A stretch of DNA of 64,000 bases, taken from an uncultured Thermodesulfobacteriaceae bacterium. Its GTDB lineage: Bacteria > Desulfobacterota > Dissulfuribacteria > Dissulfuribacterales > UBA3076. Both the position numbers and the translations under genes were made by a program. The DNA lies in the NCBI GenBank assembly GCA_964646435.1, contig CAZYEJ010000001.1, positions 4,912-68,911 on the forward strand, in the 5' to 3' direction. The notes beneath the pieces were generated by a model. That model ran no database searches, was not told the origin of the DNA, and saw only the letters and a program-made list of their open reading frames with translations. Shown here piece by piece: positions 1-64,000 of this stretch (positions are counted from its first letter, which is position 1; every line of letters starts with the position of its first letter).

Positions 1-2405
1 ATGTCCACGCTGCGCCGGGTCTGTCCAAAACGTTTGATACGCCCCAACCGCTGTTCCAGCCGCGATGGGTTCCAGGGCAAATCCACGTTAATGAGCGTGC
101 CAAGGGTCTGCAGGTTCAACCCTTCGCAGGCAGCGTCGGTCGCCACAACCAGCCGGATCTCCCGTTTTTTGACAGCGTTCTTGATCTCTTCACGCTCCAC
201 GGAAGCGAAATCCTTCCCTCGGAATAGCCCGCTTTTACCTGTTCCCGCATAGACACCGACAACTTCGCTTGTGAGAGATTTTGCCAACTGCCCACCAAGC
301 GAGTATGCGGTATCGTAATATTGGCTGAAGATGATGCAGCCGTGCTCAAGCCAGGTTTTTCCTTCACTGGGATACGATGTCAGGAAATGCTTCACCGCTT
401 TAAGCTTTGGATCACGTGCTTCCGGGCGTGACAGCTCCTCAACGATAGCATGAAGGTAACCTGCTTCCTCATCTGTGAGCGCGCTCATTGCCTCTTCCAT
501 CAGATGGGTCTGCTCTTCTTCCTCAAAAATCTCCCTACGTAGCATTCTCTCGGCCGTTGCCCTGCCGGATGCAAAACTGGAACATATCCGCTGAAGAAGC
601 AAGGTCTTCATGAAACCTGCAGCTTTGGTACGTTTTTGCAGCGCTTTGGTAAACAATTCTGCAGCGTTGTAAGCAAGGTCGAATGGCAGATTTGTCAGAA
701 GCCCCAGGCCGTTGAACCTTACTCCGGCGTAAGCAGTGGCGGGCGCATCCGGATTAGGGTAAACATTCACACCAACCTTCTCCAAAAGACCCGCATCTTC
801 CAAGGTCTGTCTGCGTCGCAAAACTGTATGGCGAATGAAGGGGTTGTTTTCCCTCAAGAATCCTGGCTCCAGGGCCTGACCAACCGCCTGTTGTTCAAGA
901 AAGCCCAGTGATCCAAAACCCTGATCGGAATAAAAAATCTGCTCAGGCATCCCCAGTTGCAGACGCAAGGTTGCAAAAAGAGCATTCTCGTCTGCAGGTG
1001 GCAATGGATTGCGCAACCATTCCCAGGCATCTTTTTCATCCAAAGGCGTTTCATCCCCCTTCACCACTGGCAGCGCTTTTTCATAGTCGGCCCACCGGCT
1101 GTAAAGTTCATGGCCGAGGACAAAATCCGCACCGGCATTAAGAACACGCAGCAGGTCCCACAACTCGTTGACTTCGGTCTGGATGGGGGTTGCCGTGCCA
1201 AGTAACAGATTCTTTGTGCGAAGCCCGATTTTCAGCATAAAATCAAGCAGATTGTTCGGCTCTTCTTTTCTCTGGCCGAGACCGCCGCGTCGGCGGGCCT
1301 TGTGTGCCTCGTCCAGAACTACCGTTCCGTATTTCCGCTCGAGCAAATATTGACGTTCATTGGAATCATGGACAATCAGGCCTGTGGAAACAATAGCAAT
1401 TCGGAACGGACAGCGGATGATGTCTTCAGCACCACGCGTCTTGATAATATGCCCTTTGGGATCGAACCAAAGCTTTTTGGTGGATGACCAGACCGCGCTC
1501 GGGATGCCGAGCTTGTCTGACAATTCCACCTGCCATTGCACCGTCAGCGTCGAAGGGCAAAGAATCAGCACCGGGCCGTCTCCAAGCAGGGCCGAGATCA
1601 TGGCGCTTGCTCCCAGCGACAATGTTTTGCCGACCCCAACATCATCGGCGAGCAGCAGGCGTACCTTGCCGTAAGTCTTCCGGTGTTGCATGAACATGGT
1701 AACAAAGGAGCGCTGCCACGGCTGGAGCTGTTCACCGCCGCGGTAGATCGGGCTTTCGGCCAATGCCGCAGCCGGCAGTTCATCAACTTTTGCCTCATCA
1801 AAGCGGATTTCCACACGATCCGCAACGCGTTTGATTTCTTCAACAATGGCATCGGGCAGAGGATAGGCGTCCTGCCAGAGAGCGTCAAACTCCTCTTCGA
1901 CCCAGGCGACACCTTCCGGCGACGGATCCTCCCAAAGGATCTCGTAATTCTGGGCAAAGGCACTCTTGGTCTCGTTGATTGAACCGAGGAAACAGGTCTT
2001 TACGCCGTCTGCAGCCTCAATAACGCCAGCCTTACCATGGATAAAAACGCGGTCCTTAGGCACCACCCGTATCTCGACCCGTCCGCTGGTCAAGAGATCA
2101 TGCAGCCGCCGGTAGCGATCCCGGTGGAGCAGCGCCTCAACCTCGGCAGGGGCCTTATTCCAACGTTCCTTGAGTGCTGTTTCGCGGACATGCTTCGACA
2201 CGGCCACATCGGCCGCGTCAAGCTCGCTGTTACATACAATCTGTACCTTGGGGATAGAGGCGATCTCTTCGCCTACCAGCTCGAAGATCGAGCTGCGAAA
2301 ATAGCCGGCGATACGCTTATAGGACTTTGCCCCCCGAAGCCGATCAGCGAGAAAGGCATGGTCGAGCCTCTGGCGGCGCGAGGAGAAGCGTTTGATGGTG
2401 GTCAT
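1..2405 (-). CDS. PLD(HKD) nuclease domain fused to SNF2-family helicase. The 5' end is complete; the C-terminus runs off the window start (about 801 codons visible).
   Basis: My own minus-strand translation; the ORF has no stop in the window, so it is absent from the ORF track. Starts MTTIKRFSSRRQRL at 2405. HKD-type motif FIHGKAGV...GSINET. SNF2 motifs occur in canonical order: LLADDVGVGKT, DEAHKAR, LLGTATPIQTEVNELWDLL, ATDAACEGLNLQ, DLPWNPSRLEQRLGRIKRFGQ. Confidence 0.85.
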   Translation of the reverse strand, partial: MTTIKRFSSRRQRLDHAFLADRLRGAKSYKRIAGYFRSSIFELVGEEIASIPKVQIVCNSELDAADVAVSKHVRETALKERWNKAPAEVEALLHRDRYRRLHDLLTSGRVEIRVVPKDRVFIHGKAGVIEAADGVKTCFLGSINETKSAFAQNYEILWEDPSPEGVAWVEEEFDALWQDAYPLPDAIVEEIKRVADRVEIRFDEAKVDELPAAALAESPIYRGGEQLQPWQRSFVTMFMQHRKTYGKVRLLLADDVGVGKTLSLGASAMISALLGDGPVLILCPSTLTVQWQVELSDKLGIPSAVWSSTKKLWFDPKGHIIKTRGAEDIIRCPFRIAIVSTGLIVHDSNERQYLLERKYGTVVLDEAHKARRRGGLGQRKEEPNNLLDFMLKIGLRTKNLLLGTATPIQTEVNELWDLLRVLNAGADFVLGHELYSRWADYEKALPVVKGDETPLDEKDAWEWLRNPLPPADENALFATLRLQLGMPEQIFYSDQGFGSLGFLEQQAVGQALEPGFLRENNPFIRHTVLRRRQTLEDAGLLEKVGVNVYPNPDAPATAYAGVRFNGLGLLTNLPFDLAYNAAELFTKALQKRTKAAGFMKTLLLQRICSSFASGRATAERMLRREIFEEEEQTHLMEEAMSALTDEEAGYLHAIVEELSRPEARDPKLKAVKHFLTSYPSEGKTWLEHGCIIFSQYYDTAYSLGGQLAKSLTSEVVGVYAGTGKSGLFRGKDFASVEREEIKNAVKKREIRLVVATDAACEGLNLQTLGTLINVDLPWNPSRLEQRLGRIKRFGQTRRSVD

Positions 2406-3454
2406 ACCGTCTGTGGATGTTGTAGCCATCCTTTCCGTTCAAGGATGTCCCAGGCGAGTCTGATATGCTTTTCCTGAAACATTCGCTTATGGTCATTCCA
2501 ACTATAGGTTTTGCTGACCGCCTGGTCTGCTGTTGTGGCGCCTTCGCGGTTTGCGACCCAGTGGACATTAGACAGAAGTTCCATGCCGAATGGTGTTTCA
2601 AAGCCGGAAATGAGATCGACTACCCTTTGAAAGTGTTTCCGGGTGGAAGGATGATCTTCAAGAAAACTCTCCGCTTGTGGAAGAATTTCGGGAAGTAGGT
2701 TGATCTGCCGTTCCGGATTGTCCTCCGCATCGCCATACCCGCTAATGAAATGCCCTTCCATAAGGATCAACACGTGGCGCAGGTTCCGGGCATATGGGCC
2801 ATAGAATCCCTTGTTGTACTGAAGTTTCAATCCCTCTCCCGCCTCCTGCATAAAATACATCAATTTGTGAATCTCCAGAAGTGTCACAAAAGGGTCCATG
2901 ACCGCCGCAAGATAACGGCGCATCAAAACAAGCAGCGCTGCCCGCCCGACAGTCATACTTGGGATTTTCTTGGAATGGACCATTTTTTCGGCAGAAGGTG
3001 CTCCTTTAGGTTCATAGAGGAGAACATGTACATCAGTCAGATCCTGAAAGGCCTCTTCAATTCTCGTCCGCACATCCGCCCAGAGCAAACCGCCAAGCCC
3101 ACAACCAAGGGGGGGGATAGCAATGGAATGGATGTTTTTTTTGCGCACCTCTTCAACTAGGGCCTGCAGCCCGGCCTCGATATCCTCCATCCGGCTCTTG
3201 CCTTTCCAGTGGCGTTTGGTTGGAAAATTGATCACATAACGGGGGTTATAGAGGCGGTTAAGATCATAGATGAACATCTTGCCCGGTTGCAGTTCCTTCT
3301 TGTCGCATATCGCCTTATAGCGCTTGAAATTTTCAGGAAAAACTTTCTTGAATTGTAGGGCAATTCCCCGGCCCATGACCCCGACACAGTTCACGGTGTT
3401 CACCAGCGCCTCGGCATCTGCGCGCAGTATGTCGCCTTGTGTCAATTCAATCAT
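2402..3454 (-). CDS. darG: DarG-like antitoxin (N-terminal macrodomain ADP-ribosyl glycohydrolase plus C-terminal DarT-associated domain)
   Basis: Macrodomain signatures GDILRADAEALVNTVNCVGVMGRGIALQFK and IPPLGCGLGG. Lies directly downstream of a DUF4433/DarT-like gene. Its TGA overlaps the helicase ATG (ATGA at 2402-2405). Confidence 0.85.
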   Translation of the reverse strand: MIELTQGDILRADAEALVNTVNCVGVMGRGIALQFKKVFPENFKRYKAICDKKELQPGKMFIYDLNRLYNPRYVINFPTKRHWKGKSRMEDIEAGLQALVEEVRKKNIHSIAIPPLGCGLGGLLWADVRTRIEEAFQDLTDVHVLLYEPKGAPSAEKMVHSKKIPSMTVGRAALLVLMRRYLAAVMDPFVTLLEIHKLMYFMQEAGEGLKLQYNKGFYGPYARNLRHVLILMEGHFISGYGDAEDNPERQINLLPEILPQAESFLEDHPSTRKHFQRVVDLISGFETPFGMELLSNVHWVANREGATTADQAVSKTYSWNDHKRMFQEKHIRLAWDILERKGWLQHPQTV

Positions 3455-3472
3455 GGGTGCCTCCTTCGATGC

Positions 3473-4123
3473 TTAATAATACCATTTTCTTTCGATTGTC
3501 ACGACCGGTTTATGCTGAACATTTTGGAGAATGCTGTTGACTTGATGGCGTATCCTCTCATTCAAGACCCCGATTTTTTCCACCAGATGCCATGGGCAGG
3601 TGTCGTGAAGCAAAAACTCCGCCTGTTTACCTTCTTTAACCACCCGATCACGAAAGTCGGTGGATTTGACGGCTTCCCAATCTATCTTTTCTAGATCCTT
3701 ACGACTCTTATAGAAATCGGTATAGCGAGTACCCGCATTCTGGGCGGAAAAAGCCCAGCGAATATTATGCTCATCAGCCCAATGGATGGCAGACTCCATA
3801 TCAACCTGGAGGTGAAGGATAGGGCGCTGCCCCTCATGATAGAGCATATCAATGTGGTTATTTTTGTAAATGATAAAAAGCATGATAGAGCGGGGACAGA
3901 AATAGAACGGCACATAGTCACCAACCCGGGTGTTTTGGTGACAATGTACGTCAATCTCGAACAACCGCCTACGCTTAATTTCGGTCATGCCGATTGATGT
4001 CTGCCCACCACCTTGCCGGATGCGCCTCCCATCCGCTTCGATGCAACCGGCAGCCACAATGGAGGCGAGATTGTCGATATGGGTGACATGGTAGACTTTC
4101 GGCTGGGCAGGTGGTGTTGTCAT
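3473..4123 (-). CDS. darT: DarT-like ssDNA ADP-ribosyltransferase toxin (DUF4433 family)
   Basis: The N-terminus (YHVTHIDNLASIV), the GDYVPFYFCPRS motif and the C-terminal QAEFLL (catalytic-Glu context) are typical of DUF4433/DarT. Paired with the macrodomain gene 18 bp downstream. Confidence 0.85.
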   Translation of the reverse strand: MTTPPAQPKVYHVTHIDNLASIVAAGCIEADGRRIRQGGGQTSIGMTEIKRRRLFEIDVHCHQNTRVGDYVPFYFCPRSIMLFIIYKNNHIDMLYHEGQRPILHLQVDMESAIHWADEHNIRWAFSAQNAGTRYTDFYKSRKDLEKIDWEAVKSTDFRDRVVKEGKQAEFLLHDTCPWHLVEKIGVLNERIRHQVNSILQNVQHKPVVTIERKWYY

Positions 4124-4134
4124 ACAACCCTCAC

Positions 4135-7100
4135 TTATCCCAATCGCTGGGTCTTGATTAGTTCCCTGAGTACCCTTGCAGCGCTGGCCTCTTCCGGCCG
4201 CAGTTCTTCGAGACGTCTGGCAAGGAAATCCGCCAACGCTACTGCCATCTCTCGTTGGGTCATGTCGCCGTAGTAGTTGGGGATATTCATGGTCAGATGG
4301 GCCTGTACTTCATTGCCGTCCATGTCTTTGGTAAGTTCCATCATGGCGTAAAGCACGGCCCGCAGTACCGACTGATAGAGTTCCGAGCTTTCGCCCATCT
4401 CGGCGCGGTCGAACTCCACCGCACTCTTCAGCCGGGCGTTGTTGGCTCTCCGGCTGGCCATGAAGGCCTGGAAGTCGCGCACCTTGAAGGCCTTGGCAAA
4501 GTTCTGATAATTGTCCAGGGTCTTGGCGCCCCGGGTTTCCAGTTCAAGCATTTTGAGATAGAATCGTTCCGCCCCGCTCAGTTTGTCCCAGTAACTCTTG
4601 GGGATGCCCTGGGGTACCAGGCACTGGTTGGCGGTGTCCACCGCAAAGGAAATGAGACCGTCCACAAAGGTGGTCTCACCCTTGACCCGCGGCCGGATTG
4701 ACTCAGTGGTCATGTCCCGGCCGTCGATGATGGCGTAGCGGGTGAGTACGCGCAGGGCTGCCGCATAGCCTGCCATCTGGATGTCGGCATCCTCGAAGAC
4801 ATTTTCATCACGATAAAGTCCCTTGGCCTCCTGATTGAGCCCGGTCAAAGCCTTTACCTGGTCTTCGACCTCCTCCTGGATCTCCCAGGCAAGGTCATCG
4901 CGAGTGGTCTTGTGCCTGCCCAGTCGTTTGCGGCAGACAAGAAGCACCGTGCCCTTGACATAGCTACCGGTACGAAGCGCGCTGTCAGTTTCGGTGACTA
5001 CATACCAGGCAGCGGTGACCTGCAGGCCCGAGGCCCAAACGATATTGGCCATATCCGCCCAGATGGAACCGGACTGATGGGTGAACATGATGACCTGAAT
5101 GCCGTTGTCCGGCATGCACTCGGTCATCCGTTTATAGGCTGCCACCATCCCTCGGCGAAATTCTTCGCCCTCTCCCTTGATGGCCAGCGACCTGCGGCTG
5201 TCCCATACCCAGTCGGCGAACTCGGGAGGCGGATTCTTGCGCAACCAGGCGATGAAAAATTCGAGAATTTCATCATAGTTGACCGCGTTACCGTAAGGCG
5301 GATCGGTAATGAAAATATCATGAACCGTTGACAGGGTATTGCCCGGAGCAGGTTGGACAAATGTACTTACATCCCTCAAAGGGAACCTTTTGCAAGATAG
5401 CTTAACCTGGTTGGCGAGGTAATGACTCGAACGAGTTCCGTGGTTATAAAGCGAATTAACTGCCTGATTATAAAAACTATCGTTCACAGCATCTACCCCA
5501 GGCGCATTGTGCCAACGACTCAACTTCGAGTTCCAATTCGCCGCTTGGTTCACACCGAATTTTAGAGCGGCTGTTGTTGAGTAGCAATTAATTAACCCGT
5601 TTACAAGTAATTGTCTTGGGTTAAAAAGATGATGCCAGTGTGTCCAGCCACGTTCACGGATAGGCTGATCGGTGTTATAGCCCGGCTCGATGCGCATGTC
5701 CGGCACCCATCCTTTCTTTTGCCACTCAGCTAAGTGCTTCTTTACATAATCTTCAACGATACGCTCCCGTTGCAGGTCCACCTCGGTGACGGTACGAAAC
5801 TCGTAATCGAAGGTCTTCTTACCTTTTTTCCGCCGCATCCAATGAATGGCATACAATCTTTCCTGAAAAATGTCGTCAGGCCGAGGCTTAAAATCGTGCT
5901 TTTCCCACAAACGCAGCCGGCTACCCTTCGTTCTGTCGTCTTTCCGATAGTCACCTCGCAATGTCGAAATTTTAGTTCGGTATTCGTGGCCATTGACAGA
6001 GTGGACCAAGTACGAGTCGTGCCCCCGCCCATCAGTACGTACAGTGCCATTTTTTGCTTCAACGAGTTCTTCTGCGGTCACACCAACCCTGACCACAATA
6101 TCATAACGCATGCGAGCGATATCCGGCACCAACTCGGCGATTACCATTTTACCACGGCTGATGACGAGTGACGGAATCAGCGGAACCATCCAGCCCGTTT
6201 GTGGACAGCGGACTTCAACACAATAAAGAAATGCCTTTGGCCGCCAGCCATCGCCATCGGTTTCCACCCCAAGTCGGTCAATTTCGGCTTGAACTTTTTC
6301 AATCAATTCCTGCTGTTGGCGCTCCAGCTCTTCACGGCTTCCCGGTGAGCCGCCCACAATATTAAAGGCGCCCCAGGTAAGCATGCAAGCTACTGGATTA
6401 AGATCGGAGGCATATACGTCACAGCCAAGCCTTGCCGCCTCGAAAGGGATCTGACCAGAACCACAGAAGGTGTCAGCCAACTTAGGACGATGACCGAAAC
6501 GCATAATGCCAAGCTGCTCAACAAGTTCAGGAATCGAATGTGCGAACGTACCAAGATGAGTATTGACCATATCCCATATGTGATCGTGAACGCTGTCCAT
6601 AACCTCTTCAGGGCGCTTTGCTGCTGCTACCCGTTCTCGGTACGAAGTCATGGGCAGCATTTGCGTTTCCATACGACGGCGTTCCAGCTCAGTCAAATCC
6701 TCACGCCAGAAGACTTTTACTCCGTCATAGTCAGGGTTTGACCAATCAATCGGTGCGTGTGCGGGAAGTATGCCCTCCGGTTCTGTAGTGAAATAATCAG
6801 AAATATTTGAAATTGAGAGCTTGGAAAGGATCTCCTTCGGCTTTGCGCGGTGCTTCCAACGAATGACAAAAGATTCATCATCCATGGCCATCAGTTTTTC
6901 AAAAATAGCCAGATCACGGGCCGAATCATCGGTGGCCGGCAACAGACAGCCAAGAATGCAGGCCTTATTCATAATCAACGGCTTGCGGCCCTTCCAATAA
7001 CTGCCAAGCGCGGTGAGGGTTTTGCCCTGATTTGCCATCTGCTCCTTGTATGCCTCGGCCGAAAGCTTCTGCACCGGCAACAGCCGTTCTATCAGGGCCG

Positions 7101-7140
7101 GAGCATCTTTCAAAGAAAATGGGATTATTTCTTCGCTCAT
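4135..7140 (-). CDS. DUF1156-type DNA methyltransferase (N6-adenine/N4-cytosine class), 1001 aa
   Basis: SAM-binding motif DTFCGSGQIPFEAARLG...ASDLNP and catalytic motif ITDPPYGNAVNYDE. Size and the N-terminal region are typical of the DUF1156 methylases that accompany DUF499 ATPases. Confidence 0.85.
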   Translation of the reverse strand: MSEEIIPFSLKDAPALIERLLPVQKLSAEAYKEQMANQGKTLTALGSYWKGRKPLIMNKACILGCLLPATDDSARDLAIFEKLMAMDDESFVIRWKHRAKPKEILSKLSISNISDYFTTEPEGILPAHAPIDWSNPDYDGVKVFWREDLTELERRRMETQMLPMTSYRERVAAAKRPEEVMDSVHDHIWDMVNTHLGTFAHSIPELVEQLGIMRFGHRPKLADTFCGSGQIPFEAARLGCDVYASDLNPVACMLTWGAFNIVGGSPGSREELERQQQELIEKVQAEIDRLGVETDGDGWRPKAFLYCVEVRCPQTGWMVPLIPSLVISRGKMVIAELVPDIARMRYDIVVRVGVTAEELVEAKNGTVRTDGRGHDSYLVHSVNGHEYRTKISTLRGDYRKDDRTKGSRLRLWEKHDFKPRPDDIFQERLYAIHWMRRKKGKKTFDYEFRTVTEVDLQRERIVEDYVKKHLAEWQKKGWVPDMRIEPGYNTDQPIRERGWTHWHHLFNPRQLLVNGLINCYSTTAALKFGVNQAANWNSKLSRWHNAPGVDAVNDSFYNQAVNSLYNHGTRSSHYLANQVKLSCKRFPLRDVSTFVQPAPGNTLSTVHDIFITDPPYGNAVNYDEILEFFIAWLRKNPPPEFADWVWDSRRSLAIKGEGEEFRRGMVAAYKRMTECMPDNGIQVIMFTHQSGSIWADMANIVWASGLQVTAAWYVVTETDSALRTGSYVKGTVLLVCRKRLGRHKTTRDDLAWEIQEEVEDQVKALTGLNQEAKGLYRDENVFEDADIQMAGYAAALRVLTRYAIIDGRDMTTESIRPRVKGETTFVDGLISFAVDTANQCLVPQGIPKSYWDKLSGAERFYLKMLELETRGAKTLDNYQNFAKAFKVRDFQAFMASRRANNARLKSAVEFDRAEMGESSELYQSVLRAVLYAMMELTKDMDGNEVQAHLTMNIPNYYGDMTQREMAVALADFLARRLEELRPEEASAARVLRELIKTQRLG

Positions 7141-7715
7141 TTCAAATCCTTGAACAAAGGTAACTCAAACAAATCTTCCTGCCGGGGCCGGGGACGGCGT
7201 TTTCTTCCTGACACCAATTTCTCGCCATCGGAAAGGGCGTGAAACAAAGCACGCCGCCAACCGCGCTGGTTATCCTCAGGCAAGCCTGCTTCGGCCACGG
7301 TCATGGCAAAGAGCCACCAGCGCTCCTCGGGGCGCAGGGCCGCCCACTTGCTGCAGATGACCGGGAACTGCTCGGCCTTTGCGGTTTCCGCGGCCCAGGC
7401 CAGCACACACAGTTCCTTACCCAGCAATCTATCCACCAGATTAGTGCCGGTATGCCAGCGCCCCACACGGACCTTGGCCACCTTGAGCCGGGCGTTGAAC
7501 TCGCGGCGGGCAGGGTCGGCGATGGCCGACCAGACCTGACGCTTGAGCACGACCCGTTCCTCCTCGCGGGGAACGCCGCCCTCCTCCCCCCGGTATCCAT
7601 AGTTTTCGACTATCACCACCGAATCTTTTCTCGCAGCCGAAATCAAGACGCGGAACAGGTGGGTGCCAAATCGGTCCGGGGCACCGAAGTCAATGGTTTT
7701 TGGTTTTTCACTCAC
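7137..7715 (-). CDS. Small conserved partner protein (DUF3780-like by position)
   Basis: 192-aa ORF translationally coupled on both sides (ATGA overlaps at 7137-7140 and 7712-7715). The family name is inferred from its position between the DUF499 and DUF1156 genes, not from a motif I can verify. Confidence 0.6.
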   Translation of the reverse strand: MSEKPKTIDFGAPDRFGTHLFRVLISAARKDSVVIVENYGYRGEEGGVPREEERVVLKRQVWSAIADPARREFNARLKVAKVRVGRWHTGTNLVDRLLGKELCVLAWAAETAKAEQFPVICSKWAALRPEERWWLFAMTVAEAGLPEDNQRGWRRALFHALSDGEKLVSGRKRRPRPRQEDLFELPLFKDLK

Positions 7716-10700
7716 TGCTCGACATCCTCAGGCTGCAACTCAATGCCGAGCTTGCCGGCGAAATCCTTGAGGTCATGGCCCGAGGAAAAATGAGCCTTTC
7801 GAAAGGTCATGGTGACGGGTGTGTCGGGTGTAAATTTTTCAAGAACCTTGGAAAGAAGCGCCTCGATAAATAGTGCATCTACCTGGATTTCCCCAACATT
7901 GACGGCGATCATCCGGTTCCCCTGGCCAACGGTCAGCACAATCCCTTCGAAGCTGACGGATTTTTCGGTGGCCTGTTTCAATCCCTCAAAGGTCTTGCTC
8001 CGTGAATCGAGCTTACGGCCGGTACGCGAGACAAGGCGGCAGGGCTTCACCTCATCGATCTGCACTCCTTTCTGACCTCTGGCCTGAAAACGGAACTCCG
8101 CTTTGGCTTCGAGCTTTTCCGCCTCGCCAAAGGCACACAGCAGGACTTCGCCGTCTCCGATGGTAATCGGACCGTCGTATACTGTGCCGTCACGCGGTTC
8201 GCTGCCATCAAGAGTATAGCGGATTTCTCCCTTGGGAGCGACAAAGAGTTCAACACTGCGTGTGCCGTCATTTTCCGAGAGTTTGTTGCGGAGGACGAGT
8301 TTATTTGTCCAGGTTTCCGGATCGCCGCTTTCGTACTGGCCGGAGGGGTCACATACAAAAAAATTCACCCGCAATGCCGAGGTTGTGTAAATCTGATCCT
8401 TGAGTTGGGGACTCGCTTCGCTGACCGGTCCGTCTTCGGCGAGATAGATGCGGGGGGCCGGACCGGCGTTCTGCGGATTAATACATAACCGGACCTGGCC
8501 TGCGTCGTCAGGCCCGGACTCGGCAATGACTTGCACGGAGGTGCGTTTCTTTTTCGGCTTCTTGGTGACGTAGCCGTTGCCGAGATCCTCCCACAACCCA
8601 CGGTTGCAGGCAATGGATTTGAGGCTGTCCAGTCCTTTGGGTGGCAGCCACGGCATGCCGGCCTGTTCGCTATAACGGTCGGCCACATCAGACCAGCGAG
8701 CATCGTCCAGGTTTTGCGGCCAGAGTACATCCTGTGCCTTGTCACGGATGGCGTCGAACTCTTTTTCCACGTCAAGATAAAGCTTCAGCGGGTGAGTAGT
8801 CAGGGTTTTTTCAATCTGTTCCTCACCGTTGAAAGGCTTGGTGGCGTCGCGGGTCATGTCCAGGGCCTTTGAGGCAAGTTGGGACGGTTTGTCGGGACGC
8901 TGGATCGGGAAGAGCACCTTGTCGAAGAGGTTGAGGATGGTGGAGTTGAAGTCCTGCTTATAAATCTCCTGTTTTCGTTCCAGATCCTCCCGCTGCAGGT
9001 GTCCCTTGGGGATACGGCCGTCTGCCTTCTGGGCGGCAAAGAACTGACGAGCTGCTTTTTCGACGCTGCCCATGGCCGTCTTATCGCCGGTGAGGACACA
9101 GAGGTTGTTTTTCTGGCTCAGGCCCTCGAAAAATTTCTGAACTTCTTCGGGCGGGATCTTGGAGTCCGGGCTGACGACGAGCAGCACGCGGCCACGGCGT
9201 ACCCGGTCTGCCACCTCTTTAAGCCTGGGCAAGGGCAGGACATCTTCATAACATGTCTTGCGGATGGGCTTGAACATGTCACATAACCGATGACGGATTA
9301 GATCATCTACCTGATTCTGAGGGGCGTCGTGGGCCAAGCTCTGCAGCAGCTTTGTGAGGTTTTCCTGCCGATCGAAATAATAACGGCCTTCCGGTGTATG
9401 GTGGATATACCAGGCAATTTTTTCAAGCTCATCAAAGGCTCCGAGGAATTCTGACGGCTCGCGGAGGGGTGAGATCAGGCATTCGACCATTTCTTCCCGA
9501 GTGAGCCCCTTTACCGCGTTGACCGCCGTTGACAAGCTGGCAGAAAGAAGCAGCGCCCCGATCTGAGTGGCGGCTTCCTTTCCGGTAGCAAGATCAATGA
9601 TCTGGGCGTGTGCGGATTGCTGCGCATCCCAGAGATCCTTGGCAATCACGTCCCGCATACCGGAAATCTCGGTCAGCTTGTCACGGACTTCCGCGATAGA
9701 CAGGTCGAAATGCTGGGGGCCGACGAGAAAGACATCATTGGCCTGCCGTTCCCAGACAGACCTGAGAAGCCGCGACACCAGCTCGATGAGACCCCGGGTC
9801 TGCTTGAATTGCTCATTTTCCTTGAAGAGCGCAATGACATTCTTGAGTCGTGGGTGAAAGGGGTAAGTCGCCTCTATCTCGTTGGCAACCGCCTCGGCGC
9901 CACGATTGGCGGTCTTTGATTTGGCTGCCTCTTCCAACTTGCGGCCAAAGGTTGCCGCAACATCCTCGATCTCCGCCTTGTCAGGAAACGACTTAAAGAG
10001 ACGCTTGCGCAGGATGTCGTATATCTCATTTGCTGCAAGGTCCACCGGCGTGATGTTGCGCTCCTGTCGGCCCAGTTCGGAACGTGCGTCTTCAAGGGCA
10101 CGATTAATAAGTTTTCCACCAGTTTCGTAGGCAGCCGCAAGATCAGAAACAACCACGCAGACATTCTTCTTTTTACCCGCTGCTGTAATCATATTGGCAA
10201 AGGCACGGGTTGCGATGTCGGCGACAGTGCCGTTTCCCACCTTCTGGGTGTCAAGATAGTGGAAGTAGGGGGGCATTTCGTCAAGCAGGATGAGGACAGG
10301 CTGATCGCCTTCAAAAAGTTTGAGCCAGTCTTTTTCGTCCGGGGCCTTGGGGCCGCTGGTCCAGAATGGGCTGAACTGATCCCCTTTGCCGAGCTGGTGA
10401 GCAATCTCGCCCCAGAAAAAATGATCTGGATTGTTACGGCCGTTGAAGGCGGCAATGTCGGCACTCGCGAAGGCGGATGCCTGTTGAATTCCTCCGCAGT
10501 GAGTCTTCCGAAGTTCCGGATGCCTGGCAAGCAGACCAAAACCGACCAGAAGATGGGTTTTACCACCGCCCATGGCCTGTTTCAGATGAAAAACAGCCTG
10601 GGAAGAGGTGCCAGCCAAACGAGCAAGTCCTTCACTGATGAGATCCTGCATGCCTTGGGTGATATAGGTTTTCTCGAAAAACGCCTTGCCATCCCCTTCT

Positions 10701-10795
10701 GTGGTTATCAACTCGTCAAGCTGCTCAATCTGATCGCTAAGCTTGATCGACAATGCATTCGGCTGCAGTTCGCAAGCATCTTTGACTGTTTTCAT
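7712..10795 (-). CDS. DUF499-type P-loop ATPase, 1027 aa
   Basis: Walker A QAMGGGKTHLL about 70 aa from the N-terminus. Walker B-like LILLDEMP. Large size and synteny with the DUF1156 methylase. Confidence 0.78.
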   Translation of the reverse strand: MKTVKDACELQPNALSIKLSDQIEQLDELITTEGDGKAFFEKTYITQGMQDLISEGLARLAGTSSQAVFHLKQAMGGGKTHLLVGFGLLARHPELRKTHCGGIQQASAFASADIAAFNGRNNPDHFFWGEIAHQLGKGDQFSPFWTSGPKAPDEKDWLKLFEGDQPVLILLDEMPPYFHYLDTQKVGNGTVADIATRAFANMITAAGKKKNVCVVVSDLAAAYETGGKLINRALEDARSELGRQERNITPVDLAANEIYDILRKRLFKSFPDKAEIEDVAATFGRKLEEAAKSKTANRGAEAVANEIEATYPFHPRLKNVIALFKENEQFKQTRGLIELVSRLLRSVWERQANDVFLVGPQHFDLSIAEVRDKLTEISGMRDVIAKDLWDAQQSAHAQIIDLATGKEAATQIGALLLSASLSTAVNAVKGLTREEMVECLISPLREPSEFLGAFDELEKIAWYIHHTPEGRYYFDRQENLTKLLQSLAHDAPQNQVDDLIRHRLCDMFKPIRKTCYEDVLPLPRLKEVADRVRRGRVLLVVSPDSKIPPEEVQKFFEGLSQKNNLCVLTGDKTAMGSVEKAARQFFAAQKADGRIPKGHLQREDLERKQEIYKQDFNSTILNLFDKVLFPIQRPDKPSQLASKALDMTRDATKPFNGEEQIEKTLTTHPLKLYLDVEKEFDAIRDKAQDVLWPQNLDDARWSDVADRYSEQAGMPWLPPKGLDSLKSIACNRGLWEDLGNGYVTKKPKKKRTSVQVIAESGPDDAGQVRLCINPQNAGPAPRIYLAEDGPVSEASPQLKDQIYTTSALRVNFFVCDPSGQYESGDPETWTNKLVLRNKLSENDGTRSVELFVAPKGEIRYTLDGSEPRDGTVYDGPITIGDGEVLLCAFGEAEKLEAKAEFRFQARGQKGVQIDEVKPCRLVSRTGRKLDSRSKTFEGLKQATEKSVSFEGIVLTVGQGNRMIAVNVGEIQVDALFIEALLSKVLEKFTPDTPVTMTFRKAHFSSGHDLKDFAGKLGIELQPEDVEQ

Positions 10796-10831
10796 AGGCT
10801 TACAACTCCATCAGGGTGCAATTTTTTCTCT

Positions 10832-11020
10832 TCAATGGTCGGCAGTCTCCCCGGCGCTGCCGCTTTTGACCCACTCGTCGATCTCTTCTTTCTTGAATTT
10901 CCAGAGGCGGCCGACCTTGTGGGCAGGCATGTGCTTTTCGCTTATCCACTTGTAGGTAGTATCGCGCTTGATGCCAAGATATTCCGCTATTTCATCGACA
11001 GAGAGCCAACGGTCTTCCAT
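10832..11020 (-). CDS. Excisionase/MerR-type helix-turn-helix DNA-binding protein (62 aa)
   Basis: LSVDEIAEYLGIKRDTTYKWISEKHMPAHKVGRLWKFKKEEIDEWV is a classic Xis/AlpA-like HTH_17 pattern. First gene of the minus-strand operon. Confidence 0.8.
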   Translation of the reverse strand: MEDRWLSVDEIAEYLGIKRDTTYKWISEKHMPAHKVGRLWKFKKEEIDEWVKSGSAGETADH

Positions 11021-11298
11021 ACTTTAACACCTTGCGTGTTGATTACAGAGAATCTGGTTTAATCAGGTTTTATCTGGATGAAGAGGTATAGATATGTATC
11101 TAAGGGAAAAGCAAGGTGGTGTCAAATGGTTCTGAGGAGATTCTGGAATTCCGATATAAGGATGAAGCAAAGCACTATTGTGCTCAAGAAAATCTAAGCC
11201 TCCCCTGTTTGGCATAGATCTGATCTCGGTTAATATTGAGTTCTTTTTCGGTATCGCGAACAGGGACATTGGCCAGCATGAAAACCTCATGCGATTTA

Positions 11299-11746
11299 GG
11301 GAACGGAGTTAGTTTAATAGTTTAATTGACGTTGATTTAGCGAATTGTTGTCATGGTGGCATGCCTCGATACAGACGACTCTATATCCCTGGTGCGATTA
11401 ATCATGTCATCACCAGTGGTTTGAATCGCCAAGATATCTTTCTTAACGACTGTGACCGGAATGAGTTTCTTGGTCGACTTGAAAAAATCTTTCTTTGACT
11501 GGCTTGCAGGTGTTGCTTATCCGCACAAGCAATAGGGCCCCTCGGGGATCTGATACGGAATGTGTGTGTGTCTTGGCAAGCTTGACTGACCGGTGGTAGT
11601 CTGAGACGAAGCGCAGGTGGCCGGGAAGGTGTTTTGGAAGGAATTGCCCCGATATTTTGGTATATCCTGGCCTTCAGTCTCGAAGGCCATCAAGCGAGAT
11701 AAAAAATTTGCAAAAGAGTATGATGTTAAACTATTAAGCTAACTCC
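11299..11746 (+). mobile_element. Internally deleted HUH/Y1-transposase mini-element bounded by 21-nt inverted repeats
   Basis: Left IR ggagttagtttaatagtttaa (about 11304-11324). Right IR ttaaactattaagctaactcc (11726-11746) matches its reverse complement at 20 of 21 positions. The interior carries transposase N- and C-terminal fragments. Confidence 0.55.
11361..11742 (+). pseudogene. REP-associated/IS200-like Y1 transposase remnant (N-terminal 45 codons, then an out-of-frame C-terminal DnaA_C-like HTH piece)
   Basis: MPRYRRLYIPGAINHVITSGLNRQDIFLNDCDRNEFLGRLEKIFL, then stop at 11496-11498. Further on, LPRYFGISWPSVSKAIKRDKKFAKEYDVKLLS ends with a stop at 11740-11742. Confidence 0.55.
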
Positions 11747-12115
11747 CCTATCCCCATTGAAAAAGTTCTTTTTTTACCGAATGGCCATTTCTGAAACTCC
11801 TAAGCTTGCTATGCTGAACTTGCAGCAACTCGGGCTAACGCCTTTCAAGCAGCTATAATTTTTACCGCTTCGCTTTACCATGAAGTTGTAGTAGAAATGG
11901 CCAAAAGGGATTCGCCAAGGAGTCTTTCAACAGCCTGCTAGGTATCCTCCTTTGCATTTCCAGGTCTGGAGTTCATAATTTCCAGGAGAGAGGTAATGTT
12001 CGGTAAGACTTGTACCAGAGGCTTGATCTGGATCTTTTCAAGAGTAACCCTTTCAGCTCCATATCCAGCTCTTCTAGCAAGTGACTTCGTTCACTAATAG
12101 GTATGGAGAAAAAGG

Positions 12116-14047
12116 ATGTCCAGACCACAAATAGCACCTTACGGATCTTGGAAGTCGCCGATTACTTCCGACCTGATTGTCTCTAATACCATTGGATTCA
12201 ATCAGATAGCGCTTGATGGCGAAAACGTCTATTGGATCGAGATGCGCCCATCAGAGGGTGGACGGCATGTTGTTGTTCGGCACACTCCAGATGGACGGAC
12301 AATAGATATCACGCCATCCTCATTTAATGCGCGAACGCGGGTGCATGAGTATGGCGGCGGCTCCTTTGTTATCGAATATGGCAAAGTTTACTTCTCCAAC
12401 TATTCCGATCAGCGCCTCTACCTTCAGGATCCAGGATCTGAGCCGAGGCCAATTTCCCCTGATGCTGATTTGCGCTTTGCCGATGGGATCATCGATCACC
12501 GGCGAGGCAGGATAATCTGTGTGTGCGAGGACCATTCCAATGCCGTGGACGAGGTTACCAATAGCTTGGTAAGTCTCGATCTTGGCAGTGGAGATGAAGT
12601 CAAAATCATTGTTTCTGGCAATGACTTCTATTCCTCTCCCTGTATCAGTCCCGATGGATTCCATTTAGCATGGCTTTCCTGGAACCATCCCAACATGCCC
12701 TGGGATGGGACCGAACTCTGGATGGGGGAGTTAAACGCAGACGGTTCAGTAATGCGCTCTGAACAATTGGCAGGCGGCCTTGATGAGTCCATCTTTCAGC
12801 CACAATGGTCACCTGACGGTATGCTGTACTTTGTCTCCGATCAGACAGGCTGGTGGAACCTCTACCGCTGGCATGACGGACGAATCGAGCCCGTCGTTCG
12901 AATGGAGGCCGAGTTCGGTGTGCCGCAATGGATATTTGGAATGTCTACATATGCCTTTGAATCAAAGCGTCGAATTATCTGTTCCTATACCCATAAAGGG
13001 ATATGGCAACTGGCATGCATTGACACTGTAACTAGGGAATTGAAAGCAATTGACACCCCTTTCACAGAAATCGGTTTTCTCAAGGCAGTTCCCGGACGTG
13101 CTGTGTTTTTTGCGGGTTCCTCCAACGAACCCGGATCTGTTGTCCAGCTCAACCTTGCCACGCGGAAGCTTGAGGTATTACGTCGATCGAGTGATGTTAC
13201 GATTGATCCAGGATTCCTCTCCCTGCCGAAATCGATCGACTTCCCTACAGTACACGGGCAGAAAGCCTATGGCTTCTTTTATCCACCGAAAAATCGGAAT
13301 TATGCAGCACCAAACGGTGAGCGGCCTCCGCTCCTTGTCATGACCCACGGTGGGCCCACTGCGGCAACTTCTGGGACTCTCAATCTTGGGATTCAGTATT
13401 GGACCAGCCGAGGAATTGCAGTTATGGACGTGAACTATGGAGGCAGCTCTGGTTACGGCCGGGCATACCGCCAACGTCTCAAAGGCCAGTGGGGAATCGT
13501 TGACACGGACGACTGTGTGAACAGTGCCCTTTATCTTACGAAGCATTTTGACATCGATGATAACCGGCTTGCAATCAGGGGCGGCAGTGCAGGAGGCTAT
13601 ACAACACTTTGCGCTCTCATTTTCTACAACATCTTTAAGGCTGGCGCAAGCTATTACGGTATCAGCGATCTGGAGGCCCTGACCAAAGAAACACACAAGT
13701 TTGAATTACATTATCTGGATCATCTGATCGGTCCATATCCTGAGCGTCGTGACCTTTACAAGAAACGATCACCCATTCATTTTGCTGAATGCCTTTCGTG
13801 TCCGGTTATCTTTTTCCAAGGACTTGAAGACAAGATTGTGCCGCCCAATCAGGCGGAAATGATGTTTAAGATACTCCGTGAGAAAGGACTGCCTGTTGCT
13901 TATGTCCCCTTTGAGAAAGAGCAGCACGGTTTTCGAATTGCCGAAAATATTAAACGTACATTTGATGCTGAACTGTATTTTTATTCACGGGTATTCGGTT
14001 TTGATTTAGCTGATCCTGTTGAACCTGTGCATATCGAAAACCTCTAA
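12116..14047 (+). CDS. S9 family serine peptidase (prolyl oligopeptidase / acylaminoacyl-peptidase type)
   Basis: N-terminal beta-propeller-like region plus a C-terminal alpha/beta hydrolase with nucleophile motif GGSAGGYT and a later EQHGF (His) region. RBS ggagaaaaagg lies upstream. Confidence 0.9.
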   Translation: MSRPQIAPYGSWKSPITSDLIVSNTIGFNQIALDGENVYWIEMRPSEGGRHVVVRHTPDGRTIDITPSSFNARTRVHEYGGGSFVIEYGKVYFSNYSDQRLYLQDPGSEPRPISPDADLRFADGIIDHRRGRIICVCEDHSNAVDEVTNSLVSLDLGSGDEVKIIVSGNDFYSSPCISPDGFHLAWLSWNHPNMPWDGTELWMGELNADGSVMRSEQLAGGLDESIFQPQWSPDGMLYFVSDQTGWWNLYRWHDGRIEPVVRMEAEFGVPQWIFGMSTYAFESKRRIICSYTHKGIWQLACIDTVTRELKAIDTPFTEIGFLKAVPGRAVFFAGSSNEPGSVVQLNLATRKLEVLRRSSDVTIDPGFLSLPKSIDFPTVHGQKAYGFFYPPKNRNYAAPNGERPPLLVMTHGGPTAATSGTLNLGIQYWTSRGIAVMDVNYGGSSGYGRAYRQRLKGQWGIVDTDDCVNSALYLTKHFDIDDNRLAIRGGSAGGYTTLCALIFYNIFKAGASYYGISDLEALTKETHKFELHYLDHLIGPYPERRDLYKKRSPIHFAECLSCPVIFFQGLEDKIVPPNQAEMMFKILREKGLPVAYVPFEKEQHGFRIAENIKRTFDAELYFYSRVFGFDLADPVEPVHIENL

Positions 14048-14087
14048 TGTGACCACACCTGTTCCAGAAAAAGAGTGTGAAATTTGC

Positions 14088-14157
14088 GGGACGGAGTTAG
14101 TTTAATAGTTTAATTAACGTTGATTTTAGCGAATTGCTATCATGGTGGCATGCCTCA
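14088..14157 (+). repeat. Solo copy of the left end of the 11299 element (direct repeat, about 70 bp)
   Basis: gggacggagttagtttaatagtttaattaacgttgattttagcgaattgctatcatggtggcatgcctc is near-identical to 11299-11366, including the transposase ATG. Similarity stops after atgcctc. Confidence 0.7.
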
Positions 14158-14221
14158 TTGGTTAGTTTTGATGAGCGTTGAAGCTTAAAGGTTATATCAC
14201 TATAAAAAGAGGGGTTGCATT

Positions 14222-14491
14222 ATGTTCAAACTCACGGATTATATTCCCAAATCGGAACTGGAAACATTCTGCCGGAGAAATCATATAACCAAAATGTCTC
14301 TTTTCGGTTCTGCTCTGCGGGATGAGTTAAAGCCGGGCAGTGATATTGACCTTCTTGTGGAGTTTGACAAAGACCATATGCCGGGATTGCTGGACCTTGC
14401 AGGAATGGGTAAAAGCGGTGAACAATCACAGCGGATTTGGGACAAGGCACGGGAAGAGGATAGTCAGGATTTTTTTAAAAATTCTCTGTAG
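14222..14491 (+). CDS. MNT-type nucleotidyltransferase (antitoxin-like), probably C-terminally corrupted; no HEPN partner present
   Basis: SLFGSALRDELKPGSDIDLLVEF is the minimal nucleotidyltransferase motif. The sequence after LLDLAGM no longer resembles the family. No HEPN gene follows (tRNA instead). Confidence 0.55.
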   Translation: MFKLTDYIPKSELETFCRRNHITKMSLFGSALRDELKPGSDIDLLVEFDKDHMPGLLDLAGMGKSGEQSQRIWDKAREEDSQDFFKNSL

Positions 14492-14524
14492 CAAAGAGGC
14501 AAAGCAATAGCAAAATGGTAGCAG

Positions 14525-14559
14525 AAACAAAAAAGAGTTACGACAAAACATCGTAACTC
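14525..14559 (-). terminator. Rho-independent terminator downstream of tRNA-Val
   Basis: Minus-strand stem gagttacga / tcgtaactc with a 7-nt loop, followed by ttttttgttt. Confidence 0.6.
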
Positions 14560-14570
14560 TCTGATTCTAT

Positions 14571-14646
<76 letters not shown>

Positions 14647-14771
14647 GTGCCCAAAATATGTAGCCTATTAGTATAGTTATTTCAAGTCTAATTCCGCATT
14701 TTTAGGGTTCCAAATGGCCAAAACCCGAAGACCGCAAAAGGACTTTTTGCAGCGTAATCATCCTTAAGATT

Positions 14772-15914
14772 TTAATTTTCAGCCTTCCCTGTGATTTCAG
14801 GCTTTTTGGCTTGTTCTAATGCTATCTCTCTCACTGATGTAAACGCTTTTGCCTGGGATGCTCCTGCTATGGCCTTTTCAGCTATCTGGTGGACCTGCTT
14901 CATGGCTGAGCTTGTTTCAGCTTTAAGTTCTGTAACCTCCTTTTCTCGAGAGGCGATAGTATCCTCCAGGAACTCGATTTTTTGCTGATAAACCTTGCGT
15001 TCCCACTCCCTTTCTGTAGCAGCCATCTGCTTTTTTTGTTCCATTTCGCGGGTAACTGCTGCAATTGCTTCTTTTTTTTCTTTCTCGACTTCGTTTTGAA
15101 GCATACCTGGGAACTTCTTGACCTGTTCTCTCAGATCCTTTAGTTCGGATTCCTGTGCTACAAGCGCTGTCTCCCTCTCTGCAAACTCCTTTTCCGTGCT
15201 TTCTTTCAACTCCTGGAATTCTTTTTCAAGAAATGCCCTATTCTCCTTATATTTATCCTCTTCTAATTTTCTGGTACGATCCCGTTCATAGATATACTCA
15301 GCTTGTTCACGTTCCCACTTCTGCTTTGTGAGTGACTCATCCTCTTCTATTTCGCGGGAAAAACGTTTTTTCTCATCTTCCCATTCAGCCCTTTTCCCCT
15401 CTATCTCTTTTTGAAGATTGCCCTGCAGCTCAGAGTATTTCTTTTCAAGAACCGCAAATTTTTCTTCATAATCCGACTCCAGCTTTGTTATGCTTGAAGC
15501 AAATTCTGTTTCAGCTACGGTTTTTCTCTCTTCATAGGCATCAACCAGCTTATTCAAGGCATCAGATGCCTCTTCTATGTCATAGAGTTCTTTAAGCCTC
15601 TTCTCTTGAAGTGCTACTGCGCTTTTCAGCTCCTCAAGACGTTCGGCCTGAGAGGACAGCCTGTCTGTTAGATCGCTCAGGGTCTTTCCTAACAACCCCT
15701 TGAGAGTAGTGACGTTTTCAATTACTCCGTGTACTGTTGCCTCTTTTGCGGCCTCCAATGCTGCCGACTCTTTGTATTTTTCTGCTTCAGAGCGCCATTT
15801 CTCAGACTCTTTGGCATCCTTCACCTTTTTTTTGTAAGCTTCGAGAAGACCGGAATATTCTTCAATTATCTCTTTTTTGGTCATCTGGGATGAAATCTTG
15901 AATTGTTCCACCAT
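14772..15914 (-). CDS. Lys/Glu-rich coiled-coil protein of unknown function (380 aa)
   Basis: Long uninterrupted ORF with heptad-like charged composition throughout. I recognise no catalytic motif. Confidence 0.65.
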   Translation of the reverse strand: MVEQFKISSQMTKKEIIEEYSGLLEAYKKKVKDAKESEKWRSEAEKYKESAALEAAKEATVHGVIENVTTLKGLLGKTLSDLTDRLSSQAERLEELKSAVALQEKRLKELYDIEEASDALNKLVDAYEERKTVAETEFASSITKLESDYEEKFAVLEKKYSELQGNLQKEIEGKRAEWEDEKKRFSREIEEDESLTKQKWEREQAEYIYERDRTRKLEEDKYKENRAFLEKEFQELKESTEKEFAERETALVAQESELKDLREQVKKFPGMLQNEVEKEKKEAIAAVTREMEQKKQMAATEREWERKVYQQKIEFLEDTIASREKEVTELKAETSSAMKQVHQIAEKAIAGASQAKAFTSVREIALEQAKKPEITGKAEN

Positions 15915-15973
15915 TTCCTACTCCCTGGAATTTAGTATTCGAGCTATTTGCAACTTACTTTAATATTAATATA

Positions 15974-16137
15974 CCGTAACCGTTCACGGGGTTACAACGC
16001 CCGTTTTACAGTAACCCACCGAACTGTGAGCGTTTACAGGGTGCTTGCAGATGCGAGGCGTACGGGTACGCAGACATACTCCCTGTACTTCAAGTGCCCG
16101 ACAACGAAGCAGATGCGGTGCCCTGTGAACGCTTACA
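15974..16137 (+). repeat. Interspersed element family 'tgtRagcgtttacaggg', copy A (long form)
   Basis: About 20-nt terminal inverted repeats (tgtgagcgtttacagggtgc ... gtgccctgtgaacgcttaca). Preceded by the hairpin module ccgtaaccgttcacggggttac. Related copies at 19773-19895 and 43102-43253. Confidence 0.75.
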
Positions 16138-16251
16138 ATATACCAGTCCTTTCAACTTTAAAAAAGTCCCTTATACTTTTTTCATGGTAGCAGGCCAAAA
16201 CCAGTCAAGCCCTATGGATATATTTAGGGGACGCACTTTTCAGTCGGCTGA

Positions 16252-16470
16252 TTTGAAGCATTACAAGTAATATCCGTTTGGCATATTACGTCTATCCCAG
16301 GTAAAATTTTACGGGATGACTTTATGGAATCGATGGGTCTCAGTATAAATAGGCTTGCACGAGACATTGTTGTTCCGCCCAATAGGATAAGCGAAACTGT
16401 CAATGGGAAACGTGCTATTACAGCGGATATCGCTGAAAATACCCCATCTGCTGCGCACAATAAATTATGA
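16252..16470 (+). pseudogene. HigA/VapI-type HTH antitoxin remnant
   Basis: PGKILRDDFMESMGLSINRLARDIVVPPNRISETVNGKRAITAD matches the HigA core. There is no usable start codon upstream (in-frame stop at 16249-16251). The C-terminus diverges, and no toxin gene is adjacent. Confidence 0.5.
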
Positions 16471-16564
16471 ATGTTGAATTTTGAATTAAGGTATATGTTT
16501 TTTAAATCTTCTTCCACAATTCAGCATTCAACATTCAGCATTATCTATAAAGGGCTATAATCTG

Positions 16565-16924
16565 TCATTCATCTTTTAGGACCTGATCCAAAGCCTGCTG
16601 AAAACTCTCGTCATCGACCACTGGCTCAAGATCGCTGGAATCGATTTTCTCCACATCAGTGCCAGTGCCGGGAGCATCCAGCAGGTCAGAGACATCAATT
16701 TCGGAAAGGTCCACTGAATTTCCGGCTTCCTGCTCTACAACAGGAGCTTCGGGCTCAGTCTTGATACTATCTGCCCTGGAATCCTTGCTGAACCAGATGA
16801 GTTCGGTATCCGGTTTTGCAAAACTTCCAAGTCCTGCAGAAATTTTCCTCAGATCCTGTCCGCAATTTGAGCAATTCTCAAGATAATCAAAGCTTATTCT
16901 TCCGCATTTTGGGCATCTCATCAA
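16565..16924 (-). CDS. Zinc-ribbon protein with an acidic tail, function unknown
   Basis: N-terminal CPKCG...CSNCG four-Cys ribbon. The C-terminal half is D/E-rich. Confidence 0.6.
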   Translation of the reverse strand: MMRCPKCGRISFDYLENCSNCGQDLRKISAGLGSFAKPDTELIWFSKDSRADSIKTEPEAPVVEQEAGNSVDLSEIDVSDLLDAPGTGTDVEKIDSSDLEPVVDDESFQQALDQVLKDE

Positions 16925-17000
16925 TTTGTTCCTTTTTTATTTGAAAAGATTTGTAACATTGTATATGGTTTAGTAAAAATACCTAAAAGATAAAAACAAA

Positions 17001-17354
17001 ATGAAAATAAAACAAAATATTTTGCCCTCACTTTTTCTTATCGGAATTTTGATATTATTTCTTGCATCCTGCGCGGGCACGCCCAAAAAATATCTTGCAG
17101 TAGATGCCTCATTGGTGAAACAGGGCCAGCCCAAAACCGAAATATCCGAGTTTTTTGGCCTGCCAGACGCAGCAAGAATAAATCAGGCCGGTCAGGAAGA
17201 ATGGTATTATTATGATGTGCATAGGCACTTTTGGCAACGCATACCCTTTCTGGGACGTCATCTTGGTAAAGAAGAGGTAGAGTGCCTGCAAATTGTCCTG
17301 GAATCAGGACAGGTAGTCAAGGCTGTTTACTATGTTCAAGGTATCCAAAGCTAA
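17001..17354 (+). CDS. Small lipoprotein, function unknown
   Basis: Signal peptide with lipobox LFLASC at the N-terminus. Confidence 0.6.
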   Translation: MKIKQNILPSLFLIGILILFLASCAGTPKKYLAVDASLVKQGQPKTEISEFFGLPDAARINQAGQEEWYYYDVHRHFWQRIPFLGRHLGKEEVECLQIVLESGQVVKAVYYVQGIQS

Positions 17355-18003
17355 GCCCAATAATCAATTCAGAATATCCAGGGACAGAATGGTTGCCCAT
17401 CAGATTGAACGAAGGGGAATCAAAGATCCTCGTGTTCTGGAGGCAATGCGCAAAGTACCTCGGCATCTCTTTGTAGACGAGGCGCTCTGGGACCAGGCCT
17501 ATGGTGACTTTCCCCTTCCAATCGGGAGTAACCAGACCATGTCCCAACCCTATATTGTGGCCTTCATGACCCAGCAGTTAGGACTGAAGGGTGATGAAAA
17601 AGTGCTGGAGGTGGGAACAGGTTCAGGCTATCAGGCAGCTATTCTGGCTGAGCTTGTCAGGGTTGTGTACAGCGTGGAACGTATCCATGCTTTGCTCCCA
17701 GGGGCCAGAAAAATCCTGGAAAGACTTAAATACACAAATATTATGCTCAAATTAGACGACGGCACATGGGGGTGGCAGAGTGAGGCCCCTTTTGACGCCA
17801 TAATCGTGACTGCAGGTTCACCATCAGTGCCTCAGCCATTTATCGATCAGCTTAATGACCCAGGCATTTTGATCATTCCTGTTGGAGATGAATACTCGCA
17901 GGTGCTTGTAAAAATCACCAAGTCCAACGGTAAAATCCATCAGGAAGATATGGGTGGTGTCCGCTTTGTGAAACTTGTGGGGGATCATGGTTGGAAGGCA
18001 TAA
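17332..18003 (+). CDS. pcm: Protein-L-isoaspartate O-methyltransferase
   Basis: VLEAMRKVPRHLFV, QTMSQPYIVAFM and VLEVGTGSGYQAAILA motifs. The true start may be the ATG at 17389. Confidence 0.9.
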   Translation: MFKVSKAKPNNQFRISRDRMVAHQIERRGIKDPRVLEAMRKVPRHLFVDEALWDQAYGDFPLPIGSNQTMSQPYIVAFMTQQLGLKGDEKVLEVGTGSGYQAAILAELVRVVYSVERIHALLPGARKILERLKYTNIMLKLDDGTWGWQSEAPFDAIIVTAGSPSVPQPFIDQLNDPGILIIPVGDEYSQVLVKITKSNGKIHQEDMGGVRFVKLVGDHGWKA

Positions 18004-18452
18004 TGACAAAAGTTGGAATTATCGGAGCGGGTCTGTGTGATCCGAAAATAAGTGCGCTGGCAGAAGAAGTCGGCCGCAGGGTTGCTGAACACAAGGCCAT
18101 CCTTTATTGCGGCGGCCTTGCTGGAGTAATGGAGGCGTCAGCCAAAGGGGCCGTTGAAGCAGGTGGTATCACTGTTGGTATTCTTCCCGGAGTCAAGGCC
18201 ACTGACGCCAATCCGTACATCCGGATCCCTGTGGTCACCGGCATGGGACACGCCAGAAACGTCATACTCGTCAGGAGCTGTGACGTACTAATCGCCATAT
18301 CAGGCTCTCATGGCACCTTGTCGGAAATAGCCCTTGCACTCAAGATGTGGAAGCCTGTGGTTGGCTTGAAGACATGGAAGCACCTCTCGGACGTTCACTA
18401 TGTCAAATCGGCAAAAGAGGCAGTGGAAAAGGCATTTGCCCTGTTGCCTTAG
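18003..18452 (+). CDS. TIGR00725/LOG-like (SLOG) Rossmann-fold protein
   Basis: KVGIIGAG...ILYCGGLAGVMEASAKGAVEAGGITVGILPG pattern. The ATG overlaps the pcm stop (TAATG). The ORF track gives an upstream start at 17991. Confidence 0.75.
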   Translation: MTKVGIIGAGLCDPKISALAEEVGRRVAEHKAILYCGGLAGVMEASAKGAVEAGGITVGILPGVKATDANPYIRIPVVTGMGHARNVILVRSCDVLIAISGSHGTLSEIALALKMWKPVVGLKTWKHLSDVHYVKSAKEAVEKAFALLP

Positions 18453-19756
18453 CCCAGTCCCAGTTCCCCCACGGCCCTTGAAAGACGTTCAAGCAGCCTT
18501 CCTTCGTCAATAGTAGTAAGCACCCTGTCCTCCATGAGCATGCGTCCTGCCACCATAACATCCTGTACGTCTCCGCTCCTTGCCGCATAGACAAGGTGAG
18601 ATATAGGATTATAGCAAGGCCGGAGGTGTACCTGATTCATGTCCACCACTATCAGGTCTGCCTTGGAACCTTCACGCAGGCATCCAAGGTCCTCTCTGTG
18701 CAGGGCCTTTGCCGCCCAGGTAGTAGCCATGGAAAAGGCCTCAGGGGCGGATATTAGGGTTGGATCTTTTCTAACGCCCTTATGTAGCTTTGCAGCAGTA
18801 TCCATCTCACTCATAAGATCAAGGTCATTGTTGCTGGCAGCCCCGTCCGTCCCCAGGGCAACTGTCACACCGGCTTCAAGGAGCTCTGGCACAGGGGCAA
18901 TCCCGGAGGCCAGCTTGAGGTTGCTCTCCGGACAATGAACTACCCGGACATCTCTCCGGGCCAAAAGCGATATGTCATTTTTGCTCAAGCTCACACAGTG
19001 GATGGCAAGCAATCGATCTCCAAGAAGGCCGAGCCTGTCCAGATGCTCTGCCGGAGAAACCCCGCAGAGTCTTCGGATCTCCGCGTTCTCCCATTCTGTC
19101 TCGGCAAGATGGATTACTATCAGTGCGTCCCTGGCCTCTGCCAACTTCTGTGAGTGCTTGAGCAGTTCAGGTCTGCAGGTATAGGGCGTATGAGGATCAA
19201 CGGTTATGGTGATCCTCGGATGCCCCTTCCATTTGTCCATCAAACGTTCCGTCTCTTTAAGGGCCTCTTCTCCGGAGGAAAACGATGGTGACGGAAAATC
19301 AAATACCCCCTCTCCAAGCCAAGCCCTGAGCCCTACCCTGTCAGCCACAGAGGCAACACTGTCTTCGAACATATACATGTCCACAAAACTAGTGGTTCCG
19401 CACCGTATCATTTCTGCACAGGCGAGCTCAGTCCCGAGTGCTACAAGTTCTGAGGTCAACCTGGCCTCAGCAGGAAAAATGTGGTCCTCAAGCCACGTTT
19501 TAAGAGGGAGGTCATCAGCAAGGCCCCTGAAAAGGACCATGGCAGCATGGGTATGGGAATTCATGAGTCCTGGAAGTATGAGTCCTGATGGCCTGTTAAT
19601 GGTTTTATTTGCAATAAAACTTTTTGAAAGTTCAGGCAAAGGACCGGCTGCAACTATAGTATCATCTCTTATGGCAACGGCTCCCCCAGGGATTGGGGAA
19701 TCATTCGGGTGAGACATGAGAATTTCACCACATATCAAAAAATCTACTGATTCCAC
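18449..19756 (-). CDS. mtaD: 5'-methylthioadenosine/S-adenosylhomocysteine deaminase (amidohydrolase)
   Basis: PGLMNSHTHAAMVLFRGLADDLPLKTWL metal-binding HxH context. HLAET and GTDGAASNNDLD motifs are typical of MtaD. Confidence 0.85.
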   Translation of the reverse strand: MESVDFLICGEILMSHPNDSPIPGGAVAIRDDTIVAAGPLPELSKSFIANKTINRPSGLILPGLMNSHTHAAMVLFRGLADDLPLKTWLEDHIFPAEARLTSELVALGTELACAEMIRCGTTSFVDMYMFEDSVASVADRVGLRAWLGEGVFDFPSPSFSSGEEALKETERLMDKWKGHPRITITVDPHTPYTCRPELLKHSQKLAEARDALIVIHLAETEWENAEIRRLCGVSPAEHLDRLGLLGDRLLAIHCVSLSKNDISLLARRDVRVVHCPESNLKLASGIAPVPELLEAGVTVALGTDGAASNNDLDLMSEMDTAAKLHKGVRKDPTLISAPEAFSMATTWAAKALHREDLGCLREGSKADLIVVDMNQVHLRPCYNPISHLVYAARSGDVQDVMVAGRMLMEDRVLTTIDEGRLLERLSRAVGELGLG

Positions 19757-19772
19757 TTTAAGTGCTCCTTAT

Positions 19773-19895
19773 AACCCACCGAACTGTAAGCGTTTACAGG
19801 GTGTTGCAAATGCGAGGCGTACGGGTACGCAGACGTACTCCCTGTACTTCAAGTACCCGACAACAAAGCAGATGCGATGCCCTGTGAACGCTTCA
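19773..19895 (+). repeat. Interspersed element family 'tgtRagcgtttacaggg', copy B (short form)
   Basis: aacccaccgaactgtaagcgtttacagggtg...gccctgtgaacgcttca aligns along its whole length with copy A. Confidence 0.75.
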
Positions 19896-20763
19896 CTAAA
19901 AAAGCTACCAGAAGACGCTCCAGACGGTGTTCCGCCTTCCGGGCCCGAGCTATAACGTCATCTATAAGGATAGGCTGGAAATTGTTCGGATCATTTACAT
20001 TGGCAATAACCGAGATCCCCAGTACCTCCATCCCTGCATGAACAGCAACAATTACCTCCGGCACCAGGGACATGGCCACGGCATCCGCTCCAATCATCCT
20101 GAGAAACTTGGTCTCTGCAGGGGTCTCGAGACTGGGGCCTGGAACAGCCACAAATATTCCCTCCCTCAAGACCATATCCAGGTTCTCAGCTACTTGAATA
20201 ATCTTTTCTCTGAGGGTGATGGAGTAAGCCTTTGAAAGGTCAGGAAATCTCGGCCCCCATCTGTCTATGTTGGGCCCTCTCAGCGGGTTGTCCGGGATCA
20301 GGTTTATGTGATCAGTAATCAGCATCAGGTCCCCTGAGGAAAAATCCAGGTTAAGGCCCCCTGCCGCGTTACACCCGATCAGTACCTTTGCTCCCAGGCC
20401 AGCCATTACCCGAATGGGGAATGTAAGCTCCCTTGTACTGTAACCCTCATAGAAGTGAAATCGTCCCTGAAACAGGGCTACTTTGGCATTCCCGATCTTA
20501 CCCACCAGGAGCTTCCCAGCGTGGTCAGGGGAAGTGGACACCGGAAAATTGGGAATATCACCATAGTCGGCTTTCCAGACCATATCCATTGCCCTGGCTA
20601 CACCCCCCAGGCCCGTGCCTAGCACCAGGCATACATCCGGGGTCCAGGGCAGCTCTCTCTGAAAAAAACTTACAGTCTCTCCAACTGCCGCAACATACTG
20701 TTCCATAAACGTGTATCCATAGAAGACGGAGAGAAAAAAGTCAATGTGCGGAGATGTATACAC
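19849..20763 (-). CDS. Purine nucleoside phosphorylase (PNP family 2; possibly acting on methylthioinosine)
   Basis: GRFHFYEGYS, the GxNAAGG context (IGCNAAGGLN) and MSLVPEV motifs. The likely true start is MEQYVAAV at 20706. The last 15 codons and the stop lie inside repeat copy B. Confidence 0.85.
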   Translation of the reverse strand: MYTSPHIDFFLSVFYGYTFMEQYVAAVGETVSFFQRELPWTPDVCLVLGTGLGGVARAMDMVWKADYGDIPNFPVSTSPDHAGKLLVGKIGNAKVALFQGRFHFYEGYSTRELTFPIRVMAGLGAKVLIGCNAAGGLNLDFSSGDLMLITDHINLIPDNPLRGPNIDRWGPRFPDLSKAYSITLREKIIQVAENLDMVLREGIFVAVPGPSLETPAETKFLRMIGADAVAMSLVPEVIVAVHAGMEVLGISVIANVNDPNNFQPILIDDVIARARKAEHRLERLLVAFLVKRSQGIASALLSGT

Positions 20764-20880
20764 TACACGGACACAAATTGCTTTTGTATCTATGGAAAAT
20801 TAGCAACACGCACGAACCACTTGCAAAACGCCGGATATTACCCTATAGCTGCCGTGTATCTGTGGAACAAATGGGTGTTT

Positions 20881-20962
20881 AGGTGAAAGGTAGAAGGCTG
20901 AAGCCAATTATTAATTGTCAGTTTTCTTTTACCTTCCACCTTTAGCCTTCCACCTTCTACCT
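20881..20962. repeat. Imperfect low-complexity palindrome (aggtgaaaggtagaaggctgaag ... cttccaccttctacct)
   Basis: The inverted arms can be read directly. The motif aggtNgaaggNtgaaggctgaag also occurs inside the 24123 and 37484 elements. Confidence 0.6.
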
Positions 20963-20991
20963 GAGTATTTAAAAGGAATGGAGCCCATCTG

Positions 20992-22023
20992 ATGCCAGAC
21001 CTTGGTTCGGCCATAGATTTCTATCAGACCGCAGGCAGCTTCCTGATCTATCTTCTTCTAATTGCTGCAGCGGCCTTGGCGGTCTGCATCCCCTTGCAGG
21101 CAAAACAGTCCGGCGGACTGACTGAGCGTGTTGCATATTACCTGATATTAGGCATTTTGGCTCTATTGGCAGCAGGATCGATCCTGGTCATCTGGTTTCA
21201 TTGGGAAATATATCAGCACGTGGTCCTGCGCCTTCCGGAAAACCTGGCCCATGAAATCAATCGATGGCTGGCAGCAGCCAATAGCCGTTCCTCCTATACA
21301 CTTCCCCTGTATGATCCGGCGGCACCGCCCAAGTATGTCCTTCCCTTCTGGCTGGAAAATGAAAAGTATCTTTTCTGGTTCCTGGCCTATGCAGGAATGG
21401 CCCTCTTCGCCTGGCGCAGGCTGAGCCAGCCAATTTTCCGTATCCTGCTCCAGGTCCTCCTTGTAATCCAGGTGGCTGTGCTTTGCCTGGTCTGTAATCC
21501 CTTTCAACAACCTCTTCCCCGCTTTTTTCAAGAGATCAGCCCCTGGTTTTCACCCCTGGCTCCTATATCGCGCTTTGGTCTATTCATGCAGCTCTACCCC
21601 AAACTTATCTTTTACTACAATGCGCACTACATGTGGACACATCCGCCTCTCCTCTTTATGGCCTATGCCGGTCTTACGGTCTTTTTCGCCGGCTGCGTTG
21701 CCATGCTACGGACCGGAGAGGCGGCCTGCGAGACCATGGCCTATGCCCACGCAAAGGCAAGCTACCTTTTTCTGACATTAGGCATGCTTCTCGGATACCC
21801 GTGGGCCCTTCAGGCCTGGGGACCAAACTGGTGGTGGGACCCAAAGGTCGCGAGTTCCCTCATGATGTGGATAGTTTTTTCAACTTATCTCCATGCCAGG
21901 CTATACCTGTCCCGCAAAGGTATGTGGGGTTTTGTAGGGGGTCTTGGTATCCTCTGTTTCTGTGCCATGCTCTTTACATTTACGGCCTCGTTTTTCTTTC
22001 CAGGGGAGCATACAGTACACTGA
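20992..22023 (+). CDS. ccsA: Cytochrome c biogenesis protein, CcsA/ResC-type haem handling
   Basis: Polytopic membrane protein with the Trp-rich WWD motif WGPNWWWDPKVASSLMMW. Confidence 0.8.
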   Translation: MPDLGSAIDFYQTAGSFLIYLLLIAAAALAVCIPLQAKQSGGLTERVAYYLILGILALLAAGSILVIWFHWEIYQHVVLRLPENLAHEINRWLAAANSRSSYTLPLYDPAAPPKYVLPFWLENEKYLFWFLAYAGMALFAWRRLSQPIFRILLQVLLVIQVAVLCLVCNPFQQPLPRFFQEISPWFSPLAPISRFGLFMQLYPKLIFYYNAHYMWTHPPLLFMAYAGLTVFFAGCVAMLRTGEAACETMAYAHAKASYLFLTLGMLLGYPWALQAWGPNWWWDPKVASSLMMWIVFSTYLHARLYLSRKGMWGFVGGLGILCFCAMLFTFTASFFFPGEHTVH

Positions 22024-22024
22024 A

Positions 22025-22645
22025 ATGCGCAGATTTAACTACGACTTAATTCTGATCCTGATCACAGTAGGGATTCTGTTTCTTATCTCCCTTTTATGCA
22101 TAGGAGGAATGTTTTACTTCAAGTGGGCCGAACTTCAGAGTGTAGCTCCGGCAATCAAAATGGCCTTTCAGGAACAGATGAACAGTCTCCTCGCCCCCTT
22201 CCTGGTGGCACTTCTCCTGACTCTTGGACTCTGTATACCCAAGCGGCTATTCCCTCCTCGCTGGCTTTATACCTTTATTATTCTGTTGGGGCTTACCGGT
22301 CTGGGTTCTGCTCTGGTATGGGGGTGGCGTGAATCACTGTTCTGGATGCTTGTTATCTCAGCCGCACTCCAGGCCATGGTCCTTATCCTGGTGGTGTCGG
22401 GCCGGCGCCTGAAATTCCTTTGCGAAGGGTACTGGAACCGCCTCGGCTCCTCTTTAGTTCATCTGGGGCTTGTCCTTTTCTGCCTGGATTTCTTTCTTCT
22501 TAGCCGCTGGGATATGCATCTTGTCATCTTCTGGATTTCAGCCATATGCATCTTTATCGGAATGATTGTAACATTTTATGCCGAAGGCATGATGGAATGG
22601 TTGCGAAGACGGAAAAATAGTCAGGAATTCACGGACCGCCAATAG
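22025..22645 (+). CDS. Integral membrane protein of unknown function
   Basis: Hydrophobic throughout. The ATG at 22025 lies 1 nt after the ccsA stop. The ORF-track start at 21944 would overlap ccsA by 80 nt. Confidence 0.6.
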   Translation: MRRFNYDLILILITVGILFLISLLCIGGMFYFKWAELQSVAPAIKMAFQEQMNSLLAPFLVALLLTLGLCIPKRLFPPRWLYTFIILLGLTGLGSALVWGWRESLFWMLVISAALQAMVLILVVSGRRLKFLCEGYWNRLGSSLVHLGLVLFCLDFFLLSRWDMHLVIFWISAICIFIGMIVTFYAEGMMEWLRRRKNSQEFTDRQ

Positions 22646-22689
22646 TCCACTTAACATTTACCGTTAGAATACCTCATAGTGGTAAAAGA

Positions 22690-22802
22690 AACCGCCAAGG
22701 CGCCAAGAACGCTAAGAAATACTTTTTATCCAGCCGGTAACGGTCCGGCTGGATAAGTATCTTCTTTGTGTTTAACTTTGCGTCCTTGGCGCCTTGGCGG
22801 TT
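22690..22802. repeat. Nested palindrome between convergent genes (likely bidirectional terminator or REP-like unit)
   Basis: Outer arms aaccgccaaggcgccaagaacgc / gcgtccttggcgccttggcggtt. Inner hairpin atccagccgg-taacgg-tccggctggat. Confidence 0.65.
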
Positions 22803-22817
22803 CAATTTCCTCCACCA

Positions 22818-24017
22818 CTATTCTTCCCGCAGTGCATCCACCGGATCCAGACGGGCAGCACGCCAGGCGGGCAGCACGCCTGCAAGCAGGCCTATGGCCG
22901 CGGCTAGCATCTCAGCCAGAAGTACATAGAACCATGGAGTGTGCACAGGCAGGGCCGGTACAAAGAAATGGATAAGCTGCGCACCGCCGGCACCAAGGGC
23001 CATTCCGGCCAGACCACCAATGGCGGCCAGCACCACAGCCTCGCCAAGAAACAGGATCAGCACCTGTATGCGCGTGGCCCCAAGTGCCCGTAGCAGACCT
23101 ATCTCAGCAGTCCTTTCGTTTACTGCGATAGTCATGACAGTGAGTATCCCCACGCAGCCCACAAGCAGTGAGATCCCGCCAAGTGCGCCGACTGCTATAG
23201 TCAAGACATCCAGCACCGAGCCGAGCACATCAAGCATCTGCTGCTGGGTGGTGATGGTGAAATCCTCCTGCCCATGGCGAGCCATGAGCATCCGGCGAAT
23301 TCCAGCCACCACCTCATCCACGGACGCACCTTCGGAGTAAAGGACATCGATCTCCATCAGGCCTTCCCGGTTGAAGAGCTCCAGGCCCCTGACGGTTGGT
23401 ATGTACACGGTGTCATCCATGTCAAAGCCCAGGATCTGGCCTTTGGACTCCATGGTTCCGATAACGCGAAAGCGGTCACCGCCGATACGGATGCGCTGCC
23501 CTAAAGGATTCGCCGTGCTGAATAGTTCTTTACGCATCTTGCTGCCCAGTACGGCAAAAGCACGTGGTGCGTCCGGATCGTCAGCAGGCAGGAACCTCCC
23601 CGCACTGACTTTAATACGAAGAACAGCGGGCATCTCCGGCCCGACACCATAGATCGTAGTACGGCGACGCTTCCTTCCGCCCTCAACCTCGGCGTTTCCC
23701 CATATCCAAGGGATGACGGCGTTCACATGGGGGACCCTTCGCAGTGCCTCGACATCACCGAGCGTCAGAAGGCGCACCGACCCAAGTATGCCGAGCGGAG
23801 TACCCATGGTGGTTACTCGCCCAGGGTTGATCCCGATCAAGTTGGTGCCGAACTGGGTAAATTCCGAGACCACAAAGCGGTTCAGACCCTCGCCGATAGA
23901 GGTAAGAAGTACCACCGCGGCAATCCCGACCGCAATGCCAAGCCCCGTCAGGAAGCTGCGCATCCGTTGAGCCGTGATGGAACCGATCGTGAGTCTTATG
24001 AAATCTCTGATCAGCAC
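22818..24017 (-). CDS. ABC transporter permease (MacB/FtsX-type)
   Basis: N-terminal TM helix, a large periplasmic domain, and a C-terminal FtsX-like three-TM region ending ARLDPVDALREE. Confidence 0.85.
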   Translation of the reverse strand: MLIRDFIRLTIGSITAQRMRSFLTGLGIAVGIAAVVLLTSIGEGLNRFVVSEFTQFGTNLIGINPGRVTTMGTPLGILGSVRLLTLGDVEALRRVPHVNAVIPWIWGNAEVEGGRKRRRTTIYGVGPEMPAVLRIKVSAGRFLPADDPDAPRAFAVLGSKMRKELFSTANPLGQRIRIGGDRFRVIGTMESKGQILGFDMDDTVYIPTVRGLELFNREGLMEIDVLYSEGASVDEVVAGIRRMLMARHGQEDFTITTQQQMLDVLGSVLDVLTIAVGALGGISLLVGCVGILTVMTIAVNERTAEIGLLRALGATRIQVLILFLGEAVVLAAIGGLAGMALGAGGAQLIHFFVPALPVHTPWFYVLLAEMLAAAIGLLAGVLPAWRAARLDPVDALREE

Positions 24018-24122
24018 TTGTGACCTTTTAGTAGGGGTTCAGAGGTTCAGGGTTCAAAGGTTCAGGGTTACCTTATTGGATTTATGATTGTTGACTGCTT
24101 TTGCAATACCTCATGTGGTTGT

Positions 24123-24356
24123 TTTGAAAGATGAACATCCAACATCGAACATCGAACGTCCAACGTCGAATGAAAAACAAACATCCAATACCGAACATTC
24201 AACGGTTATTTAGGTCGAAGGTTGAAGGCTGAAGTATACTGATATCCCGCCTCCTGCAATAATTAGCAGCCTTTTTCCCAGGTCATAAGTCTGTTTCTTC
24301 ATCTTTTCTTATTCAACATTCGATGTTGGACGTTCGATGTTCGATGTTCCTCTTTT
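24123..24356 (+). mobile_element. MITE-like element (about 234 bp) with roughly 30-nt terminal inverted repeats, copy 1
   Basis: TIRs gaacatcgaacatcgaacgtccaacgtcgaatg / cattcgatgttggacgttcgatgttcgatgttc. Aligns end to end with the reverse complement of 37484-37718. Confidence 0.75.
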
Positions 24357-24387
24357 TCTTGCCCCCCGCCCCCGCCCCTTTGCCCTA

Positions 24388-25596
24388 TCATCTATGTGAC
24401 AGTGCCTGTACAGGATCCAGACAGGCCGCCCGGCGCGCAGGGAGGACGCTGAACGTTAGACCGGTGGCAATGGCAACGCCCAGTGCCGCTACGACCGCCC
24501 ACCAGGGTGCGCCGACCGGTAAGGCCGGATAGATTCGGCCAATGACCCAGCTTCCGGTTTCACCTATTGCCAGTCCCAGCAAGGCGCCGACAAGAGACAG
24601 CACACCAGCCTCGGTAAGGATCAGCACCAGTATCTGGCGACGGTGTGCACCAAGGGCCTTTAGCAGGCCTATCTCCGCGGTCCGTTGCGAAACGGTAATG
24701 AGCATCACATTCATGGTAAGGATGCCGGCCACGCCGAGACTGATACCCGCAACGCCGGCAACAGTCAGTGTCAGGGCACGGAAAATGCGGTCAAAAGTAG
24801 CCAGAACTGCATCCTGAGTGATCACAGTCACGTCCTCTTCACCCTGATGTCGTTTTCGAATGGTCGACAGGATATGCGTCTTAACCCGGGGAATGGCCTC
24901 CCTGCTCTTCGCTTCCACAAGTATGCGAAAAAGGGTGTTGGTGTTAAAGAGCATTTGTGCAGAAGCCACGGGAAGAATCACCAACTCCTCTACATCAAGG
25001 CCGATGGACCGTCCCTCTGAGCTCATGACACCTATGACGCGGCAGCGCCGGTCTCCGATGCTCATCATCTCCCCGAGTGCCGGATGAGGCCCGAACAGCT
25101 CCTTGCGGACCTTGGACCCGATTACACAGAGAGGGGCCGCCAATTCAGGATCGCCAGGCGGCAGGAAACGACCTTGAGCCATCTTCCAGTGGCGGATCGC
25201 CAGCAGCTCCGATGTGGAGCCGATCACCGGCACCTCACGTTCACGCTGCCGCCAGGAGACATGTACCTCGCCGATGTTTATCGGCGCTATGCGCCGGACT
25301 GCGAAGTGGCGCGCCAGTGCCATGGCATCCCGGATAGTGAGGTCGCGCGGCGTCTCCCCCATGAATGAGGAAGGACCAATACCCGCGGTCTCAGAGCGTC
25401 CCGGCAAGACTATCAGGAGATTGGTTCCCAGCGAGGCGAATTCGTTCACCACAAAGAGTCGCGCACCTTCTCCAACGGCAGTGAGTAGCACGACTGCCGC
25501 CACTCCGATGGACATGGCCAACAGCATGAGCATGGTACGCACCCGGTTTCCCTGCAACGCCCCAACTGAAAAGCGTAAGACATCGCCGGACCTCAT
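24388..25596 (-). CDS. ABC transporter permease (MacB/FtsX-type)
   Basis: Same architecture as 22818-24017, with C-terminus ARRAACLDPVQALSHR. A 4-bp overlap with the upstream ATPase gene. Confidence 0.85.
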   Translation of the reverse strand: MRSGDVLRFSVGALQGNRVRTMLMLLAMSIGVAAVVLLTAVGEGARLFVVNEFASLGTNLLIVLPGRSETAGIGPSSFMGETPRDLTIRDAMALARHFAVRRIAPINIGEVHVSWRQREREVPVIGSTSELLAIRHWKMAQGRFLPPGDPELAAPLCVIGSKVRKELFGPHPALGEMMSIGDRRCRVIGVMSSEGRSIGLDVEELVILPVASAQMLFNTNTLFRILVEAKSREAIPRVKTHILSTIRKRHQGEEDVTVITQDAVLATFDRIFRALTLTVAGVAGISLGVAGILTMNVMLITVSQRTAEIGLLKALGAHRRQILVLILTEAGVLSLVGALLGLAIGETGSWVIGRIYPALPVGAPWWAVVAALGVAIATGLTFSVLPARRAACLDPVQALSHR

Positions 25597-26279
25597 GGCT
25601 TTTCCTGTCCTGAAGTATCGCTGGTGATCCGGCCGTCCACGAGGTGTATTTGGCGATGGGCACGGCCCCCGATCTCCGGATCATGTGTCACAACAATCAG
25701 GATAACGCCTTTTTGGTTCAAATGCTCAAGGATATCAATGACCTCATTGCCGGAAACGCTATCAAGATTGCCTGTAGGCTCGTCGGCGAGCAGCACAGCA
25801 GGTTCCATAATGGTAGCGCGCGCAATGGCTACCCGCTGACGCTGTCCGCCGGAAAGCTCTTCCGGGCGGTGATGGGCGCGCGTCTCAAGACCGACTGCCT
25901 GCAGCAAGCGTCCTGTGCGGGCCTTCCTTTCAGCAGGTGGCATGCCGGCCAGCACCAGCGGCAGTTCGATATTCTGCTCCGCTGTAAGACGCGGCACAAG
26001 ATGGAAAAACTGGAACACAAAGCCGATCTTTTCCCGCCGTGTGCTGGCCTGTTGATCATCAGTCAAAGAGGTGACATCCGTTCCATCCAGCAGGTAGCGG
26101 CCGGAGGTAGACCGATCCAGGATCCCCAGGATGTTCAGCAATGTAGACTTGCCTGAGCCGGAAGGCCCCATGATGGAAAGATACTCTCCCCGGCCTATAT
26201 GCAGCATAAGGTCGTTCAGGGCATGGACCTTCTGCTCGCCGACCTGGAAAATACGGTGGACGTGCTCAAGACGGATCAT
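25593..26279 (-). CDS. ABC transporter ATP-binding protein (MacB/LolD-like)
   Basis: Walker A GPSGSGKST, signature LSGGQRQRVAIARA, Walker B LLADEPTGNLD. Confidence 0.92.
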   Translation of the reverse strand: MIRLEHVHRIFQVGEQKVHALNDLMLHIGRGEYLSIMGPSGSGKSTLLNILGILDRSTSGRYLLDGTDVTSLTDDQQASTRREKIGFVFQFFHLVPRLTAEQNIELPLVLAGMPPAERKARTGRLLQAVGLETRAHHRPEELSGGQRQRVAIARATIMEPAVLLADEPTGNLDSVSGNEVIDILEHLNQKGVILIVVTHDPEIGGRAHRQIHLVDGRITSDTSGQEKP

Positions 26280-26940
26280 TGGTAATTATCCCACCCCTTC
26301 CGAACTGCCAAGGAATGTGAACGGTTACGATCATCGAATTTCACGGTATGTAATTTACCCTAAATTTTATACCAACCTTACACCAATCAATACTGCCCTA
26401 CCAAATAAAATACTTTAATCCACAGATTTCGCCTCAGAGAAATAGGCTACGCATTTCACAGGACAAGCAGATTACCCCAGTACCATCTCACGGAGCTACG
26501 GGGCAGGCACGGATTACTCTATCTGAAACATCACCAATCCTTTTTGACAATCGAAAGAATAGTGTATATTTATTCAAAAGTATTCATACACCTTGAGGTG
26601 AGTGGGAGCAGTGGTTTTGGAAAAAGAGACAGAATATCCCTTTGATGTGGTCTCAATTGATGTCCAGAATATACCTTTAAGGGCCGGGATTGCCAGGCAG
26701 GGATATCCCATTCTTTTGGAAGACGAAGAGCGTTGGGATAATTTTCGTTTCTTTGCCTAGATAGATGGAATGGATTTTAGGTCCAGGATAGAGAGGTTCT
26801 ATGAAGAGCGCTTATATGATCAATATTGAGAAAACAAAATTTGGGGTTTTCGTTCAGACACTACTTAACATACGGCTATTTCCAAATATTCAAAGAAGCT
26901 AAAGTCCCACCGGAACCCAGTGAGTCTTTTAGCCTATTGA

Positions 26941-26986
26941 ATCATCTTTTTCTCGTTCCCAGGCAGAGCCTGGGAATGAGATGATG
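26941..26986. repeat. REP-like palindromic unit (ctcgTTCCCAGGcagagCCTGGGAAtgag with outer arms atcatct/agatgat)
   Basis: Perfect 8-bp core stem read directly. The same unit is at 35758-35786. Confidence 0.7.
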
Positions 26987-27258
26987 TTTATTGATTCGGC
27001 ATGGAAGAAGGTATGACTGGTATCAGAATCCTAAAACAAATATATCTCAACCTATACCCCGGCATAGAGAAATTAAGGAATGACTGGCTAAACACATTAG
27101 CACTGTGTTCGACAATAAAATGAAAATATACGACGAATTTTTTTCTATAATCATCTGACACAAAAAGCCGGCGCGATTTTACCCCAATTTGCAATATTTT
27201 GTTCGGCTTTTTGTACAACTGATCCTGAGCGTTATGGTGCATATGAATAGGTCTTGAA

Positions 27259-30012
27259 ATGAACAAAACACCCGAACAAAAAGCAAGAGACAATATAGAC
27301 AGAATGCTTGAACGGTCCGGCTGGGCGGTTGTTGACAAGAATGCAATCAACTGGAGCCTCGGCCCGGGGGTTGCTGTTCGGGAATATCAGACCGATGTGG
27401 GTCCTGCCGACTATGTCCTGTTTGTAGATCGTGAAGCAATAGGTGTGATTGAAGCAAAAAAGGAAGAGGAAGGCCACCGGTTGTCCGTTCACGAACAGCA
27501 GGCGGAATACTATGCCCAAAGCAAACTAAAATGGTTTGCCGATAGCCGACCGCTCCCGTTTGTTTATGAAAGTACCGGCATATTAACACGGTATACGGAT
27601 CTGCGGGACCCCAAACCCCGAGCAAGGTCTGTCTTTTCGTTCCACCATCCGAAAACATTAAAAGACAGGATAAGGCAAAAAACCAGCCTGCGGCAACGAT
27701 TGCATCAGTTCCCCGATTTACCAGTTGAAGGGTTGCGGGATTGCCAGATCAGAGCGATTATCAACCTTGAAAAATCTTTTAGGGAAAACAGACCCCGTGC
27801 GTTGATCCAGATGGCGACCGGCAGCGGGAAAACCTTCACCGCCGTCACCTCTATTTACCGTCTGCTCAAATTTGCGGATGCCAAACGCGTACTGTTTCTG
27901 GTCGATACGAAAAATTTGGGGGAGCAGGCCGAACAGGAGTTCATGGGGTATACGCCGAGTGACGACAACCGTAAATTTACGGAACTTTATAATGTCCGGC
28001 GATTGAACTCGAAATATGTCCCGCCGGACAGCCAGGTGTGCATCAGCACCATCCAGCGGATGTATTCCATCCTCAAGGGGGAAGAACTCGATGAAACAGC
28101 AGAACAGATCAATCCCCATGAATACGTGGAAATGGGGCGGCCTCGTGAAGTTGAATACAATGAAAAAGTCCCGCCCGAATTTTTTGATTTCATCGTGATC
28201 GATGAGTGCCACCGCTCAATCTACAACCTGTGGAAGCAGGTACTGGATTATTTTGACGCCTTTTACATCGGGTTGACCGCAACCCCTGACAAGCGGACAT
28301 TCGGCTTTTTCAATGAAAACGTGGTCAGCGAATACCGGCATGAAGAAGCAGTGGCCGACGGGGTAAATGTCGGTTTTGACACTTATCTGATTGAAACAAA
28401 AATTACCCAAGACGGCAGCAAGCTGATTGCCGAACAATGGGTGGATAAAAGGGACCGCCTAACCCGCAAAAAACGATGGGAGCAACTCGATGAGGAAGTG
28501 ACCTACAACGGAAACGATCTTGACCGGGATGTGGTCAACCCCAGCCAGATCAGAAATGTGATCAAAACCTTTCGAGATAAGTTGCCGGAAATGTTTCCCG
28601 GTCGCGATGAAGTTCCTAAAACACTCATTTTTGCAAAGACCGACAGCCACGCCGACGATATTATCAATATCGCGCGCGAAGAATTTGCCGAGGAAAACGC
28701 GTTTTGCAAAAAAATTACCTACAAGGCGGATGAAGACCCCAAATCCGTGCTGGCGTCTTTCCGCAATGATTATTACCCCAGGATTGCTGTCACCGTTGAC
28801 ATGATCGCCACCGGAACGGATGTCAAACCCTTGGAATGTCTGGTCTTCATGCGGGATGTTAAGTCCAAAAATTACTTTGAGCAGATGAAAGGCAGGGGAA
28901 CCCGCACCCTGGGATATGATGATTTGAAAAAAGTCACCCCTTCTGTCAATACCAGTAAGACCGGGTTTGTTATCGTTGACGCCGTGGGGGTCAGCAGGTC
29001 CGTCAAAACCGACAGCCGGCCCCTTGAACGGAAAAAATCGGTTCCCTTAAAAGATCTCCTCCAGGCGGTGTTGATGGGGCAGACCGATGAAGATACCTAT
29101 ACGTCGCTGGCAGGCCGCCTAGCCCGGTTGGAAAAGCAGATCACGGATGATGAGCGGGAAAAATTCAAGCAATTGTCCGGCGGAAAGACCATTAACAGAC
29201 TGGTTCATGAACTGTTAGATGCCTATAATCCGGATAAAATCATTGAAACTGCAACAGAAAAGCTCAACCTGCCGCCGGATAGGTCGCCGGATGAAGATCA
29301 AAAAAAGGATGCCCAAAAAGAATTGATCAACCGAGCCAGGGACACGTTTACCGGTGAATTAAATGAATTTATCGAAAACGTCCGCAAATCCCATGAGCAG
29401 ATTATCGACGACATCAATCTCGATGAGGTAAAATACGCCGGATGGGACAAGCAGGCCCGGGTAAAGGCCAAAGATACCATAGAAGATTTCAAAACTTTCA
29501 TGGAAGCCAACAAGGATGAGATCACGGCCCTTTCCATTTTCTACAACCAGCCCTATAACCGCAGAAATATCACCTATGACATGATTAAAGAGGTGCTGGA
29601 CACCTTAAAGCAGAACAAACCGCGCCTTGCACCGGCGAGGGTCTGGCAGGCATACGAGCAGGTGGAAAAGGTCAACGGCAAATCCCCTAAAAACGAACTC
29701 ACCGCGCTGGTGTCCCTGATCCGGCGTATAACGGGCATCGATGATACCCTGACCTCTTTTGAGCAGACGGCCAACCGCAATTTTCAGAAATGGGTGTTTG
29801 ACAAACAGGCCGGACCACTGAAATTTACCGAGGAACAGATGGCATGGCTGCGCATGATCAAAGAACACATCATCAGTTCCGTGCATATTGAAAAGGACGA
29901 TCTGGATTATGCCCCCTTTGACGGCAGGGGCGGCGTTGGAAAGATGCTTCAGTTGTTCGGTGATGAGATGAATCCGGTTATTGATGAAATGAATGAGGCC
30001 TTGGCGGCGTAG
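27259..30012 (+). CDS. hsdR: Type I restriction enzyme R subunit
   Basis: N-terminal nuclease region (ADYVLFVDREAIGVIEAKKE), helicase motifs MATGSGKT and IVIDECHRS, and an EcoEI_R_C-like C-terminus. Confidence 0.92.
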   Translation: MNKTPEQKARDNIDRMLERSGWAVVDKNAINWSLGPGVAVREYQTDVGPADYVLFVDREAIGVIEAKKEEEGHRLSVHEQQAEYYAQSKLKWFADSRPLPFVYESTGILTRYTDLRDPKPRARSVFSFHHPKTLKDRIRQKTSLRQRLHQFPDLPVEGLRDCQIRAIINLEKSFRENRPRALIQMATGSGKTFTAVTSIYRLLKFADAKRVLFLVDTKNLGEQAEQEFMGYTPSDDNRKFTELYNVRRLNSKYVPPDSQVCISTIQRMYSILKGEELDETAEQINPHEYVEMGRPREVEYNEKVPPEFFDFIVIDECHRSIYNLWKQVLDYFDAFYIGLTATPDKRTFGFFNENVVSEYRHEEAVADGVNVGFDTYLIETKITQDGSKLIAEQWVDKRDRLTRKKRWEQLDEEVTYNGNDLDRDVVNPSQIRNVIKTFRDKLPEMFPGRDEVPKTLIFAKTDSHADDIINIAREEFAEENAFCKKITYKADEDPKSVLASFRNDYYPRIAVTVDMIATGTDVKPLECLVFMRDVKSKNYFEQMKGRGTRTLGYDDLKKVTPSVNTSKTGFVIVDAVGVSRSVKTDSRPLERKKSVPLKDLLQAVLMGQTDEDTYTSLAGRLARLEKQITDDEREKFKQLSGGKTINRLVHELLDAYNPDKIIETATEKLNLPPDRSPDEDQKKDAQKELINRARDTFTGELNEFIENVRKSHEQIIDDINLDEVKYAGWDKQARVKAKDTIEDFKTFMEANKDEITALSIFYNQPYNRRNITYDMIKEVLDTLKQNKPRLAPARVWQAYEQVEKVNGKSPKNELTALVSLIRRITGIDDTLTSFEQTANRNFQKWVFDKQAGPLKFTEEQMAWLRMIKEHIISSVHIEKDDLDYAPFDGRGGVGKMLQLFGDEMNPVIDEMNEALAA

Positions 30013-30013
30013 G

Positions 30014-31555
30014 ATGACTGAATATTTTATTAAACCAAAATCTTGGATTGGATTGAATTTAAGTGATGTGATCCGAAAAATATCAACGAACAAAATAAAA
30101 GTTAAACAAAAAGAATACTTAGAAAGTGGTTCTTTACCAATAATAGATCAAGGAAGTAAATATATTGGTGGGTATACAAATGATTTTTCCAAAAAGATTG
30201 ATTGTGAATTACCTGTAATTGTTTTTGGTGATCATACGAAAATAATTAAATTTATCAATTTTGACTTCGCACCCGGTGCAGATGGAGTAAAAATAATAAA
30301 ACCAATAACTTGTTACGAACCAAAACTTTTTCAATTCTTTTTAAAGGTTTTAGTAAACAAGATCCCTGATAAGGGATATGCAAGACATTTTCAACATATA
30401 GAAAAAACAAAAATCCCCCTCCCCCCCCTCCCCGAACAACACCAAATCGTCGCCAAAATCGAAGAACTCTTTTCAAAACTCGACAACGGCATCGAAAACC
30501 TGAAAAAAGCCCTGGAACAACTGAAAACTTACCGCCAGGCCGTGCTGAAATACGCCTTTGAAGGCAAGTTGACCAAAGAGTGGCGCACTCAACAGAGACG
30601 TGAGGGAAATCCACCGAAACCGGCGGAAAAGCTGCTGGAACAGATCAATACAGAGCGAGAAAAACATTACCAAAAGCAGATAGTAAATTGGAAACAAGCA
30701 GTTACAGAATGGAAAGTGAATGGGGAAAAGGGGAAAAAACCAACGCGAATTTCTAGGCCAAAAACCCTTTCAAAATTAACTTCGGAAGAAACTGAAATTT
30801 ATGGTGAATTACCAACTTCCTGGCGATGGTCAACATTCTGTAATGTCACATATAAAATTGGTGATATCGACCATAAAATGCCTAAGGACTTCACTGGCGG
30901 CTTACCGTATCTATCTACAGGTAACTTAAAAAAAAATGGAACTATTGATTTCGCTAATGCCAAAACAATTTCAAAGGAAGATTTTGAAAGATTATCCTTA
31001 AAAATAAAACCGGAGAGAGGCGATATAATATTTCCCAGATACGGAACAATTGGCCGTAATATATTAATAAATTTCAATAAAGAATTTTTAGTTTCTTATT
31101 CATGTGCAATTATCAAGAATATCCTCTCGTTAATGGATGGTAGATTTGTTTACTACTATTCATTATCTCCGATCATTAAAAAAGAAATTGAAAAGTATGC
31201 AGTACAAACTACACAAGCCAATATAGGTATTGCATCTATTGAAAATTTTGTTTTTCCACTCTGCTCCCTCCCCGAGCAACAAGCCATCGTCTCCGAAATC
31301 GAATCCCGCCTGTCCGTCTGCGACAAACTTGAACAAATCATTGAAGACAGCCTTAAAAAAGCCGAAGCCCTGCGGCAGAGCATTTTGAAGAAGGCATTTG
31401 AAGGGGAACTGACAAAGGAGTGGCGGGAAGCGCACCCGGAGCTGATTTCCGGTGAAAACTTGGTGGAGAAACTGCTGGAAAAAATCAAAGCGGAAAAGGC
31501 TCTGTCCATCGCTATTCGGAAAAAACCGCAATCGAAGAAGATGAAGAAAAAATGA
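30014..31555 (+). CDS. hsdS: Type I restriction enzyme S (specificity) subunit
   Basis: Two AT-rich target-recognition domains alternate with two conserved coiled-coil regions (PLPPLPEQHQIVAKIEELF... and LPEQQAIVSEIESRL..., each ending KxAFEGxLTKEWR). The ATG at 30014 lies just after the hsdR stop. Confidence 0.88.
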   Translation: MTEYFIKPKSWIGLNLSDVIRKISTNKIKVKQKEYLESGSLPIIDQGSKYIGGYTNDFSKKIDCELPVIVFGDHTKIIKFINFDFAPGADGVKIIKPITCYEPKLFQFFLKVLVNKIPDKGYARHFQHIEKTKIPLPPLPEQHQIVAKIEELFSKLDNGIENLKKALEQLKTYRQAVLKYAFEGKLTKEWRTQQRREGNPPKPAEKLLEQINTEREKHYQKQIVNWKQAVTEWKVNGEKGKKPTRISRPKTLSKLTSEETEIYGELPTSWRWSTFCNVTYKIGDIDHKMPKDFTGGLPYLSTGNLKKNGTIDFANAKTISKEDFERLSLKIKPERGDIIFPRYGTIGRNILINFNKEFLVSYSCAIIKNILSLMDGRFVYYYSLSPIIKKEIEKYAVQTTQANIGIASIENFVFPLCSLPEQQAIVSEIESRLSVCDKLEQIIEDSLKKAEALRQSILKKAFEGELTKEWREAHPELISGENLVEKLLEKIKAEKALSIAIRKKPQSKKMKKK

Positions 31556-33000
31556 ACAAAACCGGAATAAAAAAACTGATTCAAGAAGGAGAAGGCATCT
31601 CCGTCGAGTTCAAGGAATGCCGGAACAAGCTGAACAAAAACGTTTTTAAAAGTATCTGTGCGTTTCTAAACCGGAACGGCGGGTATTTAATACTTGGTGT
31701 CAATGACAAAGGAAAGATAACAGGCGTCGACTCCGAAGCGGTGGAGCAGGTCAAAAAAGAGCTGGTTACCGCCCTGAATAATCCACAGAAACTGAATCCG
31801 ACGTGTTATCTGATGCCCGAAGAAGTAGACCTTGACGGCAAATGCGTCATCCGCCTCTTTGTCCCGGAAAGCTCCCAGGTTCACCGTTGCAATGGTAAAA
31901 TCTATGACCGCAATGAAGACGGAGACTTTGATATCACCAGTAACACGAATCTGGTAACAGCGCTTTATATCCGAAAGCAGACCACCTACTCGGAAAACCT
32001 CATATATCCTTATGTTTCCATTAAAGACCTGCGTGCAGACCTTGTTTCCAAAGCAAGAACACTGGTAGCTAATCAAAGGCCCGGGCATCCCTGGGCGGGG
32101 ATGTCGGATATTGAACTGCTTCAAAGCGCCCAGCTTTTTCAAAGGGACTATCAAAGTGGCGAGGAAGGGTTTACGCTGGCCGCAGTCCTTCTCTTGGGAG
32201 ACGATCAGGTCATTTTGTCCGTGCTGCCCCATCATCGAACCGATGCATTGCTCCGGCGTGAGAATATAGACAGATACGACGATCGCGATGATATCCGGAC
32301 AAACCTGATTGAAAGTTACGACCGACTGATGGCATTTGTCGCCAAGCATTTGCCGGACAAATTTTTCCTGGAAAAGGACCAGCGGATCAGCTTAAGAGAC
32401 CATATATTCAGGGAAGTGGCTTCAAACATGCTGATCCACCGTGAATTTTTAAATCCTTACCCGGCCAAGTTTATTATTGAAAGCCACCGGTTATTTGCTG
32501 AAAACAGCAACAAGCCCCATGGGCACGGTTTGATCGACCCCGCAAATTTTTCTCCCTTTCCCAAGAATCCGGTGATTGCCCGTTTCTTCAAGGAAATCGG
32601 ACGAGCGGATGAGCTTGGTTCCGGAGTAAGAAATCTTTTTAAATACTGCCGGCATTATTCCGGGGGAAAAATTCCTGAACTGATCGAGGAAGACATTTTT
32701 AAGTGTATTGTGCCGCTTACCCCGCAAGTCACCCCGGAAGCTACCGAGCAAGTTACCGAGCAAGTTACCGAGCAGGTCACCGAGCAGGCCGAGAAGAGCA
32801 AAGAAATTCTTGAATTTTGCACGACCCCAAAATCAACATCTGAAATAATGGACTTTCTGGGATTAAAGCATCGGGAACATTTTCGAGCAAAAATTATCCA
32901 TCCTTTATTGAAACAAGGTCTTTTGAAGCTAACAATTCCGGATAAACCCACAAGCTCGAAACAAAAATATTATTCAACCAAAGAGAAAAAAAAGGAATGA
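31552..33000 (+). CDS. AlbA_2 (Schlafen-like) plus HATPase_c_4-like putative DNA-binding protein nested in the R-M operon
   Basis: The N-terminus (EGEGISVEFKECRNKLNKNVFKSICAFLNRNGGYLILGVNDKGKITGV) is the AlbA_2 pattern. RADELGSGVRNLF lies in the middle. A winged-helix-like tail follows. ATGA overlaps on both sides. Confidence 0.75.
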   Translation: MNKTGIKKLIQEGEGISVEFKECRNKLNKNVFKSICAFLNRNGGYLILGVNDKGKITGVDSEAVEQVKKELVTALNNPQKLNPTCYLMPEEVDLDGKCVIRLFVPESSQVHRCNGKIYDRNEDGDFDITSNTNLVTALYIRKQTTYSENLIYPYVSIKDLRADLVSKARTLVANQRPGHPWAGMSDIELLQSAQLFQRDYQSGEEGFTLAAVLLLGDDQVILSVLPHHRTDALLRRENIDRYDDRDDIRTNLIESYDRLMAFVAKHLPDKFFLEKDQRISLRDHIFREVASNMLIHREFLNPYPAKFIIESHRLFAENSNKPHGHGLIDPANFSPFPKNPVIARFFKEIGRADELGSGVRNLFKYCRHYSGGKIPELIEEDIFKCIVPLTPQVTPEATEQVTEQVTEQVTEQAEKSKEILEFCTTPKSTSEIMDFLGLKHREHFRAKIIHPLLKQGLLKLTIPDKPTSSKQKYYSTKEKKKE

Positions 33001-34475
33001 ACAACACCGCAAGCATCATTTCAAAAGTCTGGAGTTTCTGCCACACCTTGCGGGATGACGGCGTCAGTTACGGCGATTATCTGGAGCAGCTCACCTATCT
33101 GCTGTTTCTCAAGATGGCCGAGGAATACAGCAAGATTTACAAAAAAGAGGTCGGCATCCCGGCTGGATACAATTGGGATAGTCTGCAAACCGTAAAAGGG
33201 GCGGAACTCGAATCCCATTATATCAAACTGCTCAGGGCGCTGGGCCAACAGAAAGGCATGATCGGCCAGATTTTTGTCAAATCCCAGAACCAGATTCAGG
33301 ATCCGGCCAAGCTTTATAAGATCATTCACATGATCGATGCGGAAAACTGGGTCATGATGGGAGCGGACGTCAAGGGGGATATCTACGAGGGCCTGCTTGA
33401 AAAAAATGCCGAAGACGTCAAAAGCGGCGCCGGACAGTATTTTACCCCACGGTCGTTGATCAGGGCCATGGTGGAGTGCGTCCGACCAGAACCTGACAAA
33501 ACCATAGCCGACCCAGCATGCGGCACAGGCGGTTTTTTCCTGGCGGCATATGACTTTTTGATCAAGAATTACAACCCTGACAAAGGCCAGAAAATCTTCT
33601 TAAAAAATCAAACCTTTTTCGGCAATGAGATCGTGGCCAATGCCCGCCGCCTGGCATTGATGAACATGTTTCTGCATAATATCGGGGAGATTACCGGCGA
33701 ATCCACCATCTCCGCCAACGATTCCCTGATTGCCGATACCGGCGACCGGTACGACTATGTCCTGACCAATCCGCCGTTCGGGAAAAAAAGCAGCATCACG
33801 ATCACCAATGGCGAGGGGAAACAGGAAAAAGAAGATCTGAGATACAACCGGCAGGACTTCTGGGCCACCACCTCGAACAAGCAGCTCAATTTTGTCCAGC
33901 ATGTTCGCACCATACTCAAAACCAGCGGTCAGGCGGCCGTGGTGGTTCCGGACAATGTGCTGTTTGAAGGCGGGGCCGGTGAAACGGTTCGACGAAAACT
34001 CCTTAAAAATACCGATCTGCACACCATCCTGAGGCTGCCCACCGGCATATTTTATGCCCAGGGGGTCAAGGCGAACGTGATCTTTTTCGAAAACAAACCT
34101 GCCAGCAAATACCCCTGGACAAAAGAGGTCTGGTTTTATGACTTCAGGACCAATATCCATTTTACGAAAAAGAAAAACCAGATGACCTATGGCAATCTGA
34201 AGGATTTCATAACCTGCTACAAGCCTGAAAACCGTCACAAACGAAAGGAAACCTGGTCAGAAGACAATCCCGACGGCAGATGGCGCAAATTTACCTATGA
34301 AGACATTGTCGCCCGTGACAAAACGAGTCTGGACATCTCCTGGATCAGAGACGAAAGCCTGGCAGACCTGGACAACCTCCCCGATCCCGATGTGTTGGCC
34401 GAAGAGATCATCGAAAACCTTGAAGCAGGTGTCGAGAGTTTTAAGCAAATTATGGAGTCGATCAATGGGCAATAA
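32997..34475 (+). CDS. hsdM: Type I restriction enzyme M subunit (N6-adenine methyltransferase)
   Basis: HsdM_N-like start (KVWSFCHTLRDDG...YLEQLTYLLFLK), SAM motif DPACGTGGF, catalytic LTNPPFG. Confidence 0.92.
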   Translation: MNNTASIISKVWSFCHTLRDDGVSYGDYLEQLTYLLFLKMAEEYSKIYKKEVGIPAGYNWDSLQTVKGAELESHYIKLLRALGQQKGMIGQIFVKSQNQIQDPAKLYKIIHMIDAENWVMMGADVKGDIYEGLLEKNAEDVKSGAGQYFTPRSLIRAMVECVRPEPDKTIADPACGTGGFFLAAYDFLIKNYNPDKGQKIFLKNQTFFGNEIVANARRLALMNMFLHNIGEITGESTISANDSLIADTGDRYDYVLTNPPFGKKSSITITNGEGKQEKEDLRYNRQDFWATTSNKQLNFVQHVRTILKTSGQAAVVVPDNVLFEGGAGETVRRKLLKNTDLHTILRLPTGIFYAQGVKANVIFFENKPASKYPWTKEVWFYDFRTNIHFTKKKNQMTYGNLKDFITCYKPENRHKRKETWSEDNPDGRWRKFTYEDIVARDKTSLDISWIRDESLADLDNLPDPDVLAEEIIENLEAGVESFKQIMESINGQ

Positions 34476-34637
34476 AGAGCGCAGATAATAAACAGATCAT
34501 GCGTCGTTAACACGCAGGGCCTAATGGATATTTGGGGCTATCATTCAGGAACTCGAATGAGTCAAGAAATAGTCCAAAAGTACCTTAAAGGCTCATGAGG
34601 TTATGCTCGCCAAACTGCAACGAGGTAAAAAGAGGTC

Positions 34638-34958
34638 ATGAAAGAACTTGAGGAAAAAATTGCAAATAGTTTCAAACTTCTGCTGTCAAAACGTGTACCG
34701 CTGCACAGAATAATAGTATTCGGCTCGCGCGCACGAGGAGACGCCGATCCCGATTCCGATATGGATCTACTGGTAGTCCTGAACGGACCTAATTCTACTG
34801 ATGCGAGGAAACATGTAAACGACTGCGCCTGGGAAGCGGGCTTTAATCATGGTCTTGTTGTCTCTCCCATAGTTGTTTCCCGCCAGAGCTGGGAAAATGG
34901 TCCTGAACGATATTCCCTGCTCGCACAAGCGGTTAAGGAGGAGGGAGTAGCTGTATGA
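34638..34958 (+). CDS. MNT-type nucleotidyltransferase (HEPN/MNT module)
   Basis: VFGSRARGDADPDSDMDLLVV motif. ATGA overlap with the downstream HEPN gene. Confidence 0.8.
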   Translation: MKELEEKIANSFKLLLSKRVPLHRIIVFGSRARGDADPDSDMDLLVVLNGPNSTDARKHVNDCAWEAGFNHGLVVSPIVVSRQSWENGPERYSLLAQAVKEEGVAV

Positions 34959-35362
34959 AAGATGACGAAATTCTTATTCTTATCCAGTATCGGATAAAGC
35001 AGGCAGAAGAGTCGCTTGAGGACGCAAAAGCTCTTCTGGACGGAGGTCGCAGCCCTCGGAGCATCATTAACCGATCTTACTATGCTATGTTTTATGCCGT
35101 ACTCGCTCTATTGCAGAAGATCGGGAAGGTTCCGCGCAAGCATAGCGGAGCGATCAGTCTTTTTGATACTGAATATGTCTTGAAAGATTTGTTCCCAAAA
35201 GAGCTTTCCAAAGATCTCCATGATATTTTCAACCTTCGACAGGTATCCGACTATCAGGTCATTGAAACAGTCACGTTAGAGGAGGCCGAAACAGCCTTGA
35301 AACGGGCGGAAGGTTTCGTTGAAGCCATCAGAAAACACCTGATACCGGAAAACAGGCAATAA
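34955..35362 (+). CDS. HEPN domain protein (HEPN/MNT module)
   Basis: RSYYAMFYAVLALL and the later SDY region are typical of small HEPN proteins paired with MNT. Confidence 0.78.
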   Translation: MKDDEILILIQYRIKQAEESLEDAKALLDGGRSPRSIINRSYYAMFYAVLALLQKIGKVPRKHSGAISLFDTEYVLKDLFPKELSKDLHDIFNLRQVSDYQVIETVTLEEAETALKRAEGFVEAIRKHLIPENRQ

Positions 35363-35563
35363 AAGAAACAGTGGTATTGTCGATTACCTGAAAGCTAATG
35401 GACCGGAATTTCTGCTGGAGTAATTAAAGTTGTAACTATTCAGGCTGAAGACTGAGGTATCTCAACTATCTCGCAACGATCGAGCAGGGATGAATCCTCT
35501 AAACTAATACTGCAATCTCGTCAGCCAACTCAAATAGCCGCAGTTTTGTATGATCACACATGA

Positions 35564-35734
35564 TTTGTCCCTATTGGCCTTCTACCTTCAGTCTATTCAC
35601 CTGAATATTTAGAGTATATCCACTATAATCCTGTTAAACGAGGATATGTTGACAAACCTGAGCATCGGAGATATTCCACCGGCCGTGACTATGTTGGGCT
35701 AAAAGGATTGGTGGCAGTAAAACCGCTGATCTAA
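35564..35734 (+). pseudogene. C-terminal fragment of a REP-associated/IS200-like Y1 transposase
   Basis: EYLEYIHYNPVKRGYVDKPEHRRYS is the catalytic-Tyr region (YIHxNPV) of Y1 transposases. An in-frame stop at 35561-35563 lies immediately upstream, and no N-terminal part is present. Confidence 0.6.
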
Positions 35735-35757
35735 AAGAAAACAGAGCCTTAAGGCAT

Positions 35758-35786
35758 GCATTCCCAGGCAGAACCTGGGAACGAGG
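35758..35786. repeat. REP-like palindromic unit (gcaTTCCCAGGcagaaCCTGGGAAcgagg)
   Basis: Same core as 26952-26980. Lies 24 bp downstream of the transposase fragment. Confidence 0.7.
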
Positions 35787-35831
35787 AAAAATTAGAATAC
35801 AGGATATAAAGGGGTAAACAAAGAAAACTTT

Positions 35832-37418
35832 ATGGATAGTTTTAATCAAAAAGAGATCAACCGGAGACGAACATTTGGAATTATCAGTCATCCTGATGCA
35901 GGCAAAACCACGCTGACGGAAAAACTTCTCCTCTTTGGCGGGGCGATCCAGCAGGCTGGGGCTGTTAAGGCAAAGAAAGCTACCAGGCATGCCACCAGTG
36001 ACTGGATGTCGATTGAGAAGGAAAGAGGTATTTCAGTTACAACTTCTGTAATGAAATTTAACTACGGAGATTTTGAGATTAATCTGCTCGACACACCCGG
36101 CCACCAGGACTTTTCGGAAGATACATACAGGGTGTTGACTGCCGTCGACAGCGCCCTGATGGTAATTGACAGCGTAAAGGGGGTGGAACCTCAGACCAAA
36201 AAACTCATGGAGGTCTGTAGGATGCGCAACACCCCGATCATTACATTCATAAACAAGCTTGATCGTGAAGGCATGGCGCCTCTTGATATTCTTGATGATA
36301 TTGAGGATAAACTGCAGATCGAATGTACGCCGCTTTCCTGGCCTATCGGTATGGGCAAGCGCTTTAAAGGTGTATATAATCTCTTTCACAAACAATTGCA
36401 TATTTTTGAACCAGGCAGAGAAACCCTTGGGCAGAAGGGGATCGTTATTAATGATCTGTCTGATCCTGCTCTGGATAAACTTTTAAAAGAACAGGCCATT
36501 GAACTGCGGGAAGACATCGCGCTGATTGAAGGCGCCGTCAATCCTTTTGAGCGTCGACATTTTATAAAAGGAAGCCAGACGCCGGTCTTTTTCGGAAGCG
36601 CCATTAATAATTTTGGTGTTAAAGAGATGCTGGATGCATTTGTGGAACTGGCCCCCCATCCAGGTGTGAGACAGGCTGTTTCCCGTGAGGTTTCGCCATA
36701 CGAAAAAGAGTTTTCAGGCTTTGCTTTTAAAATACAGGCCAATATGGACCCTGTCCACCGGGACAGGATTGCATTTGTCAGGATCTGCTCAGGAAAATTT
36801 ACAAGAGGAATGAAAGTCGTTCACCACAGGATCGGAAAAAATGTAACCTTTGCCAATGCAACCATATTTATGGCACAGGACAGGGAGAATGTGGAGGAGG
36901 CTTTCCCAGGGGATATTATTGGTATCTATAACCACGGAACCATAAAAATCGGCGATACATTTACCGAAAAAGAACCTTTGAAATTCAGGGGGATCCCCAA
37001 CTTTGCACCTGAGCATTTCAGGCGTGTGCGCTTGAAGAATCCGTTAAAGGCCAAACACCTTAAGAAAGGATTGATCCAGCTTGCAGAGGAGGGGGCTGTT
37101 CAGGTTTTTATGCCTGCTATAGGCAGAGACTATATCCTGGGGGCGGTTGGCGTCCTCCAGTTTGATGTAACCACGGCCCGTTTAAAGGCGGAATATGGTG
37201 TGGATGCCATATATGAACCTGTGAATTTTAATGTGGCACGCTGGGTCGGATGTGATGATCGCAAAAAAATGGCCGAATTTGAGAAAAAAAATATGGCCAA
37301 CCTGGCAAGAGATGCCGAAGGCTGCCTTTCCTTTCTGACAACCAATGAATGGCAGCTCAACTACTGCATGGAAAAGTGGCCGGAGATAGAGTTTTCTAAG
37401 ACACGGGAGGTTAACTGA
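35832..37418 (+). CDS. prfC: Peptide chain release factor 3
   Basis: [34 protein letters not shown]-domain start, [13 protein letters not shown]; length 528 aa. Confidence 0.93.
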
Positions 37419-37483
37419 ATTCAACCTACCAAAAGGGAAAAGGTACATAAGAGTTAAGTTATTTTTGTGCCGGATGAAGTACT

Positions 37484-37718
37484 AAAAGATGAACATCGAA
37501 CATCGAACGTCCAACATCGAATGTTGAATGGGGAAAAAGACTTATGACCTGGAAGAAAGGCTGCTAATTATTGCAGGAGGCGGTATATCAGTATACTTCA
37601 GCCTTCCACCTAAATGGCTAGCATACAGAAATAGCCGTTGAATGTTCGGTATTGGATATTTGTTTTTCATTCGACGTTGGACGTTCGATGTTCGATGTTC
37701 GACGTTCATCTTTCAAAG
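37484..37718 (-). mobile_element. MITE-like element (about 235 bp), copy 2, inverted relative to copy 1
   Basis: Its reverse complement aligns with 24123-24356 along the full length, with the same TIRs. Confidence 0.75.
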
Positions 37719-37767
37719 TAAAAAGTCAGGGGCATTGGGGCTCATTTCGTTCTATAAAAATTTATGA

Positions 37768-39015
37768 TCATTGAACGGCTCTTCCCTTGGGTATGGATTC
37801 CGGTTCGGCGCGGACACCCGGCTTCACGCCTTCCCGATCGACTGAAGTTACGATAAGCTCTCCAGGCTCAAGACCCGACACCACCTCGGTGAACTGCCAA
37901 TTGGAAAGCCCCGGTTCGATTATACGTTCCTCTATAAGCCCGTCGACCCGGCAGACAAGCACCCTGTTGCCTTCCAGAATGGCCTCGGTCGGTATTCGAA
38001 GCACATCATCCCGCACATCAAGGACAATCTCCACATCGGCGCTGTAGCCCGGAAGCAGATTTTCATTGCCCGGCAGGGCGGCAAAGACCGTCTCTACCTC
38101 AACGGTCCGGGCCTGCTTTTCCACCTCCAGCACATAAGGTGCGATGCGCCTGACCAGGCCCTTGAAATTCGTTTTTGGGAATGCGTCCAAAGTGATGCGC
38201 GCCTCCATTCCGATCCTGATGGCCGTAGCATCCACTTCGTCTATAGGGGCGGAGACATAAAGGCAGCTTGTATCAATAAGATCCACAACAGGCAGCGTAG
38301 CCACACCTGTGGGCGAGGGTGTGACAAACTCGCCTAGTTCGCCGTTCACCTCTGCAACAGTCCCTGCGAACGGTGCTCTAAGGATAGTATGGTCCAGAAT
38401 TGCGCGGGCGAATTTAATGCGAGCGGCACTCATCTTAACTCTCGCATGGGCAGCTTCACAGCTCGCCCGCCGAGCCTTGGCATTGGTGACGGCTTTGTCG
38501 AAGTCCGCCTCTGAGACCAGATCCTTTTTGCGGAGCCTCACCAGCCGGTCAGCATCGCGTTGCGCCACTTCAGCCAGAAAACAGGCCTCCTCTGCTTTTG
38601 CCCGGCTTGTTGTGCCTTCGCTCTCCGCCAGCTTCACCTCGGCCTCCAGATCCTTATTCAGGAGCACCAGTAGTACCTGGCCTGATTCAACGCGATCACC
38701 CTCGTGTACCAAAAGTTTATGGATCTGTCCTCCAATGGCCGGTGCAAGCCAAGCCCGCCGGCAGGCCTTGACAGTGCCGGAGCGCGTATTGGCCACAGTC
38801 GCCTCGACGCGCCCGCTATCCACGATCTGGACGACAACTGAAACCGGCTTGTCCCTCATGACATAGAAAAGGATCAATGCCGCGACAACAAAAATGATAA
38901 GTACAATTACAATGCGGCGCAGTAAAGGCTTCATGTTTCCCCGGGTTCTATTCAGGGTTGCCAGTATCTTGCCCATCCGGAAATCTCCGGCGGGCAGGAA
39001 ACAGAAATTTTGCAA
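37768..39015 (-). CDS. Efflux periplasmic adaptor (HlyD/MacA-type membrane fusion protein)
   Basis: N-terminal TM anchor, coiled-coil hairpin region and beta-barrel domains, with the motif GQVLLVLLNKDLEAEVKLAE. The true start is probably an internal Met (MKPLLRR). Confidence 0.85.
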   Translation of the reverse strand: MQNFCFLPAGDFRMGKILATLNRTRGNMKPLLRRIVIVLIIFVVAALILFYVMRDKPVSVVVQIVDSGRVEATVANTRSGTVKACRRAWLAPAIGGQIHKLLVHEGDRVESGQVLLVLLNKDLEAEVKLAESEGTTSRAKAEEACFLAEVAQRDADRLVRLRKKDLVSEADFDKAVTNAKARRASCEAAHARVKMSAARIKFARAILDHTILRAPFAGTVAEVNGELGEFVTPSPTGVATLPVVDLIDTSCLYVSAPIDEVDATAIRIGMEARITLDAFPKTNFKGLVRRIAPYVLEVEKQARTVEVETVFAALPGNENLLPGYSADVEIVLDVRDDVLRIPTEAILEGNRVLVCRVDGLIEERIIEPGLSNWQFTEVVSGLEPGELIVTSVDREGVKPGVRAEPESIPKGRAVQ

Positions 39016-39148
39016 GTGGCTTTAATGTTATTTTTTTTCAGGCCCTTATATGAAATTAACATACCGCAAAAGTCAAATTAACATAGCCCAAAGTTGGTGC
39101 CGAGGTTGACAAAGCTAAATAGGTTCATCATAATGCTTGAGAAATTCA

Positions 39149-39224
39149 GCCGAGATAGCTCAGTCGGTAGAGCAGTGGACTGAAAATCCACGTGTCGATG
39201 GTTCGATTCCGTCTCTCGGCACCA
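39149..39224 (+). tRNA. tRNA-Phe (anticodon GAA)
   Basis: Hand-folded: acceptor GCCGAGA/TCTCGGC, anticodon stem GTGGA/TCCAC with loop CTGAAAA, T loop TTCGATT, encoded CCA. Confidence 0.92.
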
Positions 39225-39232
39225 ATAAAAAT

Positions 39233-39268
39233 AAAAGGTTAACTCAAATCGGGTTAACCTTTTTAATT
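39233..39268 (+). terminator. Rho-independent terminator after tRNA-Phe
   Basis: Stem aaaaggttaac / gttaacctttt followed by a T-rich tract. Confidence 0.55.
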
Positions 39269-39383
39269 TCTACTGCTATCTTGCCGCTGTTTCCGTGTTA
39301 AAGCTCGGAACCGACATTTAGAAAAGACTTCTTGTTATTACTTCGTGAACGGTTATATTATCCTTAAAATGTTTTTCATCTTG

Positions 39384-39460
<77 letters not shown>

Positions 39461-39466
39461 ATGATT

Positions 39467-40282
39467 TCATAGAAGCCTTTGTTTTTCATTTGGTATAAGA
39501 CAAGAAGCCTTCCGTGGTTCTATTTTCAGCGTCCCTCCAATTTGCTCTGCCCTGACCTTTGCTAGATTGAGAGCCAGGATAAGAAAAAGATAGTTAGAGG
39601 TCTTCTGTGTGTGCTCGTTTGATTCCTGCGAGTATCTGCTGATATCTTGATCCCAGTCGGCTGGGAAAGCATTTCCTGTATGCTCAAATTCTAAAGACCA
39701 GGTAGCCTTATCTTTTTGGCGCAATGTTATTTTTAGATCACGTTCTTCGGTTTCTAGCATTTGTTTTATGCAAGCATCTAACAATCCGCCAATCAAGTCA
39801 CGAAGGTAACCTTCATTAATTACGATCAGGGTCTGGGTAGCCGATAAAGCCAACTGTTTTTTCACCTGATGCTTGAAAAACAGGTCTGCATTCCAGAAAT
39901 CCACTTCTTCTTCAAGTACCTGGCTCAGAATTAGAGGCCTCCGCCCGTCTTCCCCCTCTTGGCTTCTATTGGTAATTACGTTGACCATATTTTCCGCACG
40001 AGCCAGCGTCTCTTCCATCCGCAAAAATCGTTCTGTTCTCTTCTGCATATTGTCCGCAAGCTCCTTCAACTGGTTGGCGGCAGTATCAGGCAGGCTGGGG
40101 ACAAGGGTAGACTCAATGGCCTCCAGATCTTTTGCAATATCCATTTTTAACATTTCAATATGCATGGAGAGGATCTGTATAGGACCTTTTAAGTTATGAA
40201 TAATGCCCTTTGTAAGATATCCGATCTTGCTGTTTTGGAAGCAGCTATATAAAAAATTTTCTGGAAACTGAATATTTTCCAT
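39467..40282 (-). CDS. Histidine-kinase-like protein (soluble; H-box plus degenerate ATPase domain)
   Basis: H-box-like GIIHNLKGPIQILSMHIEML. The C-terminal region has N/G-box-like LALNLAKVRAEQIGGTL. No TM or sensor domain is visible. Confidence 0.55.
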   Translation of the reverse strand: MENIQFPENFLYSCFQNSKIGYLTKGIIHNLKGPIQILSMHIEMLKMDIAKDLEAIESTLVPSLPDTAANQLKELADNMQKRTERFLRMEETLARAENMVNVITNRSQEGEDGRRPLILSQVLEEEVDFWNADLFFKHQVKKQLALSATQTLIVINEGYLRDLIGGLLDACIKQMLETEERDLKITLRQKDKATWSLEFEHTGNAFPADWDQDISRYSQESNEHTQKTSNYLFLILALNLAKVRAEQIGGTLKIEPRKASCLIPNEKQRLL

Positions 40283-40461
40283 GATTTTTTTCCTTAAATA
40301 AAAAAATAGGGGTTGAGAAATTTAGGAATAAAAATCAATAAGTACCTTCAATTCCTCAATTATCAATATTAAAATTCAGTCCTGCTTGTGGGACTTGTCC
40401 AATATGATTATTGTTCATTGAACTTATACTACTATTCTATCGGTAAAAAAGGAACGAAGAC

Positions 40462-42240
40462 TTGAGTATTCTTAAACCCGATTCACTTTTAACCTTGCCC
40501 GAGGCTGAGACAGAGATACTTATGAATGAGCTGTCTCTTGCTGAGCAGGCATCTGTGGTCTTAATGACTCCATGGGAGAGGCGTCAGAAAATAATACTAC
40601 TTTCTCAGGATAGCATGGCCCTTGTGCAAGGATTGCCGGTTGAGGAATTATTCTGGACTGTCAAGGCAATTGGGCCTCAGGATGCTGTTCACATTTTGAA
40701 TTTAGCAAATGCGGAACAGTTACAGTTCATGTTCGATCTGGACTGGTGGCATAAGGCTGAACTCAGGCCTGAGAAAATAGCAACATGGATATTACTCCTT
40801 TTTGAAATCGGCGAAGAGGCGATGGCATCCTGGTTACATTGGCTGATGAAAAAAGATGAGACACTTCTTCCTGCCATTTTGAGGCCATTTATCCGGATCT
40901 ACAAAAGGCCTGATGACATGGATATACAGGAAGCCAAGGACGTACTCCCTAGTTTTACTTTGGATAATGTGTATTTCGTGTTTTTCAAAAAGGAGGCGTT
41001 GCAGCCAATCTGGGGACGTTTTCTCATGAAGATGCTGGAGGTATCGCCTGGTCTCTACAGGGATGTATTGGAGACCATTCTCTGGGAGAATGAGGCTAAA
41101 AATATGGAAAAATCCTTTCGTCTCCGGCGTTCAAGAATAGGAGATTGGGGCCTTCCTGACTATTATGACGCCCTTGATATTTACGCCCCTCTGCCTGGTA
41201 ATCATATTAGAAAAGTTGAAATTGCCTATTTTGAAAGAGAAACAGGACCTGATATTCTGCTGCCGGCCTTTGTGCCCACTCTATACATGGGAGACTATCC
41301 GGTCCTTCGAACTGCTATAGAAGAACTGTCAGGCACAAGATTAATGGAGCGAATTGTCCGGGAATGGGCAGGCGCTGCAAACAAGGTCCTTATGGTAGAT
41401 GATGTTGACCTCGATGACCCTGATGCATTACGCAATTCACTTTTTAAGGTGGCAGCCTTGCTTAATCTAGGCTTGGAAGCTGCGGCGAAGACAGAACATA
41501 GGTCCCCAAATGACATCCTGAAATCCGGTGTATTAGAAGATATAATAAGACTTGCCAATACCATGACCAGGAGATTGGCTGCAAAGGCCCGCAACCTGGT
41601 GGACTCCGGCCGGATATCCAAGGATTTCTTACATTTGCCTGAAGCATGGGCAGACGCCTTAAAGGGACTATTATTTAAGTGTCCCATGTTATGGGACCCT
41701 GCCCTCAGCAAGTACCGCCCATTTTGTAATACGGCAGATCTTGCCGCAATGGAAAATCTTATAACCACCGCAGATGAGTGGACACGCCTTATGGCTTGCA
41801 TCTTACCTCAACATGGAAATTGGGCTGTGGAGATTCCCTGGACCTCAACCAACTTAGGCCATCCGAATGAGCTTATTTTACCTCAAGCCCTTTTGACCGC
41901 CCTTGCCCAAAAGACATTAGGTGGAGAGTTAAAATTTTATCCTGTACCCGCAGGGAAACTCAACTACTTGAGAAACACGTGGTTCCCGGATAGCCCAACT
42001 CCTTCATTCAGTGAAGAAAAGAATTCTCCAGGGCCTGGACCACTATTAGAGACAGTCAAACATTGCGTAGAGGCCCTGCAACCTGTTGTCGAGCAGGCAG
42101 GTTTTACGCGCGAAAGGCTTGATTCAATGGTGAATGAGTCTTTAATGACACTTTACGAAGAATGGAGGGATTTGCCGGCAGACATGCCGATTGATGGTCG
42201 TTTTGTCTTTTCCCTTATTATTGATCTGGAGGCTGATTGA
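40462..42240 (+). CDS. Hypothetical protein (592 aa)
   Basis: Long ORF with a TTG start and no motif I can assign. Confidence 0.55.
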   Translation: MSILKPDSLLTLPEAETEILMNELSLAEQASVVLMTPWERRQKIILLSQDSMALVQGLPVEELFWTVKAIGPQDAVHILNLANAEQLQFMFDLDWWHKAELRPEKIATWILLLFEIGEEAMASWLHWLMKKDETLLPAILRPFIRIYKRPDDMDIQEAKDVLPSFTLDNVYFVFFKKEALQPIWGRFLMKMLEVSPGLYRDVLETILWENEAKNMEKSFRLRRSRIGDWGLPDYYDALDIYAPLPGNHIRKVEIAYFERETGPDILLPAFVPTLYMGDYPVLRTAIEELSGTRLMERIVREWAGAANKVLMVDDVDLDDPDALRNSLFKVAALLNLGLEAAAKTEHRSPNDILKSGVLEDIIRLANTMTRRLAAKARNLVDSGRISKDFLHLPEAWADALKGLLFKCPMLWDPALSKYRPFCNTADLAAMENLITTADEWTRLMACILPQHGNWAVEIPWTSTNLGHPNELILPQALLTALAQKTLGGELKFYPVPAGKLNYLRNTWFPDSPTPSFSEEKNSPGPGPLLETVKHCVEALQPVVEQAGFTRERLDSMVNESLMTLYEEWRDLPADMPIDGRFVFSLIIDLEAD

Positions 42241-42351
42241 CTATCCAAATGATCTCATCACTTGTTCCGGTCCTCATGCAGCAATGAGTAAAAAAATTTT
42301 GAATCCGCAACTTGCAGCTTTCCTGCACAGCGGGCAGGAAGAAGGCAGCTA

Positions 42352-43101
42352 ATGGGCTCAATGTCTATTCCCGCGAGCGAGAAAAAAAAACAAGCCTTGG
42401 GAAAATTGTGCGCAATTGGAGTAGGGCCCGGGGATTCAGAACTTTTGACTATTAAGGCCGTGCAAAGACTGAAAGATATGAAAACAGTGTTTGCAGCCAC
42501 CTCCAGCAAACAACAAGATAGCCTTGCAGTACAGATAGCCAGACCTCATCTTAATCCAGGGGCAGAACTCATCCCTTTACATTTCCCGATGGTCAGGGAT
42601 AAACAGCTACTTGAAAATGTATGGACAGAAAATGCAAGGAAGGTACTTGATGTGCTGAGGCGTCCGGCTGACGCCGCCTTTATAACATTAGGCGACCCGT
42701 CCACTTACTCAACCTTTACCTATCTTATAAGACATATTGAATATCTTGAGCCCGGCATTGAGGCTGAAATTATACCCGGCATAACTTCATACCAGGCAGC
42801 CGCAGCCAGGACAGGTGTGCCTCTTGCTCAGGGTGAAGAGTCCCTGGCAATTGTCTCCGGGGCAGGGGGAGGGCAGGAACTCAAGCAGATGCTGGGAGTT
42901 GCTGATAATCTGGTGGTCTTAAAAGTTTACCGTCATTTCAGGGAAATATTAGAGGTAATCCGCGAAGAGGATATGCTTGACAAGTCAGTCGCAGTCAGGA
43001 AATGTGGCCTGCCTGGAGAGAGCATCAGCCGCGATATAGAGACATGGGACGGGGATAGGCCCTCTTACTTTACTTTGTTACTTGTCAAGAAACAGGTCTA
43101 A
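42352..43101 (+). CDS. cbiL: Precorrin-2 / cobalt-factor-II C20-methyltransferase
   Basis: GKLCAIGVGPGDSELLTIKAVQRL tetrapyrrole-methylase start and later the ITLGDPSTYSTF motif. Confidence 0.82.
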   Translation: MGSMSIPASEKKKQALGKLCAIGVGPGDSELLTIKAVQRLKDMKTVFAATSSKQQDSLAVQIARPHLNPGAELIPLHFPMVRDKQLLENVWTENARKVLDVLRRPADAAFITLGDPSTYSTFTYLIRHIEYLEPGIEAEIIPGITSYQAAAARTGVPLAQGEESLAIVSGAGGGQELKQMLGVADNLVVLKVYRHFREILEVIREEDMLDKSVAVRKCGLPGESISRDIETWDGDRPSYFTLLLVKKQV

Positions 43102-43253
43102 CTGTAAGCGTTTACAGGGCACCGCATTTGCTTTGTTGTCGGGCACTTGAAGTACAGGAAGTACGTCTGCGTACCCTCCGCCTCGCATCTGCAGCACCCT
43201 GTAAACGCTTACCGGTGCGGTAAAACGGGCGTTGTAACCCCGTGAACGGTTAG
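43102..43253 (-). repeat. Interspersed element family 'tgtRagcgtttacaggg', copy C (long form, inverted)
   Basis: Its reverse complement aligns with copy A, including the ccgttcacggggttacaacgcccgtttta module. It begins immediately after the cbiL stop codon (43099-43101). Confidence 0.75.
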
Positions 43254-43269
43254 GACAAAGGCAAAAAGG

Positions 43270-43989
43270 TTGTGTAACAATCGACAATCACAAATCCAAT
43301 TAGGGCATGTAGCGGTCTTGTACGAGGACAACCACCTCCTGGCACTTTCAAAACCTGCATGTGTTCCGACCGTCCCTGATTCCAGTAAAGACATGTCACT
43401 GCTGGACTGGGGCAAGATGTATCTGAAAAAGACCAGGAGCAAGCCCGGCAATGTCTTTCTCGGAACGGTTCATAGACTTGACCGTCCTGTCTCGGGGATA
43501 GTCTGCTTTGCCGTCACATCAAAGGCCGCTTCCAGGCTTTCCGACCAGCTCCGGACACATAGGATGTCCAAGACTTACCTGGCTTTGACTGAAAGAAAAC
43601 CCCCATCTGAGTACGGGGTGCTTGAGCACATAATCAAAAAAAACAATGCAAAAAACATAGTAAGGGTAATATCTCCCGGCTCTATAGAAACCGGAGGAAA
43701 ATTTGCTCGGACTTCCTGGGCGTTGCTTGAGGCCAAGAAGGGTATCTATTTACTTGAACTCAAACCGGAAACCGGACGTCCGCATCAACTGAGGGTTCAG
43801 TGTGCTGCTATGGGATGTCCCCTGCTTGGTGACATCAAATACGGTGCCGAAGCCCCATTGCCTGATGCCTCTATTGGTCTTCATGCCTATAAATTAGAGT
43901 TATTACATCCTGTTCGAAAGGAAGGACTTAGCTTTTCAACTCCGCCTCCGGATTCAGGGCCATGGAGACCTTTTTGGGGTAGACTCTGA
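43270..43989 (+). CDS. RluA-family pseudouridine synthase
   Basis: Catalytic motif HRLDRPVSGIV, plus later GRPHQLRVQ. TTG start in the ORF track. Confidence 0.85.
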   Translation: MCNNRQSQIQLGHVAVLYEDNHLLALSKPACVPTVPDSSKDMSLLDWGKMYLKKTRSKPGNVFLGTVHRLDRPVSGIVCFAVTSKAASRLSDQLRTHRMSKTYLALTERKPPSEYGVLEHIIKKNNAKNIVRVISPGSIETGGKFARTSWALLEAKKGIYLLELKPETGRPHQLRVQCAAMGCPLLGDIKYGAEAPLPDASIGLHAYKLELLHPVRKEGLSFSTPPPDSGPWRPFWGRL

Positions 43990-44031
43990 ACCTCTGAACG
44001 ATTACTGATTACACTGTAAAAAGTCTGAAAC

Positions 44032-47000
44032 ATGATTCCGCTCAAAAAGCCCGAGATGCAAGGCGTGAAATTTTCCAGGCAGGAGACGTATTTATCGTAC
44101 GTCGCATGGGCTGAAAAATTGAAGCAACGCCGCAGATTGGATTTTTCAGCGAAATCATTACTATATTCAAAAGGAGCTGCCATGGCTGCTTTACAATTAG
44201 AACCTCTTTTTACCTCCAAGATATTCTGCAAGACCTTTTCAACATCGAATATGACGGTGGAAGTTGCAGGAAACCTCATTCGGGCAATATGGAATGAGGA
44301 ACTTTCAAAACAGGTGAATACAGCCGAAGAAGACCTGTTCATAGAGGTCAGAAAGAAGACAAAAGAATTACCAATTCTGGAAAAGAAGGTCTCACACCTC
44401 CTCTCCACTGAGTTTCATCTGGACGCTGATGGCCCTATCCAACTCAGACTTATTAAGAAAAAGCACTATCAGTTGCACCTTTCCACATCTTTTCATTACA
44501 CGCCCAAGGTAGTCATGATCTCGGAAAACGAGAGGCGTCATCACCTGAAATGGATGGATATTGACTGGGAACATGTACAGCGAGAGGTAGAGATATCATC
44601 AGGGCTCGATTGGAAAAAGGATATAGATATTTTTCTGCACGTAATTAGATGGCCGGAGCCGTCTACAGGCCTTAAAGAACAGGAATGGCTCCATACAGGC
44701 CTCTCCAATCACGCCATAGTCCTTGGGGCCTTAAAAGAGGTCTCTCTGATAATAGCACCTAAAACGTACATAGAAAAAACTTATCTAACCAATCACCAAA
44801 TCACCAAATCACCAAATCACCCAATTCTTAAGACCTTATTCAGGCTCGTTTTCAAACTGCCGGAGGTCGTCCGGGAATTGGCTTTTCTGGATTTTGAGAT
44901 AAATCCTTCTTTCCCATTCATGGAACTAAAACGGGAGATCTGGGAAGGAGACACTATACAGCTTAGGGCGTGGTGGAACATACCTGATAAATGCTGGAAG
45001 AGGGTAGAAAAAGATTTGCTGGCTCCTAAGGGGCTGGACTGGAAAGACATAGATATCTGCATACAGCTCAACCAATTCGAACCCCATCCTATATTCCAAA
45101 GCACAAACTGGCTGTTCACAGATATCCAGGATGGAAACGCCTATCAGGCTGCCCTGATAATAAGACCAAAAAAAAAGGGCGAGAAGGATCTGAGCCCTGC
45201 TGTTATTATATCCAATATAGCCGGCGTTCCTGCAAAGCCGGATCAAATCGTTTTATTGCCCATTGATGAAGGGCGAATTTTTACTTACTGGCACCTTGAC
45301 AGGGAAAGGCTGGCAAAACGTCTTGATGCCCTTTCAGGGGGCGACCACGGAAAAGTACGCACGTATATCAGGGTATTTCATGATTGGGCAGGAGGCCTGC
45401 ATCATCACATGGACGTAGAAGTACATCTGGATTTTTCAGACAACTGGTACCTTCAAGCCGCGCCGGACAGAATTTACAGGGTACAACTTGTTGCCATCTC
45501 AGATCAGGGGAAGATTGAGTCTCTCACTGATGCATCAAATTCGGTACAGACAAACAGGGTATCCCCGGGTGGTAATCCGGTATCATACAAAGAAATTGAC
45601 TTGAAAATTGGACATCCCACCCAACGTGAACTCAAGTCTGTCATGGGGTCAGCTAAGCACTCAATAGGACTTGAGCTTCTCCATTTGCACGCACATCTGC
45701 CATACTTCAGGCGGAGAGTAGTATATGGCACGTCAGGCATATGGCAGCCCATGGGCTTTCCTGAAGAGTGGTTTCACGAGGCGATTCGAGAGACATACGT
45801 TCCTCTTATTTTGACCTTTGAACGTTTGAAGTCAGAAGGGGTGGATTTCCGCATTTCAATGGATATCTCGCCGACCCTTACAAATATGATGAGATGTCCC
45901 CTGCTCCAGGAAGAATTTCTGAAATACATGGAGGCCCACATAAGCCTTGCCAGGGCGGAAGTGGACCGGACTGGGCGAGAGGCCTATGGTTATCATGAGA
46001 CCGCCTGGATGCATCTCAACCGTTTTCTGGAAGTAAGAGACTGCTTTATGAGATACAAAGGGGACCTTACAAAGGCGTTAAAAAAGTTACAGGACGAGGG
46101 CTACATAGAGATCTCCACCTGTGGAGCTAACCATGCCTTTCTACCCTTCTTTACAGCATTTCCTGAATCTGTCAGAGGACAGATTCAGACCGCAGTCCTT
46201 GATTACAGAGACGTTTTTGGCAGGGATCCAATGGGCATATGGTTGCCTGAATGTGCTTATGTGCCGGGTATAGAAGATTTCCTGGAAAAGGCCGGCCTTC
46301 ATTACTTTTTTACTGAAACCCATGCAGTCTTGCATGCAGACTCCCCTGCTACTTTTGGCACCCACGCACCGGTATATCTCAAAGGGAGCAATGTCGCTGC
46401 CTTTGCCAGAGATCCTGAGACAGGAAGACAGGTGTGGAGCGGTGAGGAAGGTTATCCCGGCGATCCCGACTATCTGGAGTTTCATATCAGAGGCGGCCCC
46501 TTGAAGTACAATCGAATTACCAGCCGAAAAAGCGACTACAAAGAGCCCTATGTCAGGGCATGGGCCCTTGAGAAGGCAGCCAAGCACGCCCAGCACTTCA
46601 TGGAGTCAAGAAATTTCCGCTTCCAATACATAAAAAACTGGTTCTGGAAAAAACCTTTGGTAGTGGCCATGTACGACGCAGAGCTATTTGGCCATCACTG
46701 GTACGAGGGTACGGACTTTCTCTATTATTTGCTAAAAAAGCTCTACTACAATCAGAGTGAGACGGAGTTGATTACACCCAGTGCTTACCTGGCCCGTTAT
46801 CCCAGAAATCAGGAAGTATTCATCACTCCCTCATCCTGGGGCGACAAGGGGACTTTTGACAGGTGGATATACGGCTCTGTATCATGGATGTACAAACACT
46901 CCCACGAGGCTATCAGAGAGCTAGGAGCCATGGCCTCTGATCTCAAAGCCAACAGACAAGACGACCAACTTGCAAAACGGATAGTCAGCCAGGCAGCAAG

Positions 47001-47226
47001 AGAAGTGCTCCAGTCCATGAACAGCGATATTCCTTTTGTAATTTCTAACGGTCATTTTGTAGACCGCATGAAGGAATTCTTTTTCGAAGATCTGGAACGG
47101 TTCTGGATACTGGCAAATCTTTACAGGAATGGTGGTGACAGGCCTGATCTCACGGCATGCAGATTACAAAGGCTTGAGATGGAAAACCCCATCTTTCCCA
47201 AAATTGATCCCTATGCTTTTGCTTAG
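44032..47226 (+). CDS. GH57-family alpha-glucan enzyme (branching-enzyme-like) with a roughly 540-aa N-terminal extension that includes a DUF4912-like segment
   Basis: The C-terminal half carries LHLHAHLPYF, WLPECAY, YDAELFGHHWYEG (GH57 signatures). The N-terminal half carries LLPIDEGRIFTYWHLDRE (DUF4912-like) and an internal duplication (GLDWKKDIDIFLHV / GLDWKDIDICIQL). Confidence 0.8.
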   Translation: MIPLKKPEMQGVKFSRQETYLSYVAWAEKLKQRRRLDFSAKSLLYSKGAAMAALQLEPLFTSKIFCKTFSTSNMTVEVAGNLIRAIWNEELSKQVNTAEEDLFIEVRKKTKELPILEKKVSHLLSTEFHLDADGPIQLRLIKKKHYQLHLSTSFHYTPKVVMISENERRHHLKWMDIDWEHVQREVEISSGLDWKKDIDIFLHVIRWPEPSTGLKEQEWLHTGLSNHAIVLGALKEVSLIIAPKTYIEKTYLTNHQITKSPNHPILKTLFRLVFKLPEVVRELAFLDFEINPSFPFMELKREIWEGDTIQLRAWWNIPDKCWKRVEKDLLAPKGLDWKDIDICIQLNQFEPHPIFQSTNWLFTDIQDGNAYQAALIIRPKKKGEKDLSPAVIISNIAGVPAKPDQIVLLPIDEGRIFTYWHLDRERLAKRLDALSGGDHGKVRTYIRVFHDWAGGLHHHMDVEVHLDFSDNWYLQAAPDRIYRVQLVAISDQGKIESLTDASNSVQTNRVSPGGNPVSYKEIDLKIGHPTQRELKSVMGSAKHSIGLELLHLHAHLPYFRRRVVYGTSGIWQPMGFPEEWFHEAIRETYVPLILTFERLKSEGVDFRISMDISPTLTNMMRCPLLQEEFLKYMEAHISLARAEVDRTGREAYGYHETAWMHLNRFLEVRDCFMRYKGDLTKALKKLQDEGYIEISTCGANHAFLPFFTAFPESVRGQIQTAVLDYRDVFGRDPMGIWLPECAYVPGIEDFLEKAGLHYFFTETHAVLHADSPATFGTHAPVYLKGSNVAAFARDPETGRQVWSGEEGYPGDPDYLEFHIRGGPLKYNRITSRKSDYKEPYVRAWALEKAAKHAQHFMESRNFRFQYIKNWFWKKPLVVAMYDAELFGHHWYEGTDFLYYLLKKLYYNQSETELITPSAYLARYPRNQEVFITPSSWGDKGTFDRWIYGSVSWMYKHSHEAIRELGAMASDLKANRQDDQLAKRIVSQAAREVLQSMNSDIPFVISNGHFVDRMKEFFFEDLERFWILANLYRNGGDRPDLTACRLQRLEMENPIFPKIDPYAFA

Positions 47227-47302
47227 TGGCTCTTTCAATCCCGCCTTATCAGAATTATTTGTCCTTCGTGATTTAATAGTATAATGTACCCCGAAACAGG
47301 AC

Positions 47303-47917
47303 ATGAAGATGGAATCGACAACCAAGATTTTTGAAAGGCCATTTGAGAAACTCCTGGAAGAATCTGTCCGGATTCATGGGCATCTGTGTGCCGGTCAGGT
47401 CCTTGGGGTGCGGCTTGCCATACTGGGATTACGTCTGCTGGGCATAGATGATCCAAAGGGTGAGGACCGCAAGTCTTTTATGGTCTATGTGGAAATTGAC
47501 CGGTGTGCCACTGATGCCATACAATCTGTTACCGGATGTTCCCTTGGAAAACGCTCTTTGAGATGGGTGGACTATGGGATAATGGCAGCGACCTTTGTGC
47601 ACTTGAAGACAGGTAAGGCTTTCAGGATAGTCGCCAAAGAAGAGTCAAGAGAGCTTTCACGGAAGTATTGCCCGGAAATAGAGGACAAGTACAGGTGTCA
47701 ATTGAAGGCCTATAAGCTGATGAGTGATGATGAGCTCTTCAAGGTACAGGAAGTCAGAGTGGAAGTGCCTGCCTCTGACCTGCCAGGAAGACCAATCAGA
47801 AGGGTGCAGTGTGAGTCCTGTGGTGACTATGTGCAGGACTGCAGGGAAGTGGAGAAGGACGACGGCAAGGTGTTATGTCGAGCCTGCGCACACGGTGCTT
47901 ACTATAAGGTTTTGTAA
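47303..47917 (+). CDS. FmdE-family protein with a C-terminal zinc ribbon
   Basis: HGHLCAGQVLGVRLA and EIDRCATDAIQ are FmdE-like. The C-terminus has CESCG...CRAC. Confidence 0.75.
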   Translation: MKMESTTKIFERPFEKLLEESVRIHGHLCAGQVLGVRLAILGLRLLGIDDPKGEDRKSFMVYVEIDRCATDAIQSVTGCSLGKRSLRWVDYGIMAATFVHLKTGKAFRIVAKEESRELSRKYCPEIEDKYRCQLKAYKLMSDDELFKVQEVRVEVPASDLPGRPIRRVQCESCGDYVQDCREVEKDDGKVLCRACAHGAYYKVL

Positions 47918-47936
47918 GAGGACCGAAGGTATTCGA

Positions 47937-48968
47937 ATGGGCTTAAAGATAGTTTCTGTAACCAATGCAGTGGGGATGGTCCTCCCCCATGATATGACTG
48001 AGATAATCCCTGGGGGAAAAAAAGGTCCTGCCTTCAAAAAAGGTTATGTGATTAAGGATAGCGACATATCCCATTTGCAGCGCATGGGGAAAAATCACAT
48101 CTACGTGTTGGAGCTCTCAGGGAATGAACTACATGAAGATGAAGCAGCGCTTACCATGGCACAGGCTATAGCCGGTCCTGGCATTGAATATGACAACCAG
48201 CCATCTGAAGGCAAAGTAGGTTTTCGCGCAGAGGCAAAAGGTCTGTTACAGGTAGACTGCCGGAACTTGTTGGCCTTTAATCTTCTTGGGGAGGTAATGC
48301 TGGCCACTTGCCATGATAACACAGTGGTCAAAAAGGGCGATCTTGTGGCCGCAGGCAGGGCAATACCGTTTGTGGTGCCTAAGCCGGTAGTGGATGAGGC
48401 GGTGTCCATCGCCTCAAATGCTGGCGGGCTCATCAGAGTCCTGCCCTGGAAAATTCGAAGAGGTGCCGTTTTAGTTACGGGTCAAGAGGTATTTGAGGGT
48501 CGCATAAAGGACGCCTTCGGCCCAATAATGAAGGAAAAACTTAAGGACTACGGCGTTGATGTGCTATCGGTTTCTTTGGTCCCTGATGATGTGGGGATAA
48601 TCCTGGAAGAGATAAAAAAAGCCCTTGGGCTGGGGGCCGAGTTGATACTATGTACAGGAGGAATGTCAGTTGACCCGGATGACGTGACCCGTGTGGCAAT
48701 CAGGGAAGCCGGTGCAACGAATATAGTGTATGGTAGTCCGGTTTTACCAGGGGCCATGTTTCTGGTGAGTTATATCGGGGATGTGCCTGTCCTTGGGATT
48801 CCGGCCTGTGCCATGTATTTCCGCACCACAGTATTGGATCTGGTGCTTCCCAGGATATTGGCAGGTGAACGCATAGACCGGGAAAAAATTGCGGCCCTGG
48901 GCCATGGTGGACTATGTTTTAGCTGCAAGACGTGTAATTATCCACTGTGTCCTTTTGGCAAAGGGTGA
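47937..48968 (+). CDS. Molybdopterin-binding (MoCF_BD/MoeA-like) domain protein
   Basis: LVPDDVGIILEEIKKALGLGAELILCTGGMSVDPDDVT is the MoCF-binding pattern. The ATG at 47937 is preferred; the track start at 47724 overlaps fmdE by 194 nt. Confidence 0.7.
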   Translation: MGLKIVSVTNAVGMVLPHDMTEIIPGGKKGPAFKKGYVIKDSDISHLQRMGKNHIYVLELSGNELHEDEAALTMAQAIAGPGIEYDNQPSEGKVGFRAEAKGLLQVDCRNLLAFNLLGEVMLATCHDNTVVKKGDLVAAGRAIPFVVPKPVVDEAVSIASNAGGLIRVLPWKIRRGAVLVTGQEVFEGRIKDAFGPIMKEKLKDYGVDVLSVSLVPDDVGIILEEIKKALGLGAELILCTGGMSVDPDDVTRVAIREAGATNIVYGSPVLPGAMFLVSYIGDVPVLGIPACAMYFRTTVLDLVLPRILAGERIDREKIAALGHGGLCFSCKTCNYPLCPFGKG

Positions 48969-49112
48969 AAAAATAACATAGACGGATGCCAGCCATTAGC
49001 TGTCAGCCGTTAGCTATTAGGTAAAATTATGTATAAAAACGGACTGTTAAGCTAAAACATAACGGCTAATAGCTAATCGGATAGGTCATATTTTTTGAGG
49101 TATATTACTCCT

Positions 49113-49151
49113 AAAAGTGTAAACTATTTTTGGCTTGCTATGAAGGATGCC
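49113..49151 (+). repeat. Solo copy of the right TIR of the 51353 element
   Basis: aaaagtgtaaactatttttggcttgctatgaaggatgcc compared with aaaagtgtaaactacttttgggatgatatgaaggatgcc at 51507-51545. Confidence 0.6.
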
Positions 49152-49284
49152 GATAACTCTACTGAAGTATATTGTAGGTTGGGTTAAGCTGTCGGTCTGT
49201 AACTAATTTTGTTGGGTTCGCTAATTTTGTAGTGATTTCAGTCAGAAAATAGTCTCTAATTCATAATTTTTTAAGGATACCGGT

Positions 49285-49584
49285 ATGTTCATACTAAGCA
49301 ACTTTATGCATTCTATCGCCACCATCGTCGACATTGTTCTCAATCTCTACATATGGATATTGATTGCCAGGGCCATCTTGTCCTGGGTCAATCCTGATCC
49401 CTATAATCCCATAGTAAAATTTTTGTATAACATAACCGAACCTTTAATGTACCGGGTTCGACGCATACTTCCTTTACAGTTTGGGGGAATTGATTTAACC
49501 CCTATGGTGATCATTATCGCAATAATCTTTTTGCGTAGTTTTATCGTGCCGACACTTCATCAGTTGGCCTATCAGATTTCTTAA
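49285..49584 (+). CDS. yggT: YggT-family membrane protein
   Basis: ARAILSWVNPDPYNPI... pattern, size, and position next to divIVA. Confidence 0.85.
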   Translation: MFILSNFMHSIATIVDIVLNLYIWILIARAILSWVNPDPYNPIVKFLYNITEPLMYRVRRILPLQFGGIDLTPMVIIIAIIFLRSFIVPTLHQLAYQIS

Positions 49585-49593
49585 AGGTGTTAT

Positions 49594-50271
49594 ATGAGTC
49601 TCTCCCCGAACGAAATACTTGAGAAGGAATTCCGCTCCAGATTCCGGGGTTACGATTCCGACGAAGTAGACTCTTTTCTTGAGGAAATAAGTGAGATTAT
49701 GACTTCTCTGATTAAAGAGAAGAATGCCCTGAAGGACCAATTGATTGCATATAAGGGTCAATTGGCAGATATGAAAAAGAGGGAAGAGGATTTCAGGGAT
49801 GCCCTGACCTCGGCTCACAAGTTATCAGAGAAAATGAAGTCACAGGCCGAAAAAGATGTAGAGCTCATGCATGAGAGGGCAAAACTGGATGCAGAGCGTA
49901 TAGTTGCTGATGCCCATCAGGAGGCCGTTCAATTGGAGGAGCGAATAATGGGGCTCAGACGTATTCAGAGGGAGACTGCATATAAAATACGCTCTGTTCT
50001 CGAGGGCTATCTGAGGGTCATAGACGAGGAGGCCTTGCCGCCGGAGGAGGTCGATCAGACATTAAACCTTGCGGCATCTGAAATGAGAGCTATTCAGGAG
50101 GTCCCCGGTGATCTGTCTGAAGAGATGAATACTGTTTCCGGTAATACAGAGGAGACAATCGCAGTAAACATGCCTTTTTCACCTGATATTCTGGGGAAAT
50201 CCGCCAATGAAGAAGGGCATGAGACTGATTCCTGGGAGGAGAAACCAGGACAGGGTCCAAAGCTGGACTGA
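49594..50271 (+). CDS. divIVA: DivIVA-domain protein
   Basis: LSPNEILEKEFRSRFRGYDSDEVDSFLEEI N-terminal DivIVA motif followed by coiled coil. Confidence 0.85.
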   Translation: MSLSPNEILEKEFRSRFRGYDSDEVDSFLEEISEIMTSLIKEKNALKDQLIAYKGQLADMKKREEDFRDALTSAHKLSEKMKSQAEKDVELMHERAKLDAERIVADAHQEAVQLEERIMGLRRIQRETAYKIRSVLEGYLRVIDEEALPPEEVDQTLNLAASEMRAIQEVPGDLSEEMNTVSGNTEETIAVNMPFSPDILGKSANEEGHETDSWEEKPGQGPKLD

Positions 50272-50319
50272 AATAATCTGAAAGCTCAAAGAACTGTCGT
50301 AATCAACGCTTTTGGGCTT

Positions 50320-51357
50320 TCAGCTTATCTGCGTATTCAGTAAGGTTTCGTAAAAATGTCTGAGCAACTCCTTTACTTCATCAATTGATTTAGTGTTATT
50401 CAGGGATTTTCTGAATAGCGCACTCCCGTGAAGGCCTTTGGTGTACCAGGCCAAGTGTTTTCGGGAAAGCCACAACCCCACTGGAAGTCCATAGAAGTCA
50501 ACAATGTGCTCAAAATGTTTTTTTGCTACGGCATATTGATTGTCAAGACCTGGAGGTCTTTTGTCCTCGCCTGTTTTCAGGAAATGGAGTGTCTGATCGA
50601 ATAACCAGGGCCTTCCAAGGGCACCTCTTCCTATCATGATCCCGTCCGCCCCTGAGACATCAAGGCAAAGGCTTGCATCCTTCGGACTTTGGATGTCACC
50701 GTTTGCAATTACAGGAATAGACACAGCCTCCTTTACTTCTCTGATTGCCGGCCAGTCAGCTTTTCCAGAGAACATCCGGCTGCGGGTCCTGCCATGGACC
50801 GTAACAAGGGAAGCGCCGGAATCCTGGGCGATTTTGGCAATTTTGGCTGCATTTATGCTTCTGTGATCCCAACCCAGACGGATCTTGACAGTAACAGGTA
50901 CACTAACCGCTTTTACAATTGCCTCTATGACCTTTCCAACCAGCACCTCATCACGCATTAGGCTTGCACCGGCCCCGGTCTTTACAATTTTACGCTGTGG
51001 ACACCCCATATTTATGTCAATTATTGCTGCGCCAAGGGACTCGTTAATCCGGGCGGCTTCAGCCATGACAACCGGGTCTGATCCTGAGATCTGCACCGCC
51101 AGGGGAAATTCCTTTTCAGCAGTGCCGGCCATGCGGACAGATCGAACGCTGTTACGTATAAGGGCTTGGGAAGCTATCATCTCACTTATTACTAATCCCG
51201 CCCCGAAGGATCCGGCAAGGCACCTGAAAGGATAGTCCGTAATCCCTGCCATCGGGGCAAGGAACACAGGATTGGGCAGAACCACCGAGCCTATTTTTAA
51301 GGTTTGTAGATCATGATTTTTAACCATTTTTTTTATGATCCTGATAGAACGCGGCAT
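50320..51357 (-). CDS. dusB: tRNA-dihydrouridine synthase B
   Basis: [21 protein letters not shown] and a GR..L..PWLF-type motif ([14 protein letters not shown]). Confidence 0.88.
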
Positions 51358-51545
51358 CCTTCATTCTGTAGTTTACACTTTTCGAGGTTGGTTTTTTAGT
51401 CATCCATTTTAAATATCGAACCGCAGAACAAGGAACCGGAGAATTTCGAAGGTATTATTTCGACATTCGATATTTCTTGTTCGATATTCTGCGGTTCAAA
51501 AAAATAAAAAGTGTAAACTACTTTTGGGATGATATGAAGGATGCC
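51353..51545. mobile_element. MITE-like palindromic element (about 190 bp) with long TIRs and an inner hairpin
   Basis: TIRs ggcatccttcattctgtagtttacactttt / aaaagtgtaaactacttttgggatgatatgaaggatgcc. Inner arms gaaccgcagaacaag / cttgttcgatattctgcggttc. The left TIR contains the dusB ATG. Confidence 0.6.
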
Positions 51546-51594
51546 TAGAACGCTAATATTTCAATTCATATAAATTTACAATAAGGGTCATATC

Positions 51595-51717
51595 ATGACA
51601 AACCAAAAAGTCCTCGTGGTAGACGATGAAGAAGATATCCCGGAGCTACTGATTTATTTCCCTCCCTCCAGGCCCTTAGGAGCCAGGCAATTAATTCTGG
51701 AATTATTGACGAATTAA
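51595..51717 (+). pseudogene. Response-regulator receiver domain N-terminal fragment (40 codons)
   Basis: MTNQKVLVVDDEEDIPELL is a canonical receiver start. The reading frame then degenerates and stops. Confidence 0.5.
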
Positions 51718-51761
51718 CATGGGAAAAAGGGATAGAGGTAGATTATATTTGCGACTATTCA

Positions 51762-51833
51762 CTAGATTCCTGCTTTCGCAGGAATGACGGGCAGTTATAT
51801 CCAAATGTCATTCCGGCGAAAGCCGGAATCTAG
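51762..51833. repeat. Double-hairpin REP-like unit
   Basis: attcctgc-tttc-gcaggaat and attccggc-gaa-agccggaat, enclosed by ctagattcc / ggaatctag. Confidence 0.6.
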
Positions 51834-51908
51834 ACATCTTACCCGGAGTTATTGAGAAGTTACGCGGCTTGTGAGCCCTGACGTTGTCTTCTTTATTCTC
51901 TGCTTGCC

Positions 51909-52871
51909 TTAAAAATGATGGACCCAGCGAAGATTGAACCGGGTTCCATCAGGACGATTTTCAGCACAGGATTCAAAATAGGTATTGAAAAAAAGATGAT
52001 CATTTTGGGAAAAATGATAGAGCAATCCAGGACCGATTCCCAGAACCCGCTCCCTGGAATTGGAAACATCATTACCATCCATCTCGGTATCAGTAATTTG
52101 TTTAAGGTAATAACCGTTGATTCCAATCCTTAGACGTTTTTCAAGAATTTCGTAGGCCATGGTAAAATTTGCATGAATAGCTTGACCAGCTCGTGTGTCG
52201 TCGGCTCCCGAGGCCCATCTTCCGGGGTCATTGTTTTTGCTATTCCAGAGGTAATGAATACGTGTGCTTGCTGTCAATTTTGGGCTAAGAAATAGAGTGC
52301 ATGCCCAGTAAGGATTGAATGAAAAAAAATTGCTGCCGGGATTGAGTTCTTTGTTTTGGCTATACTCTCCTGTGGGGAATATCATCTGAAACTCTATCCT
52401 GTGCATAAAAATTGGTCCATTTTTTCCCATAATAGGATCCCATTGCAAAAAAGGACCGATAAGAATATCTCCTAAGCCAGAACCATTGTCCTGGGGAAAG
52501 GCGGAATTAGAAGTATCATAGTCCAAATCAAGAGCCACAACGGGAATAATAACATCAAGCCCCCATTTGCCACCTAAAAATATATCCTGATTCGACTGGT
52601 AGATGAACTGTGAAAGGCTGATCCAGGCATTTAAATCTTCATCTGCAAATGAGGGCAGAGCACTATCGCCATCCTGGTCAGTGAAATGTTCTGAATGCCA
52701 ATACTGAAGGTACTGTGTGAAGTAAAATCCCGGTCCGGCAGGAGGGCCTCCGTCAAGAAAGCTTGTAAATCCCAGATTGACCGCTGGTAAATCATAGGCC
52801 TGGGACGTTGTACCCGGCATTATCATTATCACTACAAAAAACAAAAAAGATATCATATTGCGTCGTATCAT
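51909..52871 (-). CDS. Outer-membrane beta-barrel protein, 'MetA-pathway of phenol degradation'-like transporter family
   Basis: Signal peptide ending TTSQA, then [19 protein letters not shown]... and a C-terminal aromatic residue. The start at 52871 is preferred over the track start at 52928. Confidence 0.7.
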
Positions 52872-52890
52872 ATTCAAATCCCTTCTCGCA

Positions 52891-53157
52891 TCACGATTTT
52901 TCTTTCTTCCTCTGTTTCGCCTGTTCAATCAAGTTTACCAGGCTTTCAACTTTAGGTCTTGGGAGAGCAAATATTCGGTCAAGCTCTTCATTCGAGTAAT
53001 GGTCTTCCAGAAACTTATTGATATCCATCCGCTTGTGCCAGCAACCGATTATCCATCCACAAGGAAACATGTTATTCTCGGAACGGCAGAACTTAAAATT
53101 GACGTCGCCGCCTACCCTGGGGCATCGAATTATCTTATCATCGTACTGTTCAATCAT
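52891..53157 (-). CDS. Small Cys-containing hypothetical protein (88 aa)
   Basis: ORF only. Cysteines in CPRVGG...FCRS...FPCGWIIGC suggest metal or redox binding. Confidence 0.45.
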
Positions 53158-53231
53158 TTTTTTTGCCCTCTATGGTAAAAAGACGCACCCACAGTTCTTA
53201 ATGCTGTAAGTGCGCCGCCAAGACATCGTTC

Positions 53232-54596
53232 TCAAGTCGGTATCTTGGGCAGATCGGCCAGGGCCTTCTTTACGTCTTCCTCGGGATAAGCATAATTCAC
53301 CAGCTCACCTGACAGGTACCTATCATAGGCGGCAAGGTCAAAGTGCCCATGCCCGCTGTGGGCTATCAGGATTGTTTTTGCTTCGCCGGATTCTTTGCAT
53401 TTAAGGGCTTCATCAATGGCCACCCTGATATTGTGACATGGCTCAGGTCCTGAAATAATTCCCTCGGTGCGGGCAAATTGTATCCCGGCCTCAAAGGTAG
53501 GAAGCTGGACCGTGGCTACGGCCTCAACCAGACCCAGTTCACGAAGGTGACATATAATGGGCGCCATCCCATGATAGCGCAATCCGCCGGCATGGACCGG
53601 GGGCGGAATAAAACCGTGGCCCAAGGTATGCATTTTGAGCAGAGGAGTCATCCCGACCGCGTCACCAAAGTCATATGCATATAATCCCCTGGTCACGGTA
53701 GGGCAGCTTTCAGGCTCAACACAGATGATGCGCAGATCCGGCTTTTCCCCGCTGATCTTATCTCTGATCCAGGGTAGGAATTGGCCGGCGTAGTTAGAGC
53801 CCCCGCCAATGTTACCCACGATAATATCGGGATAGGCATCTGCCATCTCCATCTGCTTCCTTGTCTCCTCCCCTATGATGGTCTGGTGGAGCAGGACATG
53901 GTTGAGCACACTGCCCAGAGAGTAGTGGGTGTCATCACGACTCAAGGCCTCCTCTACTGCTTCACTTATGGCGAGTCCCAGGCTGCCGGGACAATCGGGC
54001 CATCTCTCCAGCATATCTCTTCCTGCTTGGGTTTCCGTGCTGGGGCTGGGTATACACTTGGCCCCCCAGACCTCCATTGCTATTCGGCGATACGGCTTCT
54101 GGTCGTAACTGATCCTGACCATATAGACCTTGATTTCCACATCAAAGAACGCACCGGACATGCTCAGGGCACTTCCCCACTGCCCGGCGCCGGTCTCGGT
54201 AACTATGCGTTTGATGCCTTCCTTCATGTTATAATAGCACTGGGCTGTAGCACTATTGGGCTTATGGCTTCCGGCCTGGTTTGTTCCTTCATATTTGTAA
54301 AAAATCTTTGCAGGCGTGTCCAATGCCTTCTCCAGACGATATGCCCGGTGCAACACTGTCGGCCGCCAGGTACGGTATATATCCTGCACTTCCTCGGGGA
54401 TCTCAATCCAGCGCTCGGTGCTTACCTCCTGCATAATACACTCCATGGGAAATAGCGGAGCCAGATCATCAGGGGTTACCGGCTGGCCCGTTCCTGGGTG
54501 CAAAACCGGTGGTAAGGGCTCCGGCAAATCGGCCTGGATGTTATACCAGTGAGTCGGCATATCCTTTTGGTCAAGAAAAAACATTGCTCTCTTCAT
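53232..54596 (-). CDS. TrpB-like PLP-dependent enzyme (TrpB2 class)
   Basis: N-terminus [27 protein letters not shown] (PLP Lys) and GGGSN motifs. Confidence 0.88.
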
Positions 54597-54866
54597 TCTT
54601 TCTCCTTGTCTTTGTACTGTCAGTTTTTCGTTGAAAATTTGGGCTCGTAGACAAATATTGAAGGCTACTATTCAATATAATCGCTTTGCGATTTCATATG
54701 GTGAAGTCCGCAAGCCAAAATCCCATTGAATGGGAGTATCGCCACCAAAAAACCATTGAAATGTATATAGTAGCCAGAGGTATTTGTACAATATAGGAAT
54801 CGCAATTGCCCAGCAAAACGTCTGTGAAATTAATGTGTTCGGCGCTTAAAGTCAAAGGGAATTTTC

Positions 54867-55586
54867 TCATATTGCATCCAGGTATTTATTTCTATCCTCC
54901 ATAAAGCCCTTGTATATCCGGTACAGTTCTGTCTCTTCGTAATCAACCTGTTTAACCGGCACATGGTCGAAGCTGTAAATTTTTGCCCCAGGACATGCCA
55001 GGAGGATTGGAGAATGAGTGGCGATGATAAATTGGGCATGCCCGGCCTGGCCCATGTCCTTGAGCAACGCAAGCAAATCCAATTGGCTTTTCGGTGAGAG
55101 AGCTGTCTCCGGTTCGTCCATAAAGTAAATCCCTTTAATTTTGTAGCGAGCCTTAAAAAACGACATAAGGGACTGGCCGTGGGATTGAGTCAGTAAAGAT
55201 TTCCCCCCAAAATACTCAAGTGATCCAGGATCTGCCGCTGCCCATTCGTCCAATATTTGGGCAAAATTCCGGAATACCTGGGATGCAAAAAATGACCCGT
55301 GTACAGGACCATCAGTCCATTCGACATCAATAGCCTCATACAGCCTTTGCTCATATAAGTTGACTTTCAAGCGTTTTCTCTCAATGCGTCCCCATATATA
55401 TATGCCGCATTTATGAGTTATGGCTTCAAGCAAAGTCGATTTTCCGGTTCCATTTTCTCCTACAAAGAATGTCACTGGCGAATCGAACAAAATGCTTTTT
55501 GTCTCATAAAAAATGTTCAGGTTAAAAGGATAGTGTTCTGTTGTAGGAAATTTTTCGGGATGAAGATTGACTCTCTTCATATGCAT
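54867..55586 (-). CDS. Stand-alone ABC/SMC-like AAA ATPase (239 aa)
   Basis: Walker A GENGTGKSTLLEAI, an SHGQS signature-like motif, Walker B IYFMDEPE, and a downstream H-loop (ATHSP). Confidence 0.7.
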   Translation of the reverse strand: MHMKRVNLHPEKFPTTEHYPFNLNIFYETKSILFDSPVTFFVGENGTGKSTLLEAITHKCGIYIWGRIERKRLKVNLYEQRLYEAIDVEWTDGPVHGSFFASQVFRNFAQILDEWAAADPGSLEYFGGKSLLTQSHGQSLMSFFKARYKIKGIYFMDEPETALSPKSQLDLLALLKDMGQAGHAQFIIATHSPILLACPGAKIYSFDHVPVKQVDYEETELYRIYKGFMEDRNKYLDAI

Positions 55587-55653
55587 ACCAATATCTCCAA
55601 ACGTTTAAATCAGCAGCGTGCTCCAGCGCGCGGGCTGAATTTGTCTTTAGACT

Positions 55654-56307
55654 TTATGAAATTCCCAATAGTTTCAGGCCATCACGAAAAAGAACAATTG
55701 CTAATATACATAATAATAAACCAAGAAAACGCATTATGTAGATGTATGCATTGCCGGCTAAAAATGATCTGGACTTGCCAACTAATAAAGCTATCATAAT
55801 TTTTGATCCAACAAGCAAGGCATAAAAACTGCCGATGAAAGCAAGAGGAGCAAAAATGCCTTGGTTCATTGCTTTGGTTACTATTGGCGCCCCGACACTA
55901 AACCAAAATAGATAAGGATGAGGGTTTAAGGCATTGGCTAGTATTCCTTTTGTCAATGAGTTGGGCCTAATCCTCTGAGAGTTCAGTTCTATTCCTTTCG
56001 TATGTATACTTTGATAACCCAGACATAAGATAAAAAAACCACCCATGCATGAAATAATTCCTAACACGTTATGGAAATTGGATAACTTTACCAATATGAA
56101 TAAAGTTAAAATGATAATTGGCAAGTCAGTGATAATTGGAGCAAGAGCGACCTTAAAACCAGCTTTTATATTGTGTTGAAGAGTTTCAGAAATTACAAGG
56201 GCAAGAAGTGGTCCCGGGGCAAAACCTGCTGATATGCCTAATATAGATCCTATAGCCAAGAAATTTACCATTGAAGATGATATTGCTCGATTAGATTCAT
56301 CAGACAT
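55654..56307 (-). CDS. LysE-family amino-acid exporter
   Basis: Six-TM pattern, with GPLLALVISETL near the N-terminus and NPHPYLFW in the middle. Confidence 0.82.
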   Translation of the reverse strand: MSDESNRAISSSMVNFLAIGSILGISAGFAPGPLLALVISETLQHNIKAGFKVALAPIITDLPIIILTLFILVKLSNFHNVLGIISCMGGFFILCLGYQSIHTKGIELNSQRIRPNSLTKGILANALNPHPYLFWFSVGAPIVTKAMNQGIFAPLAFIGSFYALLVGSKIMIALLVGKSRSFLAGNAYIYIMRFLGLLLCILAIVLFRDGLKLLGIS

Positions 56308-56789
56308 TAATCCCGATTTTATTTTCCAGCGAACGCTACAGTAACCCGCCTGGAGTGACGCTCGCGCTCGACCCGATCCTGTTGAGCCGGTTGTGTACGC
56401 CCGGCATGGGCGTAAACCCCGCTATTCTACTTTCAGTTCAGGATAACGAAAGTACCTGCCGAAGGCAAGCGCTGCTCACGACCAATGGCGTGAGTATCGC
56501 GCTCCAGCACATCCAAGTCCCCGGTTTTGGCTATCTCCCAGATCATATGCATATGTTCTCGGTTAAGCCTTCTCAATTCGCCGAACATTTCGTCTGTTTT
56601 CATCGTTTTGCCCTTACCCTTTCATGCTCATAGGCTTCGTAGAATCGCCCTCTTTGCCGTCGGTCAAACGGCACTAACTACCATGGCCCTTTTGAGGTAA
56701 TAGATCTAAGATTACCTGGTTTGACAACCGGATGCATTCCACCTATATTTATACCTGATGTTGTACTATTGTATAAAAAGAGGTGAATC

Positions 56790-57104
56790 ATGCAGAGCGC
56801 CACTCTTCATATAAAGGTAAAACCGGAAGTTGCAAAAGGATTGAAGGCCTTATCAAGGAAAAGGAATACCTCTGTGGGAGAACTTGTCAGGCAGGCTGTC
56901 ATATCAAGTTATCAACTTGAACTTATTTCTTCTCTTAATACCCGTCAGAAACGTGCACTTGAGGCATATCAAGGCGGCTACATCAGTCTGTCCAGGCTCG
57001 CTGATGAAATGGGAATGAATATATGGGATATAAGGACTTGGCTGCAGGAGCATAATATCCCGCAGAACAACTCATTTCTCGAAGAGGATGTAAGGAATGC
57101 GTAG
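56790..57104 (+). CDS. Antitoxin-like protein: RHH-type N-terminus plus UPF0175-like C-terminus
   Basis: The KVKPEVAKGLKALSRKRNTSVGELVRQAV ribbon-helix-helix pattern is followed by ISLSRLADEMGMNIWDIRTWLQEHNIP. An 8-bp overlap with the PIN-like gene. Confidence 0.65.
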   Translation: MQSATLHIKVKPEVAKGLKALSRKRNTSVGELVRQAVISSYQLELISSLNTRQKRALEAYQGGYISLSRLADEMGMNIWDIRTWLQEHNIPQNNSFLEEDVRNA

Positions 57105-57594
57105 GAGAAAATGGACATTTGATACTGTTGTCCTCAGTAATTTTCTCCTGTCAGATTCGCTGTTCCTTATTGAGAAACGCTATAACGGGAAAGGATTTAT
57201 TACCAGCGAGGTATATGGTGAACTTTCCGCCGGATTTACCTCATATCCTCAACTCCAACATGTGGACAAATTTCTTGATAGCGGAGCTTTTGAGCTTACT
57301 TCGCTATCAAGAAAAGAACTCAAAATCTACAAGCAGCTCATAGGCCACCTGGGTCGAGGTGAAGCCTCTTGTATCGCTATTGCTGATAATCGAAACACAA
57401 TAATGGTTTTAGACGATCGTGCCGCAAGAAGCCAGTGTATACAGATGAACATCCCGGTCACAGGAACAATAGGCATTCTCAAAACTTCCGTAATAGGTGG
57501 TCTTCTGACCACTGCTAAGGCAGATAAAATACTCCCAAAAATGGTTGAAAAAGGTTTCTATTCCCCGGTCAGGAGCATGGCGGATATAACATAG
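57097..57594 (+). CDS. DUF3368-type PIN-like nuclease (toxin-like)
   Basis: D at the N-terminus (FDTVVLSNF), GEASCIAIA, LDDRAAR and TGTIGIL motifs. Confidence 0.68.
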   Translation: MRRRKWTFDTVVLSNFLLSDSLFLIEKRYNGKGFITSEVYGELSAGFTSYPQLQHVDKFLDSGAFELTSLSRKELKIYKQLIGHLGRGEASCIAIADNRNTIMVLDDRAARSQCIQMNIPVTGTIGILKTSVIGGLLTTAKADKILPKMVEKGFYSPVRSMADIT

Positions 57595-57754
57595 CCAGCG
57601 CACGATTTTTCGAGAGCAGATATTTACCATCTCGAGCATGAAAACTCGCCACCCGCTCGCTGTGCTCACTCGACACACGCAGACGAACACAGACTCGGGG
57701 CATCCCTTGACGGGCTTATCCAGCCGTTAGTGGAGAAACGCTTGAGAGAGGCAT

Positions 57755-58333
57755 TTAAGACAGCAGACCTTCAGACTTCTCACCGAAGATCTCAGCACTG
57801 AAGATATTGATCTGTGTTTTTGGATCTTTCCAGCAGCCAGAGGCCAGACCTGCCTTCATACAGGTCTGATCCAGAAAAGTAAGCCTGTCCCACCCATTTT
57901 TTGTAGCTACCTGAGGCAACAGCACACCGCGAAAGGGTTCCTGAATGATATATATCCCGTGGGTACCTATCTTGATTTTATTTATATCAGTTATCGGCAT
58001 CAGGGGAATGAGTGCGGATATCTCCAAATCTATCTCCTTAAATTCAGAGGAATGGAGTGGACGAAATCTTAGATCTTTAAAACCTGCTGATATGGCCATG
58101 TCACCAACTACTTCGTACAGGGGTCTGTTTGCTGAAAAGGTCCCGATACATCCCCTGAGCTGGCCATGTTTGTGAATTGTTACAAATGCCCCCCTGTGTT
58201 CGAGGAGATTTGGATTTGTCACCCCGGGAAGACTGAAAGGAAGGCCTGCCAGTTCTGTCTCTATGGCCTGTCTTGCCATTTTGAGTAACAATCGTCTTTC
58301 AGGGTCGGTGAGCTTCCCCTTTTCCATGCTCAC
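57755..58333 (-). CDS. AMMECR1-domain protein (AmmeMemoRadiSam system protein A)
   Basis: LRGCIGT motif and overall AMMECR1 pattern. Confidence 0.85.
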   Translation of the reverse strand: MSMEKGKLTDPERRLLLKMARQAIETELAGLPFSLPGVTNPNLLEHRGAFVTIHKHGQLRGCIGTFSANRPLYEVVGDMAISAGFKDLRFRPLHSSEFKEIDLEISALIPLMPITDINKIKIGTHGIYIIQEPFRGVLLPQVATKNGWDRLTFLDQTCMKAGLASGCWKDPKTQINIFSAEIFGEKSEGLLS

Positions 58334-59616
58334 AGTCTCCAGTACCTGATAGTCTTTTCCTTAAAATCATCAGGGTGATAAAAATCCTTTACGTCTATTA
58401 CCACGCCCCTGTCAGGAGTGAGCATGTCTTTTATTACTGAAACCCCAGCTTCCACATATGTTTTGTGGGCTACTGCAAGTATGACCGCATCAACATTGGC
58501 AGGCAGGTCCTTCAGTAAACGAATGCCATACACGGATTTGGCCTCTTGCGGATCGGCCATGGGATCATGTACCAGGGGTTCAATGCCATACTCCCTGAAT
58601 TCGTGAATGATATCTATCACTCTGGTATTTCTTATATCAGAACAATTTTCCTTGAATGTAAGCCCGAGTATAACGACCCGGGCCCCTTCCACCCGCACCC
58701 TGGCATGGATGAGTTCCTTGACCGTCCTCTGCGCAACATATGAGCCCATTGAATCGTTGATGCGGCGCCCAGCCAGAATGACTTCGGGATGGTATCCTGT
58801 TTGCTGGGCACAATAAGTGAGGTAGTAGGGATCAACTCCAATGCAATGGCCGCCTACCAGACCAGGTGTAAAGGAGAGGAAGTTCCATTTCGTGCAAGCG
58901 GCCTCCAGCACTGATTGTGTATCAATATCAAGGCGATTGAAAATAATGGCCAGTTCGTTCATAAGGGCAATGTTGAGATCCCGCTGTGTATTTTCTATGA
59001 CCTTGGCTGCTTCAGCCACTTTTATGCTCTCCGCCCTGTATACCCCCGCGTCCACTATAAGTTCATAAGTGCTTGCCACTTCTTCCAGTGTATCCTGATC
59101 TTGAGCTGCCACAACTTTTACTATATTGGCCAGAGAGTGTTCCCTGTCTCCGGGATTTATCCGTTCAGGAGAGTAGCCAACCTTGAATCCCTCACCACAC
59201 TTGAGTCCGGAGACCTTTTCAAGGATATGACCACATGTATCCTCAGTCACACCTGGATATACTGTTGACTCGTATACTACAATAGTTCCATGCTTCATGT
59301 TTTTCCCGACTATTTCCGAAGCAGAAACAAGGTGCCTGAGGTCAGGCTGCTTGTTGGCGGTAATCGGAGTAGGTACAGCTACAACGACCATGTCTGTCTC
59401 TTTTATGGCGGCAGGATCGTTTGTAAAGCTGAGATGCACCGCCTGCTCGAAGTCTTCGCGGTCAACTTCTGCAGTAGGATCAATGGCTTTTCTGTAACTA
59501 ATTATTTTGTCTTCGGATATGTCAAAGCCGATGGTTTTTATTTTCTTGCCAAAGGCTATTGCCAGAGGGAGTCCAACGTAACCCAATCCTGCTATTGCTA
59601 CTGAATTTGCCGCCAT
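58330..59616 (-). CDS. Nucleotide-sugar 6-dehydrogenase (UDP-GlcNAc/GalNAc dehydrogenase, TviB/WbpO-like)
   Basis: N-terminal Rossmann motif IAGLGYVGLPLAIAF, and a catalytic Cys context GGHCIGVDPYYL. Confidence 0.88.
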   Translation of the reverse strand: MAANSVAIAGLGYVGLPLAIAFGKKIKTIGFDISEDKIISYRKAIDPTAEVDREDFEQAVHLSFTNDPAAIKETDMVVVAVPTPITANKQPDLRHLVSASEIVGKNMKHGTIVVYESTVYPGVTEDTCGHILEKVSGLKCGEGFKVGYSPERINPGDREHSLANIVKVVAAQDQDTLEEVASTYELIVDAGVYRAESIKVAEAAKVIENTQRDLNIALMNELAIIFNRLDIDTQSVLEAACTKWNFLSFTPGLVGGHCIGVDPYYLTYCAQQTGYHPEVILAGRRINDSMGSYVAQRTVKELIHARVRVEGARVVILGLTFKENCSDIRNTRVIDIIHEFREYGIEPLVHDPMADPQEAKSVYGIRLLKDLPANVDAVILAVAHKTYVEAGVSVIKDMLTPDRGVVIDVKDFYHPDDFKEKTIRYWRL

Positions 59617-59719
59617 GTTATAAATACTCCTTATTAAGGATTTAATATATATCGAGCAGAATGTTATAAATGTTAAATAAAAATGATATCAGAAAGACTA
59701 TGGCCTTGGCAAGTAAGTC

Positions 59720-60988
59720 GTGTCAATTTACTCAAGTTTCCAGCAGGAATGGAGAATAATCGCGGATCTTGAAAAAATATTCAGCCTGTTAAAAAGTAAT
59801 TTTTTTCTGGAAAAATCGGTCCTTATTTTAGGCCTTCTGTTGGTGTGTTTCGTAAGTTACTACGCTACCAGAAGATATCTAATTCAGGGGCTATATTATA
59901 TCTTTCGCCGGACAGAATATAAATGGGATGATATCCTTATTGAAAAAGGCATATTTAACCACCTGGCCTACCTGGCCCCTGCCATTGTGCTCTATTACGG
60001 CGTGGATCTTTTCCCCTCCATTACTGAGCCTGCAAAGAGAATTATCGGCGCGTATGTCTTTCTCAATATTATTTTGTGGTTTGGTAAATTATTGACTGCC
60101 GGGGAGGCCATATACAATACATATTCCATATCAAAAAAATATGCAATTAAGGGATCTGTTCAGATATTAAAGATAGTTCTTTATATATTAGGTCTAATAA
60201 TAGCAATTAGTCTGCTTATAGATAAGTCCCCATGGGTACTTCTGAGTGGAATAGGTGCTATCACCGCTGTACTTCTCTTTATATTTAAAGATACCATATT
60301 ATCATTTATGGCAAGCATGCAAATATTAATGGATGATATGGTCAGGGTTGGTGACTGGATAGAGATGCCCAAGTATGGAGCCGATGGTTCTGTCGTAGAT
60401 ATGGCGCTTCATACAGTAAAGGTTCAGAACTGGGATAATACAATAACTACTATTCCGACCTACAAGTTGATAGAAGATTCCTTTAAGAACTGGCGTGGTA
60501 TGAGTGACTAAGGAGGCAGGCGCATTAAGCGTTCTATTTTAATAGACCAGTCCAGTATTCGATTTTGCGATGATACGATGATTGAGAAATTTGAAAAGAT
60601 ACAGATATTGAATGAATACGTCAGACGTAAAAAAGCAGAACTGGATGCGTACAATAAGAAGCATGGTATAGACACCAGCCAGGTCGTAAATGGCAGGAGG
60701 ATGACTAATGTGGGAAGCTTCAGGGCCTATGTGATAGCATATCTCCGCAACCACCCGAAGATTCGACAAGACCTGACCTTTCTGGTGCGTCAACTGGCCC
60801 CTACATCTGAGGGTCTGCCTCTTGAGATTTACGTATTTTCGAACGATATTGTCTGGGCGAACTATGAGGCAATCCAGGCGGATATTTTCGACCACATACT
60901 GGCCGTGGTGCCGGAATTTGGCCTCAGGGTCTTCCAAAAACCGTCAGGATACGACCTTGGTAGGATATCCGGGTTAGGCATACAATGA
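59720..60988 (+). pseudogene. MscS-family (YbdG-like) mechanosensitive channel interrupted by one in-frame TAA
   Basis: The TM/pore half (59720-60511) and the cytoplasmic half (60578-60988) are in the same frame. The 66 nt between them read GGRRIKRSILIDQSSIRFCDDT with no further stop. The TAA is at 60509-60511. Confidence 0.75.
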
Positions 60989-61189
60989 CATATGATATAG
61001 AGAAAAGACAAAGATCTGGAAATTTCACAGATGTTTAGGGGTCAAGACCTAACAATTCAATATTTGAGCCGTTTATCACACAAGGTCGATTTTTTTTAAT
61101 TTTTGATTGACTGGCTGTAATCAGGATTTATTGTTTTAATAATAACTATCTTTTTAAAATACACCAATTACGGAGAGGAGAAAAGACCT

Positions 61190-61531
61190 ATGATCCCTGT
61201 TATTTGTCGTCTTGAAGACTTGATTCAGATGGCCCAAGAAGGAAAGAAGGTAGAGGGAGATGTTGTCCTCCACAAGATACCTATCAGTCTAAAGATACAT
61301 CCGGAGGCAGGAATAACCGAAGACCAGGAGGCTTTCTTGCTCAATGCTGCATATCGTTTTCATGCAGAAGGCATGACTTATTCAGTCAGCAAAAATTATG
61401 TCACGGTCTTACCCACCGCGTCCGTGGATGTTGCCCACAGCAATCGTGCCATCGCAAATGACCGTCTCAAGGCAGACTATAAACGCTTAAGTACTGCGGG
61501 CATATCAGTGGGAAAAAAATATTTCGAGTAG
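61190..61531 (+). CDS. Hypothetical protein (113 aa)
   Basis: ORF with RBS ggagaggag upstream. No motif recognised. Confidence 0.5.
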   Translation: MIPVICRLEDLIQMAQEGKKVEGDVVLHKIPISLKIHPEAGITEDQEAFLLNAAYRFHAEGMTYSVSKNYVTVLPTASVDVAHSNRAIANDRLKADYKRLSTAGISVGKKYFE

Positions 61532-61996
61532 TCACACAGAGCCTGGAAGCCATCTGCCTGCTCCTGTATATGGTAACAGCCATAGCGCTTTCGAGTAATG
61601 TAAGACTCTGGCCAAGGAGTTGGTTTTTTCAATCCATTAACCTTGCTCTGAGCTCCCTAAAACACAGAGGACATGCCGGAATCCTCCGGCACGTCCCTTA
61701 TCAGACCTTTCTGGAGCCTAAATCCTAAATCGCCCAAAAGTGATCTCCCCTCAACCTCTGGAAAAATGTCTTTTAGCAGAAACTCTCTCATGGTTTGATT
61801 TCCATTATAAAATACTTGCAGTACATTGCAGTCGGAAAACGAGTTATTAGTATTATTAAAAGCAATTCATCCATATTACGAGTATGATTCATGAATCTTA
61901 CTAACTGGATCTGCTCCGGGTATTATTTCTGACAGGGACTCCTGTTGCCGTTTAGGGCAGCAAAAGCCATAATTTGCTAATATAAGGAGGATAAAA

Positions 61997-62515
61997 ATGG
62001 ACCGTCACATTGAAGCCTTTAATATAACGTTGCTGCCAGAGTGGGAGGAAAAAATTGACGAGGAAATCGACAAAATACAGAAGCACCATCCCGGCATTGT
62101 GCATCACCTTCACATATCCTTAATCGGGACTAAACACCATCGCCTTGGCCTTTTTGAGGTACATATGGTAGCTTCAGTGCCAAAAGACACGCTTGCAATC
62201 AAGCACAAGGGCGAAAAGGTAAGACCACTGATCGTTTCGTGTTTTGATGTCCTGGACCGTCAACTCAGAGAGTACAATCGCGAGCGACAAGGAATGGTAA
62301 AATACCATGAAGGCCACCCTGTTGGTATTGTTAGAGAGATCCTGTCTGACGAAGGCTACGGCATTATCGAAAACCCGGATGGCGAAGATATTTACTTTCA
62401 TCGTAATGCTGTCAAGGATATGGCATTTGATGATCTCGCCGAGGGTGATTCAGTGATGTATGCAGAAGAAAAGGGAGAGAAGGGTCTCCAGGCCATCTGG
62501 GTACGGCGTTCTTAA
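61997..62515 (+). CDS. HPF/RaiA-like ribosome-associated domain fused to a cold-shock (CSD/S1-like) domain
   Basis: The N-terminal 100 aa follow the S30EA/HPF pattern (IEAFNITL...IDKIQKH...VHMVASVP...VLDRQLREY). The C-terminus GIVREILSDEGYGIIENPDGEDIYFH...GDSV is CSD-like. Strong RBS aaggagg. Confidence 0.6.
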   Translation: MDRHIEAFNITLLPEWEEKIDEEIDKIQKHHPGIVHHLHISLIGTKHHRLGLFEVHMVASVPKDTLAIKHKGEKVRPLIVSCFDVLDRQLREYNRERQGMVKYHEGHPVGIVREILSDEGYGIIENPDGEDIYFHRNAVKDMAFDDLAEGDSVMYAEEKGEKGLQAIWVRRS

Positions 62516-62585
62516 AGAAGAGCTTTTCAAGTGAATTAGGCAAAAAAAGCAAAATTATAGATAAAGGCAAAAAAGTTGTTAAACT

Positions 62586-63374
62586 ATGGAAAAGACTCAC
62601 TACCATTTTTCAAAAATTGCGCACGAATACGAAGAGTTAAGAACTACGGATATTGAATCAATCTTATTCATAAAAAATAAACTGAGAAATTTAACGAAAA
62701 TTATAGGAGCAGATATTGGTTGTGGAGGAGGAAGATATGATATAGAATTATTTAATCATATCGGCAAAGGTCTCTATCTCATTTGCATTGATTATAACGA
62801 AAATATGTTGAGAAGGCTTGATAAGAATTTAAAGGAACATAATATAAAAGAGTTCAATGCTGTAAGAACATCGGCAATGGCTTTACCATTAGCTGCCAAC
62901 CATTTTGATGTTTTAGTCACCTTTAATGCTGTACATCATTTCAACCTTTTAGATTTTCTAAAGGAATCATCCAGAGTTCTAATAAATAAAGGCCGGTTAT
63001 TTATTTACACCAGATTACGAAGCCAGAATCAAAGGAATATTTGGGGGAAATTTTTCCCTAAATTTCATGAAAAAGAGAAACGTCTCTTTGAAATAAATAA
63101 ATTAGAAGAAACATTAAAAAAGATACCTGATCTAATTTTAGTATCTATTGAATACTTCACTTATAAGCGAAAAACTAATTTAGAATGGCTAGTTACACAA
63201 GCCAGAAAGCATCATTATTCTACATTTGGTCTGTATTCTAGAAAAGAATTTGAAGAATCTTTAAATAAATTTAAGATAACTATTATGAATCATTTCAAAA
63301 ATCCAGACAAAATCATCTGGAATGATGAGAATATAATGTTCAATATAAAAAAGGTGAAAGCTACGCGCGGTTGA
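62586..63374 (+). CDS. Class I SAM-dependent methyltransferase (visibly AT-rich gene)
   Basis: Motif I GADIGCGGGRY; post-I and motif II spacing (FDVLVTFNAVHH). Confidence 0.78.
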   Translation: MEKTHYHFSKIAHEYEELRTTDIESILFIKNKLRNLTKIIGADIGCGGGRYDIELFNHIGKGLYLICIDYNENMLRRLDKNLKEHNIKEFNAVRTSAMALPLAANHFDVLVTFNAVHHFNLLDFLKESSRVLINKGRLFIYTRLRSQNQRNIWGKFFPKFHEKEKRLFEINKLEETLKKIPDLILVSIEYFTYKRKTNLEWLVTQARKHHYSTFGLYSRKEFEESLNKFKITIMNHFKNPDKIIWNDENIMFNIKKVKATRG

Positions 63375-64000
63375 GTATCAATGCTGCTTCAGCTATATTT
63401 ATCAGTTTCTTTTTGGCCGACGATAACGAAAGCTGAAGCATTCCACAGTCAGGCGACAGGATAAGCTGATCCTTTTTAAGATACTTCAGGGCCTCCTTGC
63501 CTCTTTCCACAATCTGCTCCACAGTCTCGACTTCGTCAGATCCAACATCCACAACCCCCAGCATTACAGTCTTTTTCCCAGCAGCAGGCAGCATGGAGAG
63601 ATCCAGATTGCTCTTCTGTCCCTCTATGGATAATACGTCTATTGTGGAATCTCTAAGCCAGTCCAGAATATGACTGTAATATTCCGTTTTTGCCTTGTAA
63701 TCGATTTCTCTTTTCTCCAAAGACTTGTGTGGGTATCCACGGCATATATGGACTATATAAAGGGCATCATTCTCATGACCGCTGAAGCACAACTGGAGCG
63801 CCTTAAGCCCCCATTTTCCGGCATTATCAAGATTTCTTAGAAGCACAGGGTCGTCAAACTGGATTACCTGGCAACCAGATCCAATAAGGTTTTCAACCTC
63901 ATGTCGAATGGCCCCTGCATAATCCATTGCCATCTTCTCAATATCCCCTTTGTAATATTCATCATAGAGACAGTCGATAGCAGTCGATGGACCAGGAAAA
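63361..64000 (-). CDS. Cobalamin-independent methionine synthase (MetE C-terminal / URO-D_CIMS-like) family protein; the N-terminus lies beyond the window end
   Basis: VIQFDDP, HICRGY and SPDCGM motifs. The frame stays open from 63933 to the window edge. Confidence 0.75.
   Translation of the reverse strand, partial: FPGPSTAIDCLYDEYYKGDIEKMAMDYAGAIRHEVENLIGSGCQVIQFDDPVLLRNLDNAGKWGLKALQLCFSGHENDALYIVHICRGYPHKSLEKREIDYKAKTEYYSHILDWLRDSTIDVLSIEGQKSNLDLSMLPAAGKKTVMLGVVDVGSDEVETVEQIVERGKEALKYLKKDQLILSPDCGMLQLSLSSAKKKLINIAEAALILNRA

Follow-up and report, generated by a model that had tools for sequence, protein, structure and literature searches.

A DarTG2-type toxin–antitoxin pair as predicted long-term cargo of a Type-2 BREX-related operon

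In the window, the whole 64,000-nucleotide stretch of an uncultured Thermodesulfobacteriaceae bacterium analysed here, the minus strand carries intact genes for the toxin DarT and the antitoxin DarG between those of a DUF1156 methylase and an HKD-SNF2 helicase-nuclease. The explanation we favour, and regard as probable, is that the pair is a DarTG2 module kept long term as cargo of the methylase/helicase slot of a Type-2 BREX-related (BR) operon, co-transcribed with its host and acting as an autonomous second layer.

The family matches of its genes, all on the minus strand, identify the host as a Type-2 BR, Hma-like operon, a predicted phage-defence system resembling restriction-modification and comprising HTH_17, DUF499, DUF3780, methylase and helicase genes; the definition of BR and the Type-2 architecture follow Rakesh & Krishnan 2026 (PMC12839542). 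The first ORF of the island encodes a 62-aa HTH_17 protein (10832–11020; Pfam HTH_17, E = 1.4e-18), a candidate operon regulator situated 36 bp upstream of DUF499 and found at the same position in three related operons (L001, L005 and L010). It is followed by a DUF499 AAA+ ATPase of 1027 aa (7712–10795; Pfam DUF499, Fn3_assoc and CHB_HEX_C_1; PADLOC DUF499, 1647 bits; HmaC, E = 7e-53), by the Type-2 BR marker DUF3780 (7137–7715, 192 aa, GTG start; Pfam DUF3780, E = 4e-71) and by a DUF1156 N6-adenine DNA methyltransferase of 1001 aa (4135–7140; Pfam DUF1156; PADLOC DUF1156_MTase, 1491 bits; HmaB, E = 5e-26). The DUF3780 gene overlaps both of its neighbours by 4 nt (GTGA and ATGA). The predicted restriction effector is an HKD (PLD)-SNF2 helicase-nuclease. 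Its gene (1–2405; Pfam PLDc_2, SNF2-rel_dom and Helicase_C; PADLOC PLD_Helicase, 1314 bits, and also HmaA), crosses the window start, leaving 801 of 901 residues visible; the complete 901-aa gene is present in L001.

Pfam and PADLOC matches place the BR core in this operon: a DUF499 AAA+ ATPase, a helicase-nuclease and an N6-methyltransferase whose N-terminal part is a DUF1156 domain. The Type-2 synapomorphies are likewise present, namely a standalone DUF3780, PLDc_2 at helicase residues 21–177 and the FnIII-like Fn3_assoc and CHB_HEX_C_1 domains in DUF499. In the BR/Hma papers covered here we found no experimentally characterised Type-2 BR system, the one tested protein being Type-1 HmaA, and methylation-dependent restriction of phage is a prediction for the window operon. 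The BR backbone has a GC content of 0.53–0.60, compared with 0.48 for the window, and in each of the eight operons compared, darT and darG are both 3–8 GC points lower than the backbone genes. This lower GC shows that darTG has a separate origin and says nothing about its function.

DarT (216 aa) scores 199.3 bits on Pfam PF14487 (DUF4433; cut-off 22.5 bits, E = 7e-59, profile positions 1–201) and also matches the PADLOC DarT profile (E = 6e-64) and Thermus DarT (PDB 7OMV; E = 3e-32). Residues H12, T14, N18, R53, Y74, M81 and E169 correspond to Thermus H13, T15, N19, R51, Y71, M78 and E160, and both the catalytic set (R53, Y74, M81 and E169) and the NAD-binding set (H12, T14 and N18) are invariant among 16 homologues. 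The sole difference is Thermus H119, which is replaced by N129; Mycobacterium tuberculosis DarT (7YK3_A) has the same substitution. DarT is predicted to be a thymidine-type ssDNA ADP-ribosyltransferase and the toxin of the pair.

DarG (350 aa) matches Pfam Macro (E = 8e-26), PADLOC DarG over its full length (1–341; E = 1.5e-137) and the macrodomains of PDB entries 5M3I and 5M31 (E = 1e-51 and 1e-49), and it keeps the catalytic lysine K80 (K80 of TaqDarG) and W83. A macrodomain hydrolase antitoxin is the mark of DarG2, whereas the antitoxin of DarTG1 is a NADAR protein. Residues 167–336 match 7YK3_B (E = 2e-25), the C-terminal chain of the M. tuberculosis DNA ADP-ribosyl glycohydrolase deposited with DarT. 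DarG is thus predicted to neutralise the toxin with a macrodomain ADP-ribosylglycohydrolase and a C-terminal domain that binds and sequesters DarT. The first-pass annotation had considered both proteins intact, and the regions it named are present: VPFYFCPRS and KQAEFLL in DarT, and the glycine-rich macrodomain loops NCVGVMGRGIA and PPLGCGLGG in DarG. With strong family matches and retained catalytic residues in both proteins, we take their identity and intactness as established and classify the pair, on sequence grounds, as a DarTG2-type toxin–antitoxin/abortive-infection module.

The junctions of the cassette were read directly from the sequence. The methylase gene ends with TAA at 4137–4135 and is separated from darT (3473–4123) by the 11-nt spacer GTGAGGGTTGT (4124–4134), which carries the GAGG Shine-Dalgarno motif of darT (anti-SD duplex energy −8.9 kcal/mol). 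The darT gene starts with ATG at 4123 and ends with TAA at 3475–3473. It is followed by the 18-nt spacer GCATCGAAGGAGGCACCC (3455–3472) containing GAAGGAGG, which is the strongest Shine-Dalgarno site of the operon (−11.7 kcal/mol). The darG gene (2402–3454) starts with ATG at 3454, and its TGA (2404–2402) overlaps the helicase ATG (2405–2403) as ATGA at 2402–2405, a likely termination–reinitiation site. The 11-bp interval and the ATGA overlap had both been described correctly in the first-pass annotation, and gene order and family matches bear out its placement of the cassette between the methylase and helicase genes.

We scored Shine-Dalgarno pairing in six DarTG operons, with a mean of −3.0 kcal/mol at random positions as reference. 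Both cassette genes have strong sites (−4.2 to −8.9 kcal/mol for DarT and −7.1 to −12.7 kcal/mol for DarG), whereas anti-SD pairing is missing at the start of the helicase gene in all six (+0.4 to +1.2 kcal/mol). With no Shine-Dalgarno site ahead of the helicase gene in these operons, reinitiation after darG is likely, and the earlier proposal that helicase translation depends on darG appears credible in view of spacing and duplex energies. A consensus scan for an internal promoter and terminator at darTG, features that the first-pass annotation had named as incompatible with its proposal, gave nothing above chance (14 hits against 8.7 +/- 3.1 in shuffled sequence, and 11 against 13.7 +/- 3.3). 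Weak promoter-like hexamers lie within darT and a weak hairpin within darG. A promoter may reside in the 3′ coding region of the methylase gene, as the scan covered consensus matches only. Tight junctions are general in this operon, with 4-nt overlaps at both upstream backbone junctions. Since they are the operon default, and occur in insert-less relatives and type I loci as well, coupling is a sign of long residence and joint expression but not of functional cooperation.

About 15 diverged operons carry DarTG in the same place, with DarT 64–88% identical, and all intact related operons that we examined share the spacing of 10–11 bp, then 17–18 bp, then ATGA. Order and junctions are shared by L001, L005, L007, L010, L012, L014, L029 and L092 and by the metagenome loci L096–L098, L100–L104 and L114. 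The 10–11-nt methylase-to-darT spacer keeps GAGG in all DarTG-bearing operons, and the ATGA overlap is kept in 13 of the 13 intact loci listed, a count that includes duplicate contigs of one operon. This junction geometry is not due to chance. The DarTG-bearing operons occupy at least six different chromosomal neighbourhoods. In neighbour-joining trees without support values, these operons group together by backbone, and the BR-embedded copies form one clade by DarT and DarG; sister DarTG lineages are free-standing or lie within type I RM loci. DarT identity does not follow backbone identity (in L014, DarT is 64% and DUF499 89% identical), and a single-capture account is therefore complicated by recombination of the cassette or the backbone.

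Comparison of the methylase–helicase junction across 47 Type-2 BR operons reveals that DarTG is present in some relatives and absent or replaced in others. The junction is empty in 19 of the 47, with a methylase-to-helicase spacing of −4 to +21 bp in insert-less relatives, and about 25 of the 47 hold other modules, including Schlafen-HATPase, GmrSD, a PARIS-like AAA_21+DUF4276 pair, HEPN-MNT, AbiJ and PIN. The slot cargo is overwhelmingly defence-related. L016, which is nested in the DarTG clade, has a Schlafen-HATPase gene instead of DarTG. These comparisons identify DarTG as optional, long-resident cargo of a swappable slot. Two close DarTG copies (L122 and L105) lie outside BR operons, in type I RM islands. 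Both copies derive from a single event, and their 1779-bp cassette retains gene remnants at its two ends, the final 15 nt of the methylase and approximately 35 nt of the helicase. The cassette is thus able to leave the operon, keeping BR gene stubs on both sides. It is intact in L122; in L105, darT is frameshifted and darG is intact.

Published precedents exist both for DarTG within type I restriction operons and for defence genes inside Hma operons. DarTG was originally noted in type I RM operons in 2016 (PMC5179494). In the RRDM island of EPEC, ordered RptR-HsdM-HsdS-DarT2-DarG2-HsdR-M48, DarTG2 within type I RM provides phage defence and the genes are served by one upstream promoter; the first ORF of this type encodes an RptR-family repressor, and the promoter contains 6-bp palindromic repeats (PMC12255303). 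The window operon is similar in that DarTG2 lies between modification/specificity genes and the gene of an ATP-dependent restriction motor, a small regulator-like ORF (here the 62-aa HTH_17) comes first, and the junctions are tight, 4-nt HsdS/DarT overlaps being common in type I restriction loci. It differs in its host genes (DUF499/DUF3780/DUF1156/HKD-SNF2 instead of HsdMSR), in having no M48 peptidase and in a downstream motor gene that lacks a Shine-Dalgarno site and overlaps darG. We rejected its assignment as an RRDM-type island: the cassette is flanked by the DUF1156 methylase and HKD-SNF2 helicase genes and not by hsdS and hsdR, and exactly that Hsd context is found only around more distant relatives of the window DarT.

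Hma (Type-1 BR) operons belong to the same host superfamily, and the window DUF499, methylase and helicase match HmaC, HmaB and HmaA. The Hma accounts covered here describe embedded Septu, AAA_21 pairs and GmrSD, and PADLOC 'Hma-embedded candidates' (PMC11232893; PMC12881386, citing Payne et al.), and these accounts do not name DarTG among the Hma cargo. GmrSD and AAA_21 cargo also occurs in the Type-2 loci surveyed. The window operon differs in being a Type-2 system: it has DUF3780, and its nuclease is of the HKD type instead of a C-terminal PD-(D/E)XK nuclease. Schlafen-HATPase, HEPN-MNT, PIN and PD-(D/E)XK genes within BR loci are catalogued in PMC12839542, and we recovered the same cargo in two slots. 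That catalogue differs in covering nucleases only, and neither DarT nor ADP-ribosylation nor macrodomain antitoxins appear in its text.

If DarTG is co-transcribed, autonomous cargo, the six genes and the upstream HTH_17 gene would form one transcript from a promoter upstream of HTH_17/DUF499, as their spacing suggests. Both darT and darG would initiate at their own Shine-Dalgarno sites, and since that of darG is the strongest, antitoxin would be in excess over toxin. Judging from spacing and duplex energies, ribosomes ending at the darG TGA would restart at the overlapping ATG of the SD-less helicase gene, a role taken in insert-less relatives by ribosomes finishing the methylase gene. A phage that shuts off host expression, or otherwise evades restriction, would cause DarG activity to fall; DarT would then ADP-ribosylate replicating ssDNA and abort the infection. 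As a toxin–antitoxin pair, DarTG would in addition make losing the operon costly.

In the EcoprrI type I RM locus, the gene of the anticodon nuclease PrrC is inserted between those for modification and restriction. PrrC is an abortive-infection toxin with the classical 'backup to restriction' logic; it comes without an antitoxin and is kept silent by the RM complex. The position of darT is comparable, but DarT has its own antitoxin, and we rejected a PrrC-type guard (a toxin without antitoxin) because a complete, catalytically intact DarG is encoded immediately downstream. It is unlikely, in our estimate, that DarT is a PrrC-like, wired-in backup effector guarding the BR machinery, in which case DarTG would be checked by, or sense, the DUF499/methylase/helicase complex and fire upon a phage anti-restriction factor, with coupled translation fixing the DarG-to-helicase stoichiometry. 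Backup effectors of BR systems have been proposed (PMC12839542), and the long retention of one DarTG lineage with invariant junctions, the apparent darG dependence of helicase initiation and the abortive-infection or guard type of its slot-mates (the PARIS-like pair, Schlafen-HATPase, HEPN-MNT and AbiJ) agree with such a role. However, a pair that brings its own antitoxin can stay latent independently of the host complex, and the operons without cargo, the replacement in L016, the intact L122 cassette outside any BR operon and the free-standing or type I-associated sister lineages all argue against it. The suggestion in the first-pass annotation that the toxin is an effector or backup of the surrounding system is accordingly weakened by the empty slots, the unrelated cargo and the L122 copy. 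That annotation would have given up its proposal if relatives had the operon without DarTG and an identical phenotype; the first half of this is found, in close relatives.

We think it very unlikely that DarTG is a selfish addiction cassette that stabilises the mobile BR island or itself post-segregationally, with little role in defence, and that the tight junctions are merely what survives in a compact operon. For DarTG in type I RM loci, addiction was put forward as one possible explanation (Jankevicius et al., PMC5179494); in the present case the GC content marks the island as foreign DNA, the operon occurs in many different neighbourhoods and the cassette moves on its own (L122 and L105). 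Against this, anti-phage defence by DarTG has been demonstrated experimentally, including for the RM-embedded EPEC island (PMC12255303), the slot is dominated by defence genes, and a frameshifted darT beside an intact darG in L105 is the decay order expected of a dispensable toxin and does not speak for addiction. A recent, essentially neutral landing of a free-standing pair with its own promoter and terminator, with which the lower GC and the weak hexamers and hairpin would agree, is effectively refuted by the comparative data and has next to no probability, as the first-pass annotation had anticipated: promoter and terminator hits lie at or below what shuffled sequence gives, darT is preceded by a gap of just 11 nt and darG is followed by none, and the six-gene operon recurs with exact spacing in about 15 cases while DarT has diverged to 64%.

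It is unlikely that this DarTG lineage is functionally wired to its BR host, with helicase synthesis slaved to darG and DarT as a fail-safe. If it were, restriction effector and antitoxin would be delivered in a fixed ratio, DarT would fire when a phage blocks BR or stops operon expression, and a PrrC-like guard would have been made from a self-contained toxin–antitoxin pair. As long-term cargo with a probably autonomous function, DarTG here provides a new host, a BREX-related operon, for an arrangement known from type I restriction systems.

The darT and darG genes lie within a run of minus-strand genes, between those for a methylase and a helicase. In transcription order, the run consists of an HTH_17 gene (11020–10832; 62 aa) and genes for a DUF499 AAA+ ATPase (10795–7712; 1027 aa), DUF3780 (7715–7137; 192 aa) and a DUF1156 N6-methyltransferase (7140–4135; 1001 aa), followed by darT (4123–3473; 216 aa), darG (3454–2402; 350 aa) and the gene for a PLD(HKD)-SNF2 helicase (2405 to beyond position 1). 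The window holds 801 of the 901 helicase residues, and the full-length protein is present in L001, a contig near-identical to the window. Read directly from the sequence, the DUF499/DUF3780 junction is a GTGA overlap, and the DUF3780/methylase and darG/helicase (2405–2402) junctions are ATGA overlaps. The methylase stop is separated from darT by 11 nt (GTGAGGGTTGT), and darT from darG by 18 nt that include GAAGGAGG. The coordinates and junctions given for the cassette in the first-pass annotation were thus exact. The HTH_17 gene, situated 36 bp upstream of DUF499, is kept in L001 and in two related loci (L005, L010), and a perfect TTGACA hexamer is found within the 200 nt upstream of it (approximately 11021–11220). 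Its position appears analogous to that of the RptR repressor in the restriction-modification (RM)-DarTG island of EPEC.

The host genes match the PADLOC models DUF499, DUF3780, DUF1156_MTase and PLD_Helicase at 270–1650 bits and the Hma models HmaC, HmaB and HmaA more weakly. In the scheme of Rakesh & Krishnan 2026 (PMC12839542), who treat Hma as Type-1 BR, these genes make up the "Type-2 BREX-related (BR)" system. Their catalogue of auxiliary nuclease effectors in BR loci nowhere mentions DarT or ADP-ribosylation. A defence-gene hotspot between the core genes of Hma operons has also been published (PMC11232893), and the "Hma-embedded candidates" of PADLOC rest on it. We found no explicit report of DarTG in Hma, BR or BREX operons in our incomplete coverage of the literature. 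The centre of the methylase gene (approximately 5200–7000) has a GC content of 0.47–0.51, below that of the gene ends, and probably encodes an inserted target-recognition domain. Among related operons, the methylase is also the least conserved backbone protein (67–77% identity versus 83–90% for DUF499 and the helicase), which is consistent with diversifying specificity.

DarT matches Pfam PF14487 from end to end (199 bits, E = 7e-59) and the PADLOC DarT model with E = 6e-64, and it aligns to the solved DarT structures from Thermus (PDB 7OMV, E = 3e-32) and Mtb (7YK3_A). Catalytic residues compiled in a review (PMC9967889) were transferred via the Thermus alignment. His12, Thr14, Asn18, Arg53, Tyr74, Met81 and Glu169 of the window protein correspond to His13, Thr15, Asn19, Arg51, Tyr71, Met78 and Glu160 of the Thermus enzyme, and the catalytic residues are invariant across 16 homologs with 56–88% identity. 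Asn129 occupies the position of Thermus His119, and Mtb DarT likewise has an asparagine there. DarG is matched along its whole length by the PADLOC DarG model (E = 1.5e-137). Its macrodomain aligns with two DarG macrodomains of known structure, 5M3I and 5M31 (E ~ 1e-50), and keeps Lys80 and Trp83, and residues 167–336 match the C-terminal chain of Mtb DarG that was co-crystallised with DarT (7YK3_B, E = 2e-25). We consider these matches to solved structures already decisive for the identity of the pair, and since the antitoxin is a macrodomain, we assign the pair to the DarTG2 branch, not to DarTG1.

Contigs carrying DarT homologs at 88, 85, 83, 74, 72 and 64% identity all share the six-gene operon. 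The neighbours vary from operon to operon (Mrr; lactamase/Fer4 genes; cysS; flagellar genes; Schlafen/AAA_14), and the operon therefore travels as a whole. Computed across related loci, the methylase-to-darT spacer is 10–11 nt with GAGG, the darT-to-darG spacer is 17–18 nt with AAGGAGG, and the darG/helicase ATGA overlap occurs in 13 of 13 intact loci, duplicate contigs of the same operon included. The sole exception in geometry is L006, a contig of 1.85x coverage in which the DUF499 and DarG ORFs are split and 170 bp separate darG from the helicase gene. DUF499 is also split into two ORFs in L014 (L014:3287–6374), and L017 lacks the methylase and the helicase N-terminus; the irregularities in these three loci are signs of either decay or assembly error. 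A scan of metagenomes yielded nine further loci (L096–L098, L100–L104, L114) with a methylase C-terminus and an 11-nt spacer directly 5' of darT. The earlier proposal that the cassette had not landed recently is borne out by an operon and spacing that are kept down to 64% DarT identity, as expected for a long-term resident. We also considered the direct repeat that bounds the cassette (darT start ATGACAACACC, helicase start ATGACCACC), which we do not read as an insertion scar because it is too short and because ATGA starts are common in helicase genes at insert-less junctions, i.e., those with nothing between methylase and helicase.

Base composition sets the cassette apart in all eight operons compared: GC is 0.46–0.51 for darT, 0.47–0.53 for darG and 0.50–0.62 for the backbone, a dip of 3–8 points. 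The whole island lies above the mean of the 64-kb window (0.477). The dip is real, yet all eight diverged operons show it alike; it thus marks a separate, persisting origin, not recency.

Both of our trees were built by neighbour joining and carry no support values. In the concatenated DUF499 and helicase tree, the DarTG operons cluster together with L016, which has Schlafen-HATPase cargo and branches from within the group; the sister lineage is an insert-less operon (L033). In the DarT and DarG tree, the BR-embedded copies make up a single clade, itself part of a broader radiation of HsdS-adjacent or free-standing pairs. The simplest reading would be that a Type-2 BR operon captured the cassette once, that the cassette was then inherited along with the operon, and that it was later replaced at least once. 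The data do not support strict co-divergence of DarTG and backbone: their identities are uncorrelated (DarT 64% and DUF499 89% in L014; 88% and 86% in L005), so related operons have probably recombined. Across L005, L007, L010, L012, L014, L029 and L092, DarT (64–88% identity) diverges faster than DarG (77–93%) and does not follow DUF499 or helicase identity, a pattern that suggests either exchange of cassettes by recombination between related operons or faster evolution of the toxin.

At 56% DarT identity or below, DarTG is found in hsdM-hsdS-darT-darG(-hsdR) loci or beside unrelated genes. Pfam assigns Methylase_S to 8 of 47 upstream and HSDR_N to 5 of 35 downstream neighbours of DarT relatives, tblastn with one HsdS query identifies 13 upstream cases, and 4-nt HsdS/darT overlaps are frequent among the type I RM loci. 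This association was noted in 2016 (PMC5179494), and the EPEC arrangement has been studied (PMC12255303). DarTG is not confined to BR operons above ~64% DarT identity, a notion refuted by two close relatives in type I RM islands (L122:5975–7753 and L105:5975–7774; DarT 77–79%, DarG ~90%). Their 1.78-kb darTG segment is ~86% identical to the window operon, and the homology comprises exactly darTG, 26 nt upstream and ~35 nt downstream. The upstream stub consists of the terminal 15 nt of the methylase gene, stop codon included, and the 11-nt spacer; the downstream stub is the helicase start, MTTINRFSSRRQ. These cassettes therefore left a BR operon. L122 and L105 are 95% identical over a segment slightly longer than the BR-homologous part and therefore derive from a single escape event; in L105, darG is intact and darT is frameshifted. 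A further locus, L099, retains 37 methylase codons beside a housekeeping gene.

At the cassette borders, a consensus scan revealed no promoter or terminator, with match counts at chance level. Promoter matches inside darT (3870–3843, 3792–3764) and a hairpin inside darG (2948–2929) are within shuffled expectation and were not used. We calculated anti-Shine-Dalgarno (SD) duplex energies for six DarTG operons, in which random positions average −3.0 ± 2.7 kcal/mol. Pairing is strongest at the DarG start (−7.1 to −12.7 kcal/mol), followed by −4.2 to −8.9 at the DarT start and about −3 to −9 at backbone starts, and the helicase start shows none (+0.4 to +1.2). Insert-less helicase starts with a 5- to 13-nt spacer have a moderate SD in that spacer (−5.9 to −9.2 kcal/mol); those with a 1-nt spacer have weak to moderate SD-like pairing (−1.5 to −7.3) within the 3' end of the methylase gene. 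Normally, therefore, translation of the helicase follows closely on that of the preceding gene, which in the DarTG variant is darG. The SD-less start and the ATGA overlap support the proposed dependence of helicase translation on darG. Judged from these start sites, coupling appears to be ancestral to the operon and not to indicate a special DarG–helicase partnership.

Scanning contigs of one genome per species with the DUF3780 profile, we took the best 80 of 581 or more DUF3780 loci as the Type-2 BR set; methylase end and helicase start are both visible in 47. Nineteen of these are insert-less, with the methylase stop −4 to +21 nt from the helicase start and typically TGAgATG or a 13-nt spacer. 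DarTG fills the slot in three (L020, L029, L092). The commonest cargo (~10 of 47) is Schlafen/AlbA_2 or DUF4062 fused to HATPase_c_4, with or without Fic_C; GmrSD occurs in two loci, AbiJ_NTD4, DUF3800, AAA_21 with DUF4276 (PARIS-like), MNT with HEPN, and PIN in one each, and in L043 the slot is a 156-bp gap that contains no ORF. Several small ORFs found at this junction lack a Pfam match (L035_g1, L044_g1, L065_g1). The methylase–helicase junction (L016–L095; window equivalent 2405–4134) is a cargo hotspot. A second slot, the DUF3780–methylase junction (window equivalent ~7137–7140), is used in L029, L037, L043, L047, L049, L051, L052, L055 and L093; it holds YhcG/DUF1016 PD-(D/E)XK nucleases (five loci), PIN toxins (L029, L043), Uma2 (L052) or Schlafen-HATPase-Fic_C (L093). 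L029 is doubly loaded, with PIN here and DarTG in the methylase–helicase slot. In a Hydrocarboniphaga MAG, the helicase gene of an insert-less Type-2 BR operon is followed, 59 bp downstream, by a DarT/DarG pair (L059:16371–18085). Its DarT is very divergent (~23% identical to window DarT by tblastn; Pfam DarT E = 1e-55), and the pair represents a second, independent association of DarTG with Type-2 BR at a different position.

What the first-pass annotation observed therefore stands, as does its reading of the cassette as long-resident and as probably co-expressed with, and translationally chained to, the operon. Its proposal that the toxin is an integral effector is weakened, since relatives have the slot empty or filled with other cargo. 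We favour DarTG as an autonomous, exchangeable second-layer abortive-infection/toxin-antitoxin module, which these comparisons of sequence suggest. A PrrC-like relation, with DarTG as guard of the host system, seems to us improbable.

DarTG2 within RM operons and cargo slots within Hma/BR operons are already published; new are DarTG in a Type-2 BR operon, its monophyly, the invariant junctions, the SD-less helicase start and the stub-carrying escapes. The practical use lies mostly in annotation, as unknown genes in either cargo slot of Type-2 BR operons (methylase–helicase or DUF3780–methylase) are good defence candidates. The BREX-related/Hma family represents a second, independent RM-like host class for DarTG2, whose habit of sitting between methylation genes and a restriction motor gene has long been noted. 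The SD-less helicase start leads to a simple testable prediction, namely translational coupling of antitoxin and restriction effector. One backbone with DarTG, about ten other cargo types or nothing forms a natural comparison set, which bears on whether embedded toxin-antitoxin modules cooperate with the host system or ride along.
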